From: Octopus sinensis
Lineage: Eukaryota
Length of the DNA stretch: 64,000 nucleotides
Reading direction: 5' to 3'
NCBI RefSeq assembly: GCF_006345805.1
Contig: NC_042997.1
Location: forward strand, 98,704,001 to 98,768,000
Positions 1 through 64,000 of the stretch are shown here, piece by piece. The stretch's first letter is position 1. Every line of letters starts with the position of its first letter. The notes under the pieces are model-generated. The model made no database searches, was not told the DNA's origin, and worked only from the letters and a program-made list of their open reading frames with translations. Made by a program: the position numbers and the translations under genes.

Positions 1-920
1 GGCCAGTTATTTTGGCCTGTGTGTTATTACTGCTCTAAATTTAAACTACAACATAAATTATGTACCTAGACAGTATCCGTCTTAACAACCGAATTTTGAC
101 TTCAGAAATCCTCAATCAGTCTGGTAAGATAATAGCTATTTTCTAGAGCAGTGGTATATCGTGCGACAACTTTGAGAGAAATTATACGACAATCCCGAAA
201 TCAGTAGACTTGCAAATCATCCTTCGTGTGTACCAACACTTTAGCCATACTGTTTCAGTGAACTAAAGTGGAATGGGTCCATATCCTATATAGATTTCTT
301 TTTTAGTAGCCTACTCTTCTTCTTAAAGTCATCAGTTCCTTCTTACATGTACGGGCCTAACAATACAACCACATTATCTGCATCTACCACTTCAAACAAT
401 GTAATTTGACAGTACTACATCTTGGTGAACTACTGTTTTCCTAGCACCTCTTTCTTTGCTGATGTATGTTTATCCTCCCCATATAATTGTTTCAAAGTTA
501 GAAATTAAGATATCACACCTTAGTCACCTGACTGGAGCAAAGTTGAGCTGTTATCTACAAATATCAGGTTAAGTTCATAACGGTACTCCGCCCATGCAGA
601 TGAACCTTTACTATTGCTGTGAACACAGTGATTCTAGGGTAGAAATCCCACTTTCACATTACCAAAAACTTGATTTAAGTTCAGTATATCGCTTTGTTCA
701 TTGTCTAAGACAACAATGCCTAAAAAAACCCAAGAGTTCTCAGTTGATCGTCAAATCACAAGCAAATTAACGGAGTATAGCCCGTCAAAAGACATGGATT
801 TCAGGACATAAGTAGTTGCTTTAATTTCATATAATCTATATTTCCTCCTACATGGAGTATAAGGCGATTTTCCGAAGCTTTATATTATGATGCTGATTTT
901 TCTTCACAAGATATAAAAGT

Positions 921-1190
921 ATGCATGGATTTACATTTTTTACATTATTTACATTGGATATTTGTCCTCATCTTCTTTGCCGTCAACATAACGTTTCGGC
1001 TGATGTACCCTCCAGCCTTCATCAGGTGTCTTGGAGGAAATTTCGAACCTGGGTTCTCATTCCTAAGGTAGTTTTCGATGTTGTTGTTGTTGTTGTTGTT
1101 ATTATTATTATTATTATTATTCAGGTTACTGCCTGGAATCGAACTCGGGATCTTGGGGTTAGAAGCCCGCGCTCTTAACAACTACGCCAT
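921..1190 (-). mobile_element. tRNA-headed SINE-like element: tRNA-like head + (AAT/AAC)n + hammerhead tail, copy 1
   Basis: The minus strand reads TGGCGTAGTTGTTAAGAG (A-box-like) ... GAGTTCGATTCC (B-box-like) at 1122-1190, then an AAT/AAC run, then a CTGATGA...GAAA motif. An inverted second copy lies at about 1446-1680. Confidence 0.7.
984..1031 (-). ncRNA. minimal type I hammerhead ribozyme (slightly imperfect)
   Basis: GACAC-CUGAUGA-A-GGCUG(GAGGGUACAU)CAGCC-GAAA-CGUU-AUGUUG. Stem II is a perfect 5 bp and stem III is the palindrome AACGUU. Stem I has a mismatch at the first pair. Confidence 0.6.
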
Positions 1191-1204
1191 ATTCCCACGG
1201 GTAT

Positions 1205-1516
1205 ATGGCGAAGTATTATTAAATATATACATGTAAACGAATACACTAACAAAATCATTCCTATCTCACACACACAGACACACGCATACAGATACACACA
1301 GACATACACTGACATTTGCAGACACAGATACACACACAGATATACATATAGACACATACACGCGCACACTCACACAAAGGCACACACATTTATGCAACAT
1401 TTTCGCGGCGTCATAGTAAATATTCAGCGCTCTTAACCACTACTAGACCCAAGATTCCGAGTTCGATTCGAGGCAGTGACCTGAAAAATAATAATAATAA
1501 TATAATAATAATAATA

Positions 1517-1556
<40 letters not shown>

Positions 1557-1780
1557 TCGAAAAATACCTTAATAATGAGAACCCAGGTTCGAAATTTGCC
1601 CAAGACACCTGATGAAGGCTGGAGGGTATATCAGACGAAATATCCGACAAATGTAAATAATGTAAATAATGTACATAATTCCTCATCTCTTAAATATAAA
1701 ACTGTATGCATGGATTTATAACTGTGCAAATTAAGTTGTTTCAAACCAGACCTTACGAGCAATATAACGTCTATATATAT

Positions 1781-1844
<64 letters not shown>

Positions 1845-1851
1845 GTATAAA

Positions 1852-1899
<48 letters not shown>

Positions 1900-2222
1900 T
1901 ATACATATATATGTATGTGTATATATATATGTGTGTATCTGTGAATATATATATATATTACAAAATATAAATGCATATTTGAAAAATAGCTAATATTCGC
2001 TGAATATTTAATATGATGCCGCAAAAATTTTGCATGAATATGTGTGTGCGTGTGTTTGTGTGTGCGATGAGTGTGTGCGTGTTTGTGTGTATATGTGTAT
2101 CTGTGTGTGTATCTGTGTCTGCGCATGTCAGTGTGTGTCCGTGTGTGTCTGTTTGTATGAGTGAGATAGGAATGATTATGTTAGTGTATTCGTTTACATG
2201 CATATATTTAATAATACTTCAG
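1205..2222. repeat. inverted repeat pair, about 1205-1430 versus about 1995-2222
   Basis: The block tattattaaatatatacatgtaaacgaatacactaac...aaatattcagcg is mirrored by cgctgaatattt...gttagtgtattcgtttacatgcatatatttaataata. Confidence 0.8.
1446..1680 (+). mobile_element. inverted, decayed copy 2 of the tRNA-head/(AAT)n/HHR element
   Basis: Reverse complement of about 940-1160. It has CTGATGA at 1609-1615, but stem II is mismatched and stem III is deleted. Confidence 0.7.
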
Positions 2223-2824
2223 CAGTTGTTGCATAGGCATCTAAATCTTTGTCTACAATTTAGAATCTGGCGAACTTCATATCTTCCTTGTATATTGATA
2301 TCGTCTGGCAATTATATTAATATCGAATTTCTATTTATGTAGCATGTGAGCGAGCGTATTTGTGGAATGATTTTTTTTTTTTTGTAACAATCACTACTTT
2401 TGTCACTTCTCTTCATACCAGCAAAGTAACACGCGATAATTTAGTTAATCTTACACCACTATCTATAAAAGACTATAGAAATGTTTGGGATAAAGGAAGC
2501 TAGAATTGTAAGAAAGAAATGGGGACTGAGATAGACAAAGAAATATTTAATAAGAGCAATAATGAGTTCCGTGTTGCATTGGCTGTAAGGAAGAGGACAA
2601 TGACTTAATGATATACTAAATATATTCAAAGGAACGTGTAAGTGTTTTAAATAATTAAAGACAGTATAAGAAAGCCCATAAACGGGGAAAAGAATGAAAA
2701 GAATCAGAGCGAGATTTGGTGCAAATATGAGAGAGGCACACAGAGAGAAAGACAGACAGACAGACAGACAGACAGAGTGACAGAGGAAGAGAGTGAGACA
2801 GAGTGTGAGACTGACAGCAAGAAT

Positions 2825-2873
<49 letters not shown>

Positions 2874-3256
2874 AGTGTATATAGATATAGATCAATAATT
2901 TTCTATGTATGTTAGAAAGCACTACTCATGCTCATTCACAGGCTCCCCGTAATGCTATACGAAGTTATGCCTAATCTTGTGACCTTGACTGAAAGCTTCA
3001 GAGGAGATTTAATCTAAAGATACTCGAGGTGCAAGTTGATTTTCTCAAACCAGTTGACTAAGTCCGCGTCACATGAGCTTATAAGCAATACAAAGATTCG
3101 ATCACTATAAAGAAAATATTTGAGTGGCTATGATGTTCCTCAAGAAATTGCAGAGGTCTCATATGTCGTCTAACGACGGGTAAGTCTATAGTATTTGTGT
3201 ATACAGATATATATATATATATATATCTATATCTATATATATATATATATATATAT

Positions 3257-3431
3257 AATTAGAAAAAAAACACCTTTTATCAATTCAAAATGAACAATTA
3301 AATTACATATAATAGAAATATTAAAATTAAAATTACCGTAAATATTTTAATATTTCTATTATATGTAATTTTCTAGATGGTGTAATTTAATTGTTCATTT
3401 TGAATTGATAAAAGGTGACTTTTTTCTAATT
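3257..3431. repeat. nested fold-back (outer arms about 3257-3307/3381-3431; inner perfect 27-bp arms 3301-3327/3344-3370)
   Basis: Reverse-complement matching read directly from the sequence. Confidence 0.85.
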
Positions 3432-3544
3432 TTTTATATATATTATATTGTGTGAAATTTGATTTAGTATTTCTAAATTGATCTTTTTCCCTGTAAATTT
3501 GGATTTATATTCCCTCAAATAATAATAATTATATATATATATAT

Positions 3545-3888
3545 ATTACAGAGATGTACTCGCATAGCAAGTGATTTGATTTGAGATTGTGTGCTGGAAC
3601 GAAAACAATTGCAGCGTGGAAGGTGTTTGTAAGCCATTTAAGAAACACACAAAAGCCGTTCGATTCACTTCAACATTTAAGAGTAATTTGTCAAATTACC
3701 AACATTCTGTAGACCGCCACAAGGGATCCTTAGGGAAACTTAAGTTGAACATCCTATCAACACATCCCACTGATGCAATATTGAGACAGGTCACAGAAGC
3801 TGTTTGTATACAAGAATACAAACCTACTCTCAACCGAAAATCCGAATGGAGTAACATCCAGATCCCATTCAGGAGGACTATTCTATAA
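3545..3888 (+). mobile_element. Penelope-like element fragment: GIY-YIG endonuclease C-terminus (3695-3888) fused to an inverted terminal-repeat piece (3545-3694)
   Basis: The translation ILSTHPTDAILRQVTEAVCIQEYKPTLNRKSEW matches the typical PLE endonuclease C-terminal motif (E-x2-x-I-x4-P-x-LN). 3606-3694 is the reverse complement of about 5289-5376. Confidence 0.7.
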
Positions 3889-5246
3889 CCACCCCTCTCT
3901 CTCTCGTTTACTTGTAATACTTACATACATGTTGCAATGCGTATGTGCAGTTATATATAACCGTATGAGCGTACGTTGTTTGATACGTATGTGCGTGTGT
4001 GGTGCTATAAAAAAATGCACATGCATATACATATGAGCATGTATGGATGTATGTATGTATTGTATATGTATGCGTTTATGCATATATAAATATAAAATAC
4101 TGTGTCGTATTTTGTATGCATGTGTGTGTGGATGTGCGTATGTATGTTTATGCGTGTGTGTGCGTGTGTGTATGCGTGTGTGTGTGTGTGTAATAGGACA
4201 TATGTATGTAGAAGTGGATTAGAATATACCAGTATTTTAAGATTATATGTATATTTATGAGTGTGTCTATATGATTATGTGTACTTGCGTATATGGATAT
4301 GGTTATATGTGCACAGTTGCACCTAAACGTTGTATCCATTCACAGTTAGACGGTGATGAGAGAAACAAACACACACCCACACATATATATATATGTGTGC
4401 GTCTATACAAACATATATGTGTGTATGTATACAACCTTCAACAAAGTAACAGTCATGTGCACAACTTGGACGAACACATACCAGTACACGGACATACGTT
4501 CACATACACATACACATGTACACACTCTAACAGACGCGTCTGTCCATTCTCCTAGACACTCACATACATATGTAGCACATGAGTACAAACATACATACAT
4601 ACCTACGTATGGGCATACACACGTACATACGCACGTACATGTACGCACACACATACATAGGCACATGCATACGTGCGCATATACATACATACGCACATGC
4701 GTACGTATGTGCATACACACATACATACATACATACATACGTACGTACGTACATACATACATACATACATACATACATACATACATACATACATACATAC
4801 ATACATACATACATACGTATATATATTTAACCTGAACTAACTAGATGTAGGGAAAGAAAAAAAACAAGTAATAGTAAAACAAAAGTTCTGTGATATAGAG
4901 ATAAATGTCTGATAATAGGTTTTGGGGTTTTTTTGGGGGGGTGAGGGTCGTAAATCACTTCCTAGTTTCGGCGGGGGAGGATGAATTTTGATATTATTGT
5001 GATGAGTGGTCAGTCTACATCTGTCCATCACTACAGGTTTATAGCTTTAATTTTATAGTGTGTATGTGCGTGCATATACACTCACATACATACATACATA
5101 TATACATACATACATACATACATACACAGGCGTATGTACGTACATACATACATACATGCATACATGCGTGTATACATACATACACACATACATACGTACA
5201 TATATATGACGAACTAACTGTTACTTTCTCAGATGCAGCACGGATT

Positions 5247-5296
5247 TTTGTCAGTGAACTGGTCGCGGATTTTAGCGACGAAAATATATTGACAAA
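5247..5296 (+). ncRNA. hammerhead-like motif with G3/C8 core swap (decayed)
   Basis: UUUGUCA-GUGAACU-G-GUCGC(GGAUUUUA)GCGAC-GAAA-AUAUAU-UGACAAA. Stem I is a perfect 7 bp and stem II a perfect 5 bp. Confidence 0.5.
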
Positions 5297-5389
5297 TTAA
5301 ACTTAAATGTTGAAGTGAATCGAACGGCAGTTGTGTGTTTCTTAAATGGCTTACAAACACCTTCCACGCTGCAATTGTATATATATATA

Positions 5390-5466
<77 letters not shown>

Positions 5467-6480
5467 TATATATATATATGTGTATATATATATATGTATA
5501 TATATATATACATACATGCTTGCATACATACATACATACATACATACATACATACATACATACATGCTTGCATACATACATACATACATACATACATACA
5601 TACATACATACATACATACATACATACTTGTATATATGTATGTATATGTATTTTACTCTTTTATTAATGTAGGATGAACAAAATGTACTCCATCCTGTGA
5701 GAGACGAATATAATTGAATATACAGTGTATTAATGTTAGAGCTATTAATAGTTTCTTGCTATTGAAACACGTTGTTGAATAGATTTTTATAACGTATCTT
5801 GTGTCCCCAACTACGTATCTGAACAACAAGAAAATATTAGAGTTCTTGAAAGGTAGTTGCATATATATGCGTGTATGAGTACGTATATATGTATGTATGC
5901 ATACACAATCATTTTAATTTATCATGTGTACACTAAATGGTATATGCATATACAGTATATGTATGAGTATTTACGTATGTATATATTCACATTACTTTTT
6001 ATTTATTGGTGCTAGGAGAATAGAGAGAGACTCAAAACATTGAAATACGTATTTATTTTTTATACGTTCCGTTAGATTTTAACGTGAATATGATAATCAT
6101 TGTTATATTTCGTCCTGGGATGACACTGTCTCATTTCAGACGCTGTGTGTTCATGGCACTCACTTTTCATTGAAGGCTTTGAATCACCATTATAACGAAC
6201 TGGAAAAAATATATATCTAAATAAGAGTGACGGTTATTGTGTATGAAATGTAGCAAAGATGTTCTAGCTTTCTCACGTCTAAATCTGCCGGACCATATTC
6301 AATGTGAATATGGATATTATAATATATATACGTTTGAGTGTGTGATTGTGAGAGAGAGAGAGAGAGAGGGTGCGCGCGCACATGTACACGCATACACAAA
6401 TGTACATGTACACGCGCATACATACACACACACGCACGCACTCACAGATATACACAAAGACATACAAATACATATATACT

Positions 6481-6519
<39 letters not shown>

Positions 6520-6791
6520 TATATATATATATCCTCATATATATATATTTATGTGTTTACATATGTACATGTATATACATACATATATATAAATCCTGGA
6601 TAACTTTTCTTATAGTGTCTGTGAAATGTCAACTGAAATGTCAGTGCTTCTCTTTCGTGTCGCATTTTTTCAATTAGCTAGTATTGATGCTATTGTCATT
6701 TATTCTCATTTTGCTTGTAATTTCAATTTATTGAAAATTTATCTCGTATTAACCGCATCAAGTATGATAGACTACACTGAATTAACTACAA

Positions 6792-6864
<73 letters not shown>

Positions 6865-6877
6865 TATATATATGTAC

Positions 6878-6933
<56 letters not shown>

Positions 6934-6956
6934 ATACATGTATTTAGTTGTGTGTT

Positions 6957-7005
<49 letters not shown>

Positions 7006-7119
7006 GTGTATGTATGTAAGTAATAGTGAAGAGACTGTGAGAGAATATGTGTATATGTTAGAATGATGGAACGAAGACGACATATGAGCGTTCGGCCTTT
7101 GCCCAACGACTTCCACAAA

Positions 7120-7335
7120 TATATGTGTATTGTACGTTAGCTCACATTAGCTCACTTCCTCCATCAAATGACGTTGTCTGAACAGGTGTGTCGTGTGCCA
7201 CGCGTCAGGTATCAAAGTTATCGGAGAGCAGCGTGAGATGAAGTGTTTTGCTCATGAACACAACGCACCACCCGGTGTAGGAATTGAATCCATGATCTTG
7301 AGATCTTACCTGCAACACCCTAACCACTAGACCAT
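7120..7335 (-). mobile_element. tRNA-derived SINE
   Basis: The minus strand has GGTCTAGTGGTTAGG (A box) and GGATTCAATTCC (B-box-like), followed by a SINE body (GAGCAAAACACTTCAT). Confidence 0.6.
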
Positions 7336-7346
7336 CCTTAGTATCC

Positions 7347-7360
7347 TAATAATAATAATA

Positions 7361-7407
<47 letters not shown>

Positions 7408-7416
7408 GTAATAATA

Positions 7417-7482
<66 letters not shown>
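7347..7482. repeat. (AAT)n microsatellite
   Basis: Direct reading. Confidence 0.95.
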
Positions 7483-7483
<1 letters not shown>

Positions 7484-7861
7484 CAGCATGATGGAGTATA
7501 AACAAAAAAAATTATGGTATAGGCACACGCCAGAAGAAAGTCACAGAAAATGAGAAAGCGACCATTCTCTGGAAAATGCTATTACACAGGGATAGAGAAA
7601 TTAAGACCCAATAGGCCGGGTATAGTTGTTAGAAATCACCAAGAAGAAAAACGTTTTCTAATCGATGTATCTGTAAACAGATGGCCATGTTTTTCTAAAA
7701 GAAACGAAGAAACTTTCAAGATATAAAGATCTGGAAATAGAGGTAACTGGAATGTGGAACCTATAAACAGAAACAATTCCTATTATAGTAGGCTCATTAA
7801 GTATGATAAAAAAACATTCAAATACGTAACAAAGACTTCTGGACATACAAGCATATATAAC
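7483..7861 (+). mobile_element. 3' fragment (RLE endonuclease region) of the same R4/Dong-like LINE family
   Basis: Aligns by eye to about 9825-10200. It encodes a decayed RPGIVVRNHQEEKRFLIDVSV / KYKDLEIEVTGMWNLKTETIPII. Confidence 0.85.
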
Positions 7862-7946
7862 GATGACCGGTAGACTCCACCGCGGTAAATTAAACCAAGG
7901 AAAATTTCACCAGGTAAATTTCACCATAGGTAAATTCCACCGTGGT

Positions 7947-10355
7947 ATATTCTCCCATAACAACTGAAGAGGTCACCCAGGCACTGCAAAGACTAAGCAA
8001 CTGGAAGGCACCTGGGCATGACAAGATCCCCAACTTCTGGTTGAAATATCTACCAGGAATGCACAAAAAGCTGGCTGAAAGCTTTAACAACATACTGGCA
8101 GAGCCAGAGACAATGCCTGAATGGCTCACGAAGGGGAAAACCATCTTAATTCCCAAATCCAATGAGACAGCAAAACCAGAAAACTACCGACCTATAACCT
8201 GTCCTGTCTCCCTACAATGTACAAAGCATTTACTGCAGTAATATCACAAAGGTTAAACAAGCACCTGGACGAAAACAACCTGTTTCCAGAAGAGCAGAAA
8301 GGATGCCGCAAAGGCTCATACGGCTGTAAAGATCAACTAATGATCAATAAAGCCATAACTGAAGACAGCCACAGAAAGAAGAAAGGCCTCAGTATGGCCC
8401 GGATCGACTACAGAAAGGCGTTTGATAGCATCCCCCACACATGGAACCTCGAAACACTAGCCATTAACAAAGTAGCACCAACAATCATAAAATTCATAGA
8501 GCACTCTATGAATAAATGGCAAACAGTGCAACAGCTCCAAACAAAAGAGGGACTCATGAAAACCAAAGACATCCCCATTAGAAGAGGAATATTCCAGGGA
8601 GACACGCTCTCTCCACTCCTTTTCTGCTTGGCACTGTCACCTCTATCTGATATGCTAAATAGAACTGGATGCGGATATAAATGTTACGGCAAAACGATCA
8701 GCCACCTTTTATATATGGATGACCTAAAACTATACGTTGCAAATGACAAACAGCTGGAAACACTATTAAAGACCGTTCATGGATTTACCAAAGAAACAGA
8801 TATGAAATTTGGATTAGAAAAATGCGCCAAACTAACCATGAAAAGAGGAAAACTAGTTAAGAGTAACAACATCACACTAGATAAAACCAATGAAATAAAA
8901 GAATTAGACCAAAGCCAAACTTACAAATACTTAGGAATCCATGAACTAGATAAGACACAACACACACACATGAAAGAGAAAATAAAAAAAGAATATTATA
9001 GACGAGTTAGATCAATACTAAAAACAGAGCTCAATGCTAAAAACAAGATAATAGGTATCAACACTTTAGCTGTCCCAGTTATAAGTTACAGCTACAATAT
9101 CCTTAACTGGACACGAAATGACCTGTCCAAAATAGATAGGAAAACAAGAAAAATACTGACAGGATCTAGGATGCATCACCCAAAATCTGACATAGAAAGA
9201 CTATATATACAACGTATAGAAGGTGGTAGAGGCCTTATACAGCTGGAAAACTACTATAAAATAACCACCATAGGACTGCAAAAATACCTACTTCAGAAGA
9301 AGGAAAACTGATCCAGATAGCAGCAAAACACGAGCAAAACAAAAAAACTGTTCTCAGTATTTAAGGAAGCTGACAAACAAACAAGAAATCATACCACCTA
9401 ATAAACACAAAGAAGAATAAGAAGATGATGAAGAAACACAAAAGCTATAAAACAAATGAAATCCAAACTAAAAATAGAACAGCAACGAGCCATGATAAAA
9501 CGATGGCAAGAAAGCCCTTCATGGTAATACTGCACTAAACTAAACGCAAAAGAAATAGACAAGAAAAATCCCAGCAATGGTTGAGAAGCTCAGGACTCAA
9601 AGCAGAAACAGAGGGATTTTTTAATTGCAGCACTAGACCAAAGCCTCCCCACCAGAAATTACCAAAAACATGTAATGAAAAGAAATATTACAAGTAACTG
9701 CAGAATATGTGGAGATGGACAAGAAACAATAAATCATATTATCTCTAGCTGCCCAGTCCTGGCTAAGAAGGAATATATTCACAGACATGACAGAGTTGGA
9801 ACCTACATACATTGGAAGCTATGCCAACATTATGGAATAACAACAGAAAAAGATGGTATAGGCACACACCAGAAAAGGTCACAGAAAACGAGAAAGCAAT
9901 CATACTCTGGGATATGCCGAACACACAGATAGAGAAATTAAGGCCAACAGACCAGATATAGTTGTCAGAGATCATGAAGAAAAAAATGCTTTCTAATTGA
10001 TGTATCAATACCGGCAGATGACAACGTGTCTCTAAAAGAAATGGAGAAACTCTCAAAATACAAAGACCTGGAAATAGAGATAACTAGAATGTGGAACCTG
10101 AAAACAGAAACAATTCCTATCATAGTAGGTGCATTAGGCATGATAAAAAAATTCAGACAAATACATAACAAAAACACCAGGACTTACAAACACATATAAC
10201 ATACAGAAAATTGCACTACTAGGCACTGCACACATCCTACGCAGAACACTTTCCATACAATAACCATCAGAGCATCACAACAAATCACAGCACATACCCA
10301 GGCACCAGAGCTGCGCTCGGTAGTGAAGTGAAAGCACACTATAAAAATAAAACTA

Positions 10356-10418
<63 letters not shown>
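7947..10418 (+). mobile_element. 5'-truncated RLE-type non-LTR retrotransposon (R4/Dong-like), frameshifted, with (TAA)n tail
   Basis: RT motifs KAPGHDKIPNFWLK, EEQKGCRKGS, DYRKAFDSIPH, GIFQGDTLSP and YMDD. Zinc knuckle CRICG..ETINHIISSC and a PD-x-D endonuclease (RPDIV...LIDVSIP). The (TAA)n run is at about 10361-10418. Confidence 0.92.
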
Positions 10419-10602
10419 CCTTTCTACTAAAGGTACATCGAACCTTGTGTGTAATTGGTACTTATTTCATCGACCCCGAAAGGATGAAAGGCAAAGTCGA
10501 CTACGGTTGAATTTGAACTCAGAACGTACGAAAAGAACATAAGAACATAACATACGAAAATTCGCAATGCATTTTGCCTGGTGCTCTAACGATTCTGCCA
10601 GC
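10419..10602 (-). mobile_element. tRNA-derived SINE (Octopus-type family A)
   Basis: The minus strand reads GCTGGCAGAATCGTTAG...GAGTTCAAATTC...CCTTTCGGGGTCGATGAAATAAGTACC. Further copies occur at about 39715, 39995 and 54975. Confidence 0.8.
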
Positions 10603-10619
10603 AAGAGTAAATTTAAAAC

Positions 10620-10800
10620 CTATAGTCTCTTCCATTTCCCTACATCTAGCCGGTCAGTTGAAGGAAGAATCAACAGAAGAAAGCATACAACCTATGTGGA
10701 CAACTTGTTTCAGGATTGTAGAATGGCAAATGTTGACGAATTAAGAACATGTATGGGTTCCCCGATGGATGGCGCGCGTGCTCTCTGTGAAATTATAAGA
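10620..10800 (+). mobile_element. RTE-like LINE 3' coding fragment
   Basis: GRINRRKHTTYVDNLFQDCRMANVDELRTCM resembles RTE C-termini (GRP..tyiD.l..D....el...M). Confidence 0.45.
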
Positions 10801-11480
10801 GCGTCCAGGAGAACTGAAAACAAACTTTGTTCCTCTATATATCAACAAGTTAACCATGTATCAAGCTAACCATAAATCTATAATACATTAAAAGTCACTT
10901 TGAATCTTGCTTGCTTGCTTGCAATGTTACCCAGCTGAAATGGCGCATAATGGGATAGTACTCTTTAGTTTACCCTAAATGTGAATACGAACAGAATAAA
11001 ACAAGTTTTGCGTAAATCAGACAACTAGTTTTAAAGATATTAGAGGTTTTCGGGTATAAATACCCAAACGGTGCATCATGGGAAAATGTTCCGAAAATAA
11101 TCTTCATCCTGAAAGGGAAGAAACTCATCTTTCTATTAGATACAGGGACTTGACAACGGAAAAATACGAATTTTTATAGTAACTGTTTCGATTTTCGCTT
11201 TTGTGGAAACAATATTTCAATCATTTAGAAATATTTTAAGTGAATGTGATTTAAAAAATGTAAGCTGTTTATACAGTAAGTATTTATAGTTTATGCCTCT
11301 TTAAAAAGACAATATTTTAAAGTTATTTTTTTTCATTTTTGGCATATTTAAAAGTATTTTAAAGTGAAAATGACTAAAAAACAACGGTAAATATTTCATA
11401 AAAGATCAGTTCGTAACCTCGGTGTGAAATAGTTTTATACCATAGGTGTTTTTCGAGTGCATTCAACGTATCTCACCTCC

Positions 11481-11599
11481 AAAGATTTGGCTGCTATTTC
11501 TAGCATACCCTGCTACCACGTAACAGCTATTTGCGATAAACGACCGGAAATACTTAATACGAGGTAACAGGGCATGCAAGAAATAGCAGCCAAATCTTT
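11481..11599. mobile_element. MITE-like element, about 32-bp terminal inverted repeats
   Basis: aaagatttggctgctatttctagcataccctg versus cagggcatgcaagaaatagcagccaaatcttt. Confidence 0.6.
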
Positions 11600-12969
11600 T
11601 ACTTTGCAAACCTACTTATTATTGCTTCCGCTAATAATCACCGTGATCAGTTTCTTTAGACCATGGGTCAATACCTATGCTATTTAATCTCTCTCTTTTG
11701 CAAGAATAACCTGCCTCTTATTGTTTCATTTCTTTCGTAGTCAAATATTGTAATGCCGGGTTTATTGTTTTCTATATGGTTTGGTGTCATTACTGGGCTA
11801 TCTACTAAAAGGAGCTGCTTACGCGTGATTTTGATGCCACATTCCTTAAAATCATACGAAATAACCTGGAAAGGAAAACAAATCCAACAAAACAAAACTC
11901 CGTTGTTGGGAAACTGAGAGTTTCCCGGTGACCCAACGGATCACGGGTATTCTAATATTTAGAAAAAATCTGTTTTACATTGTCCATTTTGTTCTGTTAT
12001 TCCTCTTTGTTCTTTCATTGGTATTTATCCTTACCTTATAATCTAGTCCTTTAATACAGCTATGTGTCCTGAGCCTATATTTTATTACCTGTGTTCATTT
12101 CACCTTATTTTATCTTATCTTATTTACTCTACGTTGAATTCATCTACTTTTGATTTGTTAATAATATGTATACTTCTTGATTCCATTTACAATGTATGTA
12201 ATTGCAATAACAGTGTAAATATATTAACTCATCTAAGCATCAGTGGGTAGTCCAACGTAGTTTGAAAAAATATAAATGCCTGAAATTTTGTGTCTCTAAT
12301 TCTTTTTGTGTGTAATAAGCTCTATGCTGTGTAACAATTTATAATTGATGTAAGCAGTTTTGGTTGATCCAACTAATTATTAATATTCTACATTAATAGA
12401 GTTATGTAGGTATTACATGTGTTTGAATACATGTGTAAAATTGTTGTATTTGTGTGTATGCGTGCGTGTGTATGTGTGGGGGGGGGGCTGTATCCGTGAA
12501 TTTTTGTTAAAAAGCGGTTATGTATAGGTGTATACGAGGGTACTTGCTTATATCGACATACGAATGTGTGAAAGCGAGTGCTAAATGTGCTTGTGATTAT
12601 TCAAGATATGTTTGTAGTTGATACCGTATAAATGTTTTTGAAATTACACGGCTATCCTTCAAAACCAGCAGAACTTGAATATATATCCAAGTAGGTTTTA
12701 GTGCATTCATTGTCCTATAATCAACTAAATTATGACATAAACGATGAGATCTAGACATATAGAATTCCGGGTACTACAATTTTGATTCAAAGGATGGAAG
12801 TCTTCAAGAAGATTTAAATTGAAAGGGAAATTATTGAAGATGAAATTCATATAAGGATAATATAGTATATCTATTGTCTGAATTAAAGATCCGCTATCTT
12901 CTAATAGAATTCATTCAGAAAATTACTATGTTTAAATCTCACATCAAGAGATATTCAGCAACAGTACTT

Positions 12970-13157
12970 TGGAGTAAAGATTGTTTGCCAACATAACCTG
13001 AGCTGAGTGGGGGTGCTAGATTCCCCTGATCGAAAATGTAAGGACACAGACCGCGTCGTTTAGCCAGCTGGAGACGATGTCTCCCGGGGCTAAATTACAG
13101 TAACATTCGTCCTAAACCAGGACTGCCAAATTATGTTGGCAAACAATCTCTACTCCA
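12970..13157. mobile_element. MITE-like element, about 27-bp terminal inverted repeats
   Basis: tggagtaaagattgtttgccaacataa versus ttatgttggcaaacaatctctactcca. Confidence 0.6.
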
Positions 13158-14367
13158 GAAATCATTTATTTACCATTTATAATAATTGTGTTAAATGAAC
13201 CCGTTTCATGCGTTAAGAGTAATAAACATCTTCTACCTGACACAATGCCAGCTTTTATATTTACAGTTTACAACAAATATAGACACTCAAATTAGCATTT
13301 TGTTTTCGTATGATTAGAAGGAGAAATGTATTCCATATATCAAATATAGCGTTGAAATAAACAACGCAGCTTATTTATAACAGCTAGGTTATCGCAGTCT
13401 ATTAAATAATTTCTTATAGTAACATAGATACAATCATGTCTCTGCTCAGCATAATTGTAATAGTTTATGAGAATTCAAATTAAGTGATAGTTAGATCGTT
13501 TTTGGATTTGGTTTGCAAGATTCTTTATGAGTTCGTGTGTTGAAGCATATTCTGTTGAGTCTGTGGAAAGTCATTCTTTTTTTAGTGCCTTATAATTTAA
13601 CACACTCACCGATAAAATTTCCACTCATAGTTGTTGAAAAGGTTGCAAAACTCAACGAAAATTTTAGAAAAATAAATAAGTGAATGAGTAGAAATTTTAC
13701 CGGTGAGTGTGTTAAATAACAAGGCACTAAAAGAGAATGACTCTTCCCAGACACAACAGATATTTGGATCGAAATGTATTTGAATAGTGTATTTCATGAT
13801 CTCGAGTCTACATCTGAATAAAATATAATCAAAAATTTGTTAAGGTGTCTATAAATGTGAATGAAATGTAAATAGGTTCTAAGATTTTGTCACCGATAAA
13901 TTTAATTCATTAAGCAAATCAGTGTTAATCCAAACTAAACTTCTCTAATTAACGAAGGAAATCTATTGTTATATAAACACTAATGTAAAATCGTGCTTGT
14001 GTAACACGTAATGTTAGGATTGTTCACCTCTAAAATTTCAAATTAATGACCTTAAACAAATCAATATCATTAATATGTAACTACACTTTTACACATTTTG
14101 ATTGTAAATTAGTTTATTAATGTGATTGATTGGAAATAAACCTTACAAACTAAATAATTAATACTTTTACAACTACAAAATCCTAATAATTTCCTTATAT
14201 TTGACCTCATATATAGGCATGACACATATATACTCACACACGTTCTCATATATGTATGTATGTATGTATGTATATACCTATGTATCTATGGATATATGTA
14301 TGTATATGTATGTATGTATGTATTATGTATGTATTTACATTTTAAAAATAAAGAATGACATGATTAA

Positions 14368-14399
<32 letters not shown>

Positions 14400-14498
14400 C
14401 TTCAGCAAAATTTAGATTCAAATGAATATGGTACTTAAGTTAGATGCACCAGAATTTTGTATGGTGTTATCCATATAAATCCATGGGGTGATTATAAT

Positions 14499-14662
14499 CA
14501 AAATAAGCAACAAGAATATCTTCGGTAATTTGCTACGATCGTTTCATGCTACATCATTTTATTAAATATTGTAAGTATTACAACAGTTTTAAAATGTTGA
14601 GCAATCATCTGCCATTTACAGATCGTACCAAATTACCGGAGATATTCTTGTTGCTTATTTTG
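14499..14662 (-). repeat. 42-bp inverted repeat enclosing a decayed hammerhead
   Basis: Arms at 14499-14540 and 14621-14662 (2 mismatches). The minus strand reads CAGAUGA-long stem II-GAAA-CGAUCG-UA. Confidence 0.65.
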
Positions 14663-15739
14663 AATATATATATAGAGAGATCACTAGTTACTCAAATTTT
14701 GACCTAAGGAATTTATCCTGTATCACCGCTTTTTAATTTCTCTAGCATTTCGTGAGTTCAATGTAGTTTTAATTTATAACCAATATTTTTAAGTACCAAA
14801 TATTTTATTCTTAAATCACCAAAATTACATCCTAGCCAATTTACTCCTACATGACACCAATGTTATATTTTTCACAATACGACATTTAGAAAACACTATC
14901 ATGTTATATTTGTATCCATTTACTTGTAACACTGGGTGTTTTTTTTTATTTTCTCTAGCATTTTGTAAGTGATTACAATACGGTTTTGTATATAGCGTAT
15001 ATTTTAAATACAAAATATGTTTTCCTTATAACACCAGAAATTATATCCTAATTAAATTTAATCCTAAATAACACCAATGTTATTCATCCAATCTTTATTT
15101 ACATTTCCCAATATAATCCTTTGTATATTACACCACTCATGATAAGATACATCCGCATTTCTGCCATCCCCCTTGCATAAACTTTTATAAATATGTTTAA
15201 ATTTGAATCTAAATATAATACTAGGTATATTTTTCAAATAAATTTGTTGTTTTACAGCATTTCAACGTCCAGTATTAAAAATTTAAACGAAAAATTTCTA
15301 ATCACATGAACTCTGCGTCCTACTATGTAGTTTGTTTACATTTCAAAATTCTAAACATAGTCCTCAAATAATTCATTTCGTAACTCAAGACTGAAATATA
15401 CTTATTTTTTCCTGAATAGATCTAACACTATATCGCTTATTATATATATAAAAGTGACAATTATTGATGATTCAAAAGTATTGTTAGATTAAAACATATG
15501 TAGAATTTCATTTTGGCTACTTTTGGGATGTTTTGTTGATGCGGTTCCTTTATACTTGTTCTTATAGGTATATCTTTTAATCTTTTAATCTTTTAATCTT
15601 TCAATTTGTATTATTTTTCCAATTGTGATACAAATAAAATGAACCAAGCATCTTTTTCATTTTTCTTCTCCAGTTTCTTTTGTTGACTTTTTAATTTTAT
15701 GAGTCTGTTTATACATACACACACACACACACACACACA

Positions 15740-15824
<85 letters not shown>

Positions 15825-15911
15825 AGGAATTTTCTATCAATATATTTGTTTAAACCCATTTGGCATCAGGACTGCTCCTAACAATCCCTTACGGGGATGT
15901 TATTTCCTGTA

Positions 15912-15958
<47 letters not shown>

Positions 15959-16273
15959 GAAAATAGAGGGAGGAGGATGCAGTGATTAAGCCGGAGATTA
16001 ATGCTTAGTTTGATAGATGAGACAGGTAGTCTACGCTATGAAATAAATGGTTCAAGAAGAGAAGTAAAGAGAATGTAAAGAGATGTAAAGGGAACTAAAA
16101 AGGAAGTGGATGAGTCAGAGAGATAGAGATTCTGAAAAAATATTGCTTAAGTGAGCGACGTCTATTTAACTGTTTATCTCTTACTGTTTATATTTATCTG
16201 TGCGGGTGTATGTGTCTATGTATGTATATATGTTTGTACGAAGATGTATTTATGTATATATATATAATATATA

Positions 16274-16335
<62 letters not shown>

Positions 16336-16609
16336 ATATATACATACATAGAGGCATACATGCATACATGCATACATACATACACATATATATGTGTGCA
16401 TTATATGTTGCATGTGCGAGTGAATGCATTGAGCCTTTGTATGTGTTTATGTTGGTGCGTGTATATATGCGTGTATGTGAATGCCTACTGTTGGCTTACG
16501 TATATTGACTTATTGACTGAATTTTCAATCTATGAATTTGAATCAATGTAACTATCAGCCGGGGAAAACGATGTGCGTGTGTGTTTGTTTGCGTGTGTGT
16601 GTGTGTGCG

Positions 16610-16651
<42 letters not shown>

Positions 16652-17166
16652 AAAGTTATATCATGAGATTATTCTCCAGATAACTGTAACATTTTCTTTA
16701 GGATTTTCTCTGACATCTTAAAGCAACTGCGCAAAATCTACTAACAAAGGAAAAGTACTACAGCTAGCAATTTATATTTATTATTCTTACTGATATTTGG
16801 ATTTTTTATTCGCTTTCTTCTTCTTTTTTTTTTTCGAAGTTAGATCAAAATCAGAAAATCTGGAGCAGGTAGTGCACTAGTTATCTTCTTGTTTTTTCTA
16901 TAGTTTAGTGTTTTCCAGATAGTGGCTTTCAATTCTGTTTCTCCATTTCTATCTTAATTTTTATTTCCCGATATGCATTACCATGTATTCCAATAGCTCT
17001 TAAAGAAATTCTAGCTACAGAAAAAATAAATAAGTTGCATTTTTTAACTTAATTCCAAATGAGTATAATTCTATGTTCAGTGGCATTTGCTAACAAGATT
17101 AGGCTCATATTTTATATATATGTGTATGTGTGTGTGTATGTGTATGTATGTATGTATGCATGTATG

Positions 17167-17219
<53 letters not shown>

Positions 17220-17224
17220 TATAT

Positions 17225-17345
17225 TTGTTTCCCAACTGCATGGTTCTGGGTTCAGGCCTACTGCGTGGCACCTTGTGCAAGTGTCGTTTACTATAACCTC
17301 GAGCTGACCAAATGTTTGTGAGTGAATTTTCTAAGCCTGTCGCAT
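17225..17345 (+). mobile_element. SINE fragment (Octopus-type family B)
   Basis: GGTTCTGGGTTCAGGCCTACTGCGTGGCACCTTGTGCAAGTGTC...GAGCTGACCAAAT. Related copies occur at about 51605 (minus) and about 55945. Confidence 0.55.
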
Positions 17346-18039
17346 GTGTGTGTGTGTGTGCGCGCGCGCGTGCGTATATACACAATCAAGGATAAAATCA
17401 TCATAAAAATAACGATCTTAGTGGCCAAAATGTAATAAAAACAATTAAAATATATATATAATTATACAGATATGTTTATAATCAAGGCTACTGAAAAACA
17501 ATATCTACACAATAGAAATAGACCTCGCTTACAGCCTGTGCAAATGGAGTGTAAAATATGACTCTAAAACTACATCATTCTTTTACACTACATTTGCACA
17601 GGTTGAAAATGAGGTAAATGAATAAAAAGTTTAGGCAAAATTTTTAAGGTTAATTCTAGATCGAATGTTTTCTGGTTTTGTAATATAAAAATTACTTTAC
17701 CTTCATCAGAAGAATGTACCAAAATGTACATAAATGAGGAGTAGATGGACATCTGATAAATGATGAAGGGTCGTTCTTTATGTTACTTGTCTTGTTTTCC
17801 ATTTGTTTTTCTCGTTGTTAGCATACCCGAGTTTGTCTTCGTATTTCATTTTGTTTACGTTTTGTGACGTCCTGTACCTATATATGCATATACACATGTA
17901 TATATATGTATTATGTACATATATGTATGTATATATGCATATATATATATTATTTATATATATATATAATGAGAGAGATAGAGAAAGAGAGGGAGAGTTG
18001 TAAATTATAGAAAAATAAAAGACGAATACAAGTGTATGA

Positions 18040-18190
18040 ACAACAAATGTGTTTATTAGTTTGACGCTCGGGAAAGTGAAAAAGTCTTTTATGTTTCGAG
18101 CATACGCTCTTCAAGAGAAAAGAATAAGAGAAAATAAACAGAGATAGAATAAAAAAGACTTGTAGATTTAGCGCTCAAGCATGGCATGTG
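18040..18190 (-). mobile_element. PLE terminal-repeat fragment with decayed hammerhead (18086-18121)
   Basis: Homologous to about 58520-58660. The minus strand reads CUUUU-CUCUUGA-A-GAGC(GUAU)GCUC-GAAA-CAUA-AAAG. Confidence 0.65.
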
Positions 18191-18739
18191 TGTGTGAGTG
18201 TGTGCGTGTGTGTGTGCGTGTATACAATTAAGGATAAAATCATTATAAAAATAACGCTCTTATCATTGGCCAGCATGTAATATAAACCATATAGGTAAGA
18301 ATTAATATAGATATATAGTTATATGGATATGATTATAATTAATGGTGCTTTATATATATAATAGATGTAGTGTATAGGTTGTGACCACATATATAATAAA
18401 TGTAGTGCATAAATTATGACTGTATGTATAATAGTTGTAGTGTATAGATTGTGTAGATATGTGTGTATGTGTGTGTGTATTTGTGTATTAATGAGTACAT
18501 GTCTGAATTTGTGAGTGTGTGCTTGATGTATATTTATGTTCATTTTTTCAACATATTTTATTGCTTCTCCAGAAGAGATCGATTAAATTAACGCTGAAGT
18601 CGGTAAGATCTCTAGAAATAATTTAAGACGGTGTCTCAGTATCGCTGCTCTCTAATGCTTGTAACTACTAAACGAGTAAAAGAGTATGAAATATATGAAA
18701 TAAATTGTTGTATACACTGCTCAGGTGCACTACAACTAA

Positions 18740-19330
18740 GGGGGAAAGAGGCATCATTTGTACTGTTGGCGGATGTCAGGAAACATGGAAGTTTTGAAGG
18801 ATGCTAAAGACTTGGCAGCTAAAGACTGATGCGGGTAGTTTATTCCACGCTTCAACAATTCTGAGCGTGAAAACATGTTTCCGGAAATCATGGGTGCTGA
18901 GATGTTTTTTGATTTTGTAATCATTTACACGAGTGTTTGTCATGTGGAATTCAAAAGGGTGCCCAATGTTGTTGAAAAGACGATGGATAATCTTGTGTCT
19001 GATCTTCAATGTGTCCATGCTCAAGGAAGCAAGGCATTCGGAGTATGGTAGATACCTGACGGTTGTGTATGCTCGTTCTGTTACGCGTTTCTCAACAGTG
19101 TCCGGATATTTATATGCTGAGCAAGATAGGAGTTCCAGACTGGTGAAGCATTGCCATATACAGTTTTAAATAGATAGCTGGAGAGCGGCTGACAAAGTAA
19201 TGCAAGGACACCCTAAGCCTTTTTGACAATGTTAGGGATATTTGTCCAACGTAGATTGCTGTTTACAATAATAAACAGATCACGTTTACTAGAACACTTC
19301 TTGAGATTGGTGTTGTTGAGTGAGTATGTA
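18740..19330 (-). mobile_element. CR1-like LINE RT 3' fragment
   Basis: TRVNDYKIKKHLSTHDFRKHVFTLRIVEAWNKLP and an upstream YGNASPVWNSYL motif. Confidence 0.8.
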
Positions 19331-20261
19331 AAGGCTGAGATTTTCCTCCCAAAATGCATGATGACTCATTTGTTCACGAAAACGTAGCACCAATAATGGT
19401 TCCAAAGCCCATTTAGTTTTATGCCTATCATGATTTGAATTTACATTTCGCTCACAAATTGAACAAAAAATTTTCTACAGAGGCTAATTCTCTTTTGTAT
19501 GCAATGTAACTATTTATGTTATTTTTTTTTACCTCACACGAGTTGCTTCTTGCACTCTTAATTCTAGATCCATTCTAAATTACGATAATGCAAATTCTTT
19601 GACCAATCCTTATTATAAAAAAAAAGACGATGTTTAAACATGAGCATCGAATGCTTTCATTGTCTGACAAATCCACGTTGGAGTAGAGTTTTCACAGAAA
19701 CACACAGACTAGTAAACATAACTTCGGAATGCTTTTTCAAAGAAGTTTATTTATCTGGAAATTTTGTTTCTGTATATTATTTTATATTTCATTGTGCATT
19801 ACTTCGACGTTCACAATTTCACATTTTATTACCTGAATTCTGCCAAGTTCATCTGTGTTGCATTCTGTTAACTTGTGCTCATTGTTTTGTGTGATATAAA
19901 ATTTTTTCTGTATATAATTACCTTATTTTTGCCATACACATTCCATTTTGAGATGCATAATCTTTTTATATAGCGGATCATGATAATTACTTTTCGCACA
20001 AATTCTTCTCTATGAGATTGGTTCTCATTGTTTTATTCTCGGTGACTGTATCTGTGATAATAGTTTCGATCATTTCATAGAAGCCTAATAAAATCAAGAA
20101 GTAATTAGTAGAAAATTATTTCGTGTAAACTATAGAAGATACCAGGAATAAAATGAAAATACTTTAATTACATTGAGCTGGTGTTCTTGTATAACATATA
20201 GAAGAATTATTCTAGAAATATTAATAGCAAAAGTAGAAGCACACCATGATCATAATCGTAG

Positions 20262-20325
<64 letters not shown>

Positions 20326-20721
20326 TACTTATATAAGATATGAAATCAACAGAAGAACTATACACGATAATATTTTAAAGTATATCTTTCACTTCTGAAT
20401 TATCGAATAATTTAGAAGTGAATTCAGAGGTACTTGTTGCGTATTAATAGATATAAAACTAGTCAGACACTGTTTTTCCTTAGCTCCGAAGGTCATTGTT
20501 CGTCACAGTAATTTTAATATATATAATCCAATCAATATTTTACATACACAGGTATACACATATGAATGCATACTTACATACATAGATACATACACACATA
20601 CACGCATGGATACATACATACATGCATGCATACATACATACAAACATACATACATAATACATACATACATACATACATACATACATACATACATACATAC
20701 ATACATACATACATACATACA

Positions 20722-21352
20722 TAGAAATATCAACTAAATACCTGGTGTACAAAAGGGACAGAGACGCAGGAAATAACCGATGTAGACTTTGTGGAGTTAA
20801 CACCGAAGGTATCACCCACATCATTAGCAGTTGCCGCAAAACGTCATCGCGGTGTTATCTACGGAAGAGATATGATTTTGTAGTCAGGACATTGTATAAT
20901 GGGATCCGCCAGAAGGTCAAAGACATAAGAACCTACAGTATGATAGAAGCCATAGCCACTCATAATAAACTGGAGAACTGGTGTAATGTCTTAGTAAGAC
21001 CTTCAATAAAATGTAAACATAAAAAACTTGACATAATAATTTGGAACAGAGATGATAAACTGTGTACAATTGTGAAGATTATCTGTCTAGCGGATGTTAA
21101 CAAAGCTAAAGATCAGTGGAAAAATACCTATTCTGAACTACTGAGGAATCGACAGTTACTCTAGCCAGATTACAAGTTCAGGTTTATAACTGTAACTATT
21201 CGAGCACTGGGATATATAACACGCTGCCTAAATACCAATCTTGAGAAATTAGGCTTCTCCAAACCAGAAAGGGGAGAGGGAATTCGAAGACTACAGATCC
21301 AAACCATCACTGGAACTGTAAAAATCTGCAAAACTTTGCAGAAATTTTGGCA
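20722..21352 (+). mobile_element. RLE-type non-LTR retrotransposon 3' fragment
   Basis: CRLCGVNTEGITHIISSC knuckle and KLDIIIWNRDDKLCTIVKI endonuclease region. Same family as 45250-46430. Confidence 0.8.
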
Positions 21353-21924
21353 ACAAAGTATATATGAATATGTTTAGATATGCAATTATATGCATGATAA
21401 TACATACATAAAAGAAACATACAAATCTTACACATAAATACATAAATAAATACGTACAAAAATACCCTCTTTTTGTTGAAATTCTAATGAGGGAGCCTTG
21501 AATCAAGGTTAGAAACTAGCTCTTCCTCTGTTGGGAAGAAATCTTGAAATAAAACTGAATGCTAACATACATACATACATACATACATACATACATACAT
21601 ACATACGTACATACATACGTACATACATACATACATACATACACACATGCACACACACACATACATACATACATACATACATACATACCTACATACATAC
21701 CTACCTACATACATACATACATACATACATACATACATACATACATACATACATACATACATACATACATACATGCATGCATGCATGCATGATGGAATTC
21801 TCTCGTATTCAAAGAATGACCGTTCTGCAAAATCTTGTGGAACAAACCGGCATAAATGGTCTGTTTATAGTGATCAAATGTTCGTGTTATACATTAGCAC
21901 ATACCTTTTATAAAATCGATGTTG

Positions 21925-22085
21925 TCGGAACAGGTACACGGTGTATTACGTGCCAGGTGTCGAAGTGAATGCAAGGCAACATAAGCAGAAATGTTTTGCT
22001 TCAGAACACAATGCACCACCCACTTAACGAACTGAAACCACGATTTCATGATCTGGAATGTAACACCGTAACCACCAGAGTTTGC
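21925..22085 (-). mobile_element. decayed tRNA-derived SINE
   Basis: Similar to the 7120-7335 family on the minus strand (GGTGGTTACGGTG...GAAGCAAAACATTT). Confidence 0.45.
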
Positions 22086-24689
22086 GCCCTCACAAGTACA
22101 TACATGCATACATACGTAGTTCTATTTTATTTATTAGGTTTTTGTGTATTATTTTATGTGTGCATATACATACGTCATCTTTACCTTTGCCCTGGCAATA
22201 ATGTGGCGATATTGTCAAGAATTGGTCCTTGACTTTATGGAGATCTGCCTTGGGTGTAGATTTTCAACAACAGAATTTTTTCCGTAAAGTGTTCTAAATA
22301 TTTTCTAATTACATTCAGATATAGGCATATATTTTTATAGCTTAATAAAACGAAGGCGAAACAAAGCATGCTACCTTTCAACCATAACATATTAAACCAG
22401 TCTAAACCTCAACTGATTTATCTAAAATATTGGATATTTTACTTAAGTTCAAGAAAAGCGCATTCCTTAAACTCTCATTCCGCTTTCGGAACATAACCAA
22501 AAACATAACCAAATTCATCAAATATTCCAAACAAACGAACAAAGCAACCAATTTTCACTTTTCACATATAAAAGCAGAGAGAAAGGTAGTATATATCATT
22601 CGAACTGAAAACTTTTTTCATCATAAAATTCTTTGTTGTATTTATTACTTACACTGATACCAAATCAATTTTGAAGTCAAATTATATATCATCTATAATT
22701 TTTCCAACTATGCCCTTCATTTTTTTCCATTTCATTTTCATTCTTTAGGACAGATTTGTTTATTGTTTCAAATGAAATTGTTGAAATGTCAGGTCTTGGT
22801 GATAGTCACAATATATACACTACGTCTATTATTATTTATAACAATAGATTTAAATTATTTACAATAGGTAAATTAAAGTAGATAACAATTAGCGACTTTT
22901 AAAATAGTAAGTTCTGAATTCATCACTTATCATTGATAAAATATAACGAATCGATAAATTATTAACACGGTGACGCGAAACAAAGAAACGTATTATCATT
23001 TTTGGTAACTGGATATATGTACAGACTTAAAATTTTAATGACATTTTCTGAATTGGAAAATATGACAATCATATGGTATGCTACTTAAATTGTATGAAAC
23101 AAGTTTCATTGATTAACATATACATAATTCAGATTATATAATTAGACTATTATCCTCACTCGATTGTCATATGACAGTTGTTTATTAGATTCTTATAGAG
23201 GTCAAACTTTTAATGCAATAATTTCATAGAATTCCTCGCAGATTTTTTCAAAACAATCTTGTCAAAGAACGTTTCTATTGAACATCATATACGCAGGTGT
23301 CAGTCAAAAGAAATTTATTTAAAATTGTTTCATGTTTTGATAAATTTTACTGCTTGTCTACACATTGTTTTATTCCCATGTGTAGATTCAGTAATTCCCT
23401 TCGAGACATTTTCAATGTTATTCAAAAAGATCCAACGCTTTATTCATTATGAAACCAGTCGTCTGACTACTGGGAACGATTCAGGGACTTAACTCTACAT
23501 AAATAATGATATAGAGTCTTGCGTATAAAACTGACTAGAGAGAAACAGGAATACGTATGCATGCTTGCTATACACTATGCTACGCTATCTCAATCAGAAG
23601 AGAGACGTTTATAAATAATTTTGAAAGAATTCCACAATAATTCAATAAATAGATAGTTCAGTTGATTATACAACTTAGTATATCTCTTCGAAACTACTGT
23701 ATATCCCTGCAAATGCGTGTGTGCGTGTACGCGTGCGTGAGCGTGTATGTGAGTGTGTATTGATAATAAATCAGTGAAGTAACTGTTATACCGTTGAGGA
23801 TGAAGAGGTGATTAACATTTCCGATAAACGCACTTCTTCAAATAAATAAATATTATAGAAACGATGTTTACGCCAATTATGTTAATGAGGAAGTGAAGAA
23901 AGAAGAGTGATGTGGATTGGTGGGTGTAGAGATAAGGAGATGAAGAAAGCAAGCAAGAGATGCTGTGAGTTGTTTACGAGTATTAACAAGGTGAGGTGGT
24001 GGGGAAAAGTAAACTGCTATTTGATAGTGGTGAATTTGAGGGAGTAATGTGAAGTCAAATCTGAGATGTAAGAATAGAGGACAAGTAATAGACTGGACAC
24101 GCACAGCAGGACAATAAGGTATTCAACATACAAAGTAAGAACAGCAAAGAGATGGTTGGTGCTATGGTTTTCACGTCTTCCGTATATTAGCAGTTCGGCA
24201 ATTGTGACTGATAGAATAAAGTACCAGGCTTTAAAAAGGAAAACTAAGTACTGGGTGATTTTCATTCTACTAAAGTAACTCAAGACGGTAACTCAGGTAG
24301 CTCAACATGACCGCAATCTAATGACTGAAGTAAAGTAAAAGATACATATAATATATATATATATATGTATATATAGATAGATCTGTATGTGTATTCATGC
24401 ATGTGTATATATTTGTGTGTGCAAGTGTATACACACACAGAGATGTATGTGTATATATATATATATTATATATATATATATATATTCATATATGGGTCCG
24501 GACAAAAGCCGCATAATTAAAGTGTGAAAGTGGAGAAAAGCCCCACGGTTGTATTTTCGTTTTTTTTCTCCCCCCCCCCCCCGCTTGTTTTAGTCATTTG
24601 GCTGTGACCATACTGGGGCACCACCTAGAAGAACTTTTAGTCGAAATTATCGACCCCAGAACATTTTTTTACTTGTTGCAGCTATTTGA

Positions 24690-25445
24690 CAGAATAGAGA
24701 ATTTATCCAAAGTTGTTGTTTATAATGCATCATCTCTTTGTAGAACTCAATATAGGAACTGAGAATATTGCAAACTCCGTTTGTAATTTTTACGTTACGT
24801 TTACGATTATCAGTACAAACCTGCAAAACTTCATCTGTATGTACCAACCATTTAGCAATAATTTTCGTAGCCAATTTAAGTTGTGTAGGTGCAACTCTGT
24901 TGTCCCATCTGTATTCTCAGCTTGTTAATCTTTCAGCATCAGATCATCGTTAGATAAACTTTTCTTCTGAGATACTAGCAACTCAATCACATCATCCTCT
25001 ATGACTTGTTCAAATCCTAAATCCTTTGCAAGTGTTACAATGTCTTTCCGAAAATAATGTACACTTTCTGCTTGAGGAAAACCTGTAATCTCATGGATAC
25101 TGTCGGGCCAGATACTTTTCCAAGCACTATTCAAAGTAGAAGGTTTCACTTCAGCCTATAATTCAGTTATATTATTTACAACATTCAGTATGATGAATTT
25201 CCTCCAGACATCTCTAATTGTATGTTTATCCTCTCTTTCAAATGTTTTCCTAAGTTGTTTCTAAGTTCTCATATAGTATGCCTTGAAGTCAGCTATTGAT
25301 CCATTGGCCGGAGTAAAGATGTTGTATACTTGGAGATATATTCTACTTTCACAGTATCAGACAGGTCATCTAAGGTCGCTGGGTGATGAGATGCATTGTC
25401 TAAAAGAAAGTTCACCAAATTTCATAGACAATTCACCCCACTTCA
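24690..25445 (-). mobile_element. pogo/Tigger transposase relic
   Basis: Minus strand LLDNASHHP..L...VKVEYISKYTTSLLRPMDQ, FKAYYMR, LNSAWKSIWP and DLGFEQVIEDDVIELL. Confidence 0.8.
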
Positions 25446-28400
25446 CTTCTGATTTAAGACACATATACACACGCATACACTCATACATAAGCAGCCATAC
25501 ACAAACACTCGTACATGTACACACTCTTATACGCACTCATACACACACTCACACACACATATTCATGCACACACGTGTTGGTGTACATGCTGATATTTCT
25601 TATACCCAGTCGGATTCTAAAGCTGATGGGTTGATATTTGGGATGATGTGGGTTGCATCGGTTTCGGGTATATCATTAGTGCTGAAATGGTTATATTGTT
25701 CCAGCTAATTGCACTGTTGTGGCTGCTTAATCTCACATAGACATTTCATTAAACGTTTAAAATACACCAGGATACCACGTTATATATTTTTAATTGAAAA
25801 AGATTTGCTTGTCAACTTCTTACTGTACTACTGTTATTATATATTTCTGAACAAATTTGTCATTGTAATTCCTACCTACGCCGACGCCACTCATTATCTA
25901 ACTTTAATTCTTTAGATTCTTTGCATTCTAGCATTCATTACAAATCTCATTCTTCTGCTTGTAAACAATATCAATTCTTTACTTTTCTGTTTTCTATTTT
26001 ATAACGGTTTGATTCAACATTTTGCCTGTTTCAGCTTTGTCATAAATTTTATCCATTCCCTGTTATATTTATTCGTCATCGTATAACTTGCTCAAAAAAG
26101 CACGTATCACTTTCATTTACTCTCTTTACCGCGAGACTAAATGACTTTACTTGCTTTACTTCTTTATTTGGGTGTAAAGGTCAATACTTCTATAATTTCT
26201 CTAATCAGAACTTCAACGCTAGACTAATTCTCTTCCTGGTGTTATAACATTTATTTCATTGACTTGTTATTTGTATTATTTTTGTTGACACAAAACATTT
26301 CTTGGAATTTACTGTTTTACTATATTTCGGTTTGTCAACTCTAAATTGTTATAATAAACTTCCAACGAAACGAATCCAGATTTTTATTCTTCTTGTAATT
26401 CGCCGCCACTCCGAATTTCCAGTTACCCGACGAAGAAAATTTTTCTTTTTCTTTTCTACTGAGTACCGTTCTGAACAAACAATCAGGCCTGAACTAGAGC
26501 TGTCATTACCTCGCCACCAGTGCTGAAATAAGACATTTTCTTATTCAAATATAAATACTAGGGAGTATGCAACATATAATGCATGCTGCATAGTATTGTT
26601 TGAATGTAGACAATATTACAGAAGAGAAAAGAAACAAGGTATATAACAAGCGTATATTTAAGTAGATTTAACCTATATAATCAAAACAGCTTAACAAATT
26701 CTATTTACCACACCTCTGTTATATTGTACTTCTTACATCGCAGAATTAAATAGGTCAAGAAAATTTGGATGCAAATTAGTCAGAGGAATATGATATGATG
26801 TTTTATGCTTCCAAATATATTTGGTTGGATTCGGAGAAAATAAATAAGAAATTTTTAAAACAACAAAATTTAAAAGGCAATAAAAACTGAGAAATAGTAT
26901 ACTAAATGGTTATGGAAAAATACTTTGACATGATTATTTTCAAAAGACGCAGATCATAAAGGATATGAAAGCAAGGTGAATTGTAACTATAATGTGATAT
27001 ACCGTCTGATGCTTTCCATTGACCAATATCTATCAATCAAGAGCCCATAAAAGCATATGCAGCAAGAGAAAACATTTTGAAATCGTTAAACAAACAATAT
27101 AGGAGTAGATAAAATGTTTGAAGAAACTGCTTGGATTGTTTATGATCTACTGTTCTCTCTTTTCACAAAATGTGTGGCTTTACTCTGAAGTAAGGAATCA
27201 ATATAATATTTCTACGCGACAATGATAAAAAGAGCAATAAATAACTCTTTAAGTGATACTTCGACATCAAAAGATAAATGGAGAAACAATTTCTCTGATA
27301 TCAAACACTTCGATTTCCTGAGGAGCACAACCGATAACACAGTATGCGACGTTAGTAAAAGTATATTTTTTACTTATATATAATGATTTCTAAAATGGGA
27401 TGAGACCTCGGTCCTTTTCGAAAAACAGTAATCGATGATTTGGATGCTACTACTCAACTGAATGTCATCGAGGATGAAAAATTCACCACTTAATCTTTGC
27501 TTGTGTTACCACATTTTATTCTTCTGGCTCGGTAGGGGTTAAGTTGTTTTCTGAGAAGAATTCCCTGACTCATAACTAATTACAAAGAACAAGCTTTCAT
27601 GTTAGCACATGCAGAGACTACCTCCCTCTATACTAGCTCTAGCAGGATGTATTTTATGGCAGTTTATACACCCAAGAGAAAATATTTTATATTCTATATT
27701 CAAGAGAATGTAGAATGATCAACATAAACTGTACGACAACAAAATGATATCCTATAGAATTTGTATCTTTTATATCAGCCATGGATTTCTTCACCAACTA
27801 CTTTCTTTTTTACATTTTCCACAGCTCTAACTATATGCGCAAAATCGTGATATATTTATCGCAGTTATGGAGACAACTTTCAAGTAGAAAATTCTAATAT
27901 CTTCACCATCCTTTCGAAAAATACATACATATTCGACAGGTTTCCATTTATCAGCCTCCATTGACAATGCTTTCGTTGACCGAAGGTTACATCACAAATA
28001 CCTTCTCTAAGTTTGCATGCAGGATTTGATCAAACCTGGAACGACTGCCTTTGAAAAGTTGACTCTCTTCAGACGTCTACTAAAACTATTCTACCCTTCT
28101 ATCATCTAAATGTTGTCTGTTTTAACACAGAAGTATTCAATTTAAATGGTTGATTGGCAAATAAGTATGGCCGAAAAATGTACCATAACCGTATGACTTA
28201 TATACGAGAAATTCCTGAAAAGATCCTGGCTTTGGGCAAAAGAAAATACAGCAGGATCAGTTAATTACGATTTTATTTAACATATTTACCACTCAGATTC
28301 ACACACTTATTGCAACGCTCCTTCAGTTTTTCTAATCCCTAAAAATAACTCGAGAGTTTGGGTCTCTAACCAGAACTTTCGCGATACCATGAAAGCCAAA

Positions 28401-28789
28401 AACAGTTTAGCACACACACACACCCCTCGCGTATATTTTAATGCGGCGCTACAAATGAACATCATTGCTTGAAAATCAATGTTTTCTCCCCGTACTTTCC
28501 CATTTTCTTTCCTGTCAACGTTCTTTGTACCCTTCTTTTCTATTTTGCTTTTGTCTTCTCTGCTTTTTTTTTCTTATTTATCTCTTCCACCTTTCTATAT
28601 AACAGCAACTGCAATCAGAGAACTTGCTCTCAGTTTCAGATATTCGTAATATTATCATATTTTCTCGCTCAAAATAGAGGCTGCAAGGAATATTTGAGGA
28701 TACTTAATTACCATAGTGCTTTCATCAAATCAGTTAAAATGTTTATATTTCCACCAAATTCTCCATTAAAGATAAAATGCTAGCACAAA

Positions 28790-29740
28790 AATGAAAAGAC
28801 ATGCAACCACTGTTGCCAAATGTGCGGAACACGGCGATACAGGAAATTGCCAAATGTTTCAGTCGTATTAATGAAGAAAAGCATTTTTTGTTCAAATGAT
28901 TATTGATGATGATCCTGAAAAATCAATGAGGGCCACCGCCAATGAACTTCAGGTGTCTGAGTGGACAATTAAAAATGTGGTGCAAGAGGACATTCGAGAG
29001 AAACTGGATGTAATGAGGAGAGACGAAATTATGCATGAAAAACATAGGAAAACATTTTGATCCGTGCCAAGTGGTTACTTAACTAGGTTAAAACCCCATC
29101 GAAAACATAGCATTCTTTACTTCTCCGGTGAAAATAATTTCGATCAAAACCAAAAGTTTAATAGTAAGTATAATAGGTGGTTATATGTGCAGATCCTTTT
29201 GATGTTCCCAAAGTCATACACACTAAGTTTCCGATAACTGATGATGGATTTAGGAATGATGAGTAACAAATGTCATATCATGCAACCCACATATTTCCAC
29301 AGGGTCTTTGAATTAACGCTACTGTATACGACACATTAGACTGCTGGAGGCAGTAGTTAAGACCTGGACGGATGTAGTTCACAATCGAACGGCTAAAAGG
29401 CAATTTTTACGATGATGCAACATGAACTCTGTGCCCACGACCCCACAATTTTTGGAGTTTTGTGAAGAGAGAGACTTATCAGCATTGTCACAATACCACA
29501 GCCTCGCTGAAGACAGCCATTGAACAGATGATATTCGAAATTAATAAGGACCATTTAGTGTAGGCATGTCAACAATTCTAGTCTCGCTTTGAAGCAGCCA
29601 TCGAGGTTGTAGTTGTATTTGTAGAATACTCTTATCTTATCGAAACATGCTCAATTTTTTTAAAAGTATATTTGGCTTTTGCTAGGCCAGAGTTGTTTTA
29701 TTGACTGTGTCCTCAAATATCACTTACACCTTGTATATTA
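28790..29740 (+). mobile_element. decayed Tc1/mariner-superfamily transposase (maT/DD37D-like)
   Basis: DDDPEKSMRATANELQVSEWTIKNVVQEDI, a decayed FS(D)ENNF, and a HTKFP..MVLGMMSN..H.M.PHIFPQGL-type motif. A terminal-looking acaccttgta lies near 29730. Confidence 0.55.
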
Positions 29741-31021
29741 CAAACTTTCCTCCACAAGCCAGCAAAAGCTTCCCTCTTAGACTGAATCGAAGCTTCACAT
29801 ATAATGAAAAAGAAACAGAATAGTTTACTGTCGCCGTTGAATAGTTTCGGTAAAGAATTTGTACTATGCTCCCAAAACATACATTTATCAGGTAAAATTT
29901 CGAGAGGAATTACAAGAAAAATGCTGGTATATACTCATAAATTGTTCATAAAAAAGCAGCAACTGTCACAGTTGATTGAACTTTTATTGGTATCATCTCC
30001 AATGTCATTTTACCAGCAATTCAGTTTGCTCTCTAACATTTATAACTGAAGTTGCATAATTTAATCGATATTAAGTTTCATTAAATGATAAATAGGCTTT
30101 TATTTCAAAGGAAATCATTTAAGCCAAATTAGCTGATTAAAGTTGATTTAAAGTAATGGAAATGTTTCAGTGAATTACGAACACTATGTTTTAGTAGGCT
30201 AGTGACACAACACATCTCAAATAACTGACGTGATTAAAATAAATCAATTAATTATTGATTCTGACTTTATTCCATAATTTACTGAATATCGCTGGTATCA
30301 ACAATTTATAAAATCTCTATTTTTAAGTTGTATATACGGATATGGGGCAGAGTTGCATGTATAAGATTGTATTCATTTCGCTTAAGCAATACCATGAAAA
30401 ATCTTCACTCTTGTATACGACTTTTCTGCCCTGTAACAAACAAATGTATTGTGCAGAGAAATGGTTGTCCATTCTGATCTTTGCTTTGCACCCAAGTAGG
30501 TACGCATTTGATTCGACACTGCAAACCTCTATGAGTAAGTAGTATCATATTTTCAAATGAGTTTTATCATATTTTCAAATTGATGTAACCTTGTGACTGA
30601 GATTTGATAGAAATTATGGTACGTGTATGTGTGTACATTGGAAAGAAATAGTAAAAATCGCTACGCTCAACTGAAATAACTTGTTGCTTTTTATTCTAGC
30701 TCGATTAAGTCTCTTTGCATGCCTGATGGGCAGGAATGACTAAACGTAATAACGGACAAGATGTTGTGGATGTAATCTGTGAAAAGTTCCTTCGAAGGAA
30801 TTTCGTATTTGATAGTAACTAACAGGAAGAATATAAAAAATATATATACCTTCACAACAGAACAATACACACGTAGAATCATCTTTTCTCTGTTCTACTT
30901 TCAGAATTTCTGCTTTGCAATTTAACAAAAATGCCTTACACACACATACACAAACACCTATATTTATGCGATATACATATACAAATGGTCGTTCGCAAAG
31001 ACAGACAGGCATATAGACACT

Positions 31022-31116
<95 letters not shown>

Positions 31117-32339
31117 CTTGTGTTCATTTTTAGAGGGAAGATTTAATTGAATATGCTACAGTAAAGTTAATCGAAATTTCAAACTCAATTTAAAGAAGAT
31201 GCAAGTGTGTTTTTTTTTCTTTTCGGTCAATCACAGGTATTCTTCCCAACATGTTAGTTTCTACAATTATAGACATGCTGATATGTCTGAAATAAAAAAA
31301 AAGAGGAATTCCATGTAACGTCTGAAATCCTACTTCGGTTGTGATATGTGAAAGAAAGAAAGTCTAAGGGTGAACACAATATATAATCTGTACAACAGGA
31401 GGTAAGCTAGAGAGACAAATGTGAGATATGTTTAAATACGAAAGAAACACAGATGAGTAAGAGTGGGAAGGTTTTATTTTTAATCAATGGTAATCTGGCG
31501 AATCTAATCATTCTTCTTAGTCTTCTCTTTTTTTCACGCAAGTTGCATTGCCGCAGCAAATATCTTCGACAGAATTACAATTACAGATTGTATGAAAGAC
31601 AGGAAGAAAAAAATGTGGATGGAGGATGAAACATTAAGACATAGAATTAAGTGCAAATGGAAATAAGAAGAAATATATTATAGTTAGAAAATAGATAAAA
31701 ATCTTTAATAGAAAATTTTCAGAATAAAACAGTAGGAAAGGAAAGTAAGAAAAGAGCAGCAGAAAGAGAAAATTAGCTGAAGATAAAAACACTAACAAGA
31801 TTAAAGTAAAATTTGTGGGAATAGAATTAAAGGTGATTGCTACAGATATGTATTATAGCTGTGCTGTATGATACTATAAAGCTGTGTGAATTAACAGTCA
31901 GATTTTAACCAAGTTGCAAGATCTCATCGTTCAAATATAACAAATATTTACTGTATATTTTTTCTAAAGTACTACTTCTGTTATCCTTTGCTACTCCACC
32001 TAGTAACTTTGTATATATCTACATAAAAGTTATATAAACGTGCACAAACCAAAAAAATACACTGTGTGTGCTTACTTGAACTGTTAGCCAGAATTCTCTG
32101 AAATCGTAACCAACTGAAAAACACATTGGATAATGTTGTCTTCGTTAATATATATCTTAAAATAATCATTATATAGTCATTATAATTGGATGGACTTTGA
32201 TTAGTATGTTGACATGAAACTAAACTACAACAATAATACAATGCAAATAACGCTATCAAATAGCCATAACGATTCTTAAACGTCATACCTGGAATCATCA
32301 TAGGTTTCGTACTCACCAAATCTGAGCTATACCAATGTA

Positions 32340-33090
32340 CGGAGACGAAAATAAAATTATGAACCACATAGGACTGCACGCTCTTCCGTGCGGAAGAAAA
32401 AAAGCTGGTGGAAAGTGACGTTCCTGTAATACTCGGCTGATACTCATCGACAATGCACGGCTGCTGAACAAATGTATGATGGACGGTTCTGTCATTCTAC
32501 AAACAGAACATATAATGGTTCTGTAGCGCTAACGTCGTCGTCCTGCATCGTTCGTACTTTTACAGTGCGTTGATGACACTACAACGACAGACTTCCCGAT
32601 TAAACGCGAGTTCTTCGATCAGATGAAGCCGCAGCATTATTTCGTCCTGACTTTCTCGTAGTATTTTTTGGCTGAGAAATTGGGGCAGTTTCCGACTGAG
32701 TTGCTATTGGCCCACAAGAACATCATCCGCCTTTCGTCAAGTTACATTCTTATTGCTGCTATCCAGGCACCCTCCTCACAAGAGTAGAAAGCTACACAAT
32801 TGTAACAGCCGGTTTAGTCGTCGGCCACTCGACCACGAATACCAGTAGCAGGTTTCATCAGCCTGTGAGGAAATCTCTGACCGGACACACAAACAGGCCA
32901 AGGCTTATTGGAGATTATCAGTAACACTCAACATAAAAGTCCGCCGGGAGGCATTTCAGGTTGTACTAGTCCTTTCTCAGAATTGCTCATACGCATAGTG
33001 GCTCATAATGTCATAAACCCGCTATCGAATACGGGTTGATACTCACCGACACACAGAGTGCAATAACGGCTGGGCATCATTCAAAATGTC
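32340..33090 (-). other. CpG-richer non-repetitive segment with two GTGAGT donor-like sites (about 32315 and 33045) and a decayed HHR-like motif (32805-32866)
   Basis: Visibly more CpG than the flanks. The donor sites read tttg|GTGAGT and gtcg|GTGAGT on the minus strand. Identity unresolved. Confidence 0.3.
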
Positions 33091-33799
33091 TTCAAGTTAC
33101 CTCTGACTCATTACTGCAGTAGAATGAAAGAAATGAGCTGTAGAAAGACGTGTTACATGTAGAGTTAGAGCACACTGTCTTCCACCAATGTCTGCATGTA
33201 ATAATAATAATGATGTTAATAATAATAGTAATAAGAAGAAGAAAGAAAGAAAGAAAGAAAGACAAAACGAAAGAAAGGAAGAAAGAAAGAAAGAAAGAAC
33301 GTGTTTATATATACAGTTAATAATGATGCTCCTAATGTTACTATTATTACTACTACCAGTACTACTACTGTTACTACAACTACTACTACTACTACTACTA
33401 CTACACTGAATTCTTACTGGGATAGTTCTCCATTGTTCATCTTTGTCAGCCTCATCTAACGACGAATGAAAGTGGTCTGAAATATTGTGGTATAATCCCA
33501 TTGGTGCAGGATTATCCCAAGAGTACATGCCTCCGGGAGTCCCATTCCTGGGCTATCTTTGCCACTCTCATTTACATATCGGGAAATCATGCCTCAAAGA
33601 TCATCAGCTTGTTCCTCTTACCGAGTGAAAGTTCAAGCCATTGATGAAGGCTTGGTCGACGAGAAATGAGCTTGTCTTTAATCCTTTAAATATTGTATGA
33701 CAGAAATCTCTGAAGTTATAAAATTTTATGGAAGAGAAAGAGAAATTAAACTAACTTTGTAGAATTTCCTTTCTTCTACTTTATAAAGATGTCAATACG

Positions 33800-34395
33800 C
33801 GCTTGTGAGGGGAGGGGAGGTAGGAGGATGGGAGGTAGAAGGACGGGAGGTAGAAGGACGGGAAGTGGAGGAGGGGAGGTAGAAGGACGGGAGGTGGGGG
33901 AGGAGAGGTAGGAGGGGAGGTAGGAAGAAGGGAGATAGGAGGAGAGGAGTAAAAGGAGGGGTGGTAGGAGTAGGGGAGGGAAGGAGAAGGTGGAAGAAGA
34001 AGAAGAAGTAGAGGAAGAAGAAGAAAAGGAAGAAGACAAGAAGAAGAGGAAGAAGACAAGAAAGAAGAAGAAATAGTAGTAGTAGTAGTAGTAGTAGTAG
34101 TAGAAGAAGAAGAAGAAGAAGAAGAAGAAGAAGACGAAGAAGAAGAAGGAGAAGGAGGAGAAAAAGAAGAAGAAGTAGTAGTAGTAGTAGTAGTAGTAAG
34201 TAGTAGTAGTAGTAGTAGTAAAAGACGAAGAAGAAGGAGAAGGAGGAGGAGAAGAAGAAGAAGAAGAAGAAGAAGAAGGAGAAGGAGGAGGAGAAGAAGA
34301 AGAAGAAGAAGAAGAAGAAGAAGAAGAAGAAGAAGAAGAAGAAGAAGAGAAGAAAAAAAAAAAGAGAAGAAAAAGAAGAAGAAGACGACCATGAC
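33800..34395. repeat. purine-rich compound microsatellite (GGA/AAG/AGT)
   Basis: Direct reading; it explains the spurious long ORFs at 33776-34599. Confidence 0.95.
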
Positions 34396-34419
34396 AAGAA
34401 GATTGAGAAAGATAATACA

Positions 34420-35857
34420 TACAAAGTTGGATTGAAAAGCAATGTTATTGAAGCGATAACTGCGGTTGTTAGATATGGAGTTGAGATTGTAAATTGGATA
34501 AAAAGTGGCATACAGAAACTTGGCAAAAAACTGTTTACTATGTATGGTCCCCACTATCCGAAAGCTGATATTAACCGGTTGTACTTGAAGAGAGACCAAG
34601 GTAGAAGAAGCTTAACTGCAGTAGAAGAACGTGTACAGATGGAGACAAAATGTCTACTAGAATATTTACAGAATTGTCTAGAGAAATTACTAAAGGCAGT
34701 ATATAAAGAACAGGTGATCAAGTGTGGAATAGGAGGAAAATACAAGAATGATTTTAAAAGAGAGCAAGTTAAGCAGACTGATGCGAAACCTACCAATGGT
34801 CAGTTCTGGAAAACCACTGAGAGACTTAGCTGATAAGCAATTTAAAAAAGAAACAGAGCTTATTATAGCAGCTCAAGATCAAGCATTGCAAGCAAACAAC
34901 TTGAGAAAATATGTGTATGGGGAGATATGTCAGCAAAATGTGGAGTATGTTGAATTAGGTATGAATCAATCTCTCACATTCGTGCAGAATGTCCCAAGGT
35001 GTCTCGGGGAGAATATGAGAAATAGAGGCATGACCAATTTGTGAAAGTTTTGCACTGGAAGCTTTGTCAGAAAGTTCTTGGTATAATCACTGGGTTTAAA
35101 GAGTCCTTAAGTCAGAAATATGCAAGATTTTATGAGATATTCCAATTACAGAGACTAACCCTAAAGATCTGAACAGACGGATAGAAGAAATAGGCATAAA
35201 ACCCAGTTTCGTACAGCTCCAGAAAACAGAGTTATTAGGAACAGCTAGGATACTTAGCAGGGTTCGTAGCATCAAAAGTTACTTGTAGCCTGATGTTAGG
35301 ATTTATTTCTTTTCCAGCAGTGTAATCTGTTGTGATTATATGAAAATAACAACAACAATAACAATGATGATGATGAGGATGATGATGATAATCGAAAATG
35401 ATAATGCAAAGATCCTATGGGATTTTATGCTTTAATGCGACCATGAGATAGAGAATAGGAAACCAGTCATAGTGTTAATTGAGAAAGAAAGCAAACGATG
35501 CTGGATCATAGATATAGCATGCCCAGCTGACAACAAGGTACGCGATAAGGAAGAAAGAAAAGTCGATAGATATGACAGGTTAGCTTCGGACGTTAAGCAG
35601 TTGTGGTTGATGAAAAGGGTGGTAGTAGTACCAAAAATTGACGGAAACCCAGGGAACAATGAGTAAAGTTCTTGAGAAGTACATGGAACAAATAGGGGCT
35701 GCAATAAGGGTGGAACACTTGCAGTAAACAGCACTGCTTGGAACCGCTTGAATACTCCGGATGGTGCTCGAAAAATAAGGGGTGTCACCTTAGTTCACTG
35801 GCATTGTACAGCTGGCACCGTAGTACATCTCTAGCGTTAGATGTGCAAAGACAATAA
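34420..35857 (+). mobile_element. decayed, internally rearranged RLE-type LINE flanked by (GAA)n tracts
   Basis: HYPKADINRLYLKRDQGRR, AAQDQAL, RHDQFVKVLHWKLCQ and AKILWDF...RCWIIDIACPADNKV. Confidence 0.8.
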
Positions 35858-36660
35858 AGAAGAAGAAGAAGAAGAAGAGAAGAAGAAGAAGAAGAAGAAG
35901 AAGAAGAAGAAGAAGAAGAAGAAGAAGAACAACAACAACACAACAACAACAACAACAACAACAACAAGAATGAGCGATTGGTCTAATACTGCTCTTTTGA
36001 ACATGCAAAGAGAAACATTTTATTTAAAATAAGCACCAAAACCAAAAATGAAAGAGAAAATAATCATCTTTAATACTATATAGGCAATAAATCTTATATA
36101 ATGTTTGAAACCACAGAAAAATCAATATCTGAATAGTTTGGAAATATCAAAAGAAATCCTACTAAATATATTCTTTGCCAAGCAGAGAAATGCATTGACA
36201 TGTAGAAAATATATGGAATTCAGTTGAATGTTTAGAATATAGTTTGGATAAATAACTAAAATATATGTATTAATTTTTTACATCAAAAGTTCAATTAATA
36301 TTCTTAAATATTCTGTATTGATTTAACATATTTTATGGGTATTTGGTTTTAAAACAATCAGCAACTTATACTCACATTTCAATATTTTTATGGTTGACTT
36401 CGTCGTATATGACAACTTGGCGACTATTGCTATATATAGAATATTACTGTATGTTATACAACGTACTATGTATTAAAACGAAAAAGGTCTATGCTGATAA
36501 CGTTTTGAATATACATGGACATAGATAAATATATACATAAATACTTGTGCGCGTGTGTATGTATACCTATGTCTGTATGTATATATGTATGTCTGTATGT
36601 ATGTATGTATGTATGTATGTATGTTTGTATATACATATGTATGTATGTATGTATGTATGT

Positions 36661-36742
<82 letters not shown>

Positions 36743-38759
36743 TGATTGATGGATTGATAGATTACTACACTCGTCTGATAGTCGAAAGACCCCGTTTGTT
36801 TTGTTTTGCTTTAATTTTGTTGTAATTGTATAATTATATTCCTATTGTTGTACATCCGAAAGGCGCTTATCCATTGTATATGTATAATTCTATTTCATAT
36901 ATTACGTTTGTCCGATAGTCGAAAGACCCTTTCTTTTGCTTACTTATTTGTTTTCGTATATGTACATTCGTTTGCTTTGCCCGGGGGCTTAATGCTTTTA
37001 GCTTGAGCCTTTAGTCTCGCCGCTTTCGAGTAGTATCGTAGATAAGTGGGCGAAACTACGTTTGCGAATGATCCGTATTTCTTGTTTTGTCCTTTTTCCC
37101 GCATGTTGTGTTTTGACGGTTTCTGTTTGCAGTGCTTTTCTGTTCTACCTTTGATTTATTCATGTGGCGCTACGTACAACTTGTGGGTTTACACACAGAC
37201 ACATATATATATATGATATATTATATGTATGTATGTATGTATGTATGTATGCATGTATGTATGTATGTATGTATGTATGTATGTATGTATGTATGTATGT
37301 ATGCATGTATAAAATATTAGGGAATAAATCCAATATAATATATATATATATAAACGTGCATGTGTATGTGGTTGCGTGTGTGTGAGTAAACCTGGTATAT
37401 TTCTAAAGTACCATATACAACTAATAGTTCGAATTTAATAAGTATCGAAAGATTGCATGAAATGCATTTATTAATTCAGTCTATGGAAATGTTACTGGAT
37501 TATCAATAGTTATGTCAAGAGTTGTGTTAATACTAATTATATATTAACTGTTTAATTTAATGAAAAATCAAACGTGTTCTGTAAATGTAACCACAGAGTT
37601 CTAGAAGTTGATGTATGTTAGAATTTGTGTCTGTTTCGAAGATGCCAGCTTTGTCATGGAATTTTGAAAATGAAAAAGAGAATTCATTTTTATCTGCAGT
37701 CGAAGCTTCAAGTGTTTCAGGTGTAAGCTTAATGCTTTGGCACATATTATTCTTGGTTATTTCTGTAAACATTTCATCCAGGTAAATTTGCTTCATATCA
37801 AAGATTCATTATCCCCTTTCCGTCATGAAGCCACGCGCTCAGATCCTTTAATTATTTAACTCAACATTTCAAATAATTTGTCAATACTAACGCTTTCAGC
37901 TATATCCATTTCATTTCCAGCCATTATTAATGTAATCACTTTAACTAAAAGTTACAACCTGATCTATAATTCTAGGTTTAGTACAATGATACTCAATACG
38001 TGTTACTTCGTCAACAATCATCCACTCATCTTGATTCTCTTATTATTCCTGCTTGCTATATCCTTCGCATCAAATGCTTCATCACATTTAATATATTGAA
38101 GGAACTCTTTAGTTGACTATTTCTTTTCAGATGCATGAAATCTTGTAAAATCATTGTCAACGTTTTCACACGTGAATTCTAAAACATCAGAGCAGACTAC
38201 GTCATATGATGGCTTTTGATTTTTCCAGGCACACTTCGGCGTCCACATTTCATGTAGAAATCTTTTTTTTTTTTAATATCTTTATAGGCTGATCAATTTT
38301 TACTAAAGTTATATCTCTCATGACAGTGTAAGATTCATTACGTTCATTGAGCAAAAGAACTGAAAATGGAATTAGAAGATGGAAGCAAATATATTGGAAA
38401 ACTATGTTCTTTTGTTCTAACACAAGAATACAGCGCTTGAGTGAGATGAATAGCTGTCAAGAATAAATATTCGCCAATTTTGCTGTTGGCCAACAGTTGT
38501 GCGGACTATTCTCGTTTCTGGCACGAAATACTTTTCAATTTATTGCATAGCAATTTCGGTTATTGTCGAGCTGTTTGAATTTATAGAATATATTACTAGG
38601 AACATTTGAAAGCCTTTCAAATTCCCTGGAGATTTGCCTTTTCTCTAAACTGTTTACATCTGTGTGTTCATGTTTCATTTAAGGTCCCCTGAATGGCAAG
38701 TATATCGTCAGATTGTTTAACGTTGTATGCAAATAATCTGTACACACATAATCATGAAA

Positions 38760-38793
<34 letters not shown>

Positions 38794-39714
38794 TTCTGCG
38801 AGATTTACCATGGGAACACATCAGATGTGATAACGCCTAAACTTTATAGTAATTGTGAAGACTTTAGATGTTTCATTTGTACGACTTTTATAAACAAAAA
38901 CTACTGTGTTTAAGAAGAGATTGCGCCCATTAATGGATGTTTTGCAGATCTCAGTAACATGAAGATAGAGTAACTCTGATGTTGGAGATTAACTCGACTC
39001 TCAATAACAAACATTTAAGTGAGAAAGATTATGATGGTATCGTCTGAATACATTTGATAACAAGTAACTAGTAACAAAAAAGCAGATTTTTAACGTACAG
39101 ATGAGAGGGTGCCGGAATAGTGACTCCGTTTTGAGCACAGCAGAGTTGCTATGTGATGTCTAAAAGAGAGTGCCATCGACGAAGAATTTTATAGAGATAA
39201 CTGCTTTCTTAGGCAAAACATAAAAGCGGGATGAAGTCAATATACGTATGACTTGGCTAGAATGTTTTCATGCCAGTCAAGGTGAGAGATTGTGATAATG
39301 TCAACAGCAACGAATTTGCTTTCGTTCACTGTTTAGTTCTCAGAAACTACTGACCATTAACCTGTAACATTTCAATGTAATGTACCAATAGATCTCGCTC
39401 TACGAAAATAGTGCTGCTCGTCTCATATAGAAGAGGAGAAGAGCAAGATAGAGATAGAGAGAGAATGATAGAGAGGTAGAGGAGAGTCAGATTCCTCGAC
39501 AGTGTTAACAAAATGGCGAAGGCTACATTTACATTAACTTGAGATGTAATGGATAGCAGCGATAGGCTGGAATATTTAATGTATGCTCATATTTTATTGT
39601 TTCAGGACTGGTCGTTGTTTTATCATTTTAAATCAGTCATCATTCCATCTTATCAGTGAAGACAAAGTTTTTATATTTTTGTAACTAAAACTATAAACTG
39701 CAAATATATCAGTT

Positions 39715-39910
39715 TTCAAATTTTGGCTTAAAGCCAGAAATTTCGAGGGAGGAGTAAGTCGATTACATTGACCCTCAGTGACCAACTGGTACTTATTTTA
39801 TGAACACGAAAGGGTCGACCTCGGCGGAATTTGAACTCAGGACATAGAAACGGCCGAAATGCCGCTAATCATTTTGCCCGTCATGCTAACGATTCTGCCA
39901 GCTTGGTGCC
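39715..39910 (-). mobile_element. SINE family A copy
   Basis: GGAATTTGAACTCAG...CTAACGATTCTGCCAGC. Confidence 0.8.
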
Positions 39911-39994
39911 TTCAAAACTGCAAATATTATTGAATATAAACAAAAACAGTGTTAATTACAAATAAACCTTTATAACATCAAGCTCAAATAATTC

Positions 39995-40225
39995 TTGCTA
40001 CTGGAAGCACAAGGCCTCAAATCTGAGGTAAGGGAGTAAGTCTGAGGTAAGGGAGTAAGTCGATTACATCGACCCCAGTGCGCAAGTGTTACTTATTTAA
40101 TCGACCCCGAAAGTATCAAAAGGCAAACTCGACCTAGGCAGAATTTGAACTTCGAACGTAGCGGCAGACGAAATATTGCTAAGCATTTCGCCCGCGTGCT
40201 AACGATTCTAACAGCTCGCCGCCTA
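39995..40225 (-). mobile_element. SINE family A copy with a 19-bp internal tandem duplication
   Basis: ctgaggtaagggagtaagt x2 and CTAACGATTCTAACAGCTCGCC. Confidence 0.8.
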
Positions 40226-40608
40226 TCAAGCCCAAATAATATACTATATTGACTATTTTACAACATTTCTGATTATTAAGGTAGAAATCAGTAAATATTA
40301 TTGACATTTTTACAATATTTTGAAAAGTGACATATACAAATTCCCAATATTAAAGTGATTTTACAATTGAATTTTAAGCTCTAGTAATCAGCACGTAATT
40401 CTCAAAAGTAAATTGCTGAGACTTCCAATATTTGTTGCTTGCAAATTAATAATTCAAATAACTAAAACTCTACTTAATGTATGTCTGTATTAGAAAATTG
40501 ATTCCAGTTTAAGTAAAAATACCAGATTCATAGCAAATGGAAGATACAGAATAGTGTGATATTTTTCTTTATTTTCTCTCCTGGATACTAGTGGTTTCTC
40601 CCTCCCCC

Positions 40609-40639
<31 letters not shown>

Positions 40640-41387
40640 ATCTCGTGTATCGATCCCAGTCACATCATTATTTAGTGAGTAAGAGGTAGGTCAATTAAAT
40701 GCGATAGATATTTTCAAAAGGAGAGTGAAGTTAATTAGACATTCACTATTAGACCACCTATGTCAGGTTACACAAATCTTACTCGAAGTCACACGAGTTT
40801 CCCTAGTTTGTTATTGTGGAAAGTGAGATGCAACTGGTTAGTACTTTCTGTGATTACTTTTGTTTTCTCATATTAATACTAGACAAACACATTTCTGGGC
40901 ATTTCTCAAGAAATGTAAACAGAATACTGGCTCTATGTCCACCTATTGGCGAAGAGTTTTCAGTCGTAGCTTCCATAATATTTCTCAGAAGAAACTAATG
41001 TTATTAATACAACTAAATTTTCCTACATTTGCTTCAAACAGAAATGTAAAATACGTGTTGATTTAAGTTCTGTTGCAATTATTTAACTTCAACTGATCAG
41101 TAAGTAATTCGCCCTTGTCATTGCAGTAGACTCATAATGAGTGAGAAGTACTTTGCTGCCCACCAAATATTTATTATTATAGTTAGAATGCAGAAACAAA
41201 AATCAGATCATTCTAACAATGTTAAACCCCAATGTATCTCGTTCGCTATTGACAATGTAATTTATTTCATTCAAGGTTCATTTCAGTTAGTATATTCGCG
41301 TTCTTATGCATATTAGAATTGTTTTTTCTAGCGGAATATACTATTGAATTTATATTAATGGCAAGATATATTGCACAAAATTTTATA

Positions 41388-41810
41388 TACGTGGTCTGAT
41401 CAATAAGTATCAGGACTGTCGCCATAGTAACAAAGCTAAAGCACGCAGAGTAAAGCCGCTTGGTACAGATTGACCTTGAACTCTGTTGTGCATACGCACC
41501 AAGTTTTAATATTCTCGCTCTTTCCAGCTGTTTACAGCAGTGCTTGGAAGGGAGGTGTATAACATGTGAACATCCCATTGACCATGGCAGAGAAAGCTGA
41601 GCAGAGAATCTGCATCAAATTTTTTCCCAAAAGCATGGCGATACCGGTCAGAGGCCTACACAAAGTTCTCAAAAAGTTTTCATCGTTCTCGACACAATCA
41701 AAATCTTGTACAACTGAATCCCGAGAGTCTTTTTGGTCAGCTGAAAACACTTTTGGCATTGACTTGGCAGATACCAAAACATTCAGTAGTAATGAACTGA
41801 ACTGAACCGT
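41388..41810 (+). mobile_element. internally deleted mariner (irritans-like)
   Basis: tacgtggtctgatcaataagt terminal-type start and a MAEKAEQRICIKFF N-terminus. Confidence 0.6.
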
Positions 41811-42009
41811 AACTAATCTGCACATTCTCTCATAACTAATAGATGGTGATTCGTGTTTTCACATTTATTGATGTAACGTGGCTTCGTATTCATTTATTTA
41901 AGTTCGTGCTTTTGAAATCATTCCATATTCACTAATCAACTTTTATATTATAGAGTAGTGTATTTTTCTATACTTAACTATCAATCTAGAGAGAGAGGGG
42001 GGAAATAAA

Positions 42010-42070
<61 letters not shown>

Positions 42071-42129
42071 CACTAAAATGCATGCAGTCGCACATGTATA
42101 CAAGTCTCCCCCCCTCCACGCCAAACAAA

Positions 42130-42305
42130 GACAAAGCCCGATAGAACTTGCCATCAGTAACGTCACAATTTATCTCTACAGCTGAGTGAACTGGAGCAAC
42201 GTGAAAATAACATGTGTTGCCCAAGAACTTACACACAGCCCGGTCCGGAAATCGAACTCACTACTTCATGACTGTGAGCCCGACACTCTAACCACTTAGT
42301 CATGC
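42130..42305 (-). mobile_element. tRNA-derived SINE
   Basis: The minus strand has TAAGTGGTTAGAG (A box), GAGTTCGATTTCC (B box) and CTTGGGCAACAC...CTCCAGTTCACTCAGCTG. Confidence 0.65.
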
Positions 42306-42392
42306 GACTCATACATATATGTATATGTATATGCAGATATACATGTATATAAGTGCATATATGTAGAAGTATGCACGTATTTATGTGTGTGG

Positions 42393-42436
<44 letters not shown>

Positions 42437-42440
42437 TATA

Positions 42441-42591
42441 AAGTATAGGAAAGAATGGAGCTGAACGAAGATTTAACAAAATTCCTTTATTTTATTTCCT
42501 TAAGGAAATTGTCTGCAATCGAAACATATGTCGAAAATAAAATAAAGGAATTTTGTTAAATCTTCGTTCAGCTCCATTCTTTCCTATACTT
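42441..42591 (+). repeat. perfect 57-bp inverted repeat enclosing a decayed hammerhead-like loop
   Basis: Arms at 42441-42497 and 42535-42591. The loop contains CUUAAGG-AA-AUUG(UCUG)CAAU-C-GAAA-CAUAUG-UC. Confidence 0.7.
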
Positions 42592-42751
42592 AATATATAA
42601 AACTTCAAATTTCCGCACTAAGGCACGGATTTTATGCCCTTTGGTCGTAACTTCAACCGTGCCTTTTCTGCTGTGAGTTTTCTACCCAGGTATCGGTTAT
42701 CTTTCGAATTATCCGTAATAAGATAATTCATTTGTCTACTTATATATATAT

Positions 42752-42795
<44 letters not shown>

Positions 42796-42836
42796 TATAT
42801 ATTATATGAATATAATTATTCCTTTCTCTCTTTCCC

Positions 42837-42875
<39 letters not shown>

Positions 42876-43914
42876 GGATAGATAGATAGATAGATATGTA
42901 TAGAACATAGACTGAAATAAGTAAAGGTGATTAATGCATATGGAATGAATTCAAAACCGAGAACTTCAATAAATGAATTTGAAGCCACGTTACGCCAGTA
43001 AATGTGAAAATATGTATTGTACTTATTTTTATCTTATAGTTATTTTTTGTCATGTGTTCTGGTAAATTTAATTTTTTTTTTTCATATATTATGACAAAAA
43101 AAAGTAAACGTACGAGAGTAGGCTGAAAGTTCATAGACTGACTATGAATTAGTGATGGTACTTCTATGAAATATTGCATGCATTAATTACAACCCTCCTT
43201 ATTGTTTCTTTCCAGTTAAACTGAGAATATAGAATTATTCTTATTACATATACACACACAAGAAAATAAAGTTAGAAAATAACTGTATGATGTAACTGCA
43301 TGGTCTATGAAATTACTCGATAAAATTGCTCATAAAAATAGAAAGTTAATCAGGGAAGCCATACTCATACCACAACACAATGCTTAAATCAACACGCAAA
43401 CAACAAATACGTAACTAGCGAAAACACACGAAAGCACATGAAAACGTGAAAAATAACACATGGAAATATTAAAACTTAACGGTTATGAAACTTGGAAATA
43501 ACAAAACAAATTAACACTTGACTGTTGAGGTGAAATCCTAATGGTCTCAAAAAAAGAAAATAAACACCGTTGAGGGAAAAAACGGGATAAATTCATGCAG
43601 AAGTAATGCAAGCGTAAAATATATTCCAATTTTTGCGTATGAGATTGTAATGGACTGGAAACGTTGACGAGGGATGTACAAACTTCACTGTTGCAAACTA
43701 ACAGCGAAGACTGTTAATAATGCGTGAGAAATCTAAAATATAGAGCTATGCCTCTAACACAGTCTTGTAATTAATAAAATATATATGATCGCATTTTGTG
43801 TGTGAGTGTATGCATGTACGTGTGTGTGCGTGTACGTGCGTACGTATGTATGTATGTACTTACGTATTTATGTATGTATGTATACGTGCAGATTTGTATG
43901 TTTTGTTCTATGTA

Positions 43915-44990
43915 TTGCGTCATCCCATAAATGATGCAGTTTTTTTAAACTTTTATTTTTCCAAATTAAGATAAACAAAGTTCTTTTTTAATATAAAATA
44001 CACTCTCCTTCATTTTCTACAATGCTCTTCCATCTAAATTCACTCGTCCGTGATGAAAAATACACTTCCACTACTGTTCTGACCTCGTCTACAGAATTTT
44101 TATTTTTCCGTCCAAACGATTTTGAAGACTGTGGAATAAAGGATAATCAGATGGGACGATGTCCGGCGAATATAGTGGGTGGGGTATCGTTTCCCATTCA
44201 AACTGCTCCAGCCTTTGGAATATCATCCTCGCAGTATGCGGCCGAGCATTATCCTGATGGAAGAACACTTTTCATCTTGAAATCAAAGATGGTCGGTTTC
44301 CTTCTAGCGCTGACTTAAGCCGTTCAAGCTGCTCGCAGTAGATCTCCTTTGTTATCGTTTAGTTTGGGTTGAAAAGTTCAAAGTGAAATAAACTTTTCAC
44401 ATCCCACCAAAGAGATAACAGCACCTTATGTGGGTGAAGACCTTTAGCCTGGGGTGCCGATGTTTTTCCTTTCTCTATCCACTGTCTTCAGCACTTGGTC
44501 TATTCGGTCCAAAAAGGGTTCATTCGTGAGACGCGAGAGCAAGAAGAGCACACATTCACTCTCTGCGCGAGACTAGATTCGGAAAGTTTGTGAGGAACCC
44601 ATTGACCCAATTTGCTGATTTTTCCGATGACACGCAGATGTCGATGTATGGTTGAATGACCAAATCCAAGTTTCTCTGCTAGTTCCTCAGCAGTTACTAT
44701 GGGATTTTGTTCAACCAGAGTTTACAGGATGTCCAGGCTGTAGATTCCGGTTCGGAATTTCTGGCAACACCGTCGGCACTGACTTACGCTTATTGGCCAA
44801 TCCCCTCGCACTTTCCGTCGCTTTGTGGCATTTATTGAACTCATAAAGCAAAATATGTTGAATATGCTCCTTTGTCACTCTTATCTTAGTTTTGAAAAAA
44901 TAACTGTTAAAATCGAACTGCACTCTTCAAAACTTGCACTAAGAATAAAGTGATTTTTAATTTCCCATAAGGGGACAACATAGAAGGAGA
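43915..44990 (-). mobile_element. decayed mariner transposon
   Basis: VTKEHIQHILLYEFNK..KATESAR N-terminus, with minus-strand LHPHKVLLSLWWDVK- and YSPDIVPSDY-type motifs. Confidence 0.8.
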
Positions 44991-45249
44991 CAATACAATC
45001 TGATTTGGGGTCAGATGAATGAATGGTTATAAACAGAAATAGCTTTATATTAACAACCCCTGAGCAACTGATTTCTACAACTGTACGCAGTTACCCTTCT
45101 CTATCGCAAATCATTATATAAAGTCTATTGTGTTTACATTTTATTGGGGTATTCAATGGGACATTCCACCAGTACGTCATATTATTATGAGTGGCTATGG
45201 TTTCTACCATACTGAGTGTTCTTATTTCTTTGTGCTTGGGGTTATCCTT

Positions 45250-46430
45250 CCGATAGATCTCATTATTCTATGTCCTAGAATTATGTCTCATCCGTAGATT
45301 ACACCTTGATGACATTTTCGGACAGCTGCTTATGAGGTGAATGATATTTTTGGCGTTACCTGCGCAAAATCTGCATCAATTATCACATTTAGCTGCTTTT
45401 CCTGCGTCCCTGTCCCTTTTGTGCATTAGGTACTTAGTTGATATTTCCTGTTCCTGGAATGCAAACGCATAGCCTTCAAAGTTGTAGGTAGTAATCCGGT
45501 TATTGATCCAAGATAGACCCATTTGATGATTAATGTTTCTATCATCTCGGAGCTTTCCACTAACATATCCATGCATGGTCTTCTGTTGATATGCGCTCAT
45601 CCTTTCTCCTGATGATACATTGCGGAAGAGACGTGCGACTTCTTTGGGCATGTATTTAATGTTACAAGACAAGGAATGCTGCTCAAGAAGCCGCCTTCAA
45701 AGTATCATGATATTATCAGCCTCATTTATGCTAACTTGGTCAAGAGATGCACTTCGATTCTTGGTGATTAAAAGATGTTGCCGAAGGAATATGATACGAC
45801 ATTCAAAGGTACTCAGGGTTGATATTAGCCCGTGCTGCCTTGTTTTCGTTTTAAGTAAAGGCGCTCTACGTCACTGTTGATTTGGAAATTATGTGTGCTG
45901 GTTAGTATCTTCCAGATTTTCAGGTTTTCACATCAATGGCTCGAATCTCATCATGCTTCCAATCAAACAGTCCAGATGTTGGTACGACTACTGGCACAGC
46001 AAACACATTGTAAACCACTGTTTTATTTGATGCACACTGTTCCGAAGTCCAAATTTTCTTTATTCGACTCTAATAATTTTTAGTGACACGTGTTTTGTTA
46101 CAGGTTCACTTGTAAGATATGTTTTCATCCACCCCTAGATACATGTAATATTCCTCATCAGATATATGGGAGACAGTTCCGTAATTGATAGAGATGTTGC
46201 TAGTTCATCGTGACCAAACATCTGCTCTAGAGATGTTGCTAGTTCATCGTGACCCAAAATCTGCTCTATATCTTTTAAGAGTGTTGTAACCAGCTGAAGG
46301 CTTTTCTCCATCTCTTAATATATGTTTCCTTGTATATTTGATCAATAATATAAGTTCGAGTTAAATATTGGTTCTCATTTCTTGAAATTGAAGGTGCTAT
46401 GCTGCACCTTCATTTATTAATTTTACCTTT
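45250..46430 (-). mobile_element. RLE-type LINE fragment
   Basis: MHGY...EGYAFAFQEQEISTKYLMHKRDRDAG, plus RT-thumb motifs in adjacent frames. Same family as 20722-21352. Confidence 0.75.
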
Positions 46431-46808
46431 GTGGTTTTGATTGCTATGGTCACTCATAATGTATACAGTTGGGGCCAAAATGTTCAGAACGGCATTGTTT
46501 TCGTCAGAAAAGTAGGTATACGTATTTATCAAAGTTGTTTTATATACTATAATTTTCACAGATAATAAATACGATATCAATTGTTATTGCCTGAGATTTT
46601 GGTGTTATTTGAGAGGATAATACAAGAGTTATGGATGATTTAGTGATTTACTGCAAAATCCATGGCGGCCAAAATGATCAGAACGGTTGCTTTTACTCCG
46701 TGTTTTAGTATAATTTAACCGGCAAACCCTCATGTTTTGAATTTGTTTACGTGATGGTTCGTTTACTAAACATTAGTAAGAATATCTGCCGTGTACTTTG
46801 TTAATATA

Positions 46809-47825
46809 ATGCCACTTACTCCGTTACCAATTCGTCAGCAGATTATTAAGCTTCGAAAAAAGGATAATTTAAGTATTGGGTCTATTGCAAAGATTGTTAA
46901 CAAGTCAAAAAGTGTTGTTCACGGTATTCTTAAGGTCTACGACGATTGTGGTTCGTGTGAAGCAAGAAAGTCTACAGGTAGGCCAAGAAAAACGACCAAG
47001 AGAGAAGATCGTGCTATGGTAAAGTTGGTTAAATTGAACAGATTTAAAACTGCTGCTGCTGTTTCTCGGGAAATGAGCATTGTACTGAAGAAAACTTTAT
47101 CTCGAAAAACTGTGTCTCGTCGTTTAGTTGAACATGACCTACAGGTAAGAGCACCTGCAGTGAAGCCACTGATCAGCTCCAAGAATAAAAAGTGTCGTCT
47201 TACCTTTGAAACCGAACATGTGTTGTGGTCTCAAGAAAAATGGCAAACGGTGCATTTCAGTGATGAATCTAAGTTTGTTATTTGGCTCACAGATAGGAAA
47301 AGGTACATTCGTCGAAAAGTAGGTGAAAAATTGTTGCCTAAATGCCTTAAGACCAGTGTTAAATTCGGCTGAGGAAGTGTCATGGTTTGGAGGATGATAT
47401 CTGGGGATGGTGTGGGCTCTTTCGTGCGATTACATGGAAAAGTAAATGCAGGAGTTTATAAACAACTTATAAAAGATCATGCCTTGCCTGTGCTGAGAAA
47501 TTCAACTAAGCGATCACCCATATTCATGCAGGACAATGCCTCATGTCACAAGGCTAAAGGGGTCATGAACTTCCTCAAAGCTGAAAAGGTTATTGTTATG
47601 CATTGGCCTGCTCAAAGCCCAGATTTCAATCCTATTGAAATTGTGTGGAATATTCTAGGAGAACTTTTGAAAGCCAGAAATACTAAAACAACCGAGCAAT
47701 TATGGAATGCCCTTCAGGAAGAATGGAATAAGATCACCCAGCAAGAAATTGAAAATTTAATTTCCTCATGCAGTCGAAGATGTCAAAGTGTGATTGAAGC
47801 TAAAGGGCTTCACACTAAATATTAA
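46809..47825 (+). pseudogene. Tc1 transposase, 338 codons, single premature TGA at 47370-47372
   Basis: HTH domain, GRPRKTT, FSDESK, KFG*GSVMVW and QDNASCH...(34 residues)...NPIE, ending HTKY-stop in the same frame. Confidence 0.92.
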
Positions 47826-48011
47826 ATAATTCCAGTATTCTCTGTCATTTTTGATTATTTTGTTATTTTTTCAACCGTTCTGATCATTTTGGCTGCCATG
47901 GATTTTGCAGTAAATCACTAAATCATCCATAACTTTTGTATTGTCCTCTCAAATTACACCAAAATCTCAGACAATAACAATTAATATCGTATTTATTGTC
48001 TGTGAAAATTA

Positions 48012-48812
48012 TCTCTCTATATATAAACGGCAGTTTGTCTGTCTGTGTGTCTGTGTGTCTGTTAGGTTGTACCCTCACCCTGACCACGGCTTTCAACCGA
48101 TTCTGATGAAACTTGACACACACATAGCCCAATGTCATAATTCAAAACTATCGCAGCGAGAATTTTGAAAAGTTCCCCCAGTTCTGAAAAAATCGATAAA
48201 TTCGACATGGGTCGAGAATCTAAGCTTTTTATATGCAACACATTTTCTACAGACTGTCTAGGGGACGCAACTTGACCTTTTTAACTCTCGGAACACGTGG
48301 GGTAAGTATCCCAAAATGTATAAAAATGTACAAAAATGGCAAAAAAGCGGGCAGCAATGTGAGTGACAACAACGAAAAAGTCAAAAGTGACCAAACTGAA
48401 TGGAAAAGGTTTTTTGATGCACACGACAAAAGCGGTTTATAATAAACCAAGAGTTTGCAAGTAGCGTCCGAGGACCCGTAGGGTACGTCAAAAATTTAAG
48501 GTAAAACGTTTGTGGTGGTAGTTATAAAGAAAGTGTAAACAAAAAAAGTATTCGAATAACTTGCGGCTGCAGCAGCTATTAGCAGAAGTGGCGGTGTTGG
48601 GGGTAAAGTCCCGAATGTAATTTCTTCCTGGTAGGAATTGGTTGGGTTGAATTATCGATAGCTGTTTGATAGTTATTTGGGAGTGAAGAGAAGACATTGC
48701 AACATACACATACATGCGCCTTCGTTCCCTAGAGGGAAAGGACTAGATTGGGATTAGTCGTTGCCTACTAGGGGCTCTTACATACCCGGGCAACGCCGGG
48801 CTATGCTGCTAG
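48012..48812 (+). mobile_element. non-autonomous Helitron (801 bp)
   Basis: Starts with TC after an A and ends with CTAG before a T, with no TSD. Subterminal GC hairpin CCCGGGCAACGCCGGG. Removing it restores the Tc1 terminal repeat (aaaatta|tagaatataaaac). Confidence 0.85.
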
Positions 48813-49254
48813 TAGAATATAAAACAACTTTGATAAAAACTTATACCTACTTTTCTGACGAAAACAATGCCGTTCTGAACATTTTGGCCCCAACTGTATA
48901 ATAGATCTTAATATATTAATATATTAATATAATAGTTTATTGTTTTACTGTACAATTTGAACGTTTTGCAGTTAAGCATTTCAATGGGTTTTTTTATGAT
49001 CTAGTGGGAGGCAGGCTATCTCATTCACACGGAATTGTAAAAGCCTCTGATGAAAAACAAGATCATATTGATAAAATTCCGAAATCACGTGTGAAGGTTA
49101 TATCAAAATATTTATCCTGTGAGTTTATCTCGCCAGAGAAAATGTGGCTTGCTGCTCGACTCCTGAATGCATCATGAGGTTAGTGCTTTTGTGTGGCTGT
49201 ACGAGTTGAAATTTGGCTCTCATTTCTAGCAACTACAGGTGCTATTTTGAACCG

Positions 49255-49329
<75 letters not shown>

Positions 49330-49502
49330 ATATAAACAAAGATAAATGCGATACAATAAAATTAATTATAATCGCCGGTGTACCAGTACACGCCATATAT
49401 TATACATATATCATTACATTCAAGGCGAAGAGTGCACTAGATACACAATAGCTGGATAAATTTAGTGAGATGAAAATTAAAAACTTTTACAAACTTAACT
49501 CT

Positions 49503-49575
49503 TCTTATACTGCAGTTTCGCCAAATTCAGTAATTAAAATAGTATTTATTTACTCAGGCTGGCTCTTCAGTAAGA
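49503..49575 (-). ncRNA. type I hammerhead ribozyme, copy 1
   Basis: UCUUA-CUGAAGA-GCCA...UGGC-GAAA-C(UGCA)G-UA^UAAGA. Predicted cleavage between 49508 and 49507. Confidence 0.9.
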
Positions 49576-49905
49576 TTCCTGTTAATGATGGGAAGACCAT
49601 ATCAATAGACCCATGTGCGTCTATCGAAATGCTCTTTCTAAACTATTCAAAACGCTGCGCAGACTCAGAACAAACCCGACAAAATAGGGGATTGTGGTAT
49701 ATCGTCTAACGGTCAGAAATTTATCGAGAGAATATGTAAACAAAGATAAATGCGATACAATAAAATTAATTATAATCGCCGGTGTACCAGTACACGCCAT
49801 ATATTATACATATATCATTACATTCAAGGCGAAGAGTGCACTAGATACACAATAGCTGGATAATTTAGTGAGATGAAAATTAAAAACTTTTACAAACTTA
49901 ACTTT

Positions 49906-49978
49906 TCTTATACTGCAGTTTCGCCAAATTCAGTAATTAAAATAGTATTTATTTACTCAGGCTGGCTCTTCAGTAAGA
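49906..49978 (-). ncRNA. type I hammerhead ribozyme, copy 2
   Basis: Same motif; cleavage at 49911/49910. Confidence 0.9.
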
Positions 49979-50308
49979 TTCCTGTTAATGATGGGAAGAC
50001 CATATCAATAGACCCATGTGCGTCTATCGAAATGCTCTTTCTAAATTATTCAAAACACTGCGCAGACTCAGAACAAACCCGACAAAATAGGGGATTGTGG
50101 TATATCGTCTAACGGTCAGAAATTTATCGAGAGAATATGTAAACAAAGATAAATGCGATACAATAAAATTAATTATAATCGCCGGTGTACCAGTACACGC
50201 CATATATTATACATATATCATTACATCAAGGCGAAGAGTGCACTAGATACACAATAGCTGGATAAATTTAGTGAGATGAAAATTAAAAACTTTTACAAAC
50301 TTAACTTT

Positions 50309-50381
50309 TCTTATACTGCAGTTTCGCCAAATTCAGTAATTAAAATAGTATTTATTTACTCAGGCTGGCTCTTCAGTAAGA
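50309..50381 (-). ncRNA. type I hammerhead ribozyme, copy 3
   Basis: Same motif; cleavage at 50314/50313. Confidence 0.9.
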
Positions 50382-50712
50382 TTCCTGTTAATGATGGGAA
50401 GACCATATCAATAGACTCATGTGCGTCTATCGAAATGCTCTTTCTAAACTATTCAAAACGCTGCGCAGACTCAGAACAAACCCGACAAAATAGGGGATTG
50501 TGGTATATCGTCTAACGGTCAGAAATTTATCGAGAGAATATGTAAACAAAGATAAATGCGATACAATAAAATTAATTATAATCGCCGGTGTACCAGTACA
50601 CGCCATATATTATACATATATCATTACATTCAAGGCGAAGAGTGCACTAGATACACAATAGCTGGATAAATTTAGTGAGATGAAAATTAAAAACTTTTAC
50701 AAACTTAACTTT

Positions 50713-50785
50713 TCTTATACTGCAGTTTCGCCAAATTCAGTAATTAAAATAGTATTTATTTACTCAGGCTGGCTCTTCAGTAAGA
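50713..50785 (-). ncRNA. type I hammerhead ribozyme, copy 4
   Basis: Same motif; cleavage at 50718/50717. Confidence 0.9.
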
Positions 50786-51116
50786 TTCCTGTTAATGATG
50801 GGAAGTCCATATCAATAGACCCATGTGCGTCTATCGAAATGCTCTTTCTAAACTATTCAAAACACTGCGCAGACTCAGAACAAACCCGACAAAATAGGGG
50901 ATTGTGGTATATCGTCTAACGGTCAGAAATTTATCGAGAGAATATGTAAACAAAGATAAATGCGATACAATAAAATTAATTATAATCGCCGGTGTACCAG
51001 TACACGCCATATATTATACATATATCATTACATTCAAGGCGAAGAGTGCACTAGATACACAATAGCTGGATAAATTTAGTGAGATGAAAATTAAAAACTT
51101 TTACAAACTTAACTTT

Positions 51117-51189
51117 TCTTATACTGCAGTTTCGCCAAATTCAGTAATTAAAATAGTATTTATTTACTCAGGCTGGCTCTTCAGTAAGA
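51117..51189 (-). ncRNA. type I hammerhead ribozyme, copy 5
   Basis: Same motif; cleavage at 51122/51121. Confidence 0.9.
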
Positions 51190-51520
51190 TTCCTGTTAAT
51201 GATGGGAAGTCCATATCAATAGACCCATGTGCGTCTATCGAAATGCTCTTTCTAAACTATTCAAAACACTGCGCAGACTCAGAACAAACCCGACAAAATA
51301 GGGGATTGTGGTATATCGTCTAACGGTCAGAAATTTATCGAGAGAATATGTAAACAAAGATAAATGCGATACAATAAAATTAATTATAATCGCCGGTGTA
51401 CCAGTACACGCCATATATTATACATATATCATTACATTCAAGGCGAAGAGTGCACTAGATACACAATAGCTGGATAAATTTAGTGAGATGAAAATTAAAA
51501 ACTTTTACAAACTTAACTTT

Positions 51521-51593
51521 TCTTATACTGCAGTTTCGCCAAATTCAGTAATTAAAATAGTATTTAGTTACTCAGGCTGGCTCTTCAGTAAGA
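51521..51593 (-). ncRNA. type I hammerhead ribozyme, copy 6
   Basis: Same motif with one substitution in distal stem II/loop II; cleavage at 51526/51525. Confidence 0.88.
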
Positions 51594-51604
51594 TTCCTAT
51601 ATAT

Positions 51605-51745
51605 ATATGACGGTCTTCTTTAAATTTCCGTCTACAAAATCCACTTGCAAGGCTTTCGTTGGCACGAGGCTATAGAAGGAAACACTTATCCAAGGTGCCT
51701 CGCAGTATGACTGAACGCGAGACCGTGTAGGGAAGGATTCGTCTC
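51605..51745 (-). mobile_element. SINE family B copy
   Basis: Reverse complement of the 55945-56100 type (GACGGAAA...GAAGACCGTC 3' end). Confidence 0.6.
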
Positions 51746-51761
51746 AACACTGAGCCATACA

Positions 51762-51834
51762 TACAGTTTACCTTAATGGTAAAGCATTTGTCGCGTAATC
51801 ACACCGATATGAGTTCGAGTCTCATGGCTGGCTG
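51762..51834 (+). pseudogene. tRNA-Thr(CGT)-like pseudogene
   Basis: T arm ATGAG-TTCGAGT-CTCAT and anticodon loop CGCGTAA; the acceptor stem is broken. Confidence 0.55.
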
Positions 51835-52062
51835 CCGACAAATTTTTCTGTAAAATATGGATAGTTTATCCTGTTCATGCTATATTATTAGCATTATCTT
51901 GCATTTGAGAATAAAATTATTACCTTATCTATATCTTTCAATACATATCAACGCTTAAAAAGCAAACTTTGTTGACTTTTAACGTAAGATGAATTTAACA
52001 TACGATAGCTTCCTATGAAGCTAGATTTATATATCCTAAATTTGTAGAAGAATTTATCGTTC

Positions 52063-52136
52063 GGACGGTTTAGCTTATTGGTAAAGCACTTGACGCGTAA
52101 TCACTGGGATGTGAGTTCGAGTCTTATGGTTGGCTA
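52063..52136 (+). pseudogene. tRNA-Thr(CGT)-like pseudogene, duplicate about 302 bp downstream
   Basis: D arm GCTT-ATTGGTA-AAGC, loop CGCGTAA and T arm GTGAG-TTCGAGT-CTTAT. The 3' flank is also duplicated. Confidence 0.55.
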
Positions 52137-52508
52137 CCGACAGATTTTCCTACTAAATATGGTTAATTTATCCTGTCCATGCTATATTATTGGCATTATC
52201 CTGCATTTGAGGATAAAATGATTTTATATATATGTATGCACACACACACATGTATATGTGGATGTTTATGCGTGAATGCATCTTTAAGCACAAATTTAGA
52301 TATGTATTCATACACGCGCACCCATGCACAATATATATATATATGTGTGTGTGTATGTATGTATGTATCAGTGGTGACTCCGGCACTCGGGCTGTTTTGA
52401 ACGTGTATCTTCAAGCACATTTAATTTCTACTGACACTGACTTCAATTATGGAATTTCAGCCAATAACTCAGGCTCCTTTTATTGAGTCTGGTCGCAGTT
52501 CATTTATT

Positions 52509-53541
52509 TTCATCAGCTCAGAGATTTCTTCTGATTTGGATTTGAAAATACTAAGAACCAAACATACCCATCCGATATATGTAACATCGGACAAACTATG
52601 CTGGACACCCAGTACTAGCGAATCCAAAAATACAAATGAGATCTATTATTCTCCCTGTCCACCCACGTGAGTCATAGAGTAGTGCATTTCTACAGAGGCG
52701 AAAACTGCAGTTCAAATTCTTGGAGAGAAAGCATTATATTGTCAGTAAAAAAGGGTAGAATTAATTAATTGTTAATCAATTCGACCAAGCAGTATTCGGT
52801 ATGTAAAAGGACCATTTACGGTATATTTGAAGTATTAATTTATAAAAATATGAGTATGCATTGTCTGGAGGCTTTTACTTGCAGTTGAAGAAATAGCCAA
52901 ATTTTTGGCTGCTATTTCTGAAAAGTTCGGTGTGCGGTAAAGTGAATTTTTTTACTTTACCATATTTTTATAAATTAATACTTCAAATATACCGTAAATG
53001 GTCCTTTTATATACCGAATACTGCTTGGTCGAATTGATTAACAATTAATTAATTCTACCCTTTTTTACTGACAATATAATGCTTTCTCTCCAAGAATTTG
53101 AACTGCAGTTTTCGCCTCTGTAGAAATGCACTACTCTATGACTCACGTGGGTGGACAGGGAGAATAATAGATCTCATTTGTATTTTTGGATTCGCTAGTA
53201 CTGGGTGTCCAGCATAGTTTGTCCGATGTTACAGATATCGGATGGGTATGTTTGGTTCTTAGTATTTTCAAATCCAAATCAGAAGAAATCTCTGAGCTGA
53301 TGAAGGAAAAGTGGCGTTTAACCCACGAATCCAGAAACAGGCTGTTCTCGGGTATCTTATATGGATGTGATCTTTCATTGTTTTTCCCTTATACCTATGT
53401 GAGTTATTTTCTGAGTATGCATTGTCTGGAGACTTTTACTTGCAGTTGAAGAAATAGCCAAATTTTTGGCTGCTATTTCTGAAAAGTTCGGTGTGCGGTA
53501 AAGTGAATTTTTTTACTTTACCATATTTTTATAAATTAATA
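52509..53541 (+). mobile_element. PLE-type non-autonomous insertion: 344-bp inverted arm + 561-bp unit + 130-bp terminal redundancy
   Basis: Arms at 52509-52852 and 52961-53304 (two mismatches seen). 52851-52980 is repeated at 53412-53541, then (TA)n follows. Confidence 0.85.
53291..53352 (+). ncRNA. type I hammerhead ribozyme candidate
   Basis: UCUGAG-CUGAUGA-A-GGA(AAA)GUGG...CCAC(GAA)UCC-A-GAAA-CA(GGC)UG-UU^CUCGGG. Stem I is 6 bp including wobbles, the cleavage triplet is GUU, and there is an A.A mismatch at the base of stem II. Confidence 0.7.
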
Positions 53542-53929
53542 TATATATATATATATATATATAGCACCGATACAGAGAGACGCACACATACATATCTATG
53601 TATCTATATTGCTATATTTGTTATCTGTCTATCGAGCAACACTTTGTCTCTCTCATTTCATGCATGCGGGTGTGAGGGTGTGTGCGTGTGTGTGTGTGTG
53701 TGTATCTATCTCACTACAATTCTCCAGCCATTGTACATATTTTTATAAGCATTTTTATAAGCATTTCTAAGCTTTGGTTCTAAAGAAAAAAGCAGTTGTT
53801 TTTCGCTTCATTAATCTTTTCCTTATATTCTTTTCTCATATTGCTTTTCACTAAATAGGTCATGACTTCAGTATTACTCATCATATATATATATGTAATA
53901 CTGCATAGTACATTCAAGCACACATATAC

Positions 53930-55599
<1,670 letters not shown>

Positions 55600-55613
55600 C
55601 AATGAAACCAAAC

Positions 55614-55663
<50 letters not shown>

Positions 55664-55944
55664 TATATATATTCTCTTATAGGTTTGAGATTGCAGCTAT
55701 TACTAATCGTAGCGACTAAAGTTTGTGTTGACCTTAAAAGGCAATATCTAATTACAGAATTAAGGGTGATGCGATTGCTACTTCGGAGTAACCCTTATTT
55801 TCAAAACCATGCACACACACACACACGCACATAGTCACACACGCATATATAGTTGTGAGTATGTGAGTGTGTGTATATGTATGCATGCTTTATGTATGTA
55901 TGTATGTATGTATGTATGTATGTATGTATGTATTTATGTATGTA

Positions 55945-56100
55945 TGTATCATTGTGTGCTCAGAGGTTTCCTTCCCAAATACATGGTCTTCCGCTCAATC
56001 ATACTGTATAACACCCTGGACAAGTGTTTTCTTCTATTAGCCTCGTGCTGACCAAAGACTCGTAATTGGACGTCGTAGACGGAAACTGAAAGAAGCCCGT
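55945..56100 (+). mobile_element. SINE family B copy
   Basis: GGACAAGTGTTTTCTTCTATTAGCCTCGTGCTGACCAAAG...GACGGAAACTGAAAGAAGCCCGTC. Confidence 0.6.
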
Positions 56101-56106
56101 CATGTA

Positions 56107-56140
<34 letters not shown>

Positions 56141-56142
56141 GA

Positions 56143-56443
56143 TATATCACGTGACTGAGCAGACCATCAGATGTTGTGTCACATCGCTGGTCACAATGCC
56201 TTCGCATTGTTTTAGCCTTCGAATGACGCCACCCTGCTGGCTAAGCGAGCAGGCCAACAGAAGAAAGAGTGAGAGAAAGTGTGGTAAAAGAGTACAGCAG
56301 GGATCACCACCCCCTGCTGGAGCCTCGTGGAGCTTTTTAGGTGTTTTCGCTCAATAAACACTCACAACGCCCGGTCTAGGAATCGAAACCGCGATCCTAC
56401 GACCGCGAGTCCGCTACCCTAACCACTGGGCCATTGCGCCTCC
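56143..56443 (-). mobile_element. tRNA-derived SINE (family C), full length
   Basis: The minus strand has GGCGCAATGGCCCAGTGGTTAGG (A box) and GGTTTCGATTCC (B box). Confidence 0.8.
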
Positions 56444-56464
56444 ACACACACACACACACACACT

Positions 56465-56519
<55 letters not shown>

Positions 56520-57349
56520 ATATATATACATGTGTGTGGGTGGGTGCTTGTGGTTGTGGGTGTCTTTTTCTCCACCACCATATCTTGACAACATATGTTG
56601 GTGTATTTACGTCCCCTTAAGCTAGCTGTTCCTCAAGACAGACCGGTAGCATAAGTCCTGGTGATGATTTCTTCGACTGAAACCTTTTCAGGTGGTGCTC
56701 GTAATTGGCTGCAGTCAAATAATTCAAACAAATAAAAGAATATATATACCTACATATAAACCTATGTATATAAGTGTGCGTGTGTGTCTGAGCGAGTGTG
56801 GTGTGAGTGTGTGCGTGTGGGAACGCGTGTATGTATAGTAGTTTGTGTGTGTGCGGCAGTAACTGCGTGTGTGTTTCTGGTAGTGTGTATGCGTGTTGTG
56901 GTGACGTTGTATGTGTGTGTGTGTGTGTGTGTAAGTCTGCGGTCGCGTGTGTGTGTGTGCGCGCGCTATTAATTGTATATATGTGAGTCGTATTAACTGT
57001 TTGTGTGTGTTAGTGTGTGTAGTCTGTTGGTGTGTGCGTGCGTGTTAGAGTCTGTGTACGTGTATGCTCTAATGTGGTTCTGAGAGTTCAGCACCTATAG
57101 TAACAGGTGAGGGAATGGGTGGGTTTGGCGGTGTTTGCCGGTGTGTGTGTTTGTGTGTGTGTATGTGCCTACCTCACTACAAGTCTACAGCCACTGTAAA
57201 TCTTTACGTAACCACCAAACTATTTCTCAGTTTTGGTGATATGGTTTTTTGTTATGATATTTTCTCATATTGTTGGTAACTAAATAGCGCATGACCTCAA
57301 TGTTACTCACCACACATATGTAATGTATATGTATATAACATCCGTCTCT

Positions 57350-58150
57350 TTTCTCGACATTTCGGTCAGCATTCATCACTCCACTCTCAGCCACCTTCAC
57401 CCACTACAAACACACCAACAAACACTCATACCTCAACTTCTAATCCTCCCACCTCAAAGACACTAATCTCTCCATCCCCTACTCCCAGTTCCTCTCTCTG
57501 TACAGGCTCTACTGTGTCAACCATGAATTTGAGACTCAGTCTCAACTCATGGCTCGCCACTTCATCCTTCATGGATATCCCCTCTCCACTATTCACACCG
57601 CTCCCGTCAGAGCACGTTCCGTGGACCGTGCATCTGCTCTCTTGCACGTACCCGCGCCGCCGTTACCCGTCGGCCGTTTCGAACCCTCCACCCTATCTCT
57701 CCAACGCACCATTCTCCGATTCCTCTGGCGACTCCAGTCCAATCACTCCACTTCGCACATCTTCCCTAACCTACCCCTCCCCTCCTTCAGATGACCTCAC
57801 AACCTATTTGACCTCCTAGTCATTAGTTTCTTCCGTAACCCCACCTCCCAGCACGTCTCGTTCCCCTGCTCCCGTCCACGCTGCTGCACTTGCTTCTACC
57901 TCCCCAATACCACCATCCTCACAGGCACCTATCATCGAGCCGATCATATCACTGATTGAATCACCTGCACTTCTAGCAATGTCATTTACTGCACCTCCTG
58001 CTCTCTCTGTCCTCTGTAACTCGGTCAGACGAGACGCCGCTTGGCTGATCGGTTCGAGGAACAGCTTCGAGCCATCAGACACCGCAACGACAGCCTGGGC
58101 TTGCCATTTTCGTTCTACCGGTCATTTTTTGCACCACCTGTCTGTGTTCA
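57350..58150 (+). mobile_element. Penelope-like element ORF relic (RT thumb + GIY-YIG)
   Basis: SIPYSQFL, MARHFILHGYPLSTI, FPNLPLPSFR.PHNL.DLLV, PCSRPRCCTC and TCTSSNVIYCTSCSLC..GQTRRRLADRF. Confidence 0.9.
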
Positions 58151-58578
58151 GATTTTTCTTGCACAGGGGCCATCACACTACAACACCACACATCACCACA
58201 CATCACCACACCACTCCACCACACTACATCGCATCACCAATGCACACACTGGCATTGACCATTTCCCAGCACCCACGCTACACCACACCCCACAAAACCA
58301 CATCACACCACCCCGCACACACTAGCACTAGCAATTTCTCAGCACCCACACGATCATATACACACCAGCACATGCACACATCCACACATCAAGGTCACCA
58401 GCCCCTATCCACACACATGCTCTCACATACACACGCATGCGCACCTTCGTTTTAGGATCACAACTACTTTATAATCTCACCTTCTTCCTAGCTCTCCTGT
58501 CTGATCACTTCTGTCCGGCCATCGCCATGATTGACCGTTAGCTTTTTTTTTATTCTCTCTGTTTATTTTCTCGAGTTC

Positions 58579-58614
58579 CTTTCTGTTGAAGAGCGTAGGC
58601 TCGAAACGTAAAAG
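58579..58614 (+). ncRNA. minimal hammerhead with U6 variant core in PLE 3' repeat
   Basis: CUUU-CUGUUGA-A-GAGC(GUAG)GCUC-GAAA-CG-UA^AAAG, with palindromic stem III ACGU. Confidence 0.65.
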
Positions 58615-59171
58615 ACTTTGTCGCCTTCCCGAGCGTTAAACTAATGCACCAGTTCGCTGTATACACACCTGTCTTCGTTTTTTGTGTTTTTTTATATTCC
58701 AAATATATATTGGACTATTACTAATCGGAGCAATTAAAATATGTGTTGGCCATAAAAGACAATTTTAACTGTTTGCATGCGCTTGGGTGAGTAGCATGTG
58801 TGCGTGTGTGTGTGTGTTAGGATCTGTGTACGTGTGCAGTGAAATGTGCCTGTATATTCTAATGTCTCTCTCAGAGGTCAGCAGCTACAGTGACAGGTGT
58901 GTGTTTGTACGTGTGTGTGCATGTGTGTGCTGTGTGCGTGTTTGGGAGTGGGTGTTTGTGTGCGGGTGCGTAGGATTATGTGGGGCGTGTCTACGAGTAA
59001 AATCACTAGAAAGCAGTTAAAAGCACATAGAATCATACTACTATAAATAAGAATTGAATCATATTAAAATACAATAAATGACACGATACACACCATAAAG
59101 TAGAGTAGCTTAGTGAACGAAATGAAATTAGCTGTGTTGTCTTCTTTATCGGTATTGGAGCTTATATTGCA

Positions 59172-60780
59172 CTGTAGTTCCCTTATCTACCGTTAGACGT
59201 CGTCACTCGTAATTCTCGCGATTGGTTTGAATTCAGATTTGTTTACACCTGTTTATCGGTTACTTTCTCATTCTCATTCATTTGTGACTTTATTTTTTTT
59301 TCCCCATTGCTCTTAATTAAATTCATAGTGAAAGTGGTAAGCGTCATGCTATAACACTGGAAGATAAACTGGCTGTACTGAATCGCCATGAAAAAGGTGA
59401 AAAAGTGGTAGCTGTTGCGAGATCTTTTTGGATGCGTCAGACAACTGCATCGACAATTGTACATAATAAGGACAAGATTTTCGCATATAGCAAATCTGAA
59501 ACCCCAGAGATGAATACTGCCATCAATAAGAAAAGAGGCAAAATCTTTCAAGAAATGGAAAGTCTTTCGCTTTGGATTGTTAGGTTGAATCGTCAGCGTG
59601 CTATTATTATTCAAGAAATCATTCAAGAGAAAGAGTTGCTTGAGGACCTGAAGAAAAAATATCCAGATGAGAAAGATGTAGAGTTCAAGGGAAGTCAAGG
59701 ATGGTTCATGCGATTTACGGAACCAAGAAGTTATCACTCCATTAAGAAGCAAGGCGAAAGTGCATCAGCTGATGAACAAGCTGCAGCAGAATTTCCTAAT
59801 GCAAGAAAATCATCGAAGTAAACGGATTTCTTCCCGAACACACTTTTAACATAGACGAACTAGATTGTAATGGAAAAAATGCCAGACCGTTCATTCATTT
59901 CTAAGGAGGAGAAACTATTCCAGGCTAAAAGGTCTCAAAGAACGTGTGACCATTATGTTGGGAGGTAACTGTGCAGCAGATTTTCAGTTAAAGCCATTGC
60001 TTGTGTATCATGCACGCAACCCCGTGTCCTGAAGAACATAACCAAGGCATCTCTCCCTTTTATATGGATGGCTAATTCAAAAACATGGGTTACTGTTGTT
60101 GTTTTTTAAGATTTATCCTAGCAGCAGAGAAGTACTGTAAAGAGAAGGGGCTTGTTTTTAAGGTTTTATGTATCTTAGATAATGCGCCTGGCCACCCGTA
60201 AAACATCGCGGATTTTGACCCCAATATTACCGTCGTATACATCCCTCCGAGCACCATGTCTCTTCTGCAGCCAATGGATCAGAGAATAATTTCTATCTTC
60301 AAGCGTTACTATATAAAGTGTGCGCTGCGACAATTAATAGCTGCAACTGATTTTGATGAGTCCGTCACACTTCGTGTCTTTTGGAAGAGATACGATACCT
60401 ACAAACTGTGCATAACATAACAGCGGCATGGAATGATGTGCAGAGCACGGCTATGAATTGTGTATCGAAGAAGCTATGCCTGCAATTCGTGAATGATTTT
60501 AAGGGGTTTGATTATGTTGTCATCAACAAAACGTTGGTGACTACGAGCAAAGAACTGGAAATAGATTTGGAGGAGGAGAAACAGACAAGCAGCCCCCGAC
60601 GAACGAGGATTTGACAGAGCTTCACGAGCACCAAAATAAAGACAATGAGGAAGTCGAGCCTGAGCCATATCACTTTATCATTAAGAAAATGCAGCAAGCA
60701 TTTGCACATATCGAAAAAAGTCTTTGTTTGAAGATATGGATCCAAATGCTCAACGCTTTTCCAACATTATGGCTACCTCA
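59172..60780 (+). mobile_element. Tigger/pogo transposon relic
   Basis: KRHAITLEDKL, EFKGSQGWFMRF, GESASAD, FNIDE, SKERVT..LGGN, LDNAPGHP and TMSLLQPMDQ. Confidence 0.9.
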
Positions 60781-62250
60781 TACCAAAGCAGGTCTCACCA
60801 GGGATGAGATTAATGACGTGTTGGCCGCCAGAAAATCTATTATTTAATTTGATACCAAGCTATAGGTCCTTAAAGATGCACCCGACAGTTTTGATGTCAC
60901 GATGGGAAGTACAGATTCAGCACAAATCGCTGATTTGATGTATGTATATCATTTATGAGATGGGTGACCAATTACCAAACATCAATGGAGGTCTATATCG
61001 TGAAGATTGTCTACTGCACCTTCAAAATACTTCTAACGAAAAAATACAAAAGGTTAATTTTTTCCTAAACATGGGCTTAAGCATTGTTTTTGACGATGAT
61101 GTAACGAAAACCAACATTTGGATATTACCTTTAACTTGCATAATGATTCGTACTTCCCACACCATGAACCCTCAACTAATTTAAAATATATTAGCTCTTT
61201 CAGTAATCACTGTAAGGCTATTAGAAATAATCTAGTTAGGAACATTACACTTAAACTTTCTAGATTATCTGCTAATGTTGACATCTTCAACAGTATAGCT
61301 AAATAACTCTGCCTTACTTAAAGCAGGCTATAAAGAAAAAGATACCTATATTAACCCTATTGACATTAATTCTAACTATTAATCAGGACATGAAATCAAG
61401 TTGTAACGATATTAACAATTTTAATGTTATTTTGAATAACATCACCAAATCGAGTAATGTATTTTTGCAGCGTAAGGAAGATAACCGTTATTTAAGACCA
61501 TTTTTTCATTATAAAGGTACTTCGATGACTTGTAAAGATAATTGCCCTAATAACAAGGTATGTCCTAGCAAAACTGTTTGGTTAATAATTCCATATCGTA
61601 AACAGATCAAATCTAACCTCCCTTTCAAGTTTTGTGAAGCAATGGAAAAGACTTTCCCAAGAATTTCAAGATACTATTTGATTATTATCTCACACCGCAT
61701 TAGGATAGGTTTTTCTAACGCACAAAATCTTTCACAAATCATCTCTTTGCATAATAATAAGTTATTAAATACAAAGCCATTTACTGAAAATACTAGCATT
61801 AATTTTGTTAATACTAACCATTCTTTAAATCATAGTAACAGCGGGGTTATTGTTTCTGAAATCAACTCCAATCGCTTTCGTTTTCTTAGCAGTAATTCTA
61901 AGACTGAAAACACTACTTACCAATGTAAAATTACTTTCGGTTCTGACGTCTTTTATTACATAGGTATTTCTTCATCTCAGTTATGCAAAAGAATATCTAA
62001 TCATTACTCTACATTTAGGCATATCAATAAACGTGACAATAAATTGCTTAGTAAATTAATCTGGTAGTCAAAGATCATAATAAACAATTTCATTAGGAAT
62101 GGAATATTCTTTCTATTTGTTTACCGTAAACGTTTCTGCTCGCTTTGTAATAGCGAAATGTTTTATATCCTATTCTCAAAAGACCCCTTTGTAAACAATT
62201 ATATAGAACGCGTTTATCATTGCAAAAATTGGCAGAAACATTACCTTTAG
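60780..62250 (+). mobile_element. Penelope-like element relic (RT core, thumb, GIY-YIG), 5'-truncated
   Basis: FDVTMGSTDSAQIADL, GLYRED, DITFNL..SY.P......YISSFSNH and YYIGISSSQLCKRISNH.STF...LLSKLIW. Confidence 0.88.
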
Positions 62251-62550
62251 TTCCTACAAGTGATTTCTACTATTATATATATAATTTGACCTTTGTTTTC
62301 TTCCATTTCACGTCCACTAAATATATCTAATTCCACGCTTTTAAGCTTTATTCTAATTCACTCGTCGCTATATATTTCTCCACTATTAGTTTTCTGCTAA
62401 TTTCTTTCCTTCTCCACATTCTCTTTCTATATGCTACCTTTGACGTTATATCTGCTAACGTTTCATTAAAAATTAATAGCGTTCCCTTCATCATTACACA
62501 CAGTCATCACATTCTGTTAAAATGTCTTATTGATGTGTTTTGTTTCTTTC

Positions 62551-62638
62551 TTTCGCTGATGAGAAGATTGCATTGCTTTACACCATTCTATTCCTTCTGG
62601 AATAATACTAATGTTGTCTTCGAAACATGTGTCGGAAG
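62551..62638 (+). ncRNA. type I hammerhead with long stem II in PLE 3' region
   Basis: UUUCG-CUGAUGA-GAAGA...UCUUC-GAAA-CA(UG)UG-UC^GGAAG. Stem II extends to about 13 bp plus an inner UAUUCC/GGAAUA hairpin. The first pair of stem I is a G.G mismatch. Confidence 0.75.
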
Positions 62639-62733
62639 TAAAATAATTTGAATAACACATGCATTTAACTCTATATATATATAGAGAGATAGATACATAC
62701 ATACATATATACGTATGGTATATATGGGTATAT

Positions 62734-62784
<51 letters not shown>

Positions 62785-63075
62785 TATACGTATGTGTGTC
62801 TTTGTGTCTGTAATCCCCCCACCCACGATCGCTCGACAACCAGTTATGTTGATTTTACGTACTCGTAATGTAACGGTTCCTCAAAAGAAACTACGCGTAC
62901 AAAGAATACGTCCTGAGATTGATTTATTTGACTAAAACCCTTTAAAGTATTGCTCGGTCATGGCCGCCGTCAAATCACTGGAACAATTAAAAGAATATAT
63001 ATATTCAGAGATGTTGTTATATTTTAAAATGAATAAATAATTTTATTAATTACCTCTCTATTTTCTCCTTATTCG

Positions 63076-63112
<37 letters not shown>

Positions 63113-63115
<3 letters not shown>

Positions 63116-64000
63116 CGGGTAGTCCGGAAAGTTCGTGCCGATTTATAGTAGCTTACATTTGAGTCCATAAAATAGGATTTGACAACACCTCCATTTAGAA
63201 CACAGTTTAAGCTATCTTTTCGTGGAAGAAGGTTTATGTTCCTATAATCTGTGTTAATTCCGCAACCCTTTAAAATGGAAGATAAGAAAGTTCATTTTCG
63301 GCACTTGATGCTTGTCTTTTTCCGTAAAGCGAAAAATGCCTCACAAGCAACCAAAGAAATATGTGCAGTTTACGGTGATGTTTCTTTATCCGAAAGAACT
63401 GTCTTGAAGTGGTTCACAAGATTCCGAGCTGGAGATTGTTGCCTTATTGATAAAGAGCGATCAGGCAGACCATCCACTACAGATGATGACTAAATCAAGT
63501 CATTAATTGAGAATAACCTACATTGCACAACCGACAATTGGCAGAAATCCTCCACCTATCAAAATACTCGTAACGCTTGGGTACACAAATTCGCTACGAT
63601 GCTTGGGTACCACATAAGGTGGGTGAGAAGAACCTTTTGGATCACATTACACTCTGTGATTCTGAATGAAAATGCGCCTTTTTTAAAGCAAATTGTGACA
63701 GGTGATGAGAAATGGATCATTTACCAAAATGTTCAGAGAAAGCGATCCTGGAGTAAGCGATATGAGCCACCCTTAGCCACCCCAAAAGTGGGTCTTCACC
63801 CTAAAAAAGTCTTGCTTTCTGTCTGGTGGGATTAGAAAGGAATTCTGTACTATGAGCTTCTCCCAAGTAACCAGACAATTAATTCTGAGAATTACTGTGC
63901 ACAACTGAATGAGTTAAAAGCAGCAATTCAAGAGAAACGTCCAGAATTGGCCAACAGGAAGGGTGTTGTATGCCAACATGATAATGCAAGACCGCACGTT
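63113..64000 (+). mobile_element. mariner transposon, decayed, running off the window end
   Basis: MEDKKVHFRHLML (ATG at 63275), IVTGDEKW, LHPKKVLLSVWWD and HDNARPH. Confidence 0.92.

What the first reader, a model, noticed from the sequence alone, without database searches (positions are those of the whole stretch)
49333..51598. Hammerhead-ribozyme tandem array: candidate circRNA-producing retrozyme of about 403-404 nt
Seen in the sequence: about 5.6 near-identical head-to-tail units, each with a complete type I hammerhead on the minus strand (stem I UCUUA/UAAGA, CUGAAGA core, stem II GCCA/UGGC, GAAA, GUA site). Predicted cleavage sites are spaced 403, 403, 404, 404 and 404 nt apart. Established knowledge: metazoan non-LTR retrozymes (reported in corals, the mussel Mytilus and axolotl; related to newt satellite 2 and schistosome SM-alpha) are non-coding tandem repeats of a few hundred bp with one type I HHR per unit. 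Their transcripts self-process into monomers and circles. Inference: this is such an element at the upper end of the known size range, probably cephalopod, and mobilised in trans by Penelope-like RTs, relics of which lie 6-11 kb away. I cannot check whether this family is already described.
Basis: partly seen in the sequence, partly recalled or inferred. Interest (0 to 1): 0.93.

Follow-up and report, generated by a model that had tools for sequence, protein, structure and literature searches.

The report
Octopus hammerhead-ribozyme tandem repeat (retrozyme)
A 2.3-kb block of 5.6 nearly identical 404-bp repeats in an octopus-type genome carries one complete self-cutting hammerhead RNA motif per repeat, so it looks like a new cephalopod member of the known "retrozyme" family that makes small RNA circles.

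Summary
Window 49333-51598 holds 5.6 head-to-tail copies of a 404-bp unit, differing by 0-4 nt. There are six identical type I hammerhead (HHR) motifs on the minus strand, with GUA sites 404/404/404/403/403 nt apart.

The motif has every core nucleotide, G10.1-C11.1 and a two-part stem I. Helix II is unusually long (44 nt). Helix III is 2 bp plus a tetraloop inside the 8-nt palindrome ACUGCAGU, which predicts cleavage as a dimer.

A descriptor of this kind finds about 0.012-0.018 chance hits per 64 kb. Rfam Hammerhead_1 aligns end to end but scores only 21 bits against a cut-off of 34.

The array sits in the (TA)n tail of a SINE. It has no ORF, LTR, PBS or PPT, and 34% GC. It meets the published operational definition of an active non-LTR retrozyme.

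A Penelope-like relic 10-11 kb away, and its Octopus sinensis relatives, carry their own long-helix-II HHR with compensatory changes.

Not shown: self-cleavage, circles, other genomic copies, or a strongly self-paired circle (z = -1.3). Verdict: new member of a known kind, of moderate interest.

The parts
49333..51598 (-). Tandem array of 5.61 units of 403-404 nt. The RNA sense is the minus strand. The RNA-sense 5' end is at 51598 (AGGAAUCUUA..., 5 nt before stem Ia). The 3' end is at 49333 (...CUUUGUUUA), at monomer position about 175.
   Evidence: TRF; unit alignment showing 0-4 differences per pair and the border sequences; sequence read.
51513..51593 (-). HHR copy 1 (stem Ia to stem Ia is 51521-51593). 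A17 is at 51526, with cleavage between 51526 and 51525. It lacks the distal 5' strand of stem I because the array border cuts it off. It has one substitution (A>C) in the distal part of helix II.
51109..51199 (-). HHR copy 2, including distal stem Ib (UUAAC/GUUAA). A17 is at 51122.
50705..50795 (-). HHR copy 3. A17 is at 50718. This copy was aligned end to end to Rfam RF00163 (21.2 bits).
50301..50391 (-). HHR copy 4. A17 is at 50314.
49898..49988 (-). HHR copy 5. A17 is at 49911.
49495..49585 (-). HHR copy 6. A17 is at 49508. It has one A>G change in the internal loop of stem I (3' side).
49257..49332 (.). (AT)n microsatellite next to the RNA-sense 3' end of the array. It is the presumed target and primer site. 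The junction reads (TA)n|TAAACAAAG, where full units read ATATGTAAACAAAG.
51599..51608 (.). Short (TA)5 at the RNA-sense 5' end of the array. It is the other half of the split microsatellite.
51609..51800 (-). SINE-like repeat whose native (TA)n tail received the array. It ends ...GACGGAAATTTAAAGAAGACCGTCA(TA)n. A paralogue at 55937-56140 (+) has an uninterrupted (TA)n/(TATG)n tail. This is context, not part of the element.
   Evidence: blastn and sequence reads.
61360..62067 (+). Penelope-like relic (context). The ORF is related to the C-terminal third (Cys linker plus GIY-YIG-like motif) of 600-720-aa RT-like proteins. It is a representative of the candidate class of autonomous partner.
   Evidence: 125 relatives at E<=1e-3; sequences read; Pfam finds no domain.
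62550..62638 (+). The 3' hammerhead of that Penelope-like family, here degenerate (a G.G pair at the first position of stem I). It reads CUGAUGA / long helix II / GAAA-CAUGUG-UC and is followed by (TA)n-rich sequence (context).
   Evidence: Alignments with three O. sinensis copies; pair counts; coordinates.

Best explanation
This is a young non-LTR retrozyme insertion in an octopod genome. It is a 5.6-mer of a 404-nt non-coding unit whose minus-strand transcript carries one type I hammerhead per unit.

Proposed cycle:
1. Shown from sequence: each unit holds a complete HHR with a GUA site.
2. Inferred: a long transcript of the minus strand is made, by Pol II or by read-through. Pol III is unlikely because the HHR strand has six T4-5 runs per unit.
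3. Inferred: the transcript cuts itself after GUA every 404 nt. Helix III is only A-U plus C-G closed by UGCA, and it lies inside the 8-nt palindrome ACUGCAGU. Two neighbouring ribozymes therefore probably pair to form a double hammerhead, as in newt/axolotl and Penelope-type HHRs.
4. Inferred from the family: the 404-nt monomers (5'-OH, 2',3'-cyclic phosphate) are closed into circles by a host tRNA ligase.
5. Inferred: a Penelope-like RT/GIY-YIG enzyme nicks a (TA)n tract, primes on a TA-rich patch of the circle (UUUACAUAU) and copies it round and round. That leaves a multimer with arbitrary phase inside the microsatellite, which is the structure seen here.
For: Anatomy:
- All HHR core positions are present, with G10.1-C11.1, A15.1-U16.1 and a GUA triplet. 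The topology is type I.
- Stem I is 5 bp, then an internal loop (AGGAA/AAA), then 5 bp (UUAAC/GUUAA). Helix II also has an internal loop 5 bp from the core, which is the geometry natural type I HHRs use for loop-loop contacts.

Statistics:
- About 1e-4 chance per unit.
- Rfam Hammerhead_1 is the best family and aligns over the full model.

Dimer:
- The homodimer cofold MFE contains the intermolecular 8-bp ACUGCAGU duplex (-11.1 kcal/mol).
- The double-HHR sum (-38.9) equals twice the monomer MFE (-38.6). The single HHR fold is 6.5 kcal/mol above the MFE.

Family traits:
- 404-bp tandem units, 33.9% GC, no PBS or PPT, longest ORF 79 aa with no homologues.
- These match the features listed in PMC7229834 and the operational definition in Li et al. 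2026.

Insertion structure:
- The array splits the (TA)n tail of a SINE, and its 3' junction falls in a TA-rich patch of the unit.
- Penelope-like elements favour microsatellites, including (TA)n (PMC8557442).

Lineage context:
- A Penelope-like family in this window and in O. sinensis carries a 3' HHR of the same architecture: 5-bp stem I, helix II of about 50 nt, a 2-bp helix III in a self-complementary octamer. One subfamily also has CUGAAGA and GUA.
- In that HHR, 92% of cells are paired against 35-46% in slid controls, and 8 of 25 pairs show compensatory change.
- That HHR also scores below Rfam's cut-off (17.9 bits). Two of its copies end in (TA)n.

Age:
- Units differ by 0-4 nt, so the array is recent.
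Against: - Rfam's curated threshold is not met (21.2 against 34 bits). At window scale the match would have E of about 2.
- The long helix II (44 nt between the core strands) is atypical for canonical type I HHRs.
- A competing helix, UACUG/CAGUA, sequesters part of the core and the cleavage site in the MFE fold.
- The 404-nt circle is not more stable than shuffles (z = -1.27, 59% paired; linear z = -1.13), unlike the 'highly self-paired' circles described for the family.
- No second locus or diverged copy could be found, so neither conservation of the HHR nor mobility is shown.
- No homology between the unit and the local Penelope-like 3' end beyond the core. There is one borderline collinear match (z = 4.3 in one of eight tests).
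- Shared variants in blocks of units (monomer position 316) show that DNA-level duplication or a heterogeneous template also played a part.
- No TSD can be read in a microsatellite.
Confidence: 0.75

Rival explanations
1. An ordinary satellite or minisatellite built by DNA-level duplication (slippage, unequal crossing-over) at a fragile (TA)n tract. It happens to contain a hammerhead-like string that has no catalytic role.
For: - No Rfam hit at curated threshold.
- The HHR fold is not the MFE.
- The monomer is not unusually structured.
- Only one locus is known.
- Block-wise shared variants show DNA-level duplication within the array.
- At genome scale, several hundred strict-descriptor matches are expected by chance: 0.012-0.018 per 64 kb.
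Against: - The chance of a strict match in a given 404-nt unit is about 1e-4.
- The motif also has G10.1-C11.1 (0 of 31 chance hits), a palindromic helix III (1 of 31) and a distal stem I (7 of 31).
- Its architecture matches a covarying Penelope-associated HHR of the same lineage.
- Unit size, GC content, lack of coding and the (TA)n target all fit the retrozyme family.
Confidence: 0.12
2. Not an independent non-autonomous family, but a tandemised terminal (pseudo-LTR) fragment of an autonomous Penelope-like element. Its coding part was never copied or was lost at this site.
For: - Penelope-like elements insert as partial tandems with HHRs in their pseudo-LTRs, and they prefer microsatellites.
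- Xenopus retrozymes are sister to pLTRs.
- The array HHR shares N7=A, GUA and a palindromic helix III with the L002/L008 Penelope-like subfamily.
- There is a borderline collinear similarity just 3' of the cleavage site.
Against: - There is no RT/EN coding sequence next to the array. Both borders are (TA)n followed by unrelated repeats: a SINE on one side and a Tc1 element 430 bp away on the other.
- 5.6 uniform 404-nt units are not the usual two-pLTR layout.
- There is no detectable homology of the unit to the Penelope-like 3' ends available.
Confidence: 0.1
3. An assembly artefact: an over-expanded or mis-joined repeat.
For: Tandem repeats next to long (AT)n tracts are error-prone in assemblies. 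Nothing in the window can exclude this.
Against: - The units carry distinct variants: two different 1-nt deletions and several substitutions.
- Both junctions with (TA)n are clean.
- Even a mis-counted copy number would leave the unit and its HHR real.
Confidence: 0.03

Closest known systems
Metazoan non-LTR retrozymes (Cervera & de la Pena 2020, PMC7229834: Acropora 220-240 bp, Mytilus 350-390 bp, axolotl 330-350 bp; Li et al. 2026 preprint: 51-972 bp)
   Same: - Tandem head-to-tail non-coding units of a few hundred bp.
- One type I HHR per unit on one strand.
- Low GC; no LTR, PBS or PPT.
- Helix III of 2 bp plus a tetraloop, as in invertebrate and HHR_Amex2 motifs.
- Found together with Penelope-like elements.
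- A copy number below 7, as in 75% of families.
   Different: - Helix II is a 44-nt imperfect hairpin rather than a short stem-loop, so the Rfam cut-off is missed.
- The predicted circle is not notably self-paired.
- The host is a cephalopod, a group not mentioned in the papers I could read.
- Expression, circles and genomic copy number are unknown here.
Hammerheads of Penelope-like elements (Cervera & de la Pena 2014; Lunse et al. 2017), including the octopod family found here (window 62550-62638; O. sinensis L002, L003/L004, L008)
   Same: - Type I topology.
- A very short helix III inside a self-complementary octamer, implying dimeric cleavage.
- A long helix II in the octopod family.
- N7=A and a GUA site in the L002/L008 subfamily.
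- Association with (TA)n.
   Different: - Those HHRs sit once near the 3' end of a coding element. Here the HHR recurs every 404 nt with no ORF.
- Helices I and II have unrelated sequences.
- The classical 'minimal' Penelope-type HHRs lack loop-loop features, whereas this one has a two-part stem I.
HHR-bearing satellites: newt satellite 2 (about 330 bp), Schistosoma Sm-alpha (about 335 bp), Dolichopoda pDo500
   Same: - Tandem repeats of 300-500 bp transcribed into self-cleaving monomer-length RNAs.
- A weak, palindromic helix III that requires double-hammerhead formation (newt).
   Different: - Different phyla and no sequence similarity.
- Those form very large arrays or thousands of copies. 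Here only one 5.6-copy array is known.
Plant LTR retrozymes (PMC4918200)
   Same: Non-autonomous, HHR-processed, circRNA-producing retroelements.
   Different: - They have type III HHRs in two LTRs, with PBS and PPT, 4-bp TSDs and 600-1000 nt circles, and are mobilised by Ty3/Gypsy RT.
- None of these features is present here.

Membership tests
Hammerhead ribozyme, type I | Conserved core C3-U4-G5-A6-N7-G8-A9 and G12-A13-A14 | tested here: met
   CUGAAGA and GAAA are present in all six copies. All core columns align to RF00163.
Hammerhead ribozyme, type I | Three helices around the core with G10.1-C11.1 and A15.1-U16.1, and an N-U-H cleavage triplet | tested here: met
   Stem I is UCUUA/UAAGA. 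Helix II is GCCAG/UUGGC. Helix III is A-U plus C-G. The triplet is GUA.
Hammerhead ribozyme, type I | Type I topology: helix I open, helices II and III closed | tested here: met
   The motif is contiguous over 73-91 nt with loops closing II and III.
Hammerhead ribozyme, type I | Score at or above Rfam RF00163 gathering threshold (34 bits) | tested here: not met
   The score is 21.2 bits. The loss comes from a 38-nt insertion in loop 2. There was no hit at window scale. A covarying Penelope-associated HHR of the same lineage also fails, at 17.9 bits.
Hammerhead ribozyme, type I | Loop 1 / loop 2 tertiary contacts | tested here: inconclusive
   Both helix I and helix II have internal loops 5 bp from the core. 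The canonical interacting nucleotides cannot be assigned from sequence alone.
Hammerhead ribozyme, type I | Site-specific self-cleavage | not testable with these tools
   This needs in vitro transcription. Energetics suggest the dimeric form is required.
Metazoan non-LTR retrozyme | Short tandem repeats (150-450 bp; 51-972 bp in the newer survey), at least 2 consecutive units each with a complete type I HHR, and an HHR fold below -5 kcal/mol | tested here: met
   404 bp x 5.6 units with six motifs. The HHR fold is -12.8 kcal/mol.
Metazoan non-LTR retrozyme | Non-coding; no LTR, PBS or PPT; GC below 50% | tested here: met
   The longest ORF is 79 aa with no homologues. No PBS-like or purine tract was found. 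GC is 33.9%.
Metazoan non-LTR retrozyme | Many dispersed copies (arrays and solo monomers), i.e. evidence of mobility | not testable with these tools
   There is no other copy in the window or in the 19 related loci. Two metagenome pattern scans were empty. No eukaryotic genome could be searched by DNA.
Metazoan non-LTR retrozyme | Monomer circle predicted to be stable and highly self-paired | tested here: not met
   The circular MFE is -84.0 kcal/mol, z = -1.27 against 200 dinucleotide shuffles, with 59% of bases paired. The linear z is -1.13.
Metazoan non-LTR retrozyme | Expressed as linear and circular monomer RNAs | not testable with these tools
   No RNA data were available.
Metazoan non-LTR retrozyme | Found together with HHR-bearing Penelope-like elements in the genome | tested here: met
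   There is a relic ORF at 61360-62067 plus an HHR at 62550-62638, with relatives in O. sinensis. Recently active Penelope-like elements are reported in O. vulgaris.
Metazoan non-LTR retrozyme | Target-site duplication longer than 4 bp, when present | tested here: inconclusive
   The insertion lies inside (TA)n, so any duplication is unreadable.
Plant LTR retrozyme | Type III HHRs in two LTRs, with PBS(tRNA-Met) and PPT | tested here: not met
   The HHR is type I, there is no LTR layout, and no PBS or PPT was found.

The most novel reading that the evidence does not exclude
The array is a frozen product of a very recent rolling-circle reverse transcription. On this reading, a 404-nt hammerhead circRNA was copied 5.6 times from a (TA)n nick made by a Neptune-like Penelope enzyme. 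This would imply a currently active retrozyme/Penelope pair in a living octopod. It would also imply an abundant small circRNA with an unusual long-helix-II, dimer-dependent hammerhead shared with the local Penelope family. If so, this is direct structural support for the still hypothetical Penelope-dependent mobilisation of animal retrozymes.
Probability: 0.3. Interest if true: 0.5.

Novelty: new member of a known kind. Interest (0 to 1): 0.35.

Why it matters
Animal retrozymes are abundant producers of ribozyme-made circRNA, but how they move is still inferred. A cephalopod family would extend the known host range within molluscs.

More usefully, this locus shows three things together:
- an insertion with both junctions inside a (TA)n tract;
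- a hammerhead whose odd architecture (long helix II, palindromic helix III) is shared with a Penelope-like family of the same genome;
- almost no divergence between units.

That combination makes the Penelope-dependent, microsatellite-targeted, rolling-circle model testable in octopus genomes and transcriptomes. It also shows that Rfam's type I hammerhead cut-off misses this lineage's ribozymes, so retrozymes may be under-counted in cephalopods.

Tried and rejected
1. I used the spurious 79-aa ORF of the array as a handle to pull related contigs from the protein collections. It is not on record and has no homologues.
2. Two metagenome scans with family-specific HHR patterns returned zero matches.
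3. Sensitive blastn of the unit against the rest of the window and against 19 fetched loci found only TA-rich low-complexity matches.
4. Rfam at window scale and on 3 kb gave no hammerhead. Only the 121-nt search showed the sub-threshold match.
5. Rod-like circle hypothesis: the fold is not distinguishable from shuffles on either strand.
6. A second ribozyme on the plus strand: none found.
7. Pol III/SINE-type transcription: no tRNA or B box, and six T4-5 runs per unit on the HHR strand.
8. Penelope-like relic at about 57.5-58.3 kb, where a GIY-YIG-like string is seen by eye: no Pfam hit and no homologue. Left unconfirmed.
9. Pfam on ORF 61360-62067 and on its long relatives found nothing. The Penelope-like assignment rests on reading RT, Cys-linker and GIY-YIG motifs in P0138 and P0215 and on the 3' HHR.
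11. Homology between the unit and Penelope-like 3' ends: one borderline local alignment (z = 4.3, 1 of 300 shuffles) among eight tests, not reproduced with the sister copy. Kept as a lead only.
12. Naming the source species: the LINE RT's best hit is 75% identical, in an unnamed assembly. A literature search for the SINE sequence was empty. The species stays unknown beyond 'octopod related to O. sinensis'.
Full report
**1. Observation**

Tandem Repeats Finder reports one long-period array in the whole window: 49328..51598, period 404, 5.6 copies, 99% matches.

On the minus strand, every unit contains the string UCUUA-CUGAAGA-GCCAG...UUGGC-GAAA-CUGCAG-UA-UAAGA. An exact search finds six copies. 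The predicted cleavage nucleotide A17 lies at 51526, 51122, 50718, 50314, 49911 and 49508, giving spacings of 404, 404, 404, 403 and 403.

The five full units differ from each other by 0-4 positions.

In RNA sense, the array begins at 51598 (AGGAAUCUUA, 5 nt before stem I). It ends at 49333 (...CUUUGUUUA), which is monomer position about 175.

**2. Is it more than chance?**

I wrote a hammerhead descriptor with these requirements:
- CUGANGA and GAAA;
- the A15.1-U16.1 pair;
- a U-H site;
- stem I of at least 4-5 bp, helix II of at least 3-4 bp and helix III of at least 2 bp;
- free loop lengths.

It finds only these six sites on either strand of the 64 kb. An even looser 'minimal' descriptor finds nothing else.

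Random sequence with the window's dinucleotide composition gives 0.07 (relaxed) or 0.012-0.018 (strict) hits per 64 kb. That is about 1e-4 for one 404-nt unit.

In 160 Mb of simulated sequence there were 31 strict hits. None had G10.1-C11.1, one had a palindromic helix III, and seven had a distal stem I. The real motif has all three. I noticed these extra features after the fact, so they count as supporting evidence rather than as a formal test.

Rfam gave nothing at gathering threshold on the window. It also gave nothing at E<=10 on 3 kb, probably because the filters dropped the match. When only 121 nt around one copy are searched, RF00163 Hammerhead_1 is the top family:
- 21.2 bits and E = 0.0035 for that small search;
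- model positions 1-45 of 45, with every core column matched;
- a 38-nt insertion where the model expects 8 nt.

The curated cut-off is 34 bits, so Rfam membership is formally not met. The reason is visible in the alignment.

**3. Anatomy of the ribozyme**

Stem I is bipartite:
- 5 bp next to the core (UCUUA/UAAGA);
- an internal loop (AGGAA on the 5' side, AAA on the 3' side);
- a further 5 bp (UUAAC/GUUAA).

Helix II starts with GCCAG/UUGGC and continues, after a small internal loop, as an imperfect hairpin of about 15 bp closed by a hexaloop. This hairpin appears in the MFE and centroid folds. Both helices therefore have a loop 5 bp from the core, which is where natural type I hammerheads make their loop-loop contact. 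That last point rests on established knowledge and was not tested here.

Helix III is only A15.1-U16.1 and C-G closed by UGCA. The octamer ACUGCAGU is a perfect palindrome.

In a 110-nt context:
- The single-hammerhead fold costs -12.8 kcal/mol against an MFE of -19.3.
- The MFE uses a competing helix, UACUG/CAGUA, that hides the site.
- Two copies together are predicted to form the 8-bp intermolecular helix III (-11.1 kcal/mol).
- The double-hammerhead sum (-38.9) matches twice the monomer MFE (-38.6).

I therefore predict weak cleavage by a lone motif and efficient cleavage by two motifs in one multimeric transcript. This is the behaviour described for newt/axolotl and Penelope-type hammerheads.

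**4. The unit as a whole**

- GC is 33.9%.
- The longest ORF is 79 aa, on the other strand. It is not on record in the protein collections and has no homologue.
- There is no PBS-like site, no polypurine tract and no B box, and no tRNA.
- The HHR strand has six runs of T4-5 per unit. From established knowledge of Pol III termination, Pol III could not make multimers, so Pol II or read-through transcription is needed. This is an inference.
- The circular monomer is not unusually stable. Circular MFE is -84.0 kcal/mol, z = -1.27, with 59% of bases paired. The complementary strand gives z = -0.72. The linear folds agree.

The 'stable, highly self-paired circle' described for coral, mussel and axolotl retrozymes is therefore not seen here.

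**5. Insertion site**

The array splits a (TA)n tract, leaving (AT)n at 49257-49332 on one side and (TA)5 at 51599-51608 on the other.

Beyond the short side lies a SINE-like repeat, in the same orientation as the ribozyme strand. It ends ...GACGGAAATTTAAAGAAGACCGTCA(TA)n. A paralogue at 55937-56140 keeps an uninterrupted (TA)n/(TATG)n tail. The target was thus a SINE's microsatellite tail. No target-site duplication can be read in such a site.

The RNA-sense 3' junction falls in a TA-rich patch of the unit (UUUACAUAU). That gives 2 nt of perfect microhomology with (TA)n, or about 7 nt with one mismatch.

Penelope-like elements are reported to favour microsatellites, (TA)n among them (PMC8557442).

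A multimer of arbitrary phase, primed in a TA patch and sitting inside (TA)n, is what rolling-circle reverse transcription of a circle from a nicked microsatellite would leave. This is inference. One variant (monomer position 316) is shared by blocks of neighbouring units. Either DNA-level duplication or a heterogeneous template therefore also contributed.

**6. Host and neighbours**

The window is AT-rich and full of transposons:
- a LINE RT at 8217-9311;
- a Tc1 element with perfect 51-bp inverted ends at 46462-48900;
- pogo- and mariner-like pieces.

A LINE piece (9040-10213) is 91-92% identical to loci of assembly GCA_006345805.1. That assembly is Octopus sinensis. The window therefore comes from a related octopod, and 'cephalopod' is supported.

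Octopus vulgaris is reported to have recently active Penelope-like families.

**7. The Penelope-like relics**

It has no Pfam hit and no homologue, so it stays unconfirmed.

ORF 61360-62067 also has no Pfam hit, but it has 125 relatives at E<=1e-3. [quoted passage not shown] That is the architecture of EN+ Penelope-like elements, although Pfam does not recognise them.

Downstream of the O. sinensis relatives (about 750 bp after the ORF in L003/L004) there is a hammerhead-syntax motif. In L003 it reads CUUUC-CUGAUGA-(54-nt helix II)-GAAA-CAUGUG-UC-GAGAG. The window has the homologous but degenerate copy at 62550-62638.

Across four copies:
- The core strings are invariant while helix II diverges.
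- 92% of cells pair, against 35-46% when partners are slid.
- 8 of 25 pairs show changes on both sides.
- No shuffle of 500 reaches the observed values.

There are only four sequences, and the structure was derived from one of them, so this is moderate evidence.

This HHR scores 17.9 bits with Rfam, which is lower than the array's motif.

Its helix III octamer is self-complementary: ACAUGUGU with wobbles, or the perfect palindrome ACAUAUGU. The L002/L008 subfamily has CUGAAGA and a GUA site, like the array. Two independent copies end in (TA)n.

The lineage therefore has genuine Penelope-associated hammerheads of the same unusual build as the array's. This raises my confidence that the array's motif is real and supports a Penelope link in kind.

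There is no detectable homology between the 404-nt unit and these 3' ends outside the core. One borderline collinear match just after the cleavage site (z = 4.3, one of eight tests, not reproduced in the sister copy) is only a lead.

**8. Comparison with what is known**

Metazoan non-LTR retrozymes have these features:
- low GC;
- no LTR, PBS or PPT;
- expression as linear and circular RNAs.

A 2026 preprint defines active ones operationally and reports:
- the definition: a TRF array, a type I HHR motif in at least two consecutive units, and an HHR fold below -5 kcal/mol;
- sizes of 51-972 bp, with 75% of families having at most seven units;
- a sister relationship to Penelope pLTRs.

This array meets that operational definition and the sequence-level traits. 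It fails the 'highly self-paired circle' trait and the Rfam cut-off. Copy number, expression and circles cannot be tested with these tools.

Cephalopods are not mentioned in the retrozyme papers I could read. The recent O. vulgaris repeat annotation does not mention ribozymes.

The finding is therefore a new member of a known kind, with a variant ribozyme architecture. It is not a new category. At 404 nt it is ordinary rather than extreme in size.

**9. Verdict**

| Explanation | Probability |
|---|---|
| Retrozyme-type, dimer-dependent hammerhead array recently inserted in a SINE (TA)n tail | 0.75 |
| Chance motif in a plain satellite | 0.12 |
| Tandemised Penelope terminus rather than an independent family | 0.10 |
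| Assembly artefact | 0.03 |

Interest is moderate (0.35). It is a useful and testable locus for the Penelope-mobilisation model, and a warning that Rfam thresholds miss these ribozymes. It is not surprising to a specialist.

Noticed in passing
window 61360-62638 (+); L003 10001-11680, L002 10001-12330, L008 3001-4560: A Penelope-like relic (ORF with a GIY-YIG-like C-terminus) is followed by its own type I hammerhead with a helix II of about 50 nt and a self-complementary helix III octamer. The hammerhead is conserved, with compensatory changes, between the window and three O. sinensis copies. Rfam Hammerhead_1 scores it at only 17.9 bits. Pfam recognises neither the ORF nor its 600-720-aa relatives.
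   Followed up: yes
window about 57549-58325 (+): A stop-interrupted reading frame has a GIY-YIG-like string (NVIYCTSCSLCPL*LGQTRRRLADRFEEQLRAIRH) inside a GC-rich, microsatellite-laden stretch. It has no Pfam hit and no homologue, so a Penelope-like origin is unconfirmed.
   Followed up: partly
window 49249-49256 and 51608-51615: The split (TA)n tract is bounded by an exact 8-nt inverted repeat: ACCGTCAT on the + strand at the left and its complement at the right. One side is the end of a SINE. The other side is a different repeat, with a relative at 46354-46400. Possible explanations are tail-to-tail elements or a fold-back at insertion. This is unexplained.
   Followed up: partly
window 46462-48900: A Tc1/mariner element has perfect 51-bp terminal inverted repeats, so it is young. 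Its transposase is split into two ORFs: 46791-47372 (HTH_Tnp_Tc3_2) and 47382-47825 (DDE_3). It ends 430 bp from the array. Another Tc1 fragment lies at 54487-54948 (-).
   Followed up: partly
window 51609-51800 (-), 55937-56140 (+), 51763-51921 / 52065-52223: SINE-like repeats with native (TA)n/(TATG)n tails lie here. A duplicated, weakly tRNA-like segment is also present (Rfam tRNA at 16.7 bits, below cut-off; ARAGORN finds none).
   Followed up: partly
window 49508-51525, monomer positions 258 and 316: Variants are shared by non-adjacent units (position 258) or by blocks of units (position 316). This shows gene conversion, unequal crossing-over or a heterogeneous template, in addition to any single rolling-circle event.
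   Followed up: partly
window 8217-9311 (+) and 9040-10213: A LINE-type RT ORF (RVT_1, 364 aa) has a best relative at 75% identity in the unnamed assembly GCA_024449705.1. The adjacent DNA is 91-92% identical to O. sinensis loci L003/L004.
   Followed up: partly
window 59405-60847 (+) and 63251-63835 (+): A pogo/Tigger-like relic (weak HTH_Tnp_Tc5 match) and a Mos1-type mariner fragment (HTH_48, E = 3e-20) lie here.
   Followed up: no
window 33993-34385 and 34-36 kb: A (GAA)131 microsatellite has several overlapping long ORFs on the minus strand. The surrounding 2 kb has very strong GC and AT skew (0.375 and 0.357).
   Followed up: no
L005-L007, L009-L019 (Logan runs SRR11869384-94): Short contigs (1-2.4 kb) from several sequencing runs carry ORFs related to the Penelope-like relic. 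None contains an HHR or similarity to the 404-nt unit. The nature of the runs (DNA or RNA, and which species) is unknown to me.
   Followed up: partly
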